64,000 bases of DNA from Trueperaceae bacterium (lineage in GTDB: Bacteria > Deinococcota > Deinococci > Deinococcales > Trueperaceae), in NCBI GenBank assembly GCA_034520945.1, contig JAXHNB010000010.1, forward strand, positions 1 to 64,000. The letters are read 5' to 3'. The notes below the pieces were generated by a model that did no database searches, was not told the DNA's origin, and was given only the letters and a program-made list of their open reading frames with translations. Shown here in pieces: positions 1-64,000 of this stretch. The position numbers and the translations under genes are program-made. How positions within the stretch are numbered: the stretch's first letter is position 1; each line of letters starts with the position of its first letter.

Positions 1-234
1 CGGCTTGCCCGCGTTGCCGATCCTGCCCGTGGTAGGCGTGAACCATGGATACCGAATCGAACCGCGATGCTTTCCTATGGGCGGCGCTCGGCTACGTTCG
101 CGGTACGCAACCGGCCGTGTGACGGCCTCCGACACGTCACGACCACGCGTCGCCGGGCTGCATGCCAAGGGCATGCCACGGTCAAACGATCGGCTCGATC
201 GCGGCCGCCCGGAGCATCGGGCTCCGCGCCCCGG

Positions 235-1593
235 TCATTCCTCGCGGGCAGGATCCTCGTTCGTTGCGTACCCACCCGCCAACTCGTCCGCGATCCGCCG
301 CCGCTCGGCCCGGCTGCGCTTGCTGTAGCGCCGCGTGGTCTGCAGGTTGGCGTGGCGTAGCAGGTCGGCGGCGGCGTCGATGCCGTAACGGCGGGTCACT
401 TCGGTGCCGGCGGTGTGGCGGAGGCCGTGCACCTCGCGGCCGGTGTAGCGCACGCCGGCGCGGCCGCAGAGGTCGCGCAGGCGAATGCGGGCGCGGGCCG
501 GGCCGAAGCCCAGCACGCGGGCGCCCGGGTCGCACGATTCGGGGCGGATGGCCTGCAACGCGTCCAGCAGGGCGCCGGCGGCGGGCACGTCGCGAATGCG
601 GCCGCCCTTGCCGACCACGCCGACCAGCAGACCGCGTTCCAGATCGACCTGGCCCCAGGTGAGGTGCGTCGCTTCGGCGTTGCGGAGGCCGCCGGTGGCG
701 CACAACTGCACGAAGGCGGCGTCGATCGGGCCGGCGGCGCGCAGCAGGCGGCCGACCTCGGCGGCGCTGTAGGCCTCGCGCTTGTCCTCGGGCGCGGCCG
801 GGTCGGTGGGGGCGGCCAGGTCCCGGAACGGGTCGGCGTCGGTGGCGCCGACGTGGCGGAGGGCGCGGTAGAGCGCCTTGCCGGCCGCCAGGCGCACCGC
901 GACGGTGGAGGCGGCCAGCGGGCCGCTCAGCTCGCGGCCGCGGACGGTGCGGGGCACGCCGTCGCTCTCCAGGCGGATCAGCCACACCGCGCCGGCGTCG
1001 GGCGAGGGGTGCAGCAGGTTCTCACTGGGCCAGGCGGCCACCAGGTCGTGCACGCCGCGGCGGTAGGCGGCGCGGGTGCGGTCGCTGAGGCCGGCGCGCT
1101 TCTTGCCGCGGGTGGCCAGCACGTAGTGCGTGACCTCCCACAGCGCCCCCGGGTCGCGTTCGTTCGCGGCGCGGACGGCGCGGATGCGGCGCTGTTCGGG
1201 CGTGAGGCGCGCCCAGCGGACGGCGGTGTCGACGGCGTCGTCGCGGCGGACCTGCAGGTCGGTGGCGGCGCTGAGCTGGACCTCGCCGCTGGCGGCGTGC
1301 TGCACCAGCGCGTCGATGCCGCTGCGGAACAGGGTGTGGGCCCGGACACGGCTGACGCCGAAGCGCCGCGCGATGGCGGCGAGGGACTCCGGTTCGGCGC
1401 CTGCGCCCAGGGCGCGCTCCAGCGTGTCGCGGCGGCGGCGCTCCAGCCGGGGGCCGAAGGCGCGCAGCAGCGTCAGCGCGGCGGCCAGGCGCCCAGGGGC
1501 GGCCAGCACTTCACGGGCGCTGCAGGCGCTGCGGTCCGGGCGCAGCAGCGTGAGGGCCAGTTCGTGGGCCGAGGTGCCGGCGTCGGAATCCAT
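235..1593 (-). CDS. Tyrosine recombinase/integrase (XerC/D-like, Deinococcus type) with N-terminal sigma70-region-4-like HTH extension
   Basis: Catalytic set intact: GLRNAEA (R), GKGGR (K), HGLRHT (HxxR), LRHANLQTTRRY (H...Y). N-terminal ESLAAIARRFGVSRVRAHTL resembles the sigma4 HTH. TAACAT -10 lies 6 nt before the ATG. Confidence 0.9.
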   Translation of the reverse strand: MDSDAGTSAHELALTLLRPDRSACSAREVLAAPGRLAAALTLLRAFGPRLERRRRDTLERALGAGAEPESLAAIARRFGVSRVRAHTLFRSGIDALVQHAASGEVQLSAATDLQVRRDDAVDTAVRWARLTPEQRRIRAVRAANERDPGALWEVTHYVLATRGKKRAGLSDRTRAAYRRGVHDLVAAWPSENLLHPSPDAGAVWLIRLESDGVPRTVRGRELSGPLAASTVAVRLAAGKALYRALRHVGATDADPFRDLAAPTDPAAPEDKREAYSAAEVGRLLRAAGPIDAAFVQLCATGGLRNAEATHLTWGQVDLERGLLVGVVGKGGRIRDVPAAGALLDALQAIRPESCDPGARVLGFGPARARIRLRDLCGRAGVRYTGREVHGLRHTAGTEVTRRYGIDAAADLLRHANLQTTRRYSKRSRAERRRIADELAGGYATNEDPAREE

Positions 1594-1600
1594 GGAGGCA

Positions 1601-1643
1601 TGTTAACCCTATAGCGACAAGAGACATTATCGAATCGTTAACA
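1601..1643. promoter_or_regulatory. Candidate tyrosine-recombinase core site overlapping the recombinase promoter
   Basis: AT-rich patch. CGACAA-gagaca-TTATCG (1615-1632) is an inverted repeat with 1 mismatch and a 6-bp spacer, bracketed by TGTTAAC (1601-1607) and GTTAACA (1637-1643). Confidence 0.55.
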
Positions 1644-1720
1644 CGAACGACTTCGCTCGTGCCGCCCCGCGCGCGCCCGCGTTCGGGCCACGACGTCCCG
1701 CGGGGCCGCTTCGCCGGCGT

Positions 1721-1749
1721 CGGCATCATGATGCAGCATCATGATGCCG
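1721..1749. repeat. Perfect 14-bp-arm palindrome made of two tandem 12-bp palindromes GCATCATGATGC
   Basis: CGGCATCATGATGC-A-GCATCATGATGCCG read directly. Confidence 0.9.
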
Positions 1750-1900
1750 CGACGCGAAAGCTTCGCTCCGCCGAGCCGACATCGGCCGCGCCACGCCGAG
1801 CCGCCGTCAGCGGTCCGGCCGCGCAGGTCCGACCGAACAACGCTACGCGACCCGAGCCAGCGCTACGCGATCTGGCGCCTGCGGCGTGCGCCACGCCACG

Positions 1901-1932
1901 ACGAGCGCCCCGCTGGACGGCGGGGCGCTCGT
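1901..1932. terminator. GC-rich hairpin downstream of cupredoxin gene (terminator-like)
   Basis: ACGAGCGCCCCGC-tggacg-GCGGGGCGCTCGT, 13-bp stem, no U tract. Confidence 0.5.
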
Positions 1933-1968
1933 GCCGCTGTCGCTAGCTGTGCCTCCAGCGCCGCAGCG

Positions 1969-2454
1969 TCACTCGATCACGAACGGTGCCTTCATGCCGG
2001 CCTCGTAGTGGCCGGGCACGAAGCAGGCAATCTCCCAGGTCCCGATCAGCTCGGAAGGCACGGTCACGTGGATCGTCACCGACTCGCCCTCCTCGAGCTC
2101 GATCTCGATCAGGCCGCTGGTACCGACCTCCCAGTCGTCGCCGACGACATCGACGTCGACGGCGTCGAGCAGGTTCGTCTCGTAGCCGTCGGGAGCGCCG
2201 TCGACCATGACGAGGTCGCGGCCGACGAGCACCTCGTGCTCCATCGTGCCGACGTTGGCGAACACGAACTCGTATGGTCGTCCTGCTTCCAGGACGATCG
2301 CTTCGTTCTGCTCCTGACCCTCGATCTGGAAGTAGTACTCGCCCATCTCTATGCGCACCACCGTCCGCTCCGACTCCTGGGCGAACGCCGCCGAGCCCGC
2401 AAGCATCATCACGACCACAACCAAAACGGTTCCGAGGGATCTGCGTACTAGCAT
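1969..2454 (-). CDS. Secreted cupredoxin (plastocyanin/azurin-like blue copper protein)
   Basis: Signal peptide ending AFA-Q; type-1 Cu ligands H (MEHEV) and C-x-x-P-G-H-x-x-x-G-M; RBS GGAGAGAGGA before ATG 2454. Confidence 0.85.
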   Translation of the reverse strand: MLVRRSLGTVLVVVVMMLAGSAAFAQESERTVVRIEMGEYYFQIEGQEQNEAIVLEAGRPYEFVFANVGTMEHEVLVGRDLVMVDGAPDGYETNLLDAVDVDVVGDDWEVGTSGLIEIELEEGESVTIHVTVPSELIGTWEIACFVPGHYEAGMKAPFVIE

Positions 2455-2619
2455 GCCGTATCCTCTCTCCGGCAACTCTCCGCCCAGCTGGAACTCGGCG
2501 ACCACGCGCGAGCGTACCGGTCGCCGCCTCGACGTGTCAACGGCCATGGGGACGTAGCTCTTCGTCATTCTTGGTGGTGGTTGAGGGGTGCGCGCTGTCG
2601 AAGTTGGGCGCATGCCGGG

Positions 2620-2866
2620 ATCGAAGGTTTCCCGTCCTTGCGGCCAACGACGGATACGGGTGCGGGGCTTCGCGCGCTCAGCGCCCCGTCTGTGTGGTCA
2701 GAGGCACGACCACGAGGGTAGGAAAGCGGGACCGACCGAGCAGTTCCGGAAGGCCGACCACCACTGCAGGCCTGCGGATCTCCTGCTCGTGACCGGAAGG
2801 TCTGCTTCGAGGCAACGAAGCGAGGAGTACGTCGCCCCGACGCGGCGGATCAGGATTCCTCGCCAC
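2620..2866 (-). pseudogene. PemK/MazF-family toxin, disrupted
   Basis: RRGDVLLASLP...GHEQ..RRPAVVV...VVVPLTT is the PemK N-terminal signature. In-frame TGA at 2680-2678 is followed by PemK-like AREAPHPYPSL...GNL, then similarity ends. Confidence 0.75.
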
Positions 2867-3101
2867 CGACCCACCCACGAATAGGGTCGTAGCGCAACGG
2901 CTCGCCAAGCTCCTCGGGATCGAGCCGCCCGTGCGCATCGGCTTCGAGCGGAGGTGCCAGCGAGGCGTCGTGCCACGACCGCAGGTCATCAGACGCCGAC
3001 AAGGGCTCTTCACGCTCGCCGCCCATGGCCCTCGCCAAGGTACGGACCGAGATGCCACGGGACCGAAGAAACGCTCGGAGCCGCCAAACGACGCGCATCA
3101 T
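2850..3101 (-). CDS. Putative antitoxin (HTH-like N-terminus, acidic C-terminus), possibly internally deleted
   Basis: 83 aa MMRVVWRLRAFLRSRGISVRTLARAMG...; overlaps the toxin start; TACGAT -10 lies 6 nt before the ATG. Confidence 0.6.
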   Translation of the reverse strand: MMRVVWRLRAFLRSRGISVRTLARAMGGEREEPLSASDDLRSWHDASLAPPLEADAHGRLDPEELGEPLRYDPIRGWVGGEES

Positions 3102-3233
3102 GGATGAATCGTATCGCTTGGGGGCATGCCGCGCCACGTTCCTCCCCGCGCGTCCGAGCGCCGCCCGCGGCGTGAGGGATGCCATTGACGCCCGCGTGCG
3201 GCCGCGCGTACGCTCCAGTCCGAGGAGGCACAT

Positions 3234-3593
3234 GTGAAGCGTCTTGCCTTGAGTTCGTTGCTGGTGGCGGGGGTCCTGGTGGCCTGTGCGCCGCAGGCCA
3301 CGGTCATGAACCACGTCGTCCCGAGCCTGATCTCGGTGCAACTGCCGCAGGACGACGGCGAACCGATCCGCCTCGACGGCCGCTACTTCGGGGACGGGCA
3401 GGACGGCCAGGCCGACGACAGCTACGTCGTGATCGGCGCACGCGGCGACTGCACCGGCGGCGTCGAGCTCCAGGCCGACACCTGGAGCGCCAACCGCATC
3501 ACCTTCCGCGATCCCGGTGGGGTCGGCTCGGGTTTCGTGTGCGTGGTGGCGAATGGTGTCACCAGCAACGGCTTGCCGCTCGACCTGAACTGA
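3234..3593 (+). CDS. Small lipoprotein with IPT/TIG-like beta domain
   Basis: RBS GAGGAGG; lipobox LVAC; G-x-x-F-G and W-S-x-x-x-I motifs. Confidence 0.7.
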   Translation: MKRLALSSLLVAGVLVACAPQATVMNHVVPSLISVQLPQDDGEPIRLDGRYFGDGQDGQADDSYVVIGARGDCTGGVELQADTWSANRITFRDPGGVGSGFVCVVANGVTSNGLPLDLN

Positions 3594-3667
3594 TCGCCTG
3601 AACGGATCGCACGCCCACGCAGGTGTCGACGGTCGGCCGTTCGCGGCCGACCGTTCGCGTGCCGGCT

Positions 3668-4600
3668 TCACGTGCCGGCCTCGCGGGCGCGGCGGGCCAG
3701 CCGCGTCGCCACCAGCGGCGACGTCACCATCTGCACCACCGCGTACACCACGGCCGGCAACGCCACCTCCGGCGGGAGCCCCGACGCGAACACCATGAAC
3801 GCCGCGATCGAGAACTCCTTCTTCGAGACGGTGAACAGCAGCGCCGTCCGGTCGGCCGACGCCGGCAGCCGCCGCCCGGCCGCCCACCCCAGCAGGTAGC
3901 CGGTTCCGTTGAGGAGCAGCGCCACGCCGACCGCGCCCGCCACCATGGCCGGCCGGGCCAGGATCATGCCGGCGTTGGGGCCGACGACGGCCAGCACCAG
4001 CGCCAGGTAGGCCAGCGACGCCGTCGCCGACGCGACCGGCTCCAGCGGCGCGACGCGGCCGGGCCGCCAGGTCCGGAGCGCGACGCCGCAGGCGGTCGGC
4101 GCCAGCACCACCAGCGCCAGCTCGAGGATCAGCGGGGCGACCGGCACCTGCAGGTCCACCCCGGTGTACGCGAGGAAGATCGCCGGCACCAGCACCGGCG
4201 CCAGGGCGGTGTTGACGGCGTTGAGGACCGTGGCCAGCGCGACGTTGCCCCGCGCGATCAGCACCAGCAGCGGCGAGGACACGTCGGTCGGCAGGGCGCC
4301 GACCAGCGCGAAGCCCAGGGCGAACGGCCCCACCCCGAACGCCAGGCGCCCCAGCAGGAACCCCGCCAGGCTCATCGGGCCGTACACCAGGAACGTCGCC
4401 AACGCCTGCACGCCCGGCCGGGTCAGGACGCGCCGCAACGTGGCCAGGTCGAAGGTGAGGCTCACGCAGAACATCAGCAGCGCCAGCAGCGGGGTGACGG
4501 CGGGGCGCAGGGCGACGCCGAGGGCGGGGACCAGCAGGCCGGCCGCTGCGGCGGCCAGCACCAGTGGCGTCAGGTTGTTCTCGATCGTCCGCAGGCGCAC
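3668..4600 (-). CDS. Bile acid:sodium symporter (BASS/Acr3) family membrane protein
   Basis: About 9-10 hydrophobic segments; LLMFCVSL, ARGNVALA and NTALAPVLVP motifs; start GTG 4600 estimated. Confidence 0.85.
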   Translation of the reverse strand: MRLRTIENNLTPLVLAAAAAGLLVPALGVALRPAVTPLLALLMFCVSLTFDLATLRRVLTRPGVQALATFLVYGPMSLAGFLLGRLAFGVGPFALGFALVGALPTDVSSPLLVLIARGNVALATVLNAVNTALAPVLVPAIFLAYTGVDLQVPVAPLILELALVVLAPTACGVALRTWRPGRVAPLEPVASATASLAYLALVLAVVGPNAGMILARPAMVAGAVGVALLLNGTGYLLGWAAGRRLPASADRTALLFTVSKKEFSIAAFMVFASGLPPEVALPAVVYAVVQMVTSPLVATRLARRAREAGT

Positions 4601-4769
4601 GGGGGCGGCCCTCCCTTCCGCTCCGCCGGCGGGCGTGGCTTGCTGGCCGCGTGCCTGACGGGGTCGCGCGCCGTCATGGTACGCGCTCCCGTCCGGGCGC
4701 ACCGCCGTCCGCACGCCGACCGTGGCCGGTCCCGGCGTGTGTGCAACGAGCATGTATGCTCTGCGGGTG

Positions 4770-6026
4770 ATGCGCGTTCGAGCCGTGAAAGGCACCTATG
4801 ACGTCCTGCCCGAACGCCAGCCGGTCTGGCGCCACCTGCGCGGCACGGTGGAGCGGGTTCTCGGCCGCGCCGGCGTGCGCGAGATCGTGACGCCCGTGTT
4901 CGAGCACAGCGACGTGTTCGACCGGTCGGTGGGCGACTCCGCCGACCTGGTGGTCCAGAAGGAGATGTACCGCTTCGAGGACCGGGGCGGGCGCAGCCTG
5001 ACCCTGCGGCCCGAGTTCACGGCCGGCGTGCTGCGCGCCTTCGTCGACCACGGCATGCACACCCGGCCCACGCCGGTCAAGCTGTGGAGCCTGGGGCCGG
5101 CGTTTCGCGCCGAGAACGTCCAACGCGGACGCTACCGGCAGTTCCACCAGGTCAACTGCGAGTTCCTGGGCTTGCCGGGGCCGCTGATCGACGCGGAGGC
5201 GATCGCGTTGCTGCACGACCTGCTGGCCGCCCTCGGCCTGTCCGACCTGCGCGTCGCCCTCGGCAGCGTCGGCGACCCCGAGGATCGCGAGGCGTACAAC
5301 GCCTACCTGCGCGAGGCGTTGACGCCCGTGGCGGATGAACTTAGCGAGGCCAGCCGGGCGCGGCTGCGCCTGAACCCGATGCGGGTGCTGGACAGCAAGG
5401 AGGCACGCGACCAGGAGCTGCTGGCCGGCCTGGACAAGCCCTTGGACCGCTTGGGCGACGCGGCCCGGGCGCACCTCGACGCCGTGGCCGCCACCCTGGA
5501 CGCCTGGGGCATCGCCTACGAGCTGGCGCCCGACATCGTGCGGGGCCTCGACTACTACCGGCGCACCGCCTTCGAGATCCACGCCGAGGGGATCGGCGCG
5601 CAGTCGGCCTTGGCGGGCGGCGGGCGCTACGACGGGCTCGTCGCGGCGCTGGGCGGCCCCCCCACCCCCGGCATCGGCTGGGCGGTCGGCGTCGAGCGGG
5701 TTCTGGATGCGCTGGACGCGGCCGGCGCGCTGCCGGGTCCGCCCGCCGGGCCGGACCTGTTCCTGGTGCCGATGGACGACCCCGCCGTGGCCGAGGCCGC
5801 CACGCTGGCGCGGGAGCTCCGCGGCACGCTGCACGTCGAGCACGCCTACGCGCGGCGCGCGCCCGGCAAGGGCCTGCGCGACGCCGACCGCGCCGGCGCC
5901 CGGTACGCCGCCCTGCGGGGCGAGCGCGAGCGCGAACGCGGCGCGTGGACCCTGAAGCACCTGGCCCGCGGGGACCAGCGCGAAGTCGAGCAGGACGCGC
6001 TGGCCGCGGCCGTTCGGGAGGAGTGA
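4770..6026 (+). CDS. hisS: Histidine--tRNA ligase
   Basis: LRPEFTA, GRYRQFHQ, RGLDYY, GGGRYDGL; leaderless -10 TATGCT (4755-4760), so the start may be GTG 4767. Confidence 0.98.
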   Translation: MRVRAVKGTYDVLPERQPVWRHLRGTVERVLGRAGVREIVTPVFEHSDVFDRSVGDSADLVVQKEMYRFEDRGGRSLTLRPEFTAGVLRAFVDHGMHTRPTPVKLWSLGPAFRAENVQRGRYRQFHQVNCEFLGLPGPLIDAEAIALLHDLLAALGLSDLRVALGSVGDPEDREAYNAYLREALTPVADELSEASRARLRLNPMRVLDSKEARDQELLAGLDKPLDRLGDAARAHLDAVAATLDAWGIAYELAPDIVRGLDYYRRTAFEIHAEGIGAQSALAGGGRYDGLVAALGGPPTPGIGWAVGVERVLDALDAAGALPGPPAGPDLFLVPMDDPAVAEAATLARELRGTLHVEHAYARRAPGKGLRDADRAGARYAALRGERERERGAWTLKHLARGDQREVEQDALAAAVREE

Positions 6027-6028
6027 GC

Positions 6029-7821
<1,793 letters not shown>

Positions 7822-7825
<4 letters not shown>

Positions 7826-8631
7826 TTCCGCTGGTGCTCCTGGACCTGGACGGCACGCTGATCGGCGAGGGCGGGACGGTGCGGCCGTGCGTGTGGGACG
7901 CTGCCGCGGCGGCGCGCAACGCCGGCGTGCGCTTGGCGGTCTGCACCGGCCGGCCCGGCTTCGGGATCGCCGCCCGCGTGGCGCGGGAGCTGGACCCCGA
8001 CACGCCGCACATCTTCCAGAACGGGGCGCAGGTCATCTACATCGACGGCGACACCGTCCAGGTGAGCGCCCTGCGCCAGAGGTCGACGGAGCGCCTGGTG
8101 CGGCACGCCCGCGAGCGTGGACTGGTGCTCGAGCTGTACACGCCCGACGCCCTCTACGTCGAGCGTCGCACCGAGATCAGCACCGCCCACGCCAAGATGA
8201 TCGGGGTGAACGCGATCGTGCGGGACCTCGCGGGGGTGGCGGCGGACGAACCGGTGGTGCGGGCCCAGTGGGTGGTCGGGCACGACCGCATCGACGAGGC
8301 GTTGGAGATCGAGGTCGACGGCGTCGACGCGGGCGTCGCCACCAGCCCCGCGCTGAAGGACACCTACTTCGTCAGCCTGACGCGTACCGGCGTCAGCAAG
8401 GGCAGCGCCGCCACGCTGTTGTGCAAGCGGCTGGAGATCGACCCGGCCCACGCGATGGCGGTCGGGGACAGCCTCGGCGACGCCTCGATGCTGGACGCCG
8501 TCGGGCACCCGCGCGTGATGGGCGATGCGCCGGCCGAGATGTTGGCGCGCTACCCGCATCATCTCGGCACGACCGAGACCTGTGGCGCGGCTGCGGCGTT
8601 GGAGGAGGCGGTCCGCGCGCGGCGGCGCTGA
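7822..8631 (+). CDS. Cof-type HAD-IIB hydrolase
   Basis: DLDGTL, CTGR, NGA, VSKG, GDSLGD motifs; ATGA overlap with aspS. Confidence 0.9.
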
Positions 8632-8670
8632 GGGGCGGGCCTGCGGGGCGGCGTTGGTACACTTCGCGCC

Positions 8671-9972
8671 ATGGACGCCCCCACCGCCATCGCAGATCTT
8701 CCCGCTTCGCTGGGCCGCCCCGTCCGCGTGGAGGGGTGGCTGACCGGCCTCCGCTCCAGCGGCAAGATCGCCTTTCTGCAGCTCCGGGACGGCAGCGGCT
8801 TCGTGCAGGCGGTGCTGCCGGCCGACGCCGTGGACGAGGCGACCTTCCAACAGGCGCGGCGCTTGTCGCAGGAGTCGGCGCTGCGCGTCATCGGCGAGGT
8901 GTCGGAGGACCGCCGCGCCCCCAGCGGCGTCGAGATCCAGGTGCACGGACTGGAGGTCGTGGCGGAGGGCGGCGCGTACCCCATCACCCCCAAGGAGCAC
9001 GGCGTCGACTTCCTGTTCGAGCATCGGCACCTGCACCTTCGCCACAAGGGACCGTGGGCGATGATGCGGGTGCGGGACACGATCGAGCGCGCCATCCACG
9101 ACTTCTTCGCCGAGCGGGGCTTCCTTCGCTTCGACACGCCCCTGTTCATGCCGACCGCCGTCGAGGGCACCACCAACCTGTTCTCCATCGACCTGTTCGG
9201 CGAAGGCTCCGCCTACCTGGCGCAGTCCGGGCAGTTGTACGCGGAGGCGGGCGCGTTGGCGTTCGGCAAGGTCTACACCTTCGGGCCGACCTTCCGTGCC
9301 GAGAAGAGCAAGACACGGCGGCACCTGCTGGAGTTCTGGATGGTGGAACCCGAGGTCGCCTGGCTGGACCACGACGGCAACGTCGCGCTGCAGGAGGCGT
9401 TCGTGGCCTACCTGGCGGGCCGCGTGCTGGAGGAGCGACGCCCCGAGCTCGACATGTTGGGCCGCGACCCCGCCGCGCTGGAGACGACGGCGGGCGGCGG
9501 GTTCGCCCGCATCAGCTACGACCGGGCGCTGGAGCTGCTGGCCGCGGCCGGGCACGAGCTCGCCTGGGGCGACGACTTCGGCGCCCCCCACGAGACCCTC
9601 CTGGGCGACGCCTTCGGGCGCCCGGTGTTCGTGGAGGCGTGGCCGGCCGAGGCGAAGGCGTTCTACATGGAGCCGTACCCAGATGATCCCACCCGCTCGA
9701 AGTGCGCCGACCTGATCGCGCCGGAAGGGTACGGCGAGATCATCGGCGGTTCGGAACGCATTCACGACCCGGCGCTGCTGGAGGCGCGCATCGAGGCCCA
9801 CGGGTTGCCGCGTGACGCGTTCGCCTGGTACCTCGACCTTCGGCGCCACGGCAGCGTGCCGCACAGCGGCTTCGGCATGGGCCTGGAGCGGCTCCTCGCC
9901 TGGTTCACCGGCGCGCAGCACCTCCGCGAGGTGGTGCCGTTCCCGCGCATGCTGACGCGCATGTACCCCTGA
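8671..9972 (+). CDS. asnS: Asparagine--tRNA ligase
   Basis: [62 protein letters not shown]; TGgTACACT 7 nt before ATG. Confidence 0.96.
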
Positions 9973-10000
9973 GCGATCCCGGGACGCGCACGCGTGGGCG

Positions 10001-10597
10001 TCAATCCAGGGCGGAGGGGGCGGCCAGGTGGGACGGCCACGGCCTGCCGGCACGTCCTTCGCGCAGGTAGGCGGTCCGCTCGATCCCCTGCTCCAGGAGG
10101 GTGCGCTCCAGTGAGCCCAGGATCTGTCGTTCCTGCGCGACGTCCAGCGGCGCGTCGTGCGCCGGGAGGTCCAGGACGGCGGCGGGGCGGCGTTCCACCT
10201 CGAGGGCGAACACCTGCGGACTCGGGAGGTCCGGCGGCCACGTCCCCTCCTCCACCATCACCGTGCGCACCGCGTCGACCAGCGCCTGCAGGCGCGCCCC
10301 TTCCCCTCCGGCATCGACCACCTCCCGGCGGACGGGGCGCGCCGCTCCGTTCTCGTCCAGGACGTAGACCGTGGCTTCGGTGCGCGGCGGGTTTTCCGGT
10401 GCCTCCGCCGGTACGCGGAGGTCCGGCACCTCGGCCGGGGGTCGGGGCGGCTCGGCGCGCAGGAAGGTCACGCCGGTCACCAGGACGGCCAGGAGCGGCA
10501 GGATCACCTGAGGCGACGCCCAGTGAATGCCGCCGGGTCCGGGCGGCGTCGGCCCGCCCTGCGCGTCGCGCCGGGCGGGGTCCGAGTCGGACCTCAC
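10001..10597 (-). CDS. Membrane-anchored GerMN-like domain protein
   Basis: One TM segment, then AVLDLP...ERQILGSLERTL; GTGA overlap with the amidase stop. Confidence 0.55.
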   Translation of the reverse strand: MRSDSDPARRDAQGGPTPPGPGGIHWASPQVILPLLAVLVTGVTFLRAEPPRPPAEVPDLRVPAEAPENPPRTEATVYVLDENGAARPVRREVVDAGGEGARLQALVDAVRTVMVEEGTWPPDLPSPQVFALEVERRPAAVLDLPAHDAPLDVAQERQILGSLERTLLEQGIERTAYLREGRAGRPWPSHLAAPSALD

Positions 10598-11949
10598 TGC
10601 GCCCCCGAGGCGGCGCTGCGCACGGCGGCCGCCAGCACCTCCGGCAGGTCCGGATCGCGAAGGTCGTCCAGGGCGAACTCCAGCAGCACGCCCCGCCCCG
10701 CCGCTCCCTCCAGCAGCGCCAGCGGTGCGGCCTCCACCTCGCCGGCGCGGTAGCCGCCGACCTGGAACAACGCCGTGGCGATGGCGCGGCCGTAGCGGCG
10801 GCCCAATTCCAGGTCGGGCACCAGGCCCAGCAGGATGCGGCGGCGCAGTTCGTCCTCCACGCCCGCATTCAGCGCTTCGCGCGCGTTGCGGCGGATCGCA
10901 GCGCGCATCACCGCCTCTTCGGCGGCCTCGCCCAGCACCCACACGCGCACCTCGCCGCTGGGGAGGTCGGCGGCGTGCAGCGACAGGAACAGGTCGGCGT
11001 CGGCCGCGGCCGAGAGGCGTTGGGCGTGCGGCACGTCCCCGGCCGCCTGCCGGGTGAGACGGACCGAGACGCCCTCGCGCTCCAGGCGTTCGGCCACCGC
11101 GCGCGCCAACGACAGGGTCGCTTCGCCCTCGCCCGGCAGGCCGCTGCCCGCCCCGTGCCCGGGGTCGAGCACCACGCTCAGATCGGTCTCGCCTCGTGGT
11201 TCGTCCGGCGTGTCGCTGGCGGGTTGGACCCGGATGCGCACCTCGCTGCCGCGGCCGGCCGCCAAGGTCGTCACCTCGAGGGTCGCACCGGGCGCGTCGA
11301 TGCGGACGCGGACCCCTTGACCCGCCGGGATCAGGTCGGCGCGGCGGATCCAGGTGCCGGCCAGGCTCTCGGCCTGCGTCAGGCGTGCTCGGCGCAACGT
11401 GATCTCGGTGACGCCGACCGCCGCGTCGTCGAAGCGTTGCCAGGCGACCGGCCCGTCCAGGGAGATTCGGAGCAGGTCGAAGCCGTCGCGGCGTTCCAGC
11501 GTGGCGTCGTTCACGCTCGGGCGGGGCGTGACGATGACCACGGCGTCGCGCTCCGCCAGGTAGGAGATGCTGGCACCGAACGCCCGCACCACCGGCGCGA
11601 CCGGCACCCACACCGCGTCGTCGCCGCGGATGGCGGCCAGGTCACCGACGGGGCTGCCGTCCAGCCGGACGGCGCCCGTGACGCCGGCCTCGTCGCCGAA
11701 GGGTACGACGCCCAGTTGGAGGACGTGCCCGCTGAACAGCAGCGCGACGGTGTCCGACCCGACGGGGGCGGCCAATCGCGCGCCGAGTTCCTCCGCCAGC
11801 CGGTCGGCCGGCGCGTAGCTGTTGCCGGGCACGAGATCGGTCCGCACCTCGCCGGCGGGGCGACCGTCGATGAGCAACGAGGACTGAGCGAACGCCGCGC
11901 CCCACGCAAGGAGACCCGACAGAATGGCGAGGCGCAGCACGGTTCTCAT
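10594..11949 (-). CDS. N-acetylmuramoyl-L-alanine amidase (Amidase_3) with N-terminal accessory domains
   Basis: Signal peptide; VVLDPGHG, RLTR, FLSLHA, VLLE motifs. Confidence 0.85.
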   Translation of the reverse strand: MRTVLRLAILSGLLAWGAAFAQSSLLIDGRPAGEVRTDLVPGNSYAPADRLAEELGARLAAPVGSDTVALLFSGHVLQLGVVPFGDEAGVTGAVRLDGSPVGDLAAIRGDDAVWVPVAPVVRAFGASISYLAERDAVVIVTPRPSVNDATLERRDGFDLLRISLDGPVAWQRFDDAAVGVTEITLRRARLTQAESLAGTWIRRADLIPAGQGVRVRIDAPGATLEVTTLAAGRGSEVRIRVQPASDTPDEPRGETDLSVVLDPGHGAGSGLPGEGEATLSLARAVAERLEREGVSVRLTRQAAGDVPHAQRLSAAADADLFLSLHAADLPSGEVRVWVLGEAAEEAVMRAAIRRNAREALNAGVEDELRRRILLGLVPDLELGRRYGRAIATALFQVGGYRAGEVEAAPLALLEGAAGRGVLLEFALDDLRDPDLPEVLAAAVRSAASGAQ

Positions 11950-11953
11950 CCGC

Positions 11954-12385
11954 TCAGTTCCCGACGTAGCGGTCGATCTGCTTCCGAACTTCCTTCTCGC
12001 GTTCCGCGCGACGCTTGTCGTGCTTCTTGCGCCCGCGGGCCACGTGGATCTTCACCTTCGCCCACCCGTCCTTGAAGTACAGCTTGGTGGGGACGCAGGT
12101 CAGGCCGCCTCGCTGCTGGGCACGCGCGATTTCGGCGATCTCGCGCTTCTTCAACAGCAGCTTGCGGGGCCGCTTCTGCTCGTGGTTGTTGTAGCTCGCC
12201 TGCTCGTAGAGGGGGATGGTCATGTTCTCTAGCCATGCCTCGCCGCCCGCGACCCGCACGTACGCTTCGGCGATGCTGCCACCGCCCTGACGCAACGACT
12301 TGACTTCGCTGCCGGTGAGGCGCAGGCCGGCTTCGTAGCCGTCCAGCAGGTCGTAGTCGAAGCGAGCGCGTCGGTTGGTGAGCAT
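11954..12385 (-). CDS. smpB: SsrA-binding protein
   Basis: NRRARFDY, EAGLRLTGSEVKSLR, RPRKLLL, RGRKKHDKR; RBS GAGGGAGG. Confidence 0.97.
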   Translation of the reverse strand: MLTNRRARFDYDLLDGYEAGLRLTGSEVKSLRQGGGSIAEAYVRVAGGEAWLENMTIPLYEQASYNNHEQKRPRKLLLKKREIAEIARAQQRGGLTCVPTKLYFKDGWAKVKIHVARGRKKHDKRRAEREKEVRKQIDRYVGN

Positions 12386-12523
12386 CGGTCCTCCCTCGCG
12401 TGCCGCGACGGCACGGGTACGGCATCCAACCACGCCCCGTGCCGCGCGCGTGTCGTAGTCGCCACGCATCTCCGCCTTTGTCCAGCGCGGGGGGCGGATG
12501 CGTCCAGGCGACGGCGGGCGTCG

Positions 12524-14776
12524 TCACTCCAGGACCTCCCCGATGTCGCGAGGGTCGACCTCGACGCGGACGCGGGCGCCCTTCAGACCTTGGTCGAAGC
12601 CGCTGGCCAACAGCGTTCGGCGGCGCGCGTCCGAATCGGTCCGGAGCAGGAGTTGGACCCAGCTGCGACCCCGCATGCGGGCGACGGGCGCGGCCGCCGG
12701 CCCCAACAGCTCCTCGGGCGTCGCCCCCTCCAGCGCCAGTCGATCCCGCGCCGTCCGCGCTGCCGCCCATGCGGCCTCCTGCCGGCGGGCCGAGAACTGG
12801 ACCCGCGCCAGGAAGCCGTGGGGCGGGTACCCGAAGCGGCGTCGGCGCGCGTCCATGGCGTCGGTCTGCGCCTCGATGGCGGCCGCCTCGCCCGCCTCCA
12901 GCGCCGCCAGCACCGGGTGCTCGGGGGCGAAGGTCTGGATCAGCCCCAACGGCGCGCGGCGGCCGGCCACCTCCCCCAGCGTCAGCAGGGTGCGGAGCGC
13001 CCGCTCGTCGGCTCGGAAGTCGTCCGCGTGCAGGGTGCCGTCGATCTGCGTCACGCCGATCAACGACAGCACCGGCAGCGGCGCCAGTCGCAGGAGCGCG
13101 GTGGTGCCGACCACCACGCCCGGCGCGCCGCCCTGCAGGGGCGCCAGGTCGTCCCGCACGTCCGCGTCCCAGCGGTAGGCGCTCAGCGCCGGGAGCGCCT
13201 CCCGCACCGCGCGCAGCACCCACTCGGCGCCCGCGGCGCGCTGGGCGTCCAGGTCGACGCCGCCGCACGACGGGCAGCGCGCCGGGGCGCCCTGGTCGTG
13301 GCCGCACTGGTGGCAGCGCAGGCGGCCGTCGTGGGCGTGCCAGCGGAGCGCCAGGTCGCAGTTCGGGCACATCACCACCGCGCCGCAGTCCCGGCAGCCC
13401 AACGCCGCCGAATAGCCGCGCCGCGGCACCAGCAGCACCGCCTGTCGCTCGCGCGCCTGCACCTGCCGCAACACGCGGATCAGGTCGTCGGACAGGGGCC
13501 AGGCGTGGGTTCGTGCCAGGTCGGTGGTGCGCCACCGGACCGGCGGCGGGGCCAGGGTGATGCGGCGGCCCTGCCCGCCGCCCAGGGCGGACGCCTCGGG
13601 CCCGAGCAGGGGGTCCAGGCAGGCCATGGCGACGCCGTGGGCGTCGGCCCAGGAGACCGCCGCCTCCGGCACCCAGGTGCGGGCGTGGCCGCGGAGCTTG
13701 TAGGCGTCGTTTCCGGCTTCGAGCAGGCTCAGCCGGCCAGGCCGCGCGAGCGGCACGCCCAGCGTCGGCCAGGTGCCCAGCCACACGCGGGGCGCGCCGT
13801 CCCGCGCCATCTCGTCGGTGGCGAGGCGGACGCGGTCGTCGTCGCTGGCGCGGGGCAGGACGGTGTCCACCTCGTTGGCCAGCCAGCCGGCCGCCTCTTC
13901 GGCGACCCGCCGTTCCGGCGCCAGCAGCACCGGACTGCGGCCGGCCGCCAGCTCGGCGCGCAGGGCGGGCAGCAGCGCCCGGAGCCTGGCGGCGCGCGTG
14001 CCCCCGCCGATCCGGATCCACGCCTCCTCGCTGGGTGCGTCGGGTCCGTCCGGCCCCTCCGGCCAGGGGACCGGCGGCGGTGGGGCCGCGGGCGCGGCCG
14101 GCGGGTCGGGCCGATCCTCGTACGTCGCGACGCCCTGGGCGACCAGCCCGCGGACGGAGGCGTCGGGCACCCCCGCGGCGCGGGCGAGCGCGGCGGCGCT
14201 CTCCGCCTCGCCGTCCGCCCGAAGCTGCGCCAGCGCCGCCCGCTGGCGTGCGCGGGAGGCGCCGTCCAGCTCGCCTTCCTGCGGGGTGCGGCCGGGCCGG
14301 AGCACCGTGCGGGTCGGGGTGGCGACCTCGACCCGCTCGTCCAACAGGCCCTGGTCCCTTAGCAGGTCCCGCCGCTCCGGGTCCAGCGTGGCGGCGTCCT
14401 GCCAGGATCCCGCCTCCGGGGCGTCCTGGTCCAGCGTCCGCACGCGGTGCCGGAGCGGCAGGCGCAGGCCGGGCAGGGCCAGGCTGGCCAGCACCACCCC
14501 CGGCGGGGCCGCGCTGCGACCGGCCTCCTCCAGGAGCCACGCCACGGTGGCGGGCGGCAGGTGGGGCGCCGCGTCTAGCCAGTCGAGCGCCTCCTTCAGC
14601 TCCATCGCCCGGGCGGCGGCGACCTCCTCCAGGCCGGTCACGATGCCGGCCCGGACGGCCCCCTGCCACGGCACCACCATGCGCGCGCCGACCGCCCCGC
14701 GGGGACGGCCGTACGGCAGCAGCCACCGAAGCGGCGCCAGCGGCAAGGGAAGCAACACGTCCGCGGCCCACGGCAC
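12524..14776 (-). CDS. priA: Primosomal protein N' (PriA), helicase motifs degenerate
   Basis: N-terminal 3'-binding-like domain (GARMVVPW); RRGYS followed by four CxxC; DFRADER, IQTF, RRRFGYPP, VDP. Confidence 0.9.
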   Translation of the reverse strand: MPWAADVLLPLPLAPLRWLLPYGRPRGAVGARMVVPWQGAVRAGIVTGLEEVAAARAMELKEALDWLDAAPHLPPATVAWLLEEAGRSAAPPGVVLASLALPGLRLPLRHRVRTLDQDAPEAGSWQDAATLDPERRDLLRDQGLLDERVEVATPTRTVLRPGRTPQEGELDGASRARQRAALAQLRADGEAESAAALARAAGVPDASVRGLVAQGVATYEDRPDPPAAPAAPPPPVPWPEGPDGPDAPSEEAWIRIGGGTRAARLRALLPALRAELAAGRSPVLLAPERRVAEEAAGWLANEVDTVLPRASDDDRVRLATDEMARDGAPRVWLGTWPTLGVPLARPGRLSLLEAGNDAYKLRGHARTWVPEAAVSWADAHGVAMACLDPLLGPEASALGGGQGRRITLAPPPVRWRTTDLARTHAWPLSDDLIRVLRQVQARERQAVLLVPRRGYSAALGCRDCGAVVMCPNCDLALRWHAHDGRLRCHQCGHDQGAPARCPSCGGVDLDAQRAAGAEWVLRAVREALPALSAYRWDADVRDDLAPLQGGAPGVVVGTTALLRLAPLPVLSLIGVTQIDGTLHADDFRADERALRTLLTLGEVAGRRAPLGLIQTFAPEHPVLAALEAGEAAAIEAQTDAMDARRRRFGYPPHGFLARVQFSARRQEAAWAAARTARDRLALEGATPEELLGPAAAPVARMRGRSWVQLLLRTDSDARRRTLLASGFDQGLKGARVRVEVDPRDIGEVLE

Positions 14777-14898
14777 GGACGGGAGTCTACCGCAGCCTGC
14801 CGAGCCGGCCCCGTGGCGCCATGGAAGGCGGCCGCACGCCCGTGGGCACGCGGCCGCTGCGTCGGGGCCGGGAGCGGGTCGGATCAGCCGGCCTCGGC

Positions 14899-15864
14899 TC
14901 AGGGGCTCTGCGCGGGCGCGTTGCCGGCCGCGCCGCTGCCGGTCAGGCTCCGCACGTCCAGCAGAAAGTTGTTGTCGGTCGGCAGCATGATCGTCTGCAG
15001 GCCGGGGGCCAGCCGCTGGGCGACCTCCAGGCGGATGATCTCGGGGTTGTCGCGGATCGCCTCGCCGCGCAGGCGCAGCGCCTCGGCCTCCCCTTCGGCG
15101 CGGGCGATCGCGGCGTCACGCTCCCCCTCCGCCTCGATGACGCGCCGCTGCGCTGAGATCTCGGCCTGGCGGCGTCGGTTCTCCTCCACCGCGACCTGCT
15201 GCTCGGCCGCCTGCTTCTCCTCGATGGCGGTGGTGATCGATTCGGGGATGCTCACGTCGCGCAGCAGCACCGAGAGGATCGTCACGTTGTCCTTGCTGAG
15301 CGCATTGCGCAGGCTTTCCTCGACCGAGAGCTGCAGGTCGGTCCGTTGCGAGCTGATCAGGTCGGCGGCGTCGTACTGCCCGATCCCGTCGCGGATCTGC
15401 GTCCGCACCTCGGGTCGCACGCGCACCTTCTGGTAGCTGGGGCCGATGTCCTGGTGCAGGCGGGCGACGTTGGTCGGTTCCGGCTGGAACAGCACGGTGA
15501 CGTCGACGGTGATCTCGAGCCCCTCCCGGGAGCGGGCGGTGACCGTGTCGTTGGTTTCCGTCGCCAGCGTCAGCTCGTGCTGGCGGATGTCGTACTGGGT
15601 GACCTGTTGCAGGCCCGGGACCACGATGTGGAACCCTTCGCCCAGTTCGTCGTCCTGCACGCCGCCGAACACGTTGAACACCACCCCGACGTGGCCCGCG
15701 GGCACGATCACGAAGGCTTGCGTGAGGGCGCCAACGGCCAGGCCGATGGCGATCATGAAGATGCCGAGGCTGCGGAGGGGGGCGCGGTCGGTCTGGGCGG
15801 CCTGAACGATCAGGAAAACGCCGCCGACGGCCACCACCAGTGCGATGAGAAGAATTAGGTTCAT
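14899..15864 (-). CDS. SPFH/prohibitin (band 7) family protein
   Basis: Two N-terminal TMs; VPAGHVGVVFN, AIEEKQAAEQ, AEGEAEA coiled coil; TATGCT 7 nt before ATG 15864. Confidence 0.92.
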   Translation of the reverse strand: MNLILLIALVVAVGGVFLIVQAAQTDRAPLRSLGIFMIAIGLAVGALTQAFVIVPAGHVGVVFNVFGGVQDDELGEGFHIVVPGLQQVTQYDIRQHELTLATETNDTVTARSREGLEITVDVTVLFQPEPTNVARLHQDIGPSYQKVRVRPEVRTQIRDGIGQYDAADLISSQRTDLQLSVEESLRNALSKDNVTILSVLLRDVSIPESITTAIEEKQAAEQQVAVEENRRRQAEISAQRRVIEAEGERDAAIARAEGEAEALRLRGEAIRDNPEIIRLEVAQRLAPGLQTIMLPTDNNFLLDVRSLTGSGAAGNAPAQSP

Positions 15865-15972
15865 GCCCCCGAGCATACGCACAGTCGGAGGGGGGCGTGT
15901 TCGACCGGTGGACGTCCAAGGTGCGGGGAGGTCAGGGAAGGGCCGGAACGCCCGTGGCGCGCAGCCGTCACC

Positions 15973-17527
15973 TCAGGTGCCCTCGTCGGTGGCAGGTAGG
16001 CCGCGCGCTGCCTCGTCGCTGTTCGCGCCGGTGCGGGTGTTTCCCGTGTCGCCCTGCGGACGGCCGCGCGTGCCGGTGCGTCGGTGCCCGTCGCCGCGCG
16101 TGTCCGTCGTGCTCTCTCCCTGTGGCAGATGCACCGTGAACACGGTCCCTTCGCCCGAGCGGGAGCGGACCTCGACGTCGCCGCCGTGCTGCTGAACGAT
16201 CCACCGCACGATCGCCAGGCCCAGCCCGGAGCCGTTGCCGCGGGTGGAGCGGGCGCCGCCCACGCGGTAGAAGCGCTCGAACAGGTGCGGGATGGCGTCC
16301 TCGGGAATGCCGGGGCCGTCGTCGAGGATCTCCAGCTGCGCCTCGTCCGCCTGCTGCTCCAGCGACATGCGGACGTTGTGCGCGCCGGCGTTCAGGGCGT
16401 TCTGCACCAGGTTGAGGACGACCTGCTTGAGCCGGCCGGCGTCGCCTTGCACCTCGACCACCGGTTCGGGCGCGTCGACCACGACGTTCGCCTCGCCGGC
16501 CACGGGGGCGACCTCCATGTGCACCGCCTCGAGCACCTCGACCAGGTTCATCGGTTCCTTGGCGATCCGGAAGCCCGCGTCGGCCCGGGCCAACTCCAGC
16601 AGGTCGCTGACCAGCTTGCCCATGCGGTCCGCTTCGCGCCGGATCACGGTGAGGCTGTCGACCTGCTCCGGGCTGGGACGGGTACGCCTGATCAAGTAGT
16701 TGGCGTGCCCGACGATGGCGGTGACGGGGGTCCTGAGCTCGTGGCTGGCGTCGGCCGTGAAGCGGCGTTGCGTCTCGAACGACTCCTGAAGCCGGTCCAG
16801 CATGTGGTTCAGCGTCACGGCCAGCTCGCGCATCTCGTCGTTGCTGGATGGGACGGGCACGCGCTGCGACAGGTCTCGGCCGGTCACGCGGGCGGCGGCC
16901 TGGGTGACCCGCTCCAACGGCCGTAGCACCTGGCGGGACAGCAGGAACACGCCGACCGCGAAGCCGACGAACGCCAGCACCACCGTCAGTCCCAGGTCGT
17001 GCGCCAACTGGTCCAACGTGGCGGCGACGTTGCTGGCTGGAACGCCCACGAACACGGCCGCGGACAGGACGACCTGTTCGGCCGGGAAGCGCAGCCGGCC
17101 GACGTCGCCCAGCACCCGCAGCGACTCGCCGGAGGGCAGCTGCACGCCCACCGTCATGCCGCCGGTGTTCAACATCTCCGTGAGGGCGGCGTCGCTGAGC
17201 AGCGTCACCAGTTCGTCGTCGGTCGGGTTGGGGCGGAACCGGGACGGCTCCACGTACGGCACGCCGTTTCGCACCACCTCGGGGTCGGACGGCACGTTGC
17301 CTTCGCGCCCCAGGATGACCATCTCGTAGTACGCGTCGCCGGGCAGCTTGCGGAGCCCTTCGAGCACCGCGCCGGAGGACAGGTCGGTGAGGGCCTGCCG
17401 GGCGCGCTCCTCCAGCGAGGCGTTGAGGGAGCGTTCGGTCAGGAGGTAGACGGAGACCGCCACGGCCGACAGGACGATGACGAAGAAGGCGGCTGTAGAA
17501 CAGGGTGAGCCTGAGCCTAAGCGTCAT
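15973..17527 (-). CDS. Sensor histidine kinase (HAMP-HisKA-HATPase), frameshifted near 17491
   Basis: ASHELRTP, NLVQNA, DDGPGI, GSGLGL. The N-terminus MTLRLRLTLFYS joins AFFVIVLSAV if one base at 17491-17492 is removed. Confidence 0.9.
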
Positions 17528-17537
17528 GTGAGCGGCC

Positions 17538-18215
17538 TCACTCTTCGCGCAGGACGTACCCGACGCCGCGCACGGTGTGGATGATGCGGCGCTCCCCGTC
17601 GGCCTCCAACTTGCGGCGCAGGTAGCCGACGTACACGTCGACGACGTTGCTGCCGCCGGTGTACTCGGGCCACACCTTCTCCTCGATCTCGAAGCGGTTG
17701 AACACCTTGCCGGGGTTGCGGGCGAACAGCTCCAGCAGTTCGAACTCCTTGGCGGACAACTCGATGCGGCGTCCGTCGCGGAACGCCTCGCGCCCGTCGA
17801 GGTTCATGACCAGGTCGGCCACGCGCACCTCGCCGGTGACGGAGGGGTTGACACGCCTCAGGTGCGCGCGGACGCGCGCCAGCAGCTCCTCGATCGAGAA
17901 CGGCTTGACCAGGTAGTCGTCCGCGCCGGAATCCAGGCCGACGACCTTGTCGTCGACCGAGTCCTTGGCGGTGAGGATGATGATGGGGGTGTTGCTGGTC
18001 TTGCGAATGCGCCGGGCGACCTCGAGCCCGTCCAACACGGGAAGCATGAGGTCCAGCACGACCAGGTCCGGGTTCAGCTCGCGGAACTTGCTGAGGCCGG
18101 TGACGCCGTCGAACGTCACCACCGTGTCGTACTCCTCGGCCTGGAGTTCGAGATCGATGAACTTCGCGATTTCTTTCTCGTCCTCGACGATGAGGACCTG
18201 CGGCCTGCGCTCCAT
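17538..18215 (-). CDS. OmpR/PhoB-family response regulator
   Basis: [44 protein letters not shown]. Confidence 0.95.
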
Positions 18216-18297
18216 GGCCCGAATGGTGGCATACGGATTCATGAGAGCCCTGTGGACCGGCGCAGGCCGGCGGCGCGGTGCGCGGCGGCCGCCCGCC

Positions 18298-18783
18298 TCA
18301 GGCGAGCGGGATGGTCTCCTGCACCACGATCTTTTGGGCCAGCACGTCCCGTGCCCAGGTGTGCGCCCCGTGCAGCGAGTGGTCGCGCCAGTTGCCGCAG
18401 CGTTCCGGGGCGCAGCCGGGGATCTCGCCCTCGTGCGTCGCCACCCCGCGAAGCGCCTCTTCGAACGCGTCGCGCACGCGCTCTGCGTCCGGCTCGCCCA
18501 GCATCACCAGGTAGAAGCCGGTCCGGCAGCCCATGGGGCTGGCGTCCACCACCTCGGTGTCGCCTCCGTCCAGCGCGCCGCGAAGGTAGCCCGCCAACAG
18601 GTGCTCGATGGTGTGCAGCGCCGCGGTAGGGATTTCGCCCCCGTTGGGTTGCACCAGGCGAAGGTCCCACTTGCTGAGCCGGTCGCCGCGCGGCCCCGCA
18701 TTGCGGCCGGCCAGCCGAACGTAGGGGGCACGGACCTTGGTGTGGTCCAGGTCGAACGATTCCACGTGCGCAGCCTTGGTCAT
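18298..18783 (-). CDS. luxS: S-ribosylhomocysteine lyase
   Basis: [30 protein letters not shown]. Confidence 0.97.
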
Positions 18784-18955
18784 GACCGGAGGATAGCAGC
18801 CGCTCGCGTGGCCGCGCGTCGGCCTCTACGCCGGCGGGCGGTCGCTTCGTGCCGCCGCACGTTCCCCCGGACGTGGCACCGGGCAGCGGGTATGCTGGGC
18901 GCCGCCGAGCGTTCCCCGCCGTGGGCGGAACGAAGTCCTATATCTTGCTTGCGAG

Positions 18956-19486
18956 GTGCACCACGTGCAAAGGCGCGTAGCGATCTTCATCGACGGCAGC
19001 AACCTGTACAACGGGATGCGCGAGAACCTCCAGAACACGCGCGTGAATCTGGGCGAGCTCATCCAGCAGCTACGCGGGGACCGCTACCTGGTGCGGTGCT
19101 ACTACTACAACGCGCCGCTGACGGACGATTACGGGGAGGACCTGCGGGATGGTCAGACCCGCTTCTTCGAGAGCCTGCGCCGCATCCCGTACGTCACGGT
19201 GCGGCTGGGCAGGCTCCACCGGCGCCACGACGGCTCGCTGGTCGAGAAGGGCATCGACGTCTCGATCGCCGTGGAGGCGTTGGGGCTGGCCTACGAGGAC
19301 GCCTACGACGAGACGGTGATCGTCTCCGGCGACGGCGACTACGTCGAGTTGGTCGAGGCGATCAAGCGGCGCGGCAAGCAGGTCGAGATCGCCATGTTCC
19401 GCAACCAGTCGGCCGGCATCCTGATGGAGTACGCCGACGTGTTCCGGCCCATGGACGAGCTCGGTTGGGACACCATCCTGTTCTGA
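18956..19486 (+). CDS. NYN domain (LabA/DUF88, PIN-like) protein
   Basis: IFIDGSN, EKGIDV, IVSGDGDY, GKQVE. Confidence 0.9.
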   Translation: MHHVQRRVAIFIDGSNLYNGMRENLQNTRVNLGELIQQLRGDRYLVRCYYYNAPLTDDYGEDLRDGQTRFFESLRRIPYVTVRLGRLHRRHDGSLVEKGIDVSIAVEALGLAYEDAYDETVIVSGDGDYVELVEAIKRRGKQVEIAMFRNQSAGILMEYADVFRPMDELGWDTILF

Positions 19487-19534
19487 CGCGGCCCAGCGCC
19501 GAGACGTCCGTCCCAAGCGGGCCCGGCCCGCCGC

Positions 19535-21564
<2,030 letters not shown>

Positions 21565-21703
21565 CGCGGCCGAGTATAGCCGGGGACGCGCCTCGCTGGG
21601 GGTTCGCACCGGGGGACGAGGGATGCCTCACCGCGGCTGTCCCCCTGGTATACTCACAACCGCACGCAACCCAACTTCTCTCGTTCGATGGAGGCACATC
21701 CAC

Positions 21704-22806
<1,103 letters not shown>

Positions 22807-22847
22807 GCATTCGCTGTTGCGGCCCGGACATGGGCCGTGCAGGACGG

Positions 22848-22877
22848 AAGGGCCCCGCGTCGTCGCGGGGCCCTTTT
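22848..22877 (+). terminator. Rho-independent terminator
   Basis: AAGGGCCCCGCG-tcgt-CGCGGGGCCCTT-TT. Confidence 0.8.
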
Positions 22878-22907
22878 CGCGTGGGTGCGCGTGCTAGCAT
22901 TCATGTT

Positions 22908-23274
<367 letters not shown>

Positions 23275-23275
23275 C

Positions 23276-23305
23276 AGCGGGCGGGGGTTCCCCCGCCCGC
23301 TTCTC
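23276..23305 (+). terminator. Terminator-like hairpin after rnpB
   Basis: AGCGGGCGGGGG-tt-CCCCCGCCCGCT-TCTC. Confidence 0.6.
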
Positions 23306-23323
23306 ATGGGACCCGTCCACGTA

Positions 23324-23348
23324 CCCACCCCCTCCCACCCTCTCCCAC
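23324..23348 (-). promoter_or_regulatory. Second, inverted triplet of MraZ-box-like GTGGG repeats
   Basis: CCCAC at 23324, 23334 and 23344 (10-nt period). Confidence 0.55.
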
Positions 23349-23479
23349 CCCGGGACGCGGGCCGCCGTTCGGGCGGCCGTGCCGCGCCCGTGGCGGCGCA
23401 GCGGCGCACGGTGCGCCGCCGGCCCGCCGGGCGCCGAGGTGGGAGATTTCACTCGAAACGGGCGCGAACGCGATTCGAC

Positions 23480-23520
23480 GTGGGAAATCGTGGGGATAGG
23501 TGGGAAATCCGTGCTAAACT
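23480..23520 (+). promoter_or_regulatory. dcw promoter with MraZ-binding boxes
   Basis: GTGGG at 23480, 23490 and 23500 (10-nt period), plus one at 23439; extended -10 TGcTAAACT at 23512-23520. Confidence 0.8.
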
Positions 23521-23623
23521 GCGGCATCGCGGGGGAAGACCGTCCGCCACGACCCCTCGGCGCGCCCGCCGCGCCCGGTCACGTCGGCAATCGCCCTCCG
23601 CGCGGTGGGACGAAGGGGGAACG

Positions 23624-24061
23624 ATGCCGTTCGGCGAATACCAATACGCGGTGGACGACAAGGGACGCGTAATCGTGCCCCCCGCCTTCCGCGAATTCGT
23701 CGAGGACGGCATGGTCGTCACCCGCGGCATGGAGGGATGCCTGTACGTGTTCCCGCTCCCCGCCTGGCGCCGCATCGAGGCACGCCTGACCGAGTTGCCC
23801 CTCACCGATCCGGAGGCGCGCAAGTTCGTGCGCTTCTTCTACTCGGGCGCGGCCAAGGCCAAGCTCGACGGGGCCGGCCGCATCACGCTGCCCGCCACCC
23901 TGCGCACCTTCGCCGACGTCGACGCCGCCCAAGGCGCCGTGGTGATCGCAGGCGCCCCCAACCGGTTGGAAGTATGGAACGAGACGCGCTGGCAGGCGAA
24001 CCTCGCGAAGGTTCAAGAGGAGCCGCCCGCCCCCGAGCTGCTGTCGGAGTTGATCGGATGA
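23624..24061 (+). CDS. mraZ: Transcriptional regulator MraZ
   Basis: GEYQYAVDDKGRVIVP, LDGAGRITLP, LEVW. Confidence 0.96.
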   Translation: MPFGEYQYAVDDKGRVIVPPAFREFVEDGMVVTRGMEGCLYVFPLPAWRRIEARLTELPLTDPEARKFVRFFYSGAAKAKLDGAGRITLPATLRTFADVDAAQGAVVIAGAPNRLEVWNETRWQANLAKVQEEPPAPELLSELIG

Positions 24062-24924
24062 CCGAGGCCGCCGCCCACGTGCCGGTGATGCTGGACGCCT
24101 GTCTCGAGGCGCTGGCGCCCGCACCCGATCGGTGGATCGTGGACGCCACCTTCGGCGCGGGCGGGCACACCCGGGCGTTGCTGGACGCCGGCGCGTCCGT
24201 GCTGGCGATCGACCGCGACCCCTCCGCCGAGACGCGCGCGGCGCGGATCGCGCACCCCGACCTCGTGTTCGTGCGGGGCGACTTCCGCGACCTCGAACAC
24301 CTGCTGCACGCCGCCGAGATCCCCGCGCCGCACGGCGTGCTGATGGACCTCGGCGTATCCAGCATGCAGCTCGACGACGCAGGGCGCGGGTTCGCGTTCC
24401 GCCAGGACGGCCCGCTGGACATGCGCATGGCGGGCGAAGGGCCCAGCGCGGCGGACGTGATCGCGCAGGCGGACGAGGCCGAACTGGCCGCGATTCTGTA
24501 CCGCTTCGGCGAGGAGCGGCACAGCCGCCGCCTGGCCCGCGGCATCGTGGCCGCCCGCCAGGAGGCGCCGATCACCACCACCGCCCGCCTGGCGGAGGTG
24601 GTGCGGGAGGCCTACCCGCCGGGACCCCGCCACGAGCACCCCGCCCGCCGCACGTTCCAGGCGCTGCGCATCCACGTCAACGACGAACTCGGCGCCCTTC
24701 AGGAAGGGCTCGAGGCCGCCGCGCGGGGGCTGGCGCCCGGCGGGCGGTTGGCGGTCCTCTCCTTCCACAGCCTGGAGGACCGCATCGTGAAGCACTTCCT
24801 GCGCACCTCCAGCCGCCTGACCCCCCTGACCAAACGACCGCGCACGGCCGCCGCGGACGAGATCGCCGACAATCCGCGTGCGCGCGCCGCCAAGCTCCGG
24901 ACCGCCGAGAAGGTGTCGTCATGA
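24058..24924 (+). CDS. rsmH: 16S rRNA m4C1402 methyltransferase
   Basis: HVPVM, DATFGAGGH, DLGVSSMQLD, PLDMRM, FQALRIHVN, SFHSLEDR. Confidence 0.97.
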   Translation: MTEAAAHVPVMLDACLEALAPAPDRWIVDATFGAGGHTRALLDAGASVLAIDRDPSAETRAARIAHPDLVFVRGDFRDLEHLLHAAEIPAPHGVLMDLGVSSMQLDDAGRGFAFRQDGPLDMRMAGEGPSAADVIAQADEAELAAILYRFGEERHSRRLARGIVAARQEAPITTTARLAEVVREAYPPGPRHEHPARRTFQALRIHVNDELGALQEGLEAAARGLAPGGRLAVLSFHSLEDRIVKHFLRTSSRLTPLTKRPRTAAADEIADNPRARAAKLRTAEKVSS

Positions 24925-25241
24925 GCAGGGGGGCCGTGCGCTTCATCCCGGCGTACCTGCTGCTGCTGTTGGCGTTGGCGGGATTGGGCGCGTGGAACCA
25001 GCACCTGCTGGACCGCGAGCTGTCCCTCATCGAAACGCGCGAACGGGTCCGCGTCCAGGTCGTCGACCTGCGCGCCCGTGCCGCCGCCGTGCGCGGCCCC
25101 CTGGCCGTCGCCCGCTGGGCGCAGGACCACGGCATGGTCCCCGCCCCCGAAGTGGACCGCGCGGAGCAGGTGATGCCGCTGCGCGCCCCCGAGCTCGCCG
25201 TGAGCGAGACCGGCTTGGAGGTTCGAACCGTATGGCGTTGA
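24921..25241 (+). CDS. ftsL: Cell division protein FtsL-like
   Basis: TM, coiled coil and A..HGMV.P motif; located between rsmH and ftsI. Confidence 0.7.
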   Translation: MSRGAVRFIPAYLLLLLALAGLGAWNQHLLDRELSLIETRERVRVQVVDLRARAAAVRGPLAVARWAQDHGMVPAPEVDRAEQVMPLRAPELAVSETGLEVRTVWR

Positions 25242-26634
25242 GACGCGCGACCGCCGCCGTCGAATCGGAGCTGCGCCTGGCCCGACGGCCGCTGCTCCTC
25301 GTGCTGTTCGCCGTGCCGATGCTGGCGGCCTTGGCCGGTTTCGGCTTGCAACAGCACGGCTCGCCCGCCTGGCCCGGTCCCCCAGCGTGGCGCCCGAGCG
25401 GGGCCGCATCCTGGCGGCCGACGGCACCGTGTTGGCCGAGGGCGACGTCGCCACGCGCCGCTACCCCCAGGGCTCCCTCGCCGCCAACGTCGTCGGCTTC
25501 TCGGGCGCGGTGCAGCCCGACGGACGATACGGACTGGAAGGCGTCGAGTACGGCCTGGACGCACGCCTGCAGGCGGGCATGGACGCGACCCTCACGCTGG
25601 ACCCGATCCTTCAGGGCGCTGCCGAGCGGCAGCTCGAGGCGGCCGTCGCCGAGAGCGGCGCCGAGAACGGCAGCGTGGTGACCCTGGAGGTCGGCACCGG
25701 TCGCATCCTGGCGGCGGCCAGCTACCCCACCTTCGACCCCAACCACCAGAGCACGTACGGGCGCGCTGCCATTCGCAACCAGGCGTTCCTGCACGAGTAC
25801 GAACCCGGCTCGGTGATGAAGCCGTTCGTGATCGGCGCGCTGCTGCAGAGCGGGCGGTTGCAGCCCGACGAGATGGTGCCGGCGCCCCCGGCCAAGCGGG
25901 TGGGGAACCAGACCTTCCAAGACGTCGCCAGCCACCCCGACGAGTTGGTGGTGCGCGACGTGCTGCGCTACAGCAGCAACACCGCGATGCTGTCCCTCAC
26001 CGAGCGGTTCGAGCCGCGGGAGCTCTCCGGCTGGCTGTCGCACTACGGCTTCGGACAGGAGGTGCCGGTCCGCTCGGCGTTCACGCGGTCCGGCCACCTG
26101 AACGACTGGCACGACTGGGTGCCGCAGGACCAAGCCTCCGTCACCATCGGCCAGTCGATGGCGACCACCCCCCTGCAGTTGGCGGCCGCCTACGCCGTGT
26201 TCGCCAACGACGGCGTGTACGTTCCGCCCGTCCTGGTCGACGACGAGGCCACCGCCGAGCCCTACCGCGTCCTGTCCAGCGAGGTCGCCCGCACCGTCCG
26301 CGAGATGCTGCACCACACCGTCGAGGAGAGCGGCCTGGCCGCCTCGCGGATCCCCGGCGTGTCCGTGGCCGGCAAAACCGGCACCGCCGACATCTGGTCC
26401 AACGAGCAGGGGACCTACCCCGCGGGCTGGTACTCGCTGACCTTCGCCGGCATGTTCCCCGCCGATGATCCCGACGTGGTGATGGTGGTGATGCTGCAGA
26501 AGCCCGACCCGGGTGCCACCAGCACCTACGTCGCCGCACCGCTGTTCCGCGCCATCGGCAGCGAAGTGGTGGCGCACTGGGGCGTCGTGCCCGGGCCGGA
26601 CCGCCTGTTGGGCGCCCGCGGCGAGCTCCCGTGA
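25232..26634 (+). CDS. ftsI: Class B penicillin-binding protein (FtsI-like), frameshifted in a C homopolymer at 25379-25383
   Basis: N-terminal TM in one frame; RGRI, YEPGSVMK (SxxK), SSN and KTGT in the next frame; one added C joins them. Confidence 0.88.
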
Positions 26635-26706
26635 GCCGACCCGACGCGGCAGCGCGGCGCGTGGACGCGCGGCCGCGCCGGAGGTAGCGTGGCAGGCAGA
26701 GACGTG

Positions 26707-28050
26707 ATGACGCGCCCCCTTGCCTCCCCCACCCCCGATGGCCTGGATGCCGGCACGCTGGCAGCCCTGCTGGGCAGCACGACGCCGGCCGCGTCGCTGC
26801 CGCCGGTGCGGGGCGCCACCCACCACAGCGGCCGCGTGCGGGCGGGGGACGCCTTCTTCGCCCTGCCCGGCGCCCAAGGGCACGGCATCGCCCACGCCGA
26901 CGAGGCCCTGAATGCCGGCGCCGCCCTGGTGGTGTCCGACCGGCCCCACCCGCGCGGCATCCACGTCGGCGACCCCGCCGCCGCCCTGCTGCGCCTGGGG
27001 GCCTGGGCCCGCGGGCGCCTACGGTGCCCCGTGGTGGCGGTCACCGGCTCGGCCGGCAAGACCACCGCGAAGGCGCTGCTGCGGGCGGCCCTGGACGGGG
27101 AGGCGTCCGACGGGAACCTCAACACCCCGCACGCCCTGGCCGGGCGCCTGATGCGCGCGTGGGCCGACGGGGACGCACGACCGCTGGTGCTGGAGCTCGG
27201 CATCGACCGACGGGGCGAGATGGCGGAGCTGACGCAGCTGGTGCGCCCCGACGTGGCGGTCCTGACCAACCTGTCGGCCGGCCACCTGGACGGCCTCGGC
27301 GACCCGGCCACGGTGGTGCGGGAGAAGAGCGTCATGCTGCACGGCGCCGCGCGCTGCCTGGCGGCCGATGAGGCCTGGCAGCGCCTGGAGGCGTCGCTGG
27401 GCACCCGCACCGTCCGCTACGGCCTGGACGCGCCCCACGCCGAGTGGCGCGGCACGCTGCAGGGCGACCCCTTCGCGCCCGAATTGGCGGTGCACGCCCC
27501 GACGACGCGCACGCTGCCGCTCCCCGGGCTGGGGACCGGCTTGGCGGAGAGCGCGCTGGGCGCCCTCGCCGTCGCCGACCTCCTCGGCGTGCCCCAGGAC
27601 GACGCGGCCGGGCGCCTGCCGCACGCCCCCCTCGAGCCGGGGCGGCTGCAGCTGCTACGCCTCGGCCGCCTCACGGTCTTGGACGATAGCTACAACGCCA
27701 ACCCCGCCTCCGGCGCGCAGGCCCTGGAGCTTCTCCGCCAAGCGCCCCCGCCGCGCGTGGCGCTGCTGGGCGACATGCTCGAACTGGGCGAGGAGAGCCG
27801 GCGCCACCACCGCGACCTGGGCGCGGCCACGCGCGGGCTGGACCTGGTGCTGGCCGTCGGGCCGGAGGCCCGCGCCCTCCAAGAGGGCAACCCGGCGGTG
27901 CGGACGCTGTCGATGGACGACGCCCTCGCCGCCGTCGCCGAGTTGCCGACCCAGGGCACCGTCCTGGTCAAGGCCTCCCGCGGCATGCGCTTCGAGCGGT
28001 TGGTCGAGGCGCTCCGGGCGCGCGCGCAGGCGGGGGCGGGGGCACCGTGA
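26707..28050 (+). CDS. murF: UDP-MurNAc-tripeptide:D-Ala-D-Ala ligase
   Basis: VTGSAGKTT, DDSYNANP, LGDMLELG, LVKASRGMRFE. Confidence 0.93.
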   Translation: MTRPLASPTPDGLDAGTLAALLGSTTPAASLPPVRGATHHSGRVRAGDAFFALPGAQGHGIAHADEALNAGAALVVSDRPHPRGIHVGDPAAALLRLGAWARGRLRCPVVAVTGSAGKTTAKALLRAALDGEASDGNLNTPHALAGRLMRAWADGDARPLVLELGIDRRGEMAELTQLVRPDVAVLTNLSAGHLDGLGDPATVVREKSVMLHGAARCLAADEAWQRLEASLGTRTVRYGLDAPHAEWRGTLQGDPFAPELAVHAPTTRTLPLPGLGTGLAESALGALAVADLLGVPQDDAAGRLPHAPLEPGRLQLLRLGRLTVLDDSYNANPASGAQALELLRQAPPPRVALLGDMLELGEESRRHHRDLGAATRGLDLVLAVGPEARALQEGNPAVRTLSMDDALAAVAELPTQGTVLVKASRGMRFERLVEALRARAQAGAGAP

Positions 28051-29021
28051 TGCCGGTCGCCTGGGCCCTCGGGGCCGCGCTTCTCTCCTGGCTGCTCACC
28101 GGCCTGTTCCTGGTGGCGTCCCGGACGCGCGGCTGGGGCAAGTCCGTGCGCCGGGACGGGCCCGCGGGGCACCTCGCCAAGGAGGGCACGCCCACCATGG
28201 CCGGCGTCGCGTTCCTGGCCGCCACCCTGGTGAGCGTGATGTTGCTGGCCGGCATGGGGCATCTGGACCGGCCGGTGCAGGTGCCCGGCCGCGACGCGCC
28301 GCTGGCGGAGGCAGGCGGCGCGATGCTCGCGCTGGTGCTGCTGGTCCTGGCCAGCGGCGCGCTGGGGCTGTGGGACGACCTCACCTCGCTGGACCGAAAG
28401 CGCCGGGCGTCCGAGCACATCGACGCCGCCACCGGCGTGCTGGCGCGGTGGCGGTTGGCGGCGCAGACCGGCGTCGCGCTGGCGTTCGCGGTGTGGGCGG
28501 TGACGCAGGGCCGAACCATGTTCGGCCTTCCCTGGCTGGACGTGCTGGGCTTCGCGTTCGTGGTGGTCGGCGCCATCAACGCGCTCAACTTCACGGACGG
28601 CCTCGACGGCCTGGCGGCCGGCACCGCCGCGATCCTGCTGCTGGCGTTCTGGGGCGATCCGTTCGCGGTGGTGCTGATCGGGGCGCTGTTGGGGTTCCTG
28701 TGGTTCAACGCCCATCCCGCCAAGGCGTTCATGGGCGGCGTGGGGTCCGAGGCGTTGGGCGCCGCCCTGGCGGGGCTGGCGATCCTGCACGGCGACGTGT
28801 GGCGGCTGCCGATCCTGGCGGCCGTGCCCGTGGTCGAGGTCCTCTCCGTGATGGTGCAGGTCGCGTACTTCCGGTCGAGCGGCGGCCGGCGGCTGCTGCG
28901 CATGAGCCCGCTGCATCACCACTTCGAACTGGGCGGCTGGCCCGAGACGCGCGTCGTGGCGAGGTTCTGGCTGCTGAGCGTCGCGGCGCTCCTGCTGGCC
29001 GTGCTCACGCGGGCCGCATGA
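28047..29021 (+). CDS. mraY: Phospho-MurNAc-pentapeptide transferase
   Basis: KEGTPTM, WDD, NFTDGLDGLA, FMGG.GS, PLHHHFE. Confidence 0.96.
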   Translation: MMPVAWALGAALLSWLLTGLFLVASRTRGWGKSVRRDGPAGHLAKEGTPTMAGVAFLAATLVSVMLLAGMGHLDRPVQVPGRDAPLAEAGGAMLALVLLVLASGALGLWDDLTSLDRKRRASEHIDAATGVLARWRLAAQTGVALAFAVWAVTQGRTMFGLPWLDVLGFAFVVVGAINALNFTDGLDGLAAGTAAILLLAFWGDPFAVVLIGALLGFLWFNAHPAKAFMGGVGSEALGAALAGLAILHGDVWRLPILAAVPVVEVLSVMVQVAYFRSSGGRRLLRMSPLHHHFELGGWPETRVVARFWLLSVAALLLAVLTRAA

Positions 29022-29031
29022 GGGGCGGGCC

Positions 29032-30369
29032 GTGAGGGTGCTGGTGTACGGACTGGGACGGAGCGGCCTGGCGGTGGCGCGGCTGGCGGCCCGTCAAGGG
29101 CACCAGGTGGCCTACGCGGACCGGCGCGACGCCGGCGAGGACATCGCCGCCGCCGCGGCGGAAGGCTTCGTGCGCGTCCCCGAGCCCGCCGCCGCGCGGG
29201 CGGACCTGTGCATCGCCGCACCCGGCGTGCCGATCGACCATCCGGACCTGCGGGCCCTGCGGGCGCGCGGCACCGAGACCATCGGCGAGGTCGAGTGGGT
29301 CGCCCGCACGGTGGACGCCCCCATGGTGGGCATCACCGGCACCGCCGGCAAGGGCACGGTGACGCGCTGGACCCACGCCATCATGCAGCGTGCCGGGATG
29401 GACCCCGTCGCGGGCGGGAACCTGGGCCCGGCCCTGGCGGCGGTCGCCACGCCAGGTCGCTGGCAGGTCGCGGAGCTCTCCTCGTTTCAGCTGGAACGCT
29501 GCCCCACCCTGTCGCCCGACGTGGCCGTCGTCACCAACCTGGGGCGCGACCACCTGGACCGCCACGGCAGCGTGGACGCCTATCACGCCGTCAAACGTCG
29601 CATCACCGACAACCTGCGTTCGTCCTCGACCCTGATCCTCAACGCCGACGATCCTGCCATGGCCGCCTGGGCCGAGGGCACCCCGGCACGGGTCGTCACG
29701 TTCTCCGTCCGCGGCGCCGAGGCGCGGGCCCGCCTGGCCGGCGGCCGGTTGTGGCTGGGGCCGCACGACCTGGGGCCGGAGGACGCCCTGCGCGCCCCGG
29801 GCCTGCACCAGCGCGCCAACCTCCTGGCCGCCGCGCTGGCGGCCGAAGCGGCCGGGGTGCCGCCCGCCACCGTCCGCGACGCCATCCCCACGCTGACGCC
29901 GCTGCCGGGCCGGCACGCCCTGGTGGCGGCCCGCGGCGGGGTCCGCTTCGTGAACGACAGCATCGCCACCCGCGAACTGGCGGTGGCCGCCTCGCTCGAA
30001 GCGGCCACGCCGCCGGTCGCCTGGATCGCCGGCGGGCGCGACAAGGGGGCCGACGTCACGGCGTTGCGGCCGCTGGTGCGGGAGCGCGTCGCGGTGCTGC
30101 TGGGCATCGGCGAAGCCGGGCCGGCCCTGGTCGACGCCTTCGCCGACCTCGTCCCGACCGAGCGCATCGACGACGCCGACGGCCCGACCGCCATGGCGAA
30201 GGCCGTCCGGCGCGGCGCAGCATGGCTGCATCCCGGCGGCGGGACGGTGCTGTTGGCGCCGCTGGCCGCCTCGTTCGACCAGTTCGCCGACTACCAGGCG
30301 CGCGGGCGCGCCTTCGAGGACGCCGTCGACCAGGTTTTGAAGGAGGCCCCGTGGACCGCCTGCTGCTGA
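29032..30369 (+). CDS. murD: UDP-MurNAc-L-Ala:D-Glu ligase
   Basis: GLGRSG, ELSSFQLE, DHLDRH, NDSIAT, GGRDKG, ASFDQF. Confidence 0.95.
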   Translation: MRVLVYGLGRSGLAVARLAARQGHQVAYADRRDAGEDIAAAAAEGFVRVPEPAAARADLCIAAPGVPIDHPDLRALRARGTETIGEVEWVARTVDAPMVGITGTAGKGTVTRWTHAIMQRAGMDPVAGGNLGPALAAVATPGRWQVAELSSFQLERCPTLSPDVAVVTNLGRDHLDRHGSVDAYHAVKRRITDNLRSSSTLILNADDPAMAAWAEGTPARVVTFSVRGAEARARLAGGRLWLGPHDLGPEDALRAPGLHQRANLLAAALAAEAAGVPPATVRDAIPTLTPLPGRHALVAARGGVRFVNDSIATRELAVAASLEAATPPVAWIAGGRDKGADVTALRPLVRERVAVLLGIGEAGPALVDAFADLVPTERIDDADGPTAMAKAVRRGAAWLHPGGGTVLLAPLAASFDQFADYQARGRAFEDAVDQVLKEAPWTACC

Positions 30370-31415
30370 CCGCCCAGGTGATGCTGGGCGCCCTGGGGGT
30401 GCTGGGGGTCGCCGCGGCCGCGCCCGCGCTGGGGTTCGAGCACGGCGTGCGGGTGCTGGCCGCGCTGATCATTACCGTCGTGGTGGCGCGCATTCCCTTG
30501 CGCCGCCTGATCGGGGCCAGCCCCTGGCTGTACGGCGGCACGCTGCTGCTGCTGATCCTGGTGTTGATCATCGGCTCCTCCCCCGCCGGCAGCGAGAGTC
30601 GTCGCTGGCTGCTGATCGGCGGGGTGTCGATCCAACCCTCGGAGTTGATGAAGGTGGCGGTCCCCTGCTACCTGGCCGCGTTCTTTCACAACCACCTCGG
30701 CGATTGGCAGATCTGGCGGCCGATGCTGGTGGTGGGGCTGGCGGCCGGCCTGATCGTGGCGGAGCCGGACGTGAGCACGGCGTTGTTCCTGTTCGCGTTG
30801 GCGTTCGCGGTGATGTTGGCCGCCGGCACCACGCTGACGCGGTTGGCGTCGATCTCCGTGGCCGCGGCGCTGATCGCGCTGGTCGTCGGCGGGCCCTACC
30901 TGAGCCAGTTCGGGTACCTCTCCGAGCGGATCGGGGGATTCCAGGACCTGTGGGGCGCCCAGGCCGACGTTCGGGACAGCAGCTACCAGGCGTACCAGGC
31001 ACGGCGGGCCCTGACGGCCGGCGGGCTGATCGGCATCGGGGTGGGTCGGCCCGTGCCCGTGCCCGAAGCCGAGACCGACATGGTGGCCGTGTCGATCGGG
31101 CGGTCGCTGGGGCTGCTGGGCTTGGCCACGCTCGTCGTCACCTACCTGCTGATCGCGTCGCGCGGGCTGCGCATCGCGGCGGCGCGCGCGGGGCCGGGCA
31201 GCCTGCTGGCGGCCGGTGCCACGGCCTACGTGTGCGGCCAGGCGGCGTTGAACCTGCTGGTGGCGTCGGGTCTGTTCCCCGTCACCGGCATTCCGCTGCC
31301 GTTCGTGAGCTACGGCATGAACAGCCTGGTGTCGGTCGCGATCGCGTTCGGCTTCCTGCACGCAGCGCACCGCGAGGCCCGCCAGGCGGAGGACGCCGCC
31401 GAGGGACAGCCGTGA
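30351..31415 (+). CDS. ftsW: SEDS peptidoglycan polymerase FtsW
   Basis: RRW, IQPSELMK, EPD, PEAETD, PVTGIPLPFVSYG. Confidence 0.92.
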   Translation: MDRLLLTAQVMLGALGVLGVAAAAPALGFEHGVRVLAALIITVVVARIPLRRLIGASPWLYGGTLLLLILVLIIGSSPAGSESRRWLLIGGVSIQPSELMKVAVPCYLAAFFHNHLGDWQIWRPMLVVGLAAGLIVAEPDVSTALFLFALAFAVMLAAGTTLTRLASISVAAALIALVVGGPYLSQFGYLSERIGGFQDLWGAQADVRDSSYQAYQARRALTAGGLIGIGVGRPVPVPEAETDMVAVSIGRSLGLLGLATLVVTYLLIASRGLRIAAARAGPGSLLAAGATAYVCGQAALNLLVASGLFPVTGIPLPFVSYGMNSLVSVAIAFGFLHAAHREARQAEDAAEGQP

Positions 31416-32509
31416 GGCTGCTCCTGGCGGCCGGAGGCACCGGCGGGCACGTGTTCCCCGCCCTGGCGCTGGCGGCCGAGGCGAAGGCCGCCGGCCACCA
31501 GGCGACGCTGTTGGGTGCGTCGGACGGTCCGGAGGCCGGCTGGGCGGCCGACGCGAAGGTGCCGTTCGTAGGGGTGCCGGCGGGCAAGTGGGACCGGCAA
31601 CGGCCCGACCCGCGCCAGGCCTGGCGCGCCGTGGCCGGGGTTCGGCACGCCGTGCGGGCGGTCCGCCGGCAGCGGCCGGACGCGGTGGTGGGGTTCGGCG
31701 GGTTCGCCTCGTTCCCGGGGTGCGCGGCGGCGGCATGGACCGGCACACCGCTGGTCCTGCACGAGGGGAACGCCTTCCCCGGACGCGTCACCCGCTGGTT
31801 CGCGCGGCGGGCGGCGTGCGTGGCGCTGGCCCTGCCCGAGGCCGCGCCGCGGCTCGCCGCCGCGCCCGCGATCGTCACCGTCGGCTTCCCCGTCCGCGAA
31901 GCGAGGCACGACCCCGCCGCCGCGCGGGAGGCGCTGGGCCTGCCCGCCGGCGGGGTGGTGACCTGGGTGATGGGCGGATCGCAGGGGTCGGCCTGGCTCA
32001 ACGCGCACGCCCCCGAGGCCTACCGCACCCTGGACGCGTCACGGCGAGGGACCGTGCTGCACGCCGCCGGCCCGCGCGGGCACGACGACGTCGCGGTCCG
32101 CGTGGACGACCTGGCCGCCTACCATGTGGTGCCGTTCGCCGATGCTACCCTCGCGTGGTCGGCCGCGGACCTCGCGATCACGCGGGCCGGGGTCGGCACG
32201 TTGTCGGAGGCGGCGTACCACGGCGTGCCGTTGGTGATGGTGCCCCTCCCCAGCGCAGCCGAGGATCACCAGCGCCACAATGCCCGCGCCGTGCGCGACG
32301 CCGGCGGGGGACGGATCGCCGAGCAGGGCGATCCGCAGGCGTTGTCGGTCGCATGGGCGGCTTTGCTCGACCCCGAGGCGCGCCATCTCGCCGCCGACGC
32401 GATCGGCCGGCGCTCCCCGCGAGGGGCGGCCGCGCGGCTCCTCGCGGTCGTCGAGGGGGCCGCCGATCCCGCGCGCCCCGCGACGACGAGGCGGAAGGAC
32501 ACCACATGA
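31412..32509 (+). CDS. murG: Lipid II GlcNAc transferase
   Basis: GGTGGHVFP, GFGGF, HEGN, GGSQG, HQRHNA. Confidence 0.95.
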   Translation: MRLLLAAGGTGGHVFPALALAAEAKAAGHQATLLGASDGPEAGWAADAKVPFVGVPAGKWDRQRPDPRQAWRAVAGVRHAVRAVRRQRPDAVVGFGGFASFPGCAAAAWTGTPLVLHEGNAFPGRVTRWFARRAACVALALPEAAPRLAAAPAIVTVGFPVREARHDPAAAREALGLPAGGVVTWVMGGSQGSAWLNAHAPEAYRTLDASRRGTVLHAAGPRGHDDVAVRVDDLAAYHVVPFADATLAWSAADLAITRAGVGTLSEAAYHGVPLVMVPLPSAAEDHQRHNARAVRDAGGGRIAEQGDPQALSVAWAALLDPEARHLAADAIGRRSPRGAAARLLAVVEGAADPARPATTRRKDTT

Positions 32510-33894
32510 GATCGCACCTTCACTTCATGGGCATCGGCGGAATCAGCATGAGTGGGCTGGCCCGCCACTACCGCGCCGCCGGACACGTCGTGTCCGGGTG
32601 CGACGGGCAGCCCTCGGCCACCCTGGACGAGCTCGGCACGCTCGGCATTTCCGCCGCGATCGGTCACGACCCACGACACCTCGACGGCGTCGACGTCCTG
32701 GTGACCAGCGCCGCGATCGCGGACGACGCCCCCGAGCGCAGTGCGGCCCAGGCGCGCGGCATCCCCGTGCGCCGCCGCATCGACCTGCTGGCCGAGATGT
32801 TCGGCCGCTACCGGGCGTTGGGCGTGACCGGCACGCACGGCAAGAGCACCACCAGCGGCATGATCGCGACCGTGCTGCTGGCCGAATCGCGTGATCCGGC
32901 CGTGCAGCTGGGCGCGACGCTGCCGGCGCTCGGTGGGGTGATGCGCTACGGCGAGGGGCCGCACCTCGTCGCCGAGGTGGACGAGTCCGATGCGGGGTTC
33001 GCCCAGCTGGTCGCCGACGTCGCCGTCGTCACCAACCTGGAGGACGACCACATCGCCGGCGATCACGGGGAGCGCCGCACCTACCACGCCAGCCTGGACG
33101 AGCTGGAGGCCGCCGTCGTCCGCTACGCGCGGCAGGCCCGCGTGCTGGTGTACTGCGGCGACTGGCCCGTCCTGGACGCTTTGTTGGCGGATCATCCCGC
33201 GCGGGTGCGGTACGGCGAAGCGGCGGACGCGGACTACCGCATCCGCGAGCTGACGCTGCAGCCGGCCGGAAGCCGCTTCGTCCTGGAGGCCCCGGACGGA
33301 GAACGGGCCGAGGTGCAGCTCCGCGTGCCCGGCCGCTACAACGCCCTGAACGCCACCGCGGCGCTGGCCGCCACGCACCGGGTCGGCGTGCCGTTGGCGT
33401 CCGCGGCGTCGGCGCTCGGCTCGTTCGAAGGCGTCGGCCGACGCTGGCAACGGTGGGGCGAGGTGGGCGGCGCGTTGATCATCGACGATTACGCGCATCA
33501 CCCCACCGAGGTGCGCGCCACCCTCGAGGCGGCCCGCGCCACCGGCCGCCGCGTGCGGGCCGTGCTGCAGCCGCACCGCTGGGTCCGCACCGCCCGCCAC
33601 TGGCGTGCATTGGCGGACGCCGCCGCCCTGGCCGACGAGGTGGTGGTGCTGGACGTGTACGGCGCCGGCGAGCAGGCCATCCCCGGCGTGTCCAGCGCGC
33701 ACATCGTGGCGCGCCTGCACGACGCGGGGTGCGATGCTACGCACCTCGACCTCCCCGCCGCCACCCGCTACCTGGGCGGAAGCCTTCGCCCCGGCGACCT
33801 GGTCATCACGCTCGGCGCCGGCGACGTGTGGCGCGTGGCGCAGGCCCTAATCACCCCCGCCGCCGTGTCGGCCGGCACGGGAGGGTCGCCGTGA
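32506..33894 (+). CDS. murC: UDP-MurNAc:L-Ala ligase
   Basis: GIGGISMS, GTHGKSTT, EVDESD, DDYAHHPTE, QPHR, LGAGD. Confidence 0.96.
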   Translation: MRSHLHFMGIGGISMSGLARHYRAAGHVVSGCDGQPSATLDELGTLGISAAIGHDPRHLDGVDVLVTSAAIADDAPERSAAQARGIPVRRRIDLLAEMFGRYRALGVTGTHGKSTTSGMIATVLLAESRDPAVQLGATLPALGGVMRYGEGPHLVAEVDESDAGFAQLVADVAVVTNLEDDHIAGDHGERRTYHASLDELEAAVVRYARQARVLVYCGDWPVLDALLADHPARVRYGEAADADYRIRELTLQPAGSRFVLEAPDGERAEVQLRVPGRYNALNATAALAATHRVGVPLASAASALGSFEGVGRRWQRWGEVGGALIIDDYAHHPTEVRATLEAARATGRRVRAVLQPHRWVRTARHWRALADAAALADEVVVLDVYGAGEQAIPGVSSAHIVARLHDAGCDATHLDLPAATRYLGGSLRPGDLVITLGAGDVWRVAQALITPAAVSAGTGGSP

Positions 33895-34781
33895 ACGGCG
33901 GAAGCGGGCCCCCCGCCGACGGCGGGGGCGCGGTGCGCCACGGCGTGCCCGGCGCCCGCGTCACCGTTCGACCGTTGGCGGGGCTGACCACGCTGCGGGT
34001 CGGCGGCCCCGCCGAGGTGTGGGAGGTCGACCGGGACGAGGCGGTGCGGGAGGCGACGCGGGCGCCGTTCCGCGTGATCGGGGCCGGCTCGAACCTGCTG
34101 GTGGCCGATGCGGGCGTGGACGACCGTGTGGTGAAGCTCGGCCGCGCCTACGACGACGTGCGGACGTTCGGCGAGAAGGCCGACGTCTGGTTGGGGGCCG
34201 CCACCCCCCTGCCGGGGTTGGTCCGCCGCGCCCAACGGGCGGGCCTGTCCGGCCTGGAGGGGCTGCTGGGCGTGCCGGCGGTCCTGGGAGGCGCCGTCGC
34301 CATGAACGCCGGCACCCGCTTCGGCGAACTGTCCGACGTGCTGCGCGAGGTCGAGCTCATGATCGACGGTCGCGTCGAACGCCTGCCGGCGGGGGCGTTG
34401 CGGCCGGCCTACCGCCGGGCCCACCTGCCCAGCGGCGCGGTGGTGCTGCGGGCCCGCCTGACGCTGACCCCCTCGACGCCGGAGGCGGTGGCGGAGGCGA
34501 TGCGGCGCGTCGACGCCGCCCGCGAGGGCCAACCGAAGATCAAGTCGGCCGGCTGCGCCTTCAAGAACCCCCCCGGCGACAGCGCCGGACGCATCATCGA
34601 CGCGGCCGGGCTGAAGGGCCTGCGCGTGGGGGACGCCATGGTGGCGTTCGAACACGGCAACTTCATCGTCAACCTGGGCCGCGCCCGCGCCGAGGACGTG
34701 CGCGCCTTGCTGGACGAGGTGCGCGCCCGGGCCGGCGTCCCCCTCGAGCTGGAGTGGCGTTCGTGGGGATGGGAGGGGTGA
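33891..34781 (+). CDS. murB: UDP-N-acetylenolpyruvoylglucosamine reductase
   Basis: TTLRVGGPA, GAGSNLL, MNAG, SAGCAFKNP, HGNFIVN. Confidence 0.95.
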   Translation: MNGGSGPPADGGGAVRHGVPGARVTVRPLAGLTTLRVGGPAEVWEVDRDEAVREATRAPFRVIGAGSNLLVADAGVDDRVVKLGRAYDDVRTFGEKADVWLGAATPLPGLVRRAQRAGLSGLEGLLGVPAVLGGAVAMNAGTRFGELSDVLREVELMIDGRVERLPAGALRPAYRRAHLPSGAVVLRARLTLTPSTPEAVAEAMRRVDAAREGQPKIKSAGCAFKNPPGDSAGRIIDAAGLKGLRVGDAMVAFEHGNFIVNLGRARAEDVRALLDEVRARAGVPLELEWRSWGWEG

Positions 34782-34785
34782 GCCG

Positions 34786-35397
34786 GTGCGCCGGGTGTTG
34801 ATCGTGCTGTGGTCGGTGGTGCTGGTGGCCTTGATCGTCACGCGGTTCTGGCCCAGCATCGAGCGGGTCGAGGTGATCGGCGGCCCGCACCACGACGCCG
34901 AAGCCGTCCGGCAACTGGCGCGCGTCGCGCCCGGCGATCCGCTGCTGTGGGTCACTCGGTGGCGGGTGCGGGACCTTTCGAACGACCCGTGGGTGCGTCG
35001 GGCGCGGGTGATCCGGCATTGGCCCGACGCGGTGGCGATCCGCGTGTGGGAGCGTGAGCCGCTGGCGCGCAGCGGCCCGGGCGAGGACGCGCACGTGTGG
35101 GCGAAGGACGGCACCCGCCTGCCTGGCGCGAGGCCGGAGGAACGCGCCGATCTGCCCGTCCTGGAGGGGTGGGGTGGCGATCGCAGCGAGGAGGCGCTGA
35201 GGCTGCTTCGCCTCCTCACGGACAGGGAACCGGAGGTGGTACAGTACTCGCCGGAAGGCTTCGAGATCACGCTTTCCGACACGGTCCTCTTCACACCCGA
35301 CCTCGCGGCGATGCGACGTCAATGGGCCGCCGTCGAGAGCCACCGAGGGGGACGGTTGGCCGTCTACCCGTGGGGAGTGAGTAAGGCGAATGAGTGA
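34786..35397 (+). CDS. ftsQ: Cell division protein FtsQ/DivIB
   Basis: TM plus POTRA-like domain (PWVRRARVIRHWPDAVAIRVWER); located before ftsA. Confidence 0.85.
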   Translation: MRRVLIVLWSVVLVALIVTRFWPSIERVEVIGGPHHDAEAVRQLARVAPGDPLLWVTRWRVRDLSNDPWVRRARVIRHWPDAVAIRVWEREPLARSGPGEDAHVWAKDGTRLPGARPEERADLPVLEGWGGDRSEEALRLLRLLTDREPEVVQYSPEGFEITLSDTVLFTPDLAAMRRQWAAVESHRGGRLAVYPWGVSKANE

Positions 35398-36622
35398 CGA
35401 ACGCATCATCGTGGGTCTGGACATCGGCACCACCAAGATCTGCACGGTCATCGGCGAAGTGCCGGGCGACGGCGTGCTGGACGTCATCGGCGAGGGAACC
35501 GTCGCCAGCGACGGAATCCGCAAGGGTGTGGTCGTGAACCTGGAGCGCACCATCGAGTCGGTGCGCCAGTCGATATCCGCTGCCGAGCGGGTCGCCGGGG
35601 TCACCGTCGAGTCCGCCTGGCTGGGCGTCGCCGGGAACCACCTGCGCGCGTTCACGAGCCACGGGATGGCCGCCATCCGACGCGGGCAGGAGGTCACCCG
35701 AAACGACCTGGAGCGCACCATCGAGAACGCCCGCGCCGTGCCTCTGGAAAGCCACATGGACGTCCTGCACGTCATTCCACAGGAGTACGTGGTCGACGGC
35801 AACGACGGCATCAAAGACCCTGTCGGCATGTCCGGCGTGCGGCTCGAGGTGGACGTGCACATCGTGGCCGGGGCGCAAGGGCCGCTGGCCAACCTCAGGC
35901 GCTGCGCCGAGGACGCCGGCATCGCCGTCGACGGCATGGTGATCCAGGGGCTCGCCTCTGGCCTGGCGGTGCTGAACCGCAACGAACAGGACCTCACCAC
36001 GCTGTTGATCGACATCGGCGGCGGCACCACCGACGTCGGGGTGTTCCGGCGGGGCGTGCTGGCCCACTCGGCCGTGATCCCGTTGGGCGGCGATCACGTC
36101 ACGCAGGACATCAGCCAGTTGCTGCGCATCCCCCCCGACGAGGCCGAGCGCGTGAAGCGCCGCCACGGCGTGGCGCAACCGGAGCTGGCCGACCGCGAGG
36201 TGGTCCTCGAGGTCACCAACCCCAGTTACACCGCCAGCATCTCCACCTTCGAACTGGCGCAGGTCATCAAGCCACGTGCGATGGAGATCCTCGACCTCGT
36301 CAAGCGCAACATCGAGCAACGCATGGGCGCCCTCGAGCTCAGCGCCGGCAACGTCGTCCTCACCGGCGGCGCCAGCCTGATGCCGGGCCTCGAGGCGCTC
36401 GCGGCCGAACGGTTCCGCCTGCCGGTCCGCACCGGCCGTCCGGCCGGTGTGTCCGGACTCACCGACGTGGTGGCCGGGCCCGCCCACGCCACCGCGGTAG
36501 GGTTGGTGCGGTACGGCATGCAGCATGCCTCCCACGCACCGGCCACGCCGGCGGGTCGCGGGCAGGGCGAGGGAAACCCCGTGCTTCGCCGCGTCCGCGA
36601 CATCCTCAGGGACTTCTTCTGA
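35390..36622 (+). CDS. ftsA: Cell division protein FtsA
   Basis: GLDIGTTKI, DIGGGTTD, VVLTGG, C-terminal amphipathic helix. Confidence 0.97.
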   Translation: MSDERIIVGLDIGTTKICTVIGEVPGDGVLDVIGEGTVASDGIRKGVVVNLERTIESVRQSISAAERVAGVTVESAWLGVAGNHLRAFTSHGMAAIRRGQEVTRNDLERTIENARAVPLESHMDVLHVIPQEYVVDGNDGIKDPVGMSGVRLEVDVHIVAGAQGPLANLRRCAEDAGIAVDGMVIQGLASGLAVLNRNEQDLTTLLIDIGGGTTDVGVFRRGVLAHSAVIPLGGDHVTQDISQLLRIPPDEAERVKRRHGVAQPELADREVVLEVTNPSYTASISTFELAQVIKPRAMEILDLVKRNIEQRMGALELSAGNVVLTGGASLMPGLEALAAERFRLPVRTGRPAGVSGLTDVVAGPAHATAVGLVRYGMQHASHAPATPAGRGQGEGNPVLRRVRDILRDFF

Positions 36623-36683
36623 TTCCGAGGCGCCCCCCTCGTTCGATCGACTCTCACCGCCGAGACCCGGCCTGGAGGCTCCC

Positions 36684-37745
<1,062 letters not shown>

Positions 37746-37764
37746 GCGGCGGGAGGCCCCGGCG

Positions 37765-38319
37765 ATGAGTCCCGGTGGAGACGGGCCCGAGGCGCCCGAC
37801 GTCGGCGGGCCGCAGGCGGAGCGCCACCGCGAGACGATCTGGACCGGCCGGATCGTCACGCTGGAGGTACTGGACGGCCGCTACGAGGTGGCGCGGCACG
37901 CCAACGCCGTGTCGGTGCTGGCCACCCGGCCCAGCGGCGAGGTGCTGGGCGTGATCCAGGACCGCCCGGCGATCGGCCGCGAGGCGTGGGAGTTGCCCGC
38001 CGGCCTGATCGAGCCGGGCGAGGAACCCGCCCGCGCCGCCGAGCGAGAGCTGCGCGAGGAGACCCAGTTCACCGCGAATCTCACCTTCGTGACGCGCATG
38101 TTCGTCAGTCCCGGCTTCACGGACGAGGAGGTCGTGCTGTACCAGGCGGGCCCGCTGACGCCGGCGGCCGGCCAACCCGACGAGGGCGAGGAGCTGCGCG
38201 TCGTCTGGCGCGAACCCCGTGAGGTCTGGCGCGAGGTGGCGGCGGGACGCACCGCCACCAGCGCCGTGACGCTGCTGGGTCTGCGTCACCTGCTGGCCGG
38301 GCGTGGGGAGACCCCGTGA
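37765..38319 (+). CDS. NUDIX hydrolase (ADP-ribose pyrophosphatase-like)
   Basis: ELPAGLIEPGE...AERELREET; SPGFTDE. Confidence 0.9.
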   Translation: MSPGGDGPEAPDVGGPQAERHRETIWTGRIVTLEVLDGRYEVARHANAVSVLATRPSGEVLGVIQDRPAIGREAWELPAGLIEPGEEPARAAERELREETQFTANLTFVTRMFVSPGFTDEEVVLYQAGPLTPAAGQPDEGEELRVVWREPREVWREVAAGRTATSAVTLLGLRHLLAGRGETP

Positions 38320-39266
38320 GGGTGGAGCGCGAGGTGCGCGCCCTGGCCTTGGACCGGCCGGTGTTGGCCATCGGCGCGTTCGACGGCGTGCACCTGGGGC
38401 ACCGCGCGCTGCTGGCCCGCATGCGGCGCCTGGCCCATGACGAGGGGCGACCCTCCGCGGTGGTGACGTTCTTCCCGCCCGGCAAGGTCCTGTTCCAGGG
38501 CGTGCCGTTCCTCGCGTCGGAGGCCGAGAAGCTGCAGTTGCTCGGCACGTACGCGCCGGAGGCGGTCGCGATGATCCCCTTCACCCGCGCCTACGCCCGC
38601 ACCGACCCGGCCACCTTCCTGGGCGAGCTGGCCTCCCTCCACCCGAGCGCCATCGTGGTGGGCGAGGACTTCCGCTTCGGCCGAGACCGGGCGGGCGGGC
38701 TGGACGACCTGCAGCACGTGCCCGAGCGAATGGAGGTGTTCCGCCTGCTGCTGGACGGCGAGGAGCCGATCAAGAGCTCCCGCATCCGCGACCTGCTGGC
38801 GGCGGGCGACATGACGGAGGCGGAACGCCTGCTGGGCGCGCCCTACCGGGCGCACGGGCGGGTGGTGGCGGGCGACCGGCGTGGACGCGAGATCGGCGTG
38901 CCGACCGCCAACGTCGCCGTGCCCGAAGGGAAGGCGATGCCGCACGGCGTGTTCGCCGTCCGGGTCGACACGCCGCAGGGCCGGTACGACGGCATGGCCA
39001 ACGTGGGACCGCGCCCCAGCTTCCCCGAAGGCGCCCCCAGCCTCGAAGCGAACCTGTTCGACTTCGCCGGCGACCTGTACGACCAGGAGGTGACGGTGCA
39101 CTTCCTGGCCCGCCTCCGCGGGCAGCGGCGCTTCGACGGCGTGGACGACCTCACGCGGCAACTGGCGCTGGACCGCGAGGCGGCCCAGGCGGCGTTGGCC
39201 GGCCGGGGCGACGCAGGCGCAGGCGCGTCCGGCAGCCCCGGCGCCGACGAGGCGGCGGAGGCCTGA
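38316..39266 (+). CDS. ribF: Bifunctional riboflavin kinase/FAD synthetase
   Basis: GAFDGVHLGH, VGEDFRFG, SSRIR, GREIGVPTAN, NVGPRPSF. Confidence 0.95.
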   Translation: MRVEREVRALALDRPVLAIGAFDGVHLGHRALLARMRRLAHDEGRPSAVVTFFPPGKVLFQGVPFLASEAEKLQLLGTYAPEAVAMIPFTRAYARTDPATFLGELASLHPSAIVVGEDFRFGRDRAGGLDDLQHVPERMEVFRLLLDGEEPIKSSRIRDLLAAGDMTEAERLLGAPYRAHGRVVAGDRRGREIGVPTANVAVPEGKAMPHGVFAVRVDTPQGRYDGMANVGPRPSFPEGAPSLEANLFDFAGDLYDQEVTVHFLARLRGQRRFDGVDDLTRQLALDREAAQAALAGRGDAGAGASGSPGADEAAEA

Positions 39267-39268
39267 GC

Positions 39269-40003
39269 GTGTGGATCTACGGGCACAACCCGGTCCTGGA
39301 AGCCCTCCGCCAACAGGAGGTCCACCAGGTCCTCGTCGCCGACGGCGTCAAGGCGGGCCGCATGCGCGAACTGAGCAAGGCCGCGCGGCAGGCCGGCGTG
39401 GCGACCCGGACCGTCCCCAGGATCGAGCTGGACCGGGCGCTGGGCACGACGGCGCACCAGGGGGTGGCGGCGGAGCTGCCCGAGCTGCACTACGCCGACC
39501 TGGAGGACGCCTTCGCGCGCGCCGACGCCCGCCAGGAGCCGCCGTTGCTGTTGCTGTTGGACCAGGTGCAGGACCCCCGCAACTACGGGGCGATCATCCG
39601 TAGCGCCGAAGTGCTGGGCGCACACGGCGTCGTCACCGAATCGCGCCGCAGCGCGCCCCTCAGCGCGGTCGTGTCCAAGACCTCCGCCGGCGCCGCCAGC
39701 CACCTGCCGCTGATCCAGGTCGCCAACCTCGCCAACCTGCTCCGTTCGCTGAAGGAGCGCGGGGTGTGGGTGTACGGCGCCGACGCCGCGGGCGCGTCGC
39801 GGCCCGAGGAGGTGGACTGGGACCGCCCGGTCGCGCTGGTGATCGGCTCGGAGGGGACCGGCCTGCGCCGCCTCACCAAAGCGTCGTGCGACGAGCTCGT
39901 CCGCATCCCCACCCACGGCACGGTCGCCTCGCTGAACGCCTCGGTCGCGACGGGCGTGCTGCTGTACGCCGTACGGATCGGCCGCGGCCCGGCCCGATCC
40001 TGA
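39269..40003 (+). CDS. rlmB: 23S rRNA Gm2251 methyltransferase (SpoU family)
   Basis: YGHNPVLEAL, HQGV, QDPRNYGAIIRSA, GSEGTG, SLNASVA. Confidence 0.93.
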   Translation: MWIYGHNPVLEALRQQEVHQVLVADGVKAGRMRELSKAARQAGVATRTVPRIELDRALGTTAHQGVAAELPELHYADLEDAFARADARQEPPLLLLLDQVQDPRNYGAIIRSAEVLGAHGVVTESRRSAPLSAVVSKTSAGAASHLPLIQVANLANLLRSLKERGVWVYGADAAGASRPEEVDWDRPVALVIGSEGTGLRRLTKASCDELVRIPTHGTVASLNASVATGVLLYAVRIGRGPARS

Positions 40004-40012
40004 CGCACGCCC

Positions 40013-40057
40013 GCCCTTCACGCGCGAGCCCTTCACGCGCCAGCCCGACCCGCGCGA
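40013..40057. repeat. Three degenerate 15-bp tandem repeats (intergenic)
   Basis: GCCCTTCACGCGCGA / GCCCTTCACGCGCCA / GCCCGACCCGCGCGA. Confidence 0.7.
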
Positions 40058-40121
40058 ACCCGGGCCACGCCCGGCGCTCCGCGCGTCCATCGATCCCCCC
40101 GACCCCGAAGGAGCCCGGCCC

Positions 40122-42110
40122 ATGCCCACCCGCCTCTCACGCCTGACCTCCCACCACCTCCAGGACCTGGTGTTCCTGTCCGACCCCAGGCTCACGGCGG
40201 ACGGGCAGCGCGGCTTCTGCGTTCGCACGCGCGTGCAGGTGCGCGAAGACGGACCGCCCCGCTACCACGCGGAGGTGTGCGAGGTGGACCTGACCGGCGA
40301 CGATCCACCGAACGCGCTGCGCGCCCTCACCACCGGGCGGCACGACGCCGACCATCCCCGGCCCTCCCCCGACGGCACGCGCCTGGCCTTCCTGGCCAAG
40401 CGCGCCGAGGAAGGCGAACGGCAGGTGCACATCCTGGACCTGGCGCGCGGCGGCGAGGCGCACGCGGTGACGACGCTCGCCTCGGGCGCCGGCGCGTTCG
40501 CGTGGCGCCCGGACGGCCGCGCCCTGGTGGTGCTGGGCTCCGACGCGCCGCCCGCGCCGGAGGGGGAGGTGGTGGTGGCCCGGACGGTGGCGCGGCTGCA
40601 CGCCAAGGAGGACGGCCTGCCCGCTCCGGGGATCCGGACCGCCCCGGCGCGCCAGGCCTGGTTCGTCGATCCCGAGCGGGGGCGGACGCGGGTGCTCACC
40701 GACCTGCCGGACGGCGTCACCGACGCGGCGTGGGCGCCCGATGGCCGAACGTTGTGGCTATTGGCGGCCGACAGCGTCGAGGAGGCCGACGATTGGTACG
40801 CCCGCCTATGGCGGGTGGGGGTCGGGGCGCGCGGCAACGTGACGCGGGCCCCCCGCGCGGTGACGGGCCCGCTGCTGCGCCCCGCCTCGCTGGCGGTGGC
40901 GCCGGACGGGACGGCCGTGTACTGGCTGGGCCCCAACGACCCGGAGCAGCTGGCCTCCCCCACCGGCGCGTGGCGCGTGCCGGCGGCGGGCGGCACGCCC
41001 ACGCTGTGCAGCGGCGCGCACGACGTCTCCCCCGCCGTAGGGGGCGACGCCCGGCACGGCCGCTACCCGGCCGGGCCCGTGGCGACCGGCGACGGCCTGA
41101 TGGTGATCCAGCACCGCGAGGGCGCGTCGGTGCCCGCCCTGCTGACACCGAACGGCGAGCTGCACACACGCCTTCCGGGCGAGCGCGCCACCACCGCGTT
41201 CGCGCACGCCGCCGGCCGCACCCTGTGCGTGGTCGAGACGCCCACCCGACCGGGGGAACTGACGCTGATCGAGCCGGACGGGTCGCACGGGAGCGTCAGC
41301 GCGGAGAACGCCGACGCGGCCCGCCGCTTCGCGCGGTCCACGTTCGAGGGGCCGTACGTATCGCCGGAGGACGCGGGCGGCGCGGCGTGGTGGCGCCTGT
41401 TGCCGGCCAAACCGCGACGCGACCACGCCCTCGTGGTGCAGGTGCACGGCGGGCCGCACACCAGCGCTGGGTACGGCTTCTCGTTCGAGCATCACCTGTT
41501 GGCGGCGCGCGGCTACACGGTGGTGATCCAGAACCCGCGCGGCAGCGCCAGCTACGGCGCAGCGCACGCCCTGCAGGTGCTGGGCGCGTACGGAGGCGGG
41601 GACGCCGACGACGTACTCGGCGTGGTCGACGCGGCGCTGTCCGCGCACGCGGACCCGGCCGCGCCGGTGCACCTGGCGGGCGGCAGCTACGGCGGGTTCA
41701 TGACCAACTGGCTGGTCGGTCGGACCGACCGCTTCCGCAGCGCCGTGACGCAACGCTCGATCTGCAACTGGATTTCGTTCTACGGCACCAGCGACATCGG
41801 GTACCGCTTCGCCGAGTACGAAGTGGCCGGGACGCCCTGGGCCGACCTCGGCCGGTTGTGGGACCAGAGCCCCCTGAAGCACGTCGCCAACGTGACGACG
41901 CCGACGCTGGTGCTGCACGCCGAGGCCGACCATCGCTGCCCGATCGAGCAGGCCGAGCAGTGGTTCACGGCGCTGAAGCGACTCGGCCGGGCCGACACCA
42001 AGCTGGTGCGCTTCCCCGACGAGGGGCACGAACTGTCCCGCTCGGGCCGGCCGGACCGCCGCATGCGGCGCCTGGACGAGATCGTCGGCTGGTTCGAGGG
42101 GCACGCCTGA
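40122..42110 (+). CDS. S9 (prolyl oligopeptidase/acylaminoacyl peptidase) family serine peptidase
   Basis: Propeller repeats (SPDG, WRPDG); HGGP, NPRGS, GGSYGG, D in EADHRCP, H in EGHELSRSG. Confidence 0.93.
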   Translation: MPTRLSRLTSHHLQDLVFLSDPRLTADGQRGFCVRTRVQVREDGPPRYHAEVCEVDLTGDDPPNALRALTTGRHDADHPRPSPDGTRLAFLAKRAEEGERQVHILDLARGGEAHAVTTLASGAGAFAWRPDGRALVVLGSDAPPAPEGEVVVARTVARLHAKEDGLPAPGIRTAPARQAWFVDPERGRTRVLTDLPDGVTDAAWAPDGRTLWLLAADSVEEADDWYARLWRVGVGARGNVTRAPRAVTGPLLRPASLAVAPDGTAVYWLGPNDPEQLASPTGAWRVPAAGGTPTLCSGAHDVSPAVGGDARHGRYPAGPVATGDGLMVIQHREGASVPALLTPNGELHTRLPGERATTAFAHAAGRTLCVVETPTRPGELTLIEPDGSHGSVSAENADAARRFARSTFEGPYVSPEDAGGAAWWRLLPAKPRRDHALVVQVHGGPHTSAGYGFSFEHHLLAARGYTVVIQNPRGSASYGAAHALQVLGAYGGGDADDVLGVVDAALSAHADPAAPVHLAGGSYGGFMTNWLVGRTDRFRSAVTQRSICNWISFYGTSDIGYRFAEYEVAGTPWADLGRLWDQSPLKHVANVTTPTLVLHAEADHRCPIEQAEQWFTALKRLGRADTKLVRFPDEGHELSRSGRPDRRMRRLDEIVGWFEGHA

Positions 42111-42137
42111 GCGTTCCTGCGCTCGGTGCGCGCCGCG

Positions 42138-42572
42138 TCAGGCGTCCCCCTCTGCTTGGTCGGTGAGGGTCGCCGTGACGCGCCGCGCGCCGCCGTGCTC
42201 GCGCAGTTCCGCCAGCGCGATCCCCTGCCAGGTGCCCAGCGCCAAGCGGCCGTCGCCGATGGGCAATAGCAGCGACACGCCGAACAGGGCGCTGCCGACG
42301 TGCGCCGGCATGTCGTCCGGCCCTTCCAGCGTGTGCCGGAAGCCCGACCACCCATCCGGCACGGCATGGCGCAGCCAGCGGTCCAGGTCGCGCCGCACCT
42401 CGGGCGAGGCGTTCTCCGTCAACGTCAAGCCGGCGGAGGTGTGGCGCAGGAACAGGTGCAGCAGGCCGACCTTCACGCCGTTCAGGTCGACCCCGCGCAG
42501 GATCTCGTCGGTGATCAGGTGCACCCCGCGCGGGCGGGGGGCGAGGGTGAGGTCGCTGCGTACCATGCGCAT
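42138..42572 (-). CDS. yjbQ: YjbQ/UPF0047 family protein
   Basis: HTSAGLTLTEN, HTLEGPDDMPAH, LGTWQGI; TACCCT 6 nt before ATG. Confidence 0.92.
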   Translation of the reverse strand: MRMVRSDLTLAPRPRGVHLITDEILRGVDLNGVKVGLLHLFLRHTSAGLTLTENASPEVRRDLDRWLRHAVPDGWSGFRHTLEGPDDMPAHVGSALFGVSLLLPIGDGRLALGTWQGIALAELREHGGARRVTATLTDQAEGDA

Positions 42573-42618
42573 GGGCCGAGGGTAGCGCAGTCACGGGCGG
42601 ACCCGGCAGGAACCCTGC

Positions 42619-43494
42619 TCACGGGCCGGCGGCCAGGATGCGGGCCAGCGCCGCCCGCCCGGCCGCCTCCAACGCCGCGTCGGCGTGCCGTGCCGCCCAC
42701 ACCACCGTGCCGGTGGCCTCCAGCAGCATCGGGCCGTCCATGTCGGCCGGCGCGGTGCGGGCGGGGCCGCCGCCCGCGCGGTAGCCGGCGAGGAAGGCAT
42801 TCCGAAGGTCCGGCCGGTCCATCCACGTGAAGGCGGCCAGGCGCGCCAGGTCGGCCTCGGGCAGGTCCGGGCGGGCGTGCTCGAAGTCGATGACGCCGGA
42901 CAAGGCGTCGCCTTCGACCATCCAGTTGCGGGGCCCGAAGTCACGGTGGCACGGCCCGCGCCCCCGCCCGCGCACGCGGGGCAGCCAAGCGTCCAGGCGG
43001 GCGCGGACGCGCCGCGACGCGGTGGGGTCCAACGCCCCCTGCGCCCGTCGCAGCCAGGCGTCGGCCCGGCGGGCGTACGCCTCGTCCACCGCGGTGGCGT
43101 CGGGGTCCTCGAACCCAAGGCGGTGCAGGCGGGCCAGCCAGGCCCCGGCCTGACGGTGGACGCGCGCCGAGGCGTGACCGGTACCCCCGCCGGCTGGGGC
43201 GCCGGGAAGCTCGTCCAGCAGCAGCGCGGCGGGGGCGGCGTCGTGGACGCCCCACAGCCGGGCGGTCCACGGCGACAGGTGCGGTGCCCAGTCCAGGTAG
43301 GCCCTGCGTTCGCGCTGGAACGCGGCACGACCGCCGGGCACCTTCAGCACCGCCGCCGCACCCGAGCGCGCACGTACGCGCCACACCCGCGCGCCGCGGC
43401 GTTCGGACAGGGCGCGGGCTTCGGCGAGGGGCGCGGCGAGCACCGACTCGACGAAGCGCGTCAGCTCGGCGCCAGGGCACGCGGCGTCATCCAT
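42619..43494 (-). CDS. Aminoglycoside phosphotransferase-like kinase (APH family)
   Basis: VLK, LARLH, HRDFGPRN (Brenner motif), IDFE. Confidence 0.82.
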   Translation of the reverse strand: MDDAACPGAELTRFVESVLAAPLAEARALSERRGARVWRVRARSGAAAVLKVPGGRAAFQRERRAYLDWAPHLSPWTARLWGVHDAAPAALLLDELPGAPAGGGTGHASARVHRQAGAWLARLHRLGFEDPDATAVDEAYARRADAWLRRAQGALDPTASRRVRARLDAWLPRVRGRGRGPCHRDFGPRNWMVEGDALSGVIDFEHARPDLPEADLARLAAFTWMDRPDLRNAFLAGYRAGGGPARTAPADMDGPMLLEATGTVVWAARHADAALEAAGRAALARILAAGP

Positions 43495-43500
43495 AGGGTG

Positions 43501-43588
43501 TGCTAGACTACCCGGTCGAATGGCGCGGCCGAGATCGAGCCTCTCACCCTGATCCGGCCGGGTCGACGAATCTGAAGGGAGTCCCCAC
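43501..43588 (+). promoter_or_regulatory. rpsO promoter and structured 5' leader (candidate S15 autoregulatory RNA)
   Basis: Extended -10 TGcTAGACT (43501-43509); stem CGGCCG-A-GATC/GATC-CGGCCG (43526-43560) closed by GTCGA/TCGAC. Confidence 0.5.
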
Positions 43589-43858
43589 ATGGCAATGGAC
43601 GCCAGCAAGAAGCGCGAGATCGTCGGGCGGTTCGGGGCCAGCGACACCGACACGGGATCGACCAAGGTCCAGATCGCGCTGCTCACCGCCCGCATCGAAG
43701 AGTTGGCGCAACACCTGAAGAACAACGAGAAGGACCACCACGGCCGCCGGGGGCTGCTGGTGATGGTCGGCAAGCGCAAGCGCCTGCTCTCCTACCTCGA
43801 GAAGACCGACTACGACGGGTACAAGTCGATCCTCCAGGATCTCGGCCTACGGCGCTGA
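43589..43858 (+). CDS. rpsO: 30S ribosomal protein S15
   Basis: [27 protein letters not shown]; 89 aa. Confidence 0.98.
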
Positions 43859-43927
43859 CCTGCGTGCGTTCGAGCGTATGCAGCCCGAGCACGCACCAGG
43901 GCGGCACGCACGGTTCGGCAGCACCTG

Positions 43928-43957
43928 CGCGGCGGGACGTCATGACGTCCCGCCGCG
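43928..43957. repeat. Perfect 30-bp palindrome in the rpsO-pnp intergenic region
   Basis: CGCGGCGGGACGTCA|TGACGTCCCGCCGCG. Confidence 0.9.
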
Positions 43958-44095
43958 TGCCCTCATGATGTCTTGGCGCCCGCGAGCGACGACGCGACGG
44001 CCGAACGCCCCGCGTCGCCCGCACGCGTCGTCCCCTATCTTGACCGCCGGCCACCGTATGGCCGGAACCCGGAACGCCTAGGAGAAGGAGTCGAT

Positions 44096-46297
44096 GTGAA
44101 TATCCCCGAACCGAAACGCTACGCCACCATGCTGGGTGGCCAGGAGCTGGTCATCGAGACCGGCAAGTACGCCACGCAGGTGTCCGGCAGCGTCACCGTC
44201 CGCTACGGCGACAGCATGGTCCTCGTCACCGCCCACATGCGGGACGACCCCTCCCCCATCCCGTTCCTTCCGCTCACCGTCGAGTACGAGGAGAAGCACT
44301 ACGCCATCGGCAAGATCCCCGGCTCGTTCCTGCGCCGCGAAGGGCGCCCGGGCACGCAGGCGACCCTCAACGCCCGCATCACCGACCGGCAGATCCGGCC
44401 GATGTTCCCCAAGCAGCTGCGCAACGAGACGCAGGTGGTGATCACCGTCCTGTCGGCGGACCAGAAGAACGACCCGGGCCCCCTCGGGGCGATCGGCGCG
44501 TCCGCGGCCCTGTCGCTCAGCGACATCCCCTGGGGCGGACCGACCGCCTGTCACCACGTCGCCTACCTAGACGGCCAGTACGTGATGGCGCCGACGTTTC
44601 AGCAGCTGCAGGAGAGCGACCTGGAGCTCACCGTCGCCGCCAGCAAGGACGCCGTGCTGATGGTCGAGGCCGCCGCCAACGAACTGCCCGAGGAGACGAT
44701 GGTCGGCGCGATCGCGTTCGCGCAGGAGCAGCTGAAGCCGGTCGCGGAGCTGATCGAACGCATGCGGCAGGACCTGGGACAGGAGAAGAAGTCGTTCCAG
44801 CCCGCCGTCGATGTGGGGGACGAGGACGTGCAGGCGGTCACCGACGCCGCGGAGCAGGCCGGCCTGGCCGAGGTGCTCCGCACCCCCGGCAAGCACGAGC
44901 GGGGTGAGGCGGTCAAGGCGCTGCGCGACCGGGTGCTGGACGCGATGATTCCAGATCCCGACGCCGAAGGGGCCGCCGCGCGCCGCGAGCAGCTCAAGGC
45001 CGCGTTCGGCTCGGCCGAAGCCACCGTGATGCGCCGCATGGTGCTGAACGACCGCGTGCGCACCGACGGGCGCCGTCCCGACGAGATCCGGCCGATCTGG
45101 ATCGAGACGGGCGTGCTGCCGATGGCGCACGGCTCGGCGGTGTTCACCCGCGGCGAGACGCAGGTGCTCTCGGTCTCGACGCTCGGCACCGGTCGCGACA
45201 ACCGCCTGGTGGACGACCTCGGTCTCGAGGAGAGCGAAGAGTTCATGCTGCACTACAACTTCCCGCCGTTCTCGACCGGCGAGGTCAAGCGGTTGGCCGG
45301 CGTGTCGCGGCGCGAGGTCGGCCACGGCAACCTGGCGCGCCGCGCGGTGGCGGGACAGTTGCCGGACCAGGACGAATTCCCCTACGTGATCCGCGCCGTG
45401 GGCGAGACCCTGGAGTCCAACGGCTCCTCGTCGATGGCGACCGTCTGCGCCACCAGCCTGTCGCTGATGGACGCAGGCGTCCCCCTGAAGTCTCCGGTGG
45501 CGGGCATCGCCATGGGCCTGGTGGCGGACGGCGATCGCTACGCGATCCTCAGCGACATTCTCGGCAGCGAGGACGCGCTGGGCGACATGGACTTCAAGGT
45601 CACCGGCACGGAGCGCGGCGTCACCGCCCTGCAGATGGACATCAAGATCCAGGGCCTCACCTCCGCGCTGATGAACGAAGCGCTGGAACAGGCGCGGCAG
45701 GGCCGCATGCACATCCTGGGCCTCATGAACGACGTCCTTTCCGGTCCGCGCGGAGAGCTGAACCCGCGCGCGCCGCGCATCGTCAGCGTCCAGATCCCCA
45801 GCGACAAGATCGGGGCGGTCATCGGTCCGGGCGGCAAGCAGATCCGCGAACTCGAAGCGCTCGGCGCCAAGATCGAGATCGAAGAGGGCGGCAAGGTCCG
45901 GATCTACACCGACGAGGGCACCATCGCCGACGAGGTGCAACGCCGCATCGAGCAGCTGACCGAATCGCCGGAGATCGGCAAGACCTACACCGGCAAGGTC
46001 GCCAAGGTCGTCGACTTCGGGGCGTTCGTGACGCTCTTCCCCGGCACCGACGGCCTGCTGCACATCAGCCAGATCGCCGAAGGGCGCGTCGAGAACGTCA
46101 CCGACCACCTGTCGGAGGGCGAGACGCTGCAGGTCAAGATCAACGCGATCGACGACCGTGGCAAGATCGACCTGGTCCGACCGGAACTGGAAGGTGTCGT
46201 CGCGCCACGTGCGCCGCGTCGCGGCGGCGGGGGCGGAGGCGCACGCGGCGGTCCCCGTGGCGCGCGCAGCGACGATCGCGGCGGTCGGCCTCGCTGA
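44096..46297 (+). CDS. pnp: Polyribonucleotide nucleotidyltransferase (PNPase)
   Basis: GKIPGSFLRREG, FTRGETQ, RREVGHG, ESNGSSSMA, GDMDFKV, KH (IGPGGK), S1; RBS AGGAG. Confidence 0.98.
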   Translation: MNIPEPKRYATMLGGQELVIETGKYATQVSGSVTVRYGDSMVLVTAHMRDDPSPIPFLPLTVEYEEKHYAIGKIPGSFLRREGRPGTQATLNARITDRQIRPMFPKQLRNETQVVITVLSADQKNDPGPLGAIGASAALSLSDIPWGGPTACHHVAYLDGQYVMAPTFQQLQESDLELTVAASKDAVLMVEAAANELPEETMVGAIAFAQEQLKPVAELIERMRQDLGQEKKSFQPAVDVGDEDVQAVTDAAEQAGLAEVLRTPGKHERGEAVKALRDRVLDAMIPDPDAEGAAARREQLKAAFGSAEATVMRRMVLNDRVRTDGRRPDEIRPIWIETGVLPMAHGSAVFTRGETQVLSVSTLGTGRDNRLVDDLGLEESEEFMLHYNFPPFSTGEVKRLAGVSRREVGHGNLARRAVAGQLPDQDEFPYVIRAVGETLESNGSSSMATVCATSLSLMDAGVPLKSPVAGIAMGLVADGDRYAILSDILGSEDALGDMDFKVTGTERGVTALQMDIKIQGLTSALMNEALEQARQGRMHILGLMNDVLSGPRGELNPRAPRIVSVQIPSDKIGAVIGPGGKQIRELEALGAKIEIEEGGKVRIYTDEGTIADEVQRRIEQLTESPEIGKTYTGKVAKVVDFGAFVTLFPGTDGLLHISQIAEGRVENVTDHLSEGETLQVKINAIDDRGKIDLVRPELEGVVAPRAPRRGGGGGGARGGPRGARSDDRGGRPR

Positions 46298-46504
46298 CCA
46301 CCGACCCAGGAAGGGACGGTCACGCCCGCACGTCATGAGGCACCGTCCCACCCCCTATTGCATACGACGTCGCCCCGCGCCCCGGCCCGACCGAGGGCGC
46401 CGGCCGACGTGGACATCCACCCCGGGCCTCATGCCCGTCCCCCGTCCGAGCCCCGCGGCGATCCCGCCTGGGCGACCGGCCGGCTAGATTCGAGGACACG
46501 ACCC

Positions 46505-48166
<1,662 letters not shown>

Positions 48167-48206
48167 GGGCACGTCACGGCCGGAGGCTTCGGCGGAGCCC
48201 TCCTGC

Positions 48207-48887
48207 TCAGGGCTCCGCCGGGCCGGCCTCCACGTCCACGCCGGCCCACGACGCCACCTCCGACAGGGCCGCGAGGGTTCCCTCGCGGCCCTCTTCGATC
48301 AGGTCCCCCTCGTGCAGCAACGCATCGCTGGGCCGACGCTGGCAATCCCACCCGCGCGCGAACACCGGCCGGCCGTCCCGCCACAACGCCATGGCCCCCG
48401 GTATCGGCACCGCGTACAGCGCGTCCACCTCGCGGGGATTCAACAGGTACGCCTGGAGCGGCTGCGCGCACCGCATCACGAACACCTCGTGGAACTCGCG
48501 GTCGACGGCGCGTTGGTACACGCGCTCCTCGCGAAACGTCCCCAACGCGTCGATGTCGCGCACCTCCACCCGCAGGCCGAGCTCCTCCTCCACCTCGCGC
48601 AGGGCGTTGGGCCAGTACTCGCCCGCCCGCAGGTGCCCGCCGACCGTGACGTCGAGCTTGCCCCCGGCCAGGTCCTTGTGCGGCGAGCGGCGCTGGAGCA
48701 GTACGTGGTCGTCCCCGTCGACGATCCACAGGTGGAACGCCCGGTGCCAGTCGCCGTCACGGTGCACCGCCGCGCGGGGCTTCGTGTGCCCCGTCGGTCG
48801 CCCCGCCTCGTCCAGAACGTCGAGGAGCTCGTCGGCGTCGTCTTGGGGGCCGGGCGTCCCCCCGGAAGGTCGGGCGTCCTCGGTCAT
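48207..48887 (-). CDS. NUDIX hydrolase (IPP isomerase-like subfamily)
   Basis: HRDGDWHRAFH, LLQRRS, GGHLRAGE...LREVEEELG; TACGCT 6 nt before ATG. Confidence 0.88.
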   Translation of the reverse strand: MTEDARPSGGTPGPQDDADELLDVLDEAGRPTGHTKPRAAVHRDGDWHRAFHLWIVDGDDHVLLQRRSPHKDLAGGKLDVTVGGHLRAGEYWPNALREVEEELGLRVEVRDIDALGTFREERVYQRAVDREFHEVFVMRCAQPLQAYLLNPREVDALYAVPIPGAMALWRDGRPVFARGWDCQRRPSDALLHEGDLIEEGREGTLAALSEVASWAGVDVEAGPAEP

Positions 48888-48945
48888 GCCGCAAGCGTAC
48901 CCGGCCGGACGGCCCTCGAGGCGCGTGGCGCTGCTGCCGCGCGCC

Positions 48946-48975
48946 TTGACCGCCGCCACGCGGCGCGAGTATGCT
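48946..48975 (+). promoter_or_regulatory. sigma70-type promoter for tRNA-Pro
   Basis: TTGACC-18 nt-TATGCT. Confidence 0.6.
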
Positions 48976-48987
48976 TCCCTAGCGCGA

Positions 48988-49064
48988 CGGGGTGTAGCGC
49001 AGCCTGGTAGCGCACTTGACTGGGGGTCAAGTGGTCGCTGGTTCAAATCCAGTCACCCCGACCA
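48988..49064 (+). tRNA. tRNA-Pro (anticodon GGG)
   Basis: CGGGGTG/CACCCCG acceptor stem, D loop, CTTGA-CTGGGGG-TCAAG anticodon arm, GGTTCAAATCC T arm, encoded CCA; 77 nt. Confidence 0.98.
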
Positions 49065-49092
49065 GAAGAAAGCCGTCACAGACGGCGAAAGC

Positions 49093-49128
49093 GAAGAACC
49101 GCCCTCGCAGCAGCGGGGGCGGTTCTTC
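49093..49128 (+). terminator. Terminator after tRNA-Pro
   Basis: GAAGAACCGCCCTCGC-agca-GCGGGGGCGGTTCTTC. Confidence 0.8.
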
Positions 49129-49370
49129 CATTGTGTAGTGTCGGAGCGTCGGCGACCTTCAATTCACGGTCGTTGCCGACCGCTGCTGACCCCGCCCGGG
49201 AGAAATGCATCGCTGAGGCATGGCCTCGCCGCTAGCACACGTGATCGGCCATCGTCAGGCAATGCACCAGGCGAGGTGTTGCTTGTGGGACGCGTTCGGG
49301 GACTCCAGGTCGTGCGGCCTCTTGTACATTGCGCGCGCTCTACGTATAGTCCAAGAAACGGGGCCCCGGC

Positions 49371-49862
49371 TTAGTCCGGGGGCTTCGGCATTCTTGGATC
49401 CTCGAGCGCTTGTTCTGTGAGCACATGAACGCCGGTGTCGTCTGCGTCGAAGGCAATCTTGAACCGGTGCTGAAACTCCTCTACGGAGATCAGGTTGCGC
49501 TCAGTGAATGCCGGGTCGTACGTGGCAACGTGTGATCGCGCCAAGGCATAGTGCAGAGTCAGTGAGGTCCCTTGAGGATTCGAGTAACGACGTCGCACGA
49601 TGTGGGCAATATTGGCCGACGTCATGCTTTGGCCGTTTCGGGCGCCCACAATGCGCGCAAGCGGTTTGTCTGGAGCAATATGGCCGGCCTCGACCATCTT
49701 CCTACGGAACATGCAATAGCCGATAAGATCGGCAGCTTGCACGATGGGCAGCTCGTCTGCGTCGTCGATGCGCTGGACTTCGGCAATGTAGTCCAAGTCG
49801 GCGATGCGTTTCATTGTTTCGACGGTCCTCAGCGGGGAAATGTAAAGACTCTGGCCGAACAA
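49371..49862 (-). pseudogene. Low-GC ORF resembling the C-terminal half of a DUF3800-family protein (probably 5'-truncated)
   Basis: PIVQAADLIGY matches the DUF3800 Q-x-A-D motif; no N-terminal D-E-S/T motif; in-frame stop at 49941-49943; start could be ATG 49814. Confidence 0.45.
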
Positions 49863-49909
49863 GGTCCACAGACGATAGGAGAACCCGGAAGGAAGGGAGA
49901 AACACGAGC

Positions 49910-50212
49910 GTGGTCGTGGCAGCAGAAACGCGAGATCGGTTCAAGCGGGCGCTAGAAGTAGCACAGCGAATTCGTGATGAGCGCGAAACACCCATCGCTA
50001 GCTACCGAGCGCCAGAACCGGAAGAGATCCGGCGGAGACTGGACCTGAGCCAAAGCGAGTTTGCGGACTTGCTGGGCGTAAGCTTACGCACTCTTCAGAA
50101 CTGGGAACAGGGTCACCGTCGGCCCACTGGCGCTGCCGCAATGTTGCTTCGCGTGGCCAATAGGCATCCAGATGCTCTTCTCGAAACGCATAGCGCTTTG
50201 CCGATCTTCTAA
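49910..50212 (+). CDS. XRE-family HTH protein, HigA/YiaG-like antitoxin type
   Basis: IRRRLDLSQSEFADLLGVSLRTLQNWEQGHRRPTGAAAMLL...P; RBS-like AAGGGAG. Confidence 0.85.
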   Translation: MVVAAETRDRFKRALEVAQRIRDERETPIASYRAPEPEEIRRRLDLSQSEFADLLGVSLRTLQNWEQGHRRPTGAAAMLLRVANRHPDALLETHSALPIF

Positions 50213-50447
50213 CCCCAAGCCGCTAGTACGATTCGCGTGCGGTCCGTAATGGCCTGCACGCGCTCTGCGAATGCGCGCGCGCCCTGCCCCTCGCTTGGGC
50301 CGTCCAGTGTTGGGGCGGTCGTCGCTGGCTTGGACGCGACACCAGCCGAGGAACGTAGCGCCTATCGTGTCGCCCAGTCCATATCGGGGCCGGCAGCGCG
50401 CGTCCCTCGGCGCGGCACCGGTGCGCGGGCGGAAAGCGGAGGACATC

Positions 50448-50963
50448 ATGAGGTACGCCGTTTCGAATCGAACGCCACGCAACGCCGCGACACGCGCGAG
50501 GTGGCTCGCGTTCGCGGTCGCGACGCTCGCTCTGGCCCTCCTGGCTTCCACCGTCCACGCGCAAGACGGCGAGGCCGTACGCACGGTGGAGAGCACGCAC
50601 GACTTCGACGCCACGACGTCGCGCCTGGAAACGGCGATCGAGGAACAGGGATTGACGCTCGTCACCACGATCGATCACGCCGCGAATGCCGCGAACGCCG
50701 ACTTGGCGTTGGCCCCCACCACGCTGTTCGTGTTCGGCAACCCGCAGGTGGGAACGCCGCTGATGCAGTCGGCCCGCACCATCGCCCTCGACCTGCCGCA
50801 GAAGATGTTGGTCTGGGAGGACGCGGCCGGCGACGTGTTCGTGAGCTATCGCGACCCGGTCGCCCTGGCCGCGGATCACGGCTTGGCGTCGGACGCAGGT
50901 GCGCTCCCGAACGTGGCAAACCTGCTGGGTCGGCTCGCGCGAAGTGCTGCCGGGATCGAATAG
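50448..50963 (+). CDS. Secreted DUF302 domain protein
   Basis: Signal peptide; IDHAANA, FGNPQVGTPLMQ, ALDLPQKMLVWED; RBS GGAGG. Confidence 0.88.
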   Translation: MRYAVSNRTPRNAATRARWLAFAVATLALALLASTVHAQDGEAVRTVESTHDFDATTSRLETAIEEQGLTLVTTIDHAANAANADLALAPTTLFVFGNPQVGTPLMQSARTIALDLPQKMLVWEDAAGDVFVSYRDPVALAADHGLASDAGALPNVANLLGRLARSAAGIE

Positions 50964-51126
50964 GCTGACGGTCTGGACTACGTGAAGCTCGTTCGTCCAT
51001 CGAGGACGGGGTCGGGATGGTTCGGGGCGAACACGTCCCGATCGCGTACGATCGCGCCCTAAGCGCCCTTTGCGGCGTAGTGTAGGCTTCGCGGCGCCCG
51101 GTTCGAGGCGAAGGCCACGGCGGTCG

Positions 51127-52257
51127 TCAGGGAAACAGGTCGCGCACCACTGCCGTCATGCCGGGACGCAAGGCCCCGCCGTCGGTGCCCGTGACGCCCT
51201 CGACATCGTCGATGCGCACGGCGGCGACGTACGTCACGTCGCCGCGGACCAGCGTCGGTTGGAAGCCGATGCGCTCCACCGTGCCCATGAACGAGCGGTC
51301 TGGCAGGGCGTCGACCTCGACCTCCACGCGGTCGCCGACGCCGATGCCCACCACCTGCAGTTCGGTCAGGTTGGTGGTCTCGACGCGCCAACCGCTCAGG
51401 TCGGCGACCGTGACGGCACCGTCGCCGTCGGATCCTGATCCGCCGGCGGCGACGGTCTCCCCCACCTCCGGACGTAGGGCCAGCACGCGGCCGTCGAAGG
51501 GGGCGCGCAATGTCCGCTGCTCGACCGCCAACGCTGCAGATGCGCGAGCTGCTTCCGCCTGTACCTTCTGGGCCTCGGCCTGCGCGACCCGTGCCTGGGC
51601 TTCCTCGACCGCTGCCCGTGCCTCGGCCACGCCGGCTTGCGCCTCGCCGACCGTCGCCTCGGCTTGCCGCTGCTGTGCCTCTGCCTGGGTGATGGTGGCC
51701 TCCGCCTGAGTGGCGGTCAGCCGCAGCGCAGCGTCGGCGGCGTCGCGTCCCGCTTCCGCCGCGCGCACGGTCGCCTCGGCCGCCGTGACCCGCCTCCGCG
51801 CGATCGCCTCGGACGAGCGCGCGACCCCCACTTGGGCGTCGGCGGCCGCCAGCGCGGCGTCGGCCTCACGCAGGCGCGCTCGTTCGGCCGCGTCGTCGAG
51901 GCGCAGCAACGCATCACCTGCAACGACGTCGTCGCCCTCGTCTACCAGCCGCTCTGCCAGCACGCCGGAAACGGCGAACGACACCTGCGAGCTGCGGAGC
52001 GGACGGACCTCGGCCTCGGCGGAATCCGGCAGGCCGGCGAGGTTCGCAGGCAGCGAGGTTTCGCTGTTCTCGCTCGCCCCTGAATCGTTCGCCGTCGACG
52101 TTCCGGCCGCGGTATCGGCGGGTCCGGACGCCGAGCGTGCCGTTTCTGCGTCAGCGGGCCCCGTCGGCGACCCGGGCGGTCCCGCGAACCACCAGAACGC
52201 GGCCGCGCTCAGCGCGGCGCCGATCAGGACGAACGACAACGGTCGGATCAGGCGCAT
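51127..52257 (-). CDS. HlyD/DevB-family periplasmic adaptor
   Basis: N-terminal TM; lipoyl halves (SG..VDEGD.V..GD.L and LRAPFDG); Ala-rich hairpin; LRPGMTA. Confidence 0.88.
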   Translation of the reverse strand: MRLIRPLSFVLIGAALSAAAFWWFAGPPGSPTGPADAETARSASGPADTAAGTSTANDSGASENSETSLPANLAGLPDSAEAEVRPLRSSQVSFAVSGVLAERLVDEGDDVVAGDALLRLDDAAERARLREADAALAAADAQVGVARSSEAIARRRVTAAEATVRAAEAGRDAADAALRLTATQAEATITQAEAQQRQAEATVGEAQAGVAEARAAVEEAQARVAQAEAQKVQAEAARASAALAVEQRTLRAPFDGRVLALRPEVGETVAAGGSGSDGDGAVTVADLSGWRVETTNLTELQVVGIGVGDRVEVEVDALPDRSFMGTVERIGFQPTLVRGDVTYVAAVRIDDVEGVTGTDGGALRPGMTAVVRDLFP

Positions 52258-52330
52258 GGGGCCTCCAGGGCGAGGGCTGAGAATCGATCATGACGGACGT
52301 GCCGCACGGCGGGTGCCGGCCGAACGACGC

Positions 52331-53113
52331 TCACGGCCCACCTTCCGCGAAGGCGCGGACCTCGCCGGGATCGTCGATGATTCGTTCCAGCACGCCATCG
52401 CGCATCAGGATCACGCGGTCGACGACGCGGCACATACGCAGGTCGTGGGTCACCATGATCCCGGCGCGGCCCTCGTCGTGAACCAGGTTGGCGAAGGTCT
52501 CGACCACCTGGTAGGCGCGCTCGGTGTCCAGGCTGGCGGTGGGCTCGTCGGCCAGCACCACCGCCGGCCGGTGGATGAGGGCGCGGGCGATCGACACGCG
52601 CTGCTGTTGTCCGCCCGAGAGCTGCGCGGGAAGGCTGTTCAGCCGGTCGCCCAATCCCAGCTGCGTGAGCAGGTCTACCGCCCAGGCGCGGCCAGCAGGC
52701 GCAAACCGACCGTTGAGCCACAGCATCAGCATCACGTTCTCGAGGACGGCCAGGTAGGGAAGCAGGTTGTTGGCCTGGAAGGTGAAGCCGATGTTGGTTC
52801 GACGGAAGCGGGTCAGCTGCCGGTCGCTCAGTTCGGCGAGGTCGCGGTCGGCGATGCGAACCCGGCCGGCGCTGGGTCGGAGCAGGCCCGCCAGCATCGC
52901 CACGAGCGAGGTCTTGCCGGACCCGGAGGGACCCACCAGGGCCACGAACTCGCCCGCGTGCACTTCGAACGATACGTCGCCCACGGCATGAACGGTCTGC
53001 TGTCCCAGCGCGTAGCTCTTGCTCAGGCCTTCGGCGGTCAGTATGGGACGTCGCGCCTGGAGCCGAGGCGTCTCCCGGCCAAGAGCGGTCGTGGAATCAG
53101 CGGGTGGGTTCAC
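52331..53113 (-). CDS. ABC exporter ATP-binding protein (LolD/DevA-like)
   Basis: [31 protein letters not shown] overlap with the permease. Confidence 0.93.
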
Positions 53114-54306
53114 GTGCCGAGCCCCAAGGCCGTGAGAGGTTCCACGCGCAGGGCCGCGCGCAGCGCGACCAGGCCGCCCACGGGTCCGATCACCAACAGG
53201 CCACCGACCGCCAGTCCAACGTTGCCGGGTTGAAACACGATCGGCACGGTCGCCGGGAACGACGCCGCCAGCAGGGCGGTGCCGAGCGCGCCGAACGCCA
53301 CGCCGATCAGGTTGGTGAACACGATCTGCAGTACGGTGGCGACGGCGACCAGCGCGTTGGACGCCCCGATCGCCTTGAGCATGCCGATCTGGCCGAGCTT
53401 CTGGAGCGTCTGGATCTGGAAGAATCCGCCGACCACCAGAACCCCGATCACCAGCGTGAAGCCGGTCTGGGTTTCGACGGTGCTCTTCTGCGCCGAGTAG
53501 CCAGGGATGTTCTCGTAGGCCGTGCGGCGGTCCACGGCGCTCACCGATCGCACTTCGTCTTCGATGCGGGCCGCCAACGCCGCCGGGGACGTGCCGTTCT
53601 CGGCGCGAACCGCGACGAGGTTGAACACCAGGGTGCGTGGGTCCACCTCCGCGTCGGCCTTGGGCTTGACGCGATCGAAGGTGATCAACGGGACCACCAG
53701 CGACGGCAGGATCTGGTACTGCTGACCCTCGGCGATCCCCACCACGCGCAGTTCGTAGCGCTCGTCGACGGCTCCCTGGGTCGAGCGGACGGTGACCGTG
53801 TCGCCGACCCCGGCCTCGAGGCGGATCGCGGCTTGGCGCCCCAGCACCACTTCGTTCGCCCGGGACGACGAGAAGCCGGGGCCCTCGCGGCTGCGCGGCG
53901 CTCCGGGCCGGCCGGGCTCGACGCCGAGCAGCGAAACGCGCGTGCCGGCCGCGCCCTCGCTCGCCGCGCCGCTGGCGCCCGCACGGAGGACGCTGTCCAC
54001 CACCGTCGACGCGAAGGCGATCGCCCCGACCGCTTCGACCCCGTCGACCCGCCGGATCGACGCGATGGCCCCACGGTCGAACTGGCTGGCGGCGATCTGC
54101 AGGTCCGCGGTTCGCTGAAACACCAGCAACTCGGCGTCGATGCCGTCCACGAACTGGCGGTTGCCGAGCGCAAGGCCCTCGCCGAGGCCGGACAGGAACA
54201 GGATCAATACCGTGATGAGCGCGATGATGGCGCTGATCGACGCGAAGCGCCCGACGTTTCGGACCATCTCCTTCACGGCCAGCCAGCCGGCCAGCACCGC
54301 GGTCAC
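53110..54306 (-). CDS. ABC exporter permease (FtsX/MacB-like; DevC/HrtB type)
   Basis: One TM, large periplasmic domain, three TMs; IGMLKAIGAS; VEPLTAL. Confidence 0.9.
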   Translation of the reverse strand: MTAVLAGWLAVKEMVRNVGRFASISAIIALITVLILFLSGLGEGLALGNRQFVDGIDAELLVFQRTADLQIAASQFDRGAIASIRRVDGVEAVGAIAFASTVVDSVLRAGASGAASEGAAGTRVSLLGVEPGRPGAPRSREGPGFSSSRANEVVLGRQAAIRLEAGVGDTVTVRSTQGAVDERYELRVVGIAEGQQYQILPSLVVPLITFDRVKPKADAEVDPRTLVFNLVAVRAENGTSPAALAARIEDEVRSVSAVDRRTAYENIPGYSAQKSTVETQTGFTLVIGVLVVGGFFQIQTLQKLGQIGMLKAIGASNALVAVATVLQIVFTNLIGVAFGALGTALLAASFPATVPIVFQPGNVGLAVGGLLVIGPVGGLVALRAALRVEPLTALGLGT

Positions 54307-54857
54307 CAGCGATCCTCATCGTTGCGCATCCGGACAGTCTAGGGGTTCGCCGCGCACGGCACGGTATGCAGAAGTACGCACCGTGCGTGATTCGATCGGC
54401 GCCTCCCTCACCCCGGCGCGCCCCCGGTCCGAGCCCCTCGTGGGCGTCTGCCCCTGCGGAACGGCGCACGGATACGCTCCCGACCGGGCCACGGGCGGCG
54501 TGCACCCAGGCGCCTCCGGCCCGCGCCGCTTCGTCGTCGGCGCATGCGGGTCGGGGACGCCCGGAACGTGCGACCGGTCGCTAGCCTCGCCCCATGGTCT
54601 TCGTACGCGTCAAGCGAACGAGGCGCGATTCGGCGGCGTGCGCCCACCACACGCGGTCCCCGCCTGGGGGCCCACGCGGCCGGCGCGCCGGCGAAATCCT
54701 TCCGCCAGGTACGGCGACGCGCGTACTGCTGTGCGGGGTCGCGTTGTCGCTGTCCCTGTCGGCATGTACACTCGTGTCGAGCGAACCGCGCGTGCCCAGC
54801 GAACCCGTGCAGGCACCCCCGGTCTCGGGCCCTGACATGACGACAGGAGGCCACGCC

Positions 54858-55166
54858 ATGAGCCAAGACGGTCCGTCCGCAGCCGGCATGTCCTACGTGG
54901 TGGACCGCATCGTCGACGGCGCCTGGGCGGTCCTCGAGGACGCGGACGGTGGCACGACCGACCTTCCCGTCGCCTGGCTGCCCGCCGGCGTACAGGAGGG
55001 CGACGTGGTGCGGGTGGACGTCACGACGGCCGCGGGGCTGCCCGACGATGCCGGACGGTCGGTCACCTTCCGACTGGACCGCGACGCGACCGAACGGCGG
55101 CGCGCGGACGCCGCAGCGATGCGTGACCGTCTGCGCCAGGCCCCGGAAGGCGACCTCGACCTCTGA
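54858..55166 (+). CDS. DUF3006 domain protein
   Basis: YVVDRIVDGAWAVLE...LPAGVQEGDVV...D.DATERRR; RBS AGGAGG. Confidence 0.8.
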   Translation: MSQDGPSAAGMSYVVDRIVDGAWAVLEDADGGTTDLPVAWLPAGVQEGDVVRVDVTTAAGLPDDAGRSVTFRLDRDATERRRADAAAMRDRLRQAPEGDLDL

Positions 55167-55168
55167 CG

Positions 55169-56236
55169 ATGCGCGGCCCGACGATGCGTGCGGCCCGGGC
55201 CCTGCTGCTGGGCGCCCTGCTGAGCGTCCTGTCGCTCGCCGCGGCGCTCGAGCTGACCTTCCTCGACGTCGGGCAGGGCCTGTCCGTCCTGATCCGCAGT
55301 CCCAGCGGGCAGGTGGTCCTGTACGACGCCGGTCCGGCCAGCGCGGACGTCGCGCAACGCCTGCAGGCCCTGGGGGTCGACCGCATCGACCTGCTCATCG
55401 CCAGTCACGCCCACAGCGATCACATCGGCGGGATGGCCGACGTGCTGCGCACCTTCCGGCCGCCGAACTACCTGGACAACGGGCTTCCGCACACCACCGC
55501 CACCTTCGAACGGACCCTGCAGGCCGCGATCGACGTCGACGTCGCGCTGCTGTCCCCCGAACGCAGGCGCATCGGCCTGGGCGAGGCGACGCTGCACGTC
55601 GTGCCGCCCCCCGGGGACGAAGGCATGGGGCACAACGCCAACAGCGTCGGCTTGGTGGTGTCGTACGGGACGTTCCGCGCCACGCTCGTCGGCGACGCGG
55701 AACCGGCGCAATGGGCCTGGTGGGGTTCGCGCCACGGCGACCTGCTGTCCGACGTGGACGTGCACGGCGCCGCGCACCACGGCAGCCGCAACGGCGATAC
55801 GCGTCAGGCGCTGGCGCGCCTGACGCCGGCCGTGGTCGTGATCAGTTCCGGGCGGGACAACCGCTACGGCCATCCGCACGCGGAGGCGTTGCGTCGCTAC
55901 CGGGGCGTGGGCGCCGAGGTGTACCGCACCGACCTGCACGGCCGCGTCACGGTGCAGGTGCGGCCCGACGGTACCTACACCGTCGAACCGGAACGGCGGG
56001 CCGACGCACCAGCCCTGGCCGAGGAGAGCGCCGGCGCGGCATGCATCGACGTGAACAACGCTTCGCCGACGCGCCTCACGGAGATCGTGCACATCGGGCC
56101 GAGCCGGGCGGAGGACCTGGTGCGGGAACGGGAGCGGCGCGCCTTCGCGCGCCTGGCGGACCTCACCCGCGTCGACGGCATCGCCGAAGGCCGACTACGC
56201 GACATCCGAGATCAGGGCGTCGCCTGCGTGCCGTGA
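55169..56236 (+). CDS. Secreted ComEC/Rec2-like metallo-beta-lactamase-fold hydrolase with C-terminal ComEA-type HhH
   Basis: Signal peptide; FLDVGQG, SHAHSDHIGG, GDAE, HHGS, NRYGHP, YRTD; then IDVNNAS...IGP.RA...L.RVDGI. Confidence 0.88.
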   Translation: MRGPTMRAARALLLGALLSVLSLAAALELTFLDVGQGLSVLIRSPSGQVVLYDAGPASADVAQRLQALGVDRIDLLIASHAHSDHIGGMADVLRTFRPPNYLDNGLPHTTATFERTLQAAIDVDVALLSPERRRIGLGEATLHVVPPPGDEGMGHNANSVGLVVSYGTFRATLVGDAEPAQWAWWGSRHGDLLSDVDVHGAAHHGSRNGDTRQALARLTPAVVVISSGRDNRYGHPHAEALRRYRGVGAEVYRTDLHGRVTVQVRPDGTYTVEPERRADAPALAEESAGAACIDVNNASPTRLTEIVHIGPSRAEDLVRERERRAFARLADLTRVDGIAEGRLRDIRDQGVACVP

Positions 56237-56884
56237 ACCGCCAGGTTCGGCCAGGAACCAGTCGCGGGCCAGGTCGGCGACGTGTTCCAGCGCGCCCGGC
56301 TCCTCGAACAGGTGGGTCGCGCCCGGCACGACGTCCAGGCGCGTCTCGCAGCGCATGGCGCGCTGCGCGGACTCGTTCAGCTCCAACACCGTGACGTCCA
56401 GGCCGCCCACGATCAGGCACGTCGGCGCGGTCACGCGCCCCAGGTCGTCGCCGGCCAGGTCCGGCCTCCCGCCGCGCGAGACGACGGCGCGCACCGCGTC
56501 GGGCCGGCGGGCGGCCGTCACCAGCGCTGCCGCCGCACCGGTACTGGCGCCGAACAGGCCGAGGGAAAGCGCACGCGTGTCCGGCTCTTCGCCCAGCCAC
56601 GACACGGCGGCCTCCAGCCGGCGCGCCAGAAGGTCGATGTCGAAGCGGTGCTGCCCGGAGCGCGCATCGACGCGTTCTTCGTCCTCGGTCAGCAGGTCCA
56701 GCAGCACCGTCGCGAACCCGGCCTGGTTCAGATGCTCGGCCACGAACCGGTTGCGGGGGCTGTGGCGGCTGCTGCCGCTGCCGTGCGCGAAGAGCACCAC
56801 GCCTCGAGCGTCCTCGAAAAGGGCGAGATCGCCCTCCAACGTCGCGTCGCCTTCGGAGATCCGAACGGTGCGTACGGTCGTCAT
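56195..56884 (-). CDS. Dienelactone hydrolase-family alpha/beta hydrolase
   Basis: FAHGSGSSRHSPRN, FGASTG, SRGGRPDLA, ATHLFEEPG. Confidence 0.88.
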   Translation of the reverse strand: MTTVRTVRISEGDATLEGDLALFEDARGVVLFAHGSGSSRHSPRNRFVAEHLNQAGFATVLLDLLTEDEERVDARSGQHRFDIDLLARRLEAAVSWLGEEPDTRALSLGLFGASTGAAAALVTAARRPDAVRAVVSRGGRPDLAGDDLGRVTAPTCLIVGGLDVTVLELNESAQRAMRCETRLDVVPGATHLFEEPGALEHVADLARDWFLAEPGGSRHAGDALISDVA

Positions 56885-56951
56885 GCCAAACCTCCCCTGC
56901 GTTGCCCTCAGCGTACCGGCTGGGCACGGCTCGTGCCCCGGTGCCGTCCCC

Positions 56952-57746
56952 TCACCCAGGGTGGGAACGCAGGAACGTACGCACCTCGTGTTCGAAGCGT
57001 TCGGGCGCTTCGATGTTCACGACGTGGCCCACTCGCGGCAGGGTGACGCGGGTCGCGGTCGGAATGCCCGCCTCGAGTTCGTCCGCCACGAAGGCCGGGG
57101 AGCGGACGTCGGCGTCGCCGTACAGCAGCAGCGTCGGCACGCGCACCCGGGGCAGCACGTCCCGGAGGTCGGCGTCGGCGAACGCGTGCGCCATGATGCG
57201 GGCTCCGGCGACGTGGTACTCGGACACCATCCTGGTGGTTTCCTCGAGCGCCTCGGGCGTGGCGACGTCCGAGAACAGCGTGGCGACGAACTCCTCCGCC
57301 ATGCGCGCCCGCGGAATCTCGGCCGCCCGTTCGAACGCCGCCACCCGGCGCCGGACCTCCTCCGGCGCCAGCGACCCGCCCCAGCCCGCGTACGCGGACA
57401 CCAGCAGCAGCGACCGCGGAATGGCGGGGTGCCGGCCGTACAGCGCGAGGGCCAGGCCGCCTCCGAACGACAACCCCAACACGTGGGGTCGGTCCAACCC
57501 CACGGCTTCTACGAACGCGGCGAGGCAATCGGCGTAATCGTCCATGCCGAACGACGCGGGCGGGTCCGAGGACTGGCCGCACCCCGGCGCGTCCCACGCC
57601 ACGACCGTGTACGCGTCCGAGAGAGCATTCGCTTCTCGCCGCCACGCGCGGCTGTCCGCCATGCCGCCGTGCAGCAGCAGCAACGGCGGGCCTTCGCCTT
57701 GCGTCCGGTACGCGATGCGCAATCCTTCGACGTCGACGGACCTCAT
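56952..57746 (-). CDS. Alpha/beta fold hydrolase
   Basis: LLHGG, DAPGCGQS, GLSFGG nucleophile elbow, GH; RBS GGAGGAGG. Confidence 0.9.
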   Translation of the reverse strand: MRSVDVEGLRIAYRTQGEGPPLLLLHGGMADSRAWRREANALSDAYTVVAWDAPGCGQSSDPPASFGMDDYADCLAAFVEAVGLDRPHVLGLSFGGGLALALYGRHPAIPRSLLLVSAYAGWGGSLAPEEVRRRVAAFERAAEIPRARMAEEFVATLFSDVATPEALEETTRMVSEYHVAGARIMAHAFADADLRDVLPRVRVPTLLLYGDADVRSPAFVADELEAGIPTATRVTLPRVGHVVNIEAPERFEHEVRTFLRSHPG

Positions 57747-57795
57747 CCGTGCCCCTCCTCCCCTGCCGGGGCGCGACCGATCGTCGCGCAAAGCC

Positions 57796-57949
57796 TTGCG
57801 CCCGCCCCGGCATGACAGTATGCTACAGCGTTACTGAAGATCGTCGCACCGACCTTTTTCGTGACGAACAGCGCGGGATTCGTCCCGCCAACTTCAATTG
57901 CGCCCACGCACACGCAGTGGCGGTGCGTCGGGCGGTTTAAGGAATGGGC
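57796..57949 (+). promoter_or_regulatory. csp promoter and long 5' UTR
   Basis: TTGCGC-17 nt-TATGCT (57796-57824), about 120 nt before the csp start. Confidence 0.55.
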
Positions 57950-58201
57950 ATGGCTAACGGAAACGTCAAATGGTTCAACAACGAAAAGGGCTTCGGGTTC
58001 ATCGCACCAGAGGGTGGCGGGGACGATCTGTTCGTTCACTTCAGCGCCATTCAGGGGCAGGGCTTCAAGAGCCTCGATGAAGGCGACGAGGTCGAGTTCA
58101 CGGTGGGACAGGGCCAGAAGGGCCCCCAGGCCCAGAACGTCAGCGTCACCCGCAAGGGTGCCGGTGGCGGCAACGGCGGCGGCGGGCGGCAGCGCTTCTA
58201 A
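57950..58201 (+). CDS. Cold-shock protein (CspA family) with Gly-rich tail
   Basis: [15 protein letters not shown] (RNP1), FVHFSAI (RNP2), KGPQAQNV. Confidence 0.97.
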
Positions 58202-58222
58202 GCGCCCTACCCTTGCGACACC

Positions 58223-58250
58223 ACGAGCCCCGGCGTGCGCCGGGGCTCGT
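58223..58250 (+). terminator. Hairpin after csp
   Basis: ACGAGCCCCGGCG-tg-CGCCGGGGCTCGT-TAC. Confidence 0.65.
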
Positions 58251-58424
58251 TACGTTGCGCCGCCCACAGGCCCCGCGGCGGGCGGCACCGACCCGCCCGC
58301 CGCGGGCCGCGTCGCGTCACGCCACACGCAGACCGTACATACAGTGTATGCTCAGCGAGCTTGCATCGAATTCTCAGTCAAAGCGTGCGACTTGGCTGGT
58401 GCGGTAGCTAGCCAGGAGGCACTC

Positions 58425-59726
58425 ATGTCATTCGAAACGTTTCAGTTGGACGCCCGCGTTCGCGCCGGTGTCGACGCCGCGGGGTACGTCACCCCCACAT
58501 CCATTCAGGAACAGACCGTACCTGCCGCCGTCGCCGGACGGGACGTGCTGGGCTTGGCGCAAACCGGCACCGGCAAGACGGCCGCGTTCGTACTGCCCAT
58601 GCTGAACCGGCTCATTGACGGCCCCCGCGGCCGTACCCGCGCGCTGGTCGTCGCGCCGACGCGCGAGTTGGCGGAACAGATTCACGCCGAGATCACCACG
58701 CTGGGCAAGAAGACGGGCCTTCGCAGCGCCACCGTGTACGGCGGCGTCGGCAAGGTTCCCCAGGTGCGCGCCCTCCGCGGCGGCGCTGACATCATCGTGG
58801 CGTGCCCCGGTCGCCTGCTGGACCACCTGCGCCACGGCGACGGCAGCCTCGCCAAGGTCGAGGTGCTGGTCCTCGACGAAGCGGACCACATGTTCGACAT
58901 GGGGTTCCTGCCCGACGTGCGCACGATCGTGAAGCAGGTGCCGAGCGGCGCGCAGCGGCTGCTGTTCTCCGCCACCATGCCCGCCGAGCTGCGCCACCTC
59001 GCCGCGGATGTCCTGCACGACCCCGTCACGGTCGAGATCGGGCACAGCGCGCCGGCCAAGACGGTCGAGCATGCGCTCTACCCCGTCGAGAAGCAGCACA
59101 AGACCCGCCTGTTGAAGCACCTGCTGGGGTCGGACGACATGCGTTCGGCCCTGGTGTTCACGCGCACCAAGCGCGGCGCCAAGCGTCTGGCCGAGCAGCT
59201 GGAACGCGACGACTTCAACGCCACCTCCTTGCAGGGGAACCTGTCGCAGAACAAGCGTCAACGGGCGTTGGACGGCTTTCGTGACGGGCGCCATGACGTG
59301 CTGGTCGCGACCGACATCGCCTCCCGCGGGATCGACGTCACCCGCGTGTCGCACGTCATCAACTACGACGTGCCGACCACCGCCGACGCCTACACGCACC
59401 GCATCGGCCGTACCGGCCGCGCGGAACGAAGCGGCGAGGCGTACACCCTGGTCACGCACGAGGACGAGAAGATGATCCGCGACATCGAACGGACGCTCGG
59501 CACGCGCCTGGAGCGCGTCCACCTCGACGGCTACGGCGGTCACGCCACCCCGGCGGCCCCGACGGGTTCTCCGGGGAACGGCCCCGGCCGCAACCGCGGT
59601 GGCGGCGGGGCTCGAGGCGCCGGCAATTCCTCGAACCATGCGCGAGGCAACCGGCGGGGCGGTTCCGGTCGCGGACGCGATCCGTCCGGCCGACGCGGCA
59701 CGGCGCCGCGCAACGACAAGGCCTGA
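58425..59726 (+). CDS. DEAD-box RNA helicase (RhlE/CshA-like)
   Basis: Q motif, AQTGTGKT, PTRELA, DEAD, SAT, HRIGRTGR, RGG-rich tail; RBS AGGAGG. Confidence 0.96.
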   Translation: MSFETFQLDARVRAGVDAAGYVTPTSIQEQTVPAAVAGRDVLGLAQTGTGKTAAFVLPMLNRLIDGPRGRTRALVVAPTRELAEQIHAEITTLGKKTGLRSATVYGGVGKVPQVRALRGGADIIVACPGRLLDHLRHGDGSLAKVEVLVLDEADHMFDMGFLPDVRTIVKQVPSGAQRLLFSATMPAELRHLAADVLHDPVTVEIGHSAPAKTVEHALYPVEKQHKTRLLKHLLGSDDMRSALVFTRTKRGAKRLAEQLERDDFNATSLQGNLSQNKRQRALDGFRDGRHDVLVATDIASRGIDVTRVSHVINYDVPTTADAYTHRIGRTGRAERSGEAYTLVTHEDEKMIRDIERTLGTRLERVHLDGYGGHATPAAPTGSPGNGPGRNRGGGGARGAGNSSNHARGNRRGGSGRGRDPSGRRGTAPRNDKA

Positions 59727-59766
59727 CCCCGCCCGCTCCGTACCCACCGGTACGGCATCAAGCCAA

Positions 59767-59795
59767 GCGCGCCCCGTCCTTGCGACGGGGCGCGC
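59767..59795. terminator. Hairpin after the DEAD-box helicase gene
   Basis: GCGCGCCCCGTC-cttgc-GACGGGGCGCGC. Confidence 0.55.
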
Positions 59796-59920
59796 GCGTC
59801 GGTCGCGCGGACCGGCGGAGGCTTGTAGGCTGGACCCCATGAGCTGCCGTCATTGCCGGGATCCCGGGCTCGTCCCTGCCGCAGGTACCCCAATGAGCAC
59901 CTGAGGTGCCTACCGGCCGA

Positions 59921-60121
59921 TCACTCCGATCCCTGGCTCCGCCGTGCGCTCTCGACACCGGCGCCGATCAACAGGCCAGCCGCTGCGCAGATCCCCACCA
60001 GAACGAACGCCATCGCGTCCCCGGTTACGGAGAAGAGGACGGTCGACACCCCACCTCCGAGCACGATGCCTGCGAGCAGACCGAGGGCGGCGGGTCGATG
60101 ATTCGTCGAGGGGCGCGCCAT
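59921..60121 (-). CDS. Small hypothetical membrane protein (2 TM, 66 aa)
   Basis: Two Gly-rich hydrophobic helices; RBS GGGAG before ATG 60121. Confidence 0.6.
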   Translation of the reverse strand: MARPSTNHRPAALGLLAGIVLGGGVSTVLFSVTGDAMAFVLVGICAAAGLLIGAGVESARRSQGSE

Positions 60122-60408
60122 CTGCTGTCTCCCGTTCCTACGTGAAGGTCCTCGCGAATCGATGTCCCTGGGGGTCGTGAGGGAGGACCGTCCCGGGGGT
60201 GCGTAGTGGCGGTGTTCAGCCCGTGCCTCGACGCCCGTGTGCCTGGAGTATGCCGCTCCCGCGCCGTGGTCGGGAGTGGCGAACGTCCCCCGCGCGCACG
60301 CCGCCCCCGCATCCCGGACGCCCCCGCCGGGCGTTGCCGCGCGGTAGGCTGTCCGGTCGAACGGCGCGGCCGAGCCCGCGCCCACCCTGTCCCCTTAGGA
60401 GTCGCTGC

Positions 60409-62016
60409 ATGTCCGACGAACGCGCCGCCCCTGCATCGTCCACCGCTGAGATCGCCCGGCGGCGCACCTTCGCGATCATCTCGCACCCCGACGCCGGCAA
60501 GACCACGCTGACCGAGAAGCTGCTGCTGTACGCCGGCGCGGTCCGCGAGGCCGGCGCGGTGGCGGGCAAGGCCGGCACCAAGCACGTCACCAGCGACTGG
60601 ATGTCGATGGAACGGAGCCGCGGCATCTCCGTCAGCTCCGCCGCCATGCGGATCGACTACCAGGGGCACGTGCTGAACCTGCTGGACACGCCCGGGCACC
60701 AGGACTTCAGCGAGGACACCTACCGGACGCTCACCGCCGCGGACAGCGCCGTGATGCTGTTGGACGCCGCCCGCGGGGTGCAGGAACAGACCGAGAAGCT
60801 GTTCGCGGTGGCGCGGCGGCGCGGGCTGCCGGTGTTCACGTTCGTGAACAAGCTCGATCGCCCCGCCCTCGACCCCGTCGCGCTGCTGGACGAGATCGAG
60901 TCCACCCTGGGCCTGTCCGCGTCGCCGGTCACCTGGCCGATCGGGGACGGGCCCGATTTTCGCGGCGTGTACGAACGCCCCACACGGCAGGTGCACCTGT
61001 TCGAGCGGACGGCCCGCAACGCGCGGCCCGCGCCGGTGTCGACGTCGGGGGTGGACGACCCCAAGCTGGCCGATCTGATCGGTGAACGCGCGCACGCGCA
61101 GTTGCAGGAGCACATCGCGTTCGTGGACGAGGTGCTGCCCCCACTCGACCCGGCGGAGGTGCTGGACGGCACGATCTCCCCCGTGTTCTTCGGGAGCGTG
61201 TTGACCAACTTCGGGGTCGAGCCGTTCCTGCGGCGCTTCCTCGAGTTGGCGCCCCCGCCCGGCGGCGTGGACGTGGTCGGGGGGCGGCTGGAGCCGACCG
61301 ACGACGACTTCGCGGCGTTCGTGTTCAAGCTGCAGGCCAACATGGACCGCAACCACCGCGACCGCACCGCCTTCGTACGGATCGTGTCCGGACGGTTCGA
61401 ACGCGGCATGCACGTGGTGCACGCCCGCAGCGGCCGGCAGTTGAAGCTGGCGCGCGCGCACGCCCTGTTCGGCAAGGAACGCGTCACCGTCGAGGAGGCG
61501 TGGCCCGGTGACGTGCTGGGCTTGATCGTGCCGGGCGCGTTCCGCATCGGGGACGTGCTGTCGTCCCGGCCGAACGTGGAGCTCGTGCGGTTCCCACGGT
61601 TCGCACCGGAGTCGTTCGCGACCGTGCGGCCGCGCAGCGCGGATCGGCGCAAAGCGTTCCGCAAGGGCCTCGAGCAGCTCGGGGACGAGGGCGTGGTGCA
61701 GGTGTTCCACCCCGCGCAGGGGGCCCGCGATCCGATCCTCGGCGCGGTCGGACCGCTGCAGTTCGACGTGTTCCGGCACCGCATGTTGGAGGAGTACGGC
61801 GTCGAGACCGACATGGACGTCGAGCCGCACCGCATGGTGCGCTGGTTGTCGCACGAGCCGGTGCCGGCGCCCCGGGCCGCCAAGCTGGCCGTCGACGCTG
61901 ACGGCGCGCCCGTCGCGCTGTTCCGCGGCGAACACGACGTGCGCTGGTTCGCGGAGGACCACCCGGACGTGGAGGTGCGGGCCTTGCCCGGTGGGCACGA
62001 GGTGGTTCGCCTGTGA
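60409..62016 (+). CDS. prfC: Peptide chain release factor 3
   Basis: [58 protein letters not shown]. Confidence 0.97.
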
Positions 62017-62486
62017 ACGGCCCAGGCGATCCGGAGGCCCACCGGCGTCCCCGCCGCGTCGTGACGGACCTGGACGGCACCCTTGCCGACGTGACGCACC
62101 GCCTGCACTACATCCACCGGCCCGAGCCGGACTGGGACGGCTTCTACCTGGCGTGCGGCGAAGACGCCCCGATCGAGAACACGCTGGTGGTGTTGCGGAC
62201 CCTGCATGGGGCTGGGTACGAGGTGGTGATCGTCAGCGGCCGTAGCGACCTGGCACGGGCGGAGACGGTGGCGTGGCTGGCCCGCCATGACGTCCCCTAC
62301 GACGCGTTGGTGTTGCGGCGGCACGGCGACCCGCGTCACGACGACGAGGTCAAGGCCGAGATGGTCGCCGCGCACGGCCTCACGCCCGAGGAGACGCTGG
62401 TGGTGCTGGAGGACCGCGCCAGCGTGGTGAAGATGTGGCGGCGGCTCGGCTTCCACGTCTTCCAGGTGGACGACGGCGACTTCTAG
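62013..62486 (+). CDS. HAD phosphatase resembling the 3'-phosphatase domain of T4 polynucleotide kinase (PseT)
   Basis: DLDGTLA, VSGR, R..GD.R.D..VK, EDR..VV.MWRR.G....QV..GDF; GTGA overlap with prfC. Confidence 0.8.
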
Positions 62487-62537
62487 CCTTCGACCGGCAG
62501 GGACGGCGCGCTCACCGGTCCGGCCAACCGGCGGTGC

Positions 62538-63560
62538 TCAGTAGCTGGGCACGCCGCCCGATCCGGCCTTGACGCCGAATTCACGTCGATAGCGGGTGGT
62601 GATCTCGTGCACCCGATGCGCCAACGCCGGATCGGGCTTGGGGCCTTCCACGGCGCGGATCGCCTCCGCGAGCCGGTCGGGGTCGTTGATGCTCACCACC
62701 GTGGTGGCGATCAGCGGGTCGCACAACGAGAACCGCAACGCGAAGTCCGTCCACGACCCGATCTGGAGGCCCTGTTCCTCTGCCAGTAGGCCCCGCACCT
62801 CGCTGAGGTGATCGTACGCCCGGTCCCACAACGGTTCGCGCTTGGGGTCGTCCTGTGGCAGTCCCTCCCGGTCGATCCGTGGGTCGGTGAGGAGGCCCGC
62901 CAGCAGGGGGCGAATCCCGATGAAGCCCATGCCGCGCTGGCGCATGTCGGGGAACAGGTCCAACATTTCCGTCTCGAGCAGGTCGAAGTACGCCACCACG
63001 CCTTCGAATGCGCCGCTGTCGATCGCCGCCTTGGCGTAGCCCACGGTGTACGGGAACGTCGTCAGGTAGCTCACCAACCCCTCGTCCCGCAGCTCGTCGA
63101 ACACCTCCTGCAGGGGCTCCAGCACGAGCGGCAGGTCGGCCAGGCGGGGCGGCTCCCCGCGGGCGTCGTAGCCGAGCGCGGGATCCACCTCGCCGCGTTG
63201 CAGGTGCTGCACCACGTCGATGCGTTCGGCGCCCAGCTCCTTCAGCGCCCCTTCGATCTTCTGGCGGAAGGCGCGCTTGTTGAACACGCGCTGGCCCCAG
63301 TCGGGCTCGTTGACTTTGATCACGTGGCGCACGTCGTGCCGTTGCGGGTGGCGCGCCAGCACCTCCCCCACCGCCCAGCGGGTGCCGTACTCCTCGCTGG
63401 AGTGCACCACGTTCACGCCCTGCTCCAAGGCCATCTCGAGCGCCCGCATGCCTCGCTGGCTCTGCGCGTCCTGGCCTGGCTGCTTGGCGGCGAAGCGCAT
63501 CGTTCCGAAACACAGTTCGGACAACGTCAACTCCGTGTCTCCGAATCGTCGTAGCTGCAT
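62538..63560 (-). CDS. Aldo/keto reductase family protein
   Basis: RRFG.T.L..S.LCFGTM, ..YG, IK, SLx-like ALKELG..RID, PL..GLLT; RBS AAGGAG. Confidence 0.8.
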   Translation of the reverse strand: MQLRRFGDTELTLSELCFGTMRFAAKQPGQDAQSQRGMRALEMALEQGVNVVHSSEEYGTRWAVGEVLARHPQRHDVRHVIKVNEPDWGQRVFNKRAFRQKIEGALKELGAERIDVVQHLQRGEVDPALGYDARGEPPRLADLPLVLEPLQEVFDELRDEGLVSYLTTFPYTVGYAKAAIDSGAFEGVVAYFDLLETEMLDLFPDMRQRGMGFIGIRPLLAGLLTDPRIDREGLPQDDPKREPLWDRAYDHLSEVRGLLAEEQGLQIGSWTDFALRFSLCDPLIATTVVSINDPDRLAEAIRAVEGPKPDPALAHRVHEITTRYRREFGVKAGSGGVPSY

Positions 63561-63782
63561 GGGGATCTCCTTCGCGTGCGCCGTAGCTCGGGGGCAGTCC
63601 TGCCTCGAGCCTACCGGAGGGCGCGTGGAGGTGCCGTCCGCCGGGCGCCGCCGCACGGGGCGTCCGCCAGCAGCGCGCGCGACCTGCGTGCGGTACCGTC
63701 CCGTGAGCCTCCCGGCCGCGCCTGTCAAGGCGGGGCCCCGCGACACTCGCCCCGAAGGGGGCGCCCCGTGAAAGGCAGTCCG

Positions 63783-64000
63783 GTGAACATCTCCCTTCTT
63801 CTGGCCCACCCGAACCCCGAGAGCTTCAATCACGCGCTGGCCGAAGCGGCCGCCGCCGCGCTGAGAGGCGCAGGCCACGAGGTGGCCTTCCACGACCTGC
63901 AAGCCGAAGGGTTCGATCCCGTCATGACCGCCCGTGAGGTGCGCGAGCACCGCTCGGACGATCCCCTTGTCGAGCGGCACTGCGACGAGCTCCGGCACGC
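63783..64000 (+). CDS. NAD(P)H-dependent oxidoreductase (flavodoxin-like fold, quinone reductase type), 5' part only; not in ORF track
   Basis: Manual translation from GTG 63783: MNISLLLAHPNPESFNHALAEAAAAALRGAGHEVAFHDLQAEGFDPV...; runs off the window. Confidence 0.85.
   Translation, partial: MNISLLLAHPNPESFNHALAEAAAAALRGAGHEVAFHDLQAEGFDPVMTAREVREHRSDDPLVERHCDELRH

Follow-up and report, generated by a model that had tools for sequence, protein, structure and literature searches.

The window analysed here is a stretch of 64,000 nucleotides at the start of a Trueperaceae contig. On its minus strand, positions 235..1593 (stop codon TGA at 235-237) encode a 452-residue protein in which a sigma-70 region-4-like domain precedes a tyrosine recombinase. 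The sigma-4-like domain spans residues 33-102 (1288..1497, minus), as delineated by profile searches, an AF2 model, and Foldseek. It is followed by a linker (residues ~103-119; 1237..1287, minus), a core-binding, SAM-like domain (residues ~120-250; 844..1236, minus), and a catalytic domain (residues ~277-444; 262..765, minus). The linker is defined by low confidence in the predicted models, the pLDDT of the blocks covering residues 101-120 being 57-63 in the full model and 38-60 in the domain-only model. The core-binding domain carries a PF02899 match at residues 167-247, and the catalytic domain was placed by PF00589, invariant columns, and Foldseek. Specifically, the Phage_integrase family PF00589 matches residues 281-426 of this protein with 49.1 bits against a gathering cut-off of 27.1. 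The catalytic residues R304, K329, H389, R392, H414, and Tyr423 (Y423) are invariant across 37 family members, and a distant fused group has Q at the position of H414. A preliminary description of this DNA had reported an intact R-K-HxxR-H-Y set, about 110 extra N-terminal residues, and a peptide that corresponds to residues 52-96; the frame and the catalytic set are indeed complete, and the alignment to short-form relatives that lack the extension begins only at residues ~105-127.

Homologues of the 452-residue protein number 35, with 60-97% identity over 93-100% coverage. The same fusion was recovered in 15 of 364 Deinococcota genomes, all of them Trueperaceae, and is distributed over this genus and three other genera of the family. 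Since the two parts share one open frame, uninterrupted by stops, in these 15 independently assembled genomes, the fusion is not a joining error, and the earlier proposal that the extension is truly translated is borne out. The location of the window at a contig end and the redundant overlap of contigs C5 and C10 might suggest an assembly or gene-calling artefact, but the uninterrupted frame recurs in many metagenome proteins, and metagenome contigs from three studies cross the domain junction (e.g., a 1324-base record covering 391-1644), which leaves this explanation with a negligible probability.

We then examined the N-terminal domain. In the AF2 domain model, which is all-helical with a pLDDT above 90 for residues 11-100, it is predicted to adopt the four-helix region-4 fold with a helix-turn-helix; the helices comprise residues 33-49, 52-62, 71-78, and 82-102, and the recognition helix SRVRAH corresponds to residues 81-86. 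Foldseek with this model gave E-values that were all above 0.001, yet the top rows are nearly all sigma region 4, and 1ku3 aligns with a root mean square deviation of 1.4 Å over 56 columns. With the full model, Foldseek matched the recombinase part only. At the sequence level, the likeness to sigma-70 region 4 noted earlier is weak for the single protein (PF04545 Sigma70_r4, 11.6 bits, E 0.2, below the gathering cut-off of 24.1) but real for the family: 29 of the 37 members match Sigma70_r4 at E≤0.1 (best 1.7e-6), and the relatives P0070 and P0079 exceed the cut-off with 29.2 and 31.6 bits. A 13-sequence N-terminal profile found 82 PDB sequences at E≤1, of which the best 60 are all sigma factors, and the top PDB match of the N-terminal family profile is RpoS sigma-4 (E 4.8e-11). 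The arginines equivalent to sigma R584 and R586 are kept, R82 being nearly invariant and R84 invariant. By Pfam, sigma regions 2 and 3 are absent and the remainder is recombinase, which places the protein outside the sigma factors proper. Sequence and profile comparison show true homology between the N-terminal ~100 residues and sigma-70 region 4, here fused to an apparently active tyrosine recombinase. Pairwise BLASTP of the N-terminus against the two SigA-like proteins of the genome gave nothing significant, and a recent capture from a host sigma factor is therefore not shown. No other fusion of sigma-4 to a tyrosine recombinase was found in the titles, abstract openings, and passages of the literature searched.

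The recombinase part resembles Xer enzymes. Among solved structures, the family profile finds its best relatives in XerA (E 1.3e-20), IntI4, XerD, Brujita Int, and XerH, and the fold matches found by Foldseek are Brujita Int, XerA, and XerD. The protein falls far below the cut-offs of XerC TIGR02224 (56.6 versus 335.15) and XerD TIGR02225 (33.7 versus 329.6), and scores 19.6 bits against a cut-off of 267 for XerS NF003462. A genome-wide NCBIfam search for XerC and XerD found no gene reaching the cut-off. The other tyrosine recombinases of the genome are phage-type or adjoin an IS, and an FtsK with a gamma domain is encoded. Most genomes of the genus to which this one belongs, g1, have a single member of the recombinase clade.

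A 45-bp block immediately before the start codon is conserved in all nine g1 sites, with unconserved flanks on both sides. It is composed of an 11-6-11 dif-like imperfect palindrome and two outward TTAACA hexamers. The 28-bp dif-like core (1610..1637, minus) has its left arm at 1627-1637, its centre TGTCTC at 1621-1626, and its right arm at 1610-1620. The distal outer box TTAACA (1638..1643, plus) points outward from the core and abuts the left arm, and its TTAAC is invariant in 9/9 g1 sites. The proximal outer box TTAACA (1601..1606, minus), likewise outward, lies 3 bp (GGG) past the right arm. It overlaps TAACAT (1600-1605, minus), which we confirmed to stand 6 nt before ATG 1593, as had been described. 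The dif-like site ends 7 nt from the ATG. Its arms are identical at 8 of 11 positions, as read by eye on the G113 site. In the available passages of PMC3025954, a 7-12/17-22 pairing rule is given that 4 of 6 pairs obey here, a borderline result, together with an F. alni dif seed to which the left half CCGATAATG is identical.

Of 128 family genomes, 9 have the site, all of them g1, and each has it once except for G111 and the assembly studied here (G000), whose duplicates lie on redundant contigs; in G000 it is unique apart from the C5/C10 overlap. A reversed-pattern control gave 0 matches in the 128 family genomes, and a search of the genome for second copies or half-copies, as in an inversion switch or an att pair, found none. 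Each chromosome thus has one dif-like site, with inverted arms of ~11 bp around a 6-bp centre, and the gene adjoins it in the absence of a second Xer. No dif-like site was found upstream of the C6 short-form paralogue. In G117, an insertion of ~1 kb parts the site from the gene, with the site and both boxes intact. At 21 loci of relatives that lack the sigma domain the arrangement is equivalent, with a CTGATAA-N6-TTATCAG-type site followed by TAnnnT, 6 nt, and ATG; a site of this type occurs in 38 of the 128 genomes and is single-copy in 37. A simple palindrome finder was misled by GC-rich decoys in 5 of the 9 fused loci examined and gave no convincing site in 16 of the 41 short-form loci; because of the decoys, the fused sites were read by eye. 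The gene most likely encodes the Xer-type recombinase of its lineage, with a dif-like site of its own, and this assignment is well supported. The locus had been put forward as a candidate for an undescribed system. That part did not hold for the core protein, which most likely is an Xer-type recombinase placed at the terminus, as in its relatives, and provided with a dif-like site; systems of this kind are known.

The position of the gene on the chromosomes of relatives agrees with this assignment. In each of the eight complete or near-complete chromosomes tested it stands roughly across from dnaA, at a fraction of 0.43-0.51, although these, like the other genomes counted here, are related and are not independent samples. 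The distance between gene and dnaA relative to chromosome length is 0.4998 (G121), 0.490 (G055), and 0.451 (G023) for fused forms, and 0.51, 0.473, 0.4988, 0.48, and 0.566 for short forms. Across the gene in G121, GC skew switches sign, and the cumulative curve peaks at 1.595 Mb, 35 kb from the gene (1.630 Mb). G113, the only long g1 contig, has a weak skew change at roughly 0.55-0.85 Mb and the gene at 0.88 Mb; in our own assembly, the skew around the locus is too flat to place the terminus. The terminus position is kept even where the neighbouring genes differ. In the neighbourhood comparison called for earlier, the g1 loci with enough flank have the gene between smc and hisS-aspS, and the adjoining DNA is variable.

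This variability bears on whether the protein belongs to a mobile genomic island as its integrase. On contig C5, a 12.9-kb segment with toxin-antitoxin and transposase remnants lies next to the 3' end of the gene. An island such as this segment would fit with the difference of the DNA on either side between strains and species, and some subfamily members are multicopy (e.g., three identical copies in G108). In contrast, nine of the ten further g1 genomes carry the gene, and smc and hisS-aspS bracket it with or without island DNA wherever a locus has enough flank. A second, att-like copy of the site was not found, Pfam gives no integrase-type arm-binding domain (no AB family occurs among the matches at E≤10), and all eight chromosomes have the gene opposite dnaA. 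A mobile-element integrase was rejected on the conserved locus, the single site, and the position opposite dnaA, and we consider it very improbable. The block could instead be a promoter or operator only, with the recombinase acting at other sites or serving mainly as a DNA-binding regulator. Autoregulatory palindromes are common, and the block abuts the start codon and includes a -10-like hexamer. However, dif seeds in the available part of PMC3025954 share its 11-6-11 geometry and ATAA-N6-TTRT signature, the catalytic residues are invariant, and the genome is without a second copy or a half-site-rich locus. The conservation of the terminus position despite differing neighbours and the intact G117 site 1 kb from the gene also speak against a mere operator, which we regard as unlikely, if less so than an island integrase.

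The hexamers that flank the core are rare in the genome, where only 15 copies of TTAACA are found over 3.47 Mb although 158 are expected, and the dif-like site is its only outward TTAACA pair 26-40 bp apart. Both boxes are fixed in g1 as the same GTTAACA heptamer and are one base away from the -35 consensus TTGACA. In G121, an outward TTGACA flanks the core on either side. Across five fused lineages, both boxes are clear in g1 and G121, only the proximal one in G126 and G023, and neither in G055. The available part of PMC2613000 states that E585 and R588 of sigma-70 determine specificity at -33. The equivalent residues are V and H in g1, where the third base of the box is A; they are E and R, as in sigma-70, in G121 and G126, where it is G; and they are E and H in G023, where the box is TTAACT. 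This covariation of helix and box rests on three lineages; a metagenome scan with the N-terminal alignment yielded one weak locus, with sigma factors swamping the pattern, and added no lineages to it. The proximal TTGACA of G121 is 17 bp from TAnnnT, by eye, and might be no more than a -35 element.

Relatives without the sigma domain already have a TTYACA-like distal flank, 10 of 21 sites matching TTGACA or TTAACA in at least 5 of 6 positions at the same offset, and a -10 occupies the position of the proximal box. Judged from this comparison, the boxes of the sigma-4 lineages may be inherited promoter or extended-arm elements. The alignment of TAACAT with the TAnnnT that stands 6 nt before the ATG in these relatives fits a leaderless-type -10, and a consensus promoter scan of 1..3300 found no TTGACA-N16-18-TATAAT. 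The link between recombination and promoter architecture suggested in the preliminary description has a basis in that promoter-like hexamers which such a domain could read flank a recombination-type site at the gene; the link itself is conjectural. The distal hexamer and the -10 position already occur in relatives without the sigma domain.

We propose, with roughly even chances of being right, that the locus is a single-recombinase Xer system for chromosome dimer resolution, in which the sigma-4 domain reads the flanking -35-like boxes and represses its own gene. One Xer-type enzyme would resolve dimers, its gene lying beside its own single-copy dif-like site near the terminus as in xerS/difSL. 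In this genus and three others of the family, the enzyme has gained an N-terminal sigma-4 helix-turn-helix on a flexible linker of ~18 residues. Two recombinase monomers would occupy the two 11-bp arms around a 6-bp crossover region, and each sigma-4 domain would dock on the outward -35-like hexamer (TTAACA here) that flanks its arm, extending the recognised site to ~45 bp. As the proximal box overlaps the -10 of the gene itself, binding there would also repress transcription of the recombinase.

A somewhat unlikely but serious alternative is that the protein is an Xer/dif resolvase whose sigma-4 domain does not read the boxes as accessory arms, and only represses its own promoter or binds a protein partner (beta-flap, anti-sigma-like factor, or FtsK). 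Relatives without the domain share the -10 position at which the proximal box lies, and the distal TTYACA-like flank is older than the fusion. Sigma region 4 also mediates contacts between proteins, and many of the PDB matches are complexes with the beta-flap tip or with WhiB proteins. What argues for reading of the boxes is that the DNA-contact arginines R82 and R84 are kept, that box and helix covary, and that identical GTTAACA boxes are fixed in g1 whereas the -10 varies freely in the 21 loci without the sigma domain. On the proposed reading, with the sigma-4 domain docked on the boxes, a broader suggestion can be made, which we hold more tentatively than the proposal itself. A housekeeping Xer may have taken up sigma region 4 as its accessory "arm", which would still read -35-like DNA as sigma does, with V/H retuning it from TTGACA to TTAACA. 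Because one box is the -10 region of the gene, the single 45-bp element at the terminus would then couple dif occupancy to recombinase expression and to RNA polymerase access.

In the available passages of PMC8138268, Xer proteins are "simple" two-domain enzymes, accessory DNA-binding domains are a hallmark of mobile-element integrases, and integrases with an AB domain are "complex" tyrosine recombinases; the words "sigma" and "helix-turn-helix" do not occur in those passages. Here a housekeeping Xer appears to have gained an accessory domain independently, from the transcription machinery. The family provides a compact natural test of sigma-4/-35 recognition outside RNA polymerase, in which helix residues can be set against hexamer bases. 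It also gives Trueperaceae a dif-like site and a single-Xer system that had gone unannotated, and the site can serve as a replication-terminus marker for the mostly uncultured genomes of this family. A 45-bp site that a single protein reads with two different DNA-binding modules could also be attractive as a recombination tool of high specificity.

The closest known systems are XerS/difSL of streptococci and lactococci and XerH/difH of epsilon-proteobacteria, which likewise use one recombinase instead of XerC and XerD and have an asymmetric imperfect palindrome as target; as here, their gene adjoins dif, and it lies near the GC-skew shift point, which is probable for the present gene from its relatives. 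A gene beside dif near the skew shift is used as a sign of function in the part of PMC3025954 available. Different from XerS and XerH, the present protein has an extra N-terminal sigma-4 domain and its site has flanking -35-like hexamers. With XerC/XerD-dif and archaeal XerA it shares the core-binding and catalytic architecture, RKHRH-Y, and a 28-bp 11-6-11 core; unlike XerC/XerD, it is one enzyme with an N-terminal accessory domain, and its gene abuts the site. The domain is homologous in region 4.1-4.2 sequence and fold to group 1/2 sigma factors (RpoD, RpoS, SigA) and retains the R584/R586 equivalents, but it is detached from regions 2 and 3, fused to an enzyme, and has V/H at the E585/R588 equivalents. 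Like lambda Int and Tn916 Int, the protein has an N-terminal extra domain on a linker that would read accessory sequences beside the core. In contrast to these AB integrases, the domain is a sigma-type helix-turn-helix rather than an AB fold, the boxes proposed as accessory elements adjoin the core instead of being carried on distant arms, and the context is chromosomal, probably at the terminus, rather than a mobile element.

The tyrosine recombinase is encoded by a 452-aa ORF on the minus strand of the window (235..1593). Its Phage_integrase catalytic domain spans residues 281-426 (Pfam, 49.1 bits against a cut-off of 27.1), and a SAM-like core-binding domain (Pfam) occupies residues 167-247. 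The six catalytic residues, namely R304, K329, H389, R392, H414, and Y423, are unchanged across 37 aligned family members, and the recombinase frame has a GC3 of 0.92, as measured on a near-identical copy on contig C5 of the same MAG (G000). Out of 8000 candidates scored, 67 database proteins were found at E<=0.001, and 35 of them, 60-97% identical to the 452-aa query, span 93-100% of it. For many shorter relatives (36-45% identity, about 290-350 aa), the alignment begins only at about residue 110. The intact catalytic set, the GC3, the full-length homologues, and the late alignment start of the short relatives together argue that the N-terminal extension of about 110 residues is real, conserved, and translated; its translation had been proposed in the preliminary description. 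The fusion is almost certainly genuine and not an artefact. In one locus from a long-read MAG (L034, G113:C13, 5683-10960), both the recombinase and smc, the latter in two pieces, appear frameshifted; the database protein of that recombinase (P0037) runs into another frame, and the gene is recovered as two BLAST segments. These frameshifts may be assembly indels and not real pseudogenes.

The extension was compared with sigma factors by sequence and by predicted fold. The window protein by itself matches Pfam Sigma70_r4 weakly (E 0.2, 11.6 bits vs 24.1); 29 of the 37 family members match at E<=0.1 (1.7e-6 for the strongest), and two distant fused relatives, at 29.2 and 31.6 bits, exceed the gathering score. 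Searching all PDB sequences with a profile built from 13 N-termini of genome loci (A2) gave 82 matches at E<=1, the best 60 of which are all sigma factors. The top match is region 4 of RpoS (6fi7, E 4.8e-11, profile positions 41-101). The AlphaFold2 model of the domain has pLDDT >90 over residues 11-100 with helices at 33-49, 52-62, 71-78, and 82-102, and the linker at residues 103-119 is modelled with low confidence. Foldseek gave no match at E<=0.001 for this small domain; its top rows are nearly all sigma region 4, for example 1ku3 (rmsd 1.4 Å over 56 columns) and 1ku7, a complex of sigma-4 with -35 DNA. At the level of sequence and predicted fold, this agreement confirms the N-terminal domain as a homologue of sigma-70 region 4, and the structural reading made at the outset was correct. 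Another fusion of sigma-4 with a DNA-processing enzyme is seen in P0210 (413 aa) and P0098 (578 aa), where Sigma70_r4 is joined to a TnsA-like endonuclease domain.

The full N-terminal profile is strongly matched (E<=1e-19) in 15 of 364 Deinococcota genomes, all of them Trueperaceae from four genera. The next-best matches lie at about E 3e-9 and in G000 are its two SigA-like genes. These two genes are full-length (C6, ~251-252.6 kb; C1, ~135-136.4 kb) with almost identical region 4, and may be paralogues or reflect a second strain in the MAG. Among 1.84 billion cluster representatives, about six full-length fused clusters and some fragments were recovered. Within the genus of the window organism (g1), the gene is present in nine of the ten other genomes and was not found in G120, which is 90% complete. 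One unpublished genome, G090, is counted once in the genome survey behind this g1 count, in the 364-genome scan, and in the site scans of 128 family genomes described below; none of the conclusions depends on it in particular.

The 97%-identical copy on C5 was considered as a paralogue and rejected, as C10:144-28492, on the contig of the window, repeats the last 27 kb of C5 (868381-895528) with 96-99% identity. The start of C10 and the end of C5 are a redundant assembly of two strain variants in a MAG with a contamination estimate of 5.13%, so the genes of these 27 kb are counted twice. In g1 loci with enough flank, the gene order is smc, the convergent recombinase, a variable stretch, a small TIG-domain lipoprotein gene, hisS, and aspS. 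What the variable stretch contains differs: a GGDEF-EAL gene, an LPG-synthase-like gene, a cupredoxin gene, or other genes. On C5, smc and the recombinase gene's 3' end are separated by a 12.9-kb segment. The smc-recombinase-hisS-aspS order is kept despite the varying DNA; thus the recombinase is a fixed chromosomal gene in plastic surroundings, and the notion that it is cargo of one island was rejected.

The 12.9-kb segment (C5 ~855600-868470; locus L043 1-12470) is missing from G118, G119, and G112. It encodes a 1036-aa patatin/DUF3376 protein and an AbiEi/AbiEii toxin-antitoxin pair, and also has a transposase-like fragment and ORFs that by eye are Fic-like and Cas2-like with no Pfam match. 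A 286-bp stretch in it, containing one CRISPR-repeat-like sequence, is not in the window variant. Conversely, the C5 variant lacks a 1.2-kb segment of the window (1645-2861), which starts at the distal box's outer edge in the site described next. It contains a cupredoxin-like ORF (1969..2613, minus strand) with a C-terminal C..PGH....GM motif by eye, whose G118 homologue has no Pfam match, and a 49-bp self-complementary stretch of repeated GCATCATGATGC units (1710-1758). In metagenome contigs, the form without the segment has a depth of 18-32 vs 4-5 for the window's form. Two more junction variants in another metagenome study begin at the same position, 1644.

Just 5' of the start codon, a 45-bp block is common to 9/9 g1 sites, and the DNA flanking it on both sides is not alignable. 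Read on the minus strand in window coordinates, it comprises a distal box (TTAACA read outward, 1638-1643), a left arm (CGATTCGATAA, 1627-1637), a centre (TGTCTC, 1621-1626), a right arm (TTGTCGCTATA, 1610-1620), a GGG spacer (1607-1609), a proximal box (TTAACA, 1601-1606), and six nucleotides (1594-1599) before the ATG at 1593. The arms are imperfect inverted repeats agreeing at 8 of 11 positions (hand count on the G113 version). Apart from the C5/C10 redundancy, the dif-like 28-mer is single in the assembly at <=6 mismatches. At <=3 mismatches, a 29-mer spanning box, arm, and centre was recovered from 9 of 128 family genomes, 9/9 in g1, with one copy per genome (duplicates in G000 and G111 are on redundant contigs), and the reversed-pattern control gave no match in the 128 genomes. 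G115 has a more diverged version of the block. The left half of the g1 site, CCGATAATG, is found unchanged in the Frankia alni dif seed at the corresponding place, and the stretch CGCATAATGT in G116 and G112 matches the E. coli seed, both as quoted from PMC3025954.

Short-form relatives, which lack the sigma domain, have comparable sites. CTGATAA-CTCGTC-TTATCAG-type sites were found at 21 of the 41 loci examined and other clean 9-6-9 palindromes at 4; a crude palindrome finder gave no convincing site at the other 16. The consensus of the 21 loci, GT(A/G)AA-AA..CTGATAA-N6-TTATC.G...-3 nt-TAnnnT-6 nt-ATG, has the same layout as the window's own site. Its 20-mer is found in 38 of 128 family genomes (1 match for the reversed control), in single copy in 37 and as two copies at contig ends in G014, and adjoins the best short-form gene in every case compared. 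In the window, the proximal box overlaps TAACAT, the -10 noted in the preliminary description, six nucleotides before an ATG without Shine-Dalgarno sequence. Leaderless mRNAs in Deinococcus typically have a -10 close to the start codon, and the TAnnnT-6 nt-ATG layout in 21 relatives supports such a reading of the start. The recombinase, when bound at the dif-like site, would cover the -10 of its own gene.

Chromosome position was expressed as the distance of the best-matching gene from dnaA over chromosome length, on complete or near-complete chromosomes (three lengths rounded). The fractions are 0.4998 (G121), 0.490 (G055), and 0.451 (G023) for fused genes, and about 0.51 (G070), 0.473 (G056), 0.4988 (G108), about 0.48 (G027), and about 0.566 (G025) for short forms; weaker or multicopy paralogues elsewhere in G108 and G027 were left out. 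GC skew in G121 is positive in 9/10 sampled windows before 1.55 Mb and negative in 8/10 after 1.70 Mb. Over a contiguous 430 kb, its cumulative G-C peaks at 1.595 Mb; the gene, at 1.630 Mb, is 35 kb away. The g1 genome G113 gives weak evidence: on a 1.9-Mb contig with the gene at 0.88 Mb, its small skew turns from plus to minus somewhere at 0.55-0.85 Mb. The skew of G000 is almost flat around the locus. The placement of xerS at the skew shift point has been taken as indicative of function (PMC3025954). G108 also has three identical short-form copies away from the terminus (C1 1735247, 1750618, and 2959356); therefore, part of the recombinase subfamily is mobile.

No G000 gene reaches the XerC or XerD cut-offs. 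The remaining tyrosine recombinases of G000 comprise two phage-type integrases, a low-GC gene next to a transposase, and a 335-aa paralogue that adjoins a phage-type integrase and lacks an upstream dif-like site. G000 encodes FtsK with a gamma domain, and the best solved relatives of the family profile are XerA, IntI4, XerD, Brujita Int, and XerH. Taken together, the site, the chromosome position, the absence of a competing Xer, FtsK gamma, and the Xer-like relatives make it probable that the gene is the Xer-type resolvase of this lineage, presumably acting as a single-recombinase system.

The sigma-4 domain would then read the -35-like boxes flanking the dif-like core. The g1 boxes (compared with TTGACA, the consensus of the promoter scan tool) form a symmetric, outward-reading pair placed 0 and 3 bp outside the 11-bp arms. 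The distant fused relative G121 has quite different arms, CCCACCTAA-GGCTGA-TTAGGTGGG, with outward TTGACA 2 and 4 bp beyond them. GTTAACA is invariant at both boxes in g1; the 21 sigma-less loci have, at the proximal position, a hexamer that is free to vary within TAnnnT. In G000, GTTAAC occurs 16 times vs 197 expected from base composition (~12-fold under) and TTAACA 15 vs 158 (~10-fold under), a depletion that may come from a restriction system or dinucleotide bias, and the only outward TTAACA pair spaced 26-40 bp is the dif-like site. In G117, an insertion of about 1 kb with two small ORFs separates the block from the gene, and the block with both boxes is still intact. This insert (L037, G117:C103, 4937-5935) lies between the block, with the original -10 and ATG, and the recombinase ORF, which has a new start; its plus-strand ORFs (117 and 104 aa) resemble a HigB/HigA-type toxin-antitoxin pair by eye.

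In sigma-70, E585 and R588 substitutions alter specificity at -33, the third hexamer base, and R584 reads -31, as stated in PMC2613000; the residue order follows PMC12262734. Equivalents were assigned by aligning the GV(S/T)R.R... motif with host SigA. In g1, the R584 and R586 equivalents are retained, those of E585 and R588 are V and H, and the third box base is A. G121 and G126 have E and R with G as the third base, and G023 has E and H with a box reading TTAACT. The helix/box covariation spans three lineages. On the other side, sigma-less relatives already have a TTYACA-like distal flank (at the same offset, 10/21 match at least 5/6 positions, with TTAACA in one) and the proximal box position is their -10; therefore, the ancestors of both boxes cannot have been sigma-4 targets. 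Among five fused lineages, both boxes occur in g1 and G121, the proximal one only in G126 and G023, and none in G055, which has G as its R588 equivalent; in G123 the contig stops before the site. In G121, the proximal TTGACA stands 17 bp from a TAnnnT (by eye) and may be no more than a -35 element. Weighing these patterns, we give even odds to the full model in which sigma-4 reads the flanking boxes.

The locus had been called the best candidate for an undescribed system. It is best understood as an Xer/dif system with the unusual addition of a putative sigma-4 reader domain. A full-text literature search, with relevance judged from titles and abstract openings, found no description of a sigma-4/tyrosine-recombinase fusion. 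A classification paper describes Xer-type enzymes as two-domain 'simple' recombinases, and the terms 'sigma', 'helix-turn-helix', and 'Deinococc' are absent from its main text (PMC8138268). In its predicted single-recombinase operation, the window system is like XerS/difSL and XerH/difH, although by sequence the recombinase falls outside XerS, XerC, and XerD. The sigma-4 domain would have an accessory role analogous to that played by arm-binding domains in mobile-element integrases, to which its fold is unrelated.
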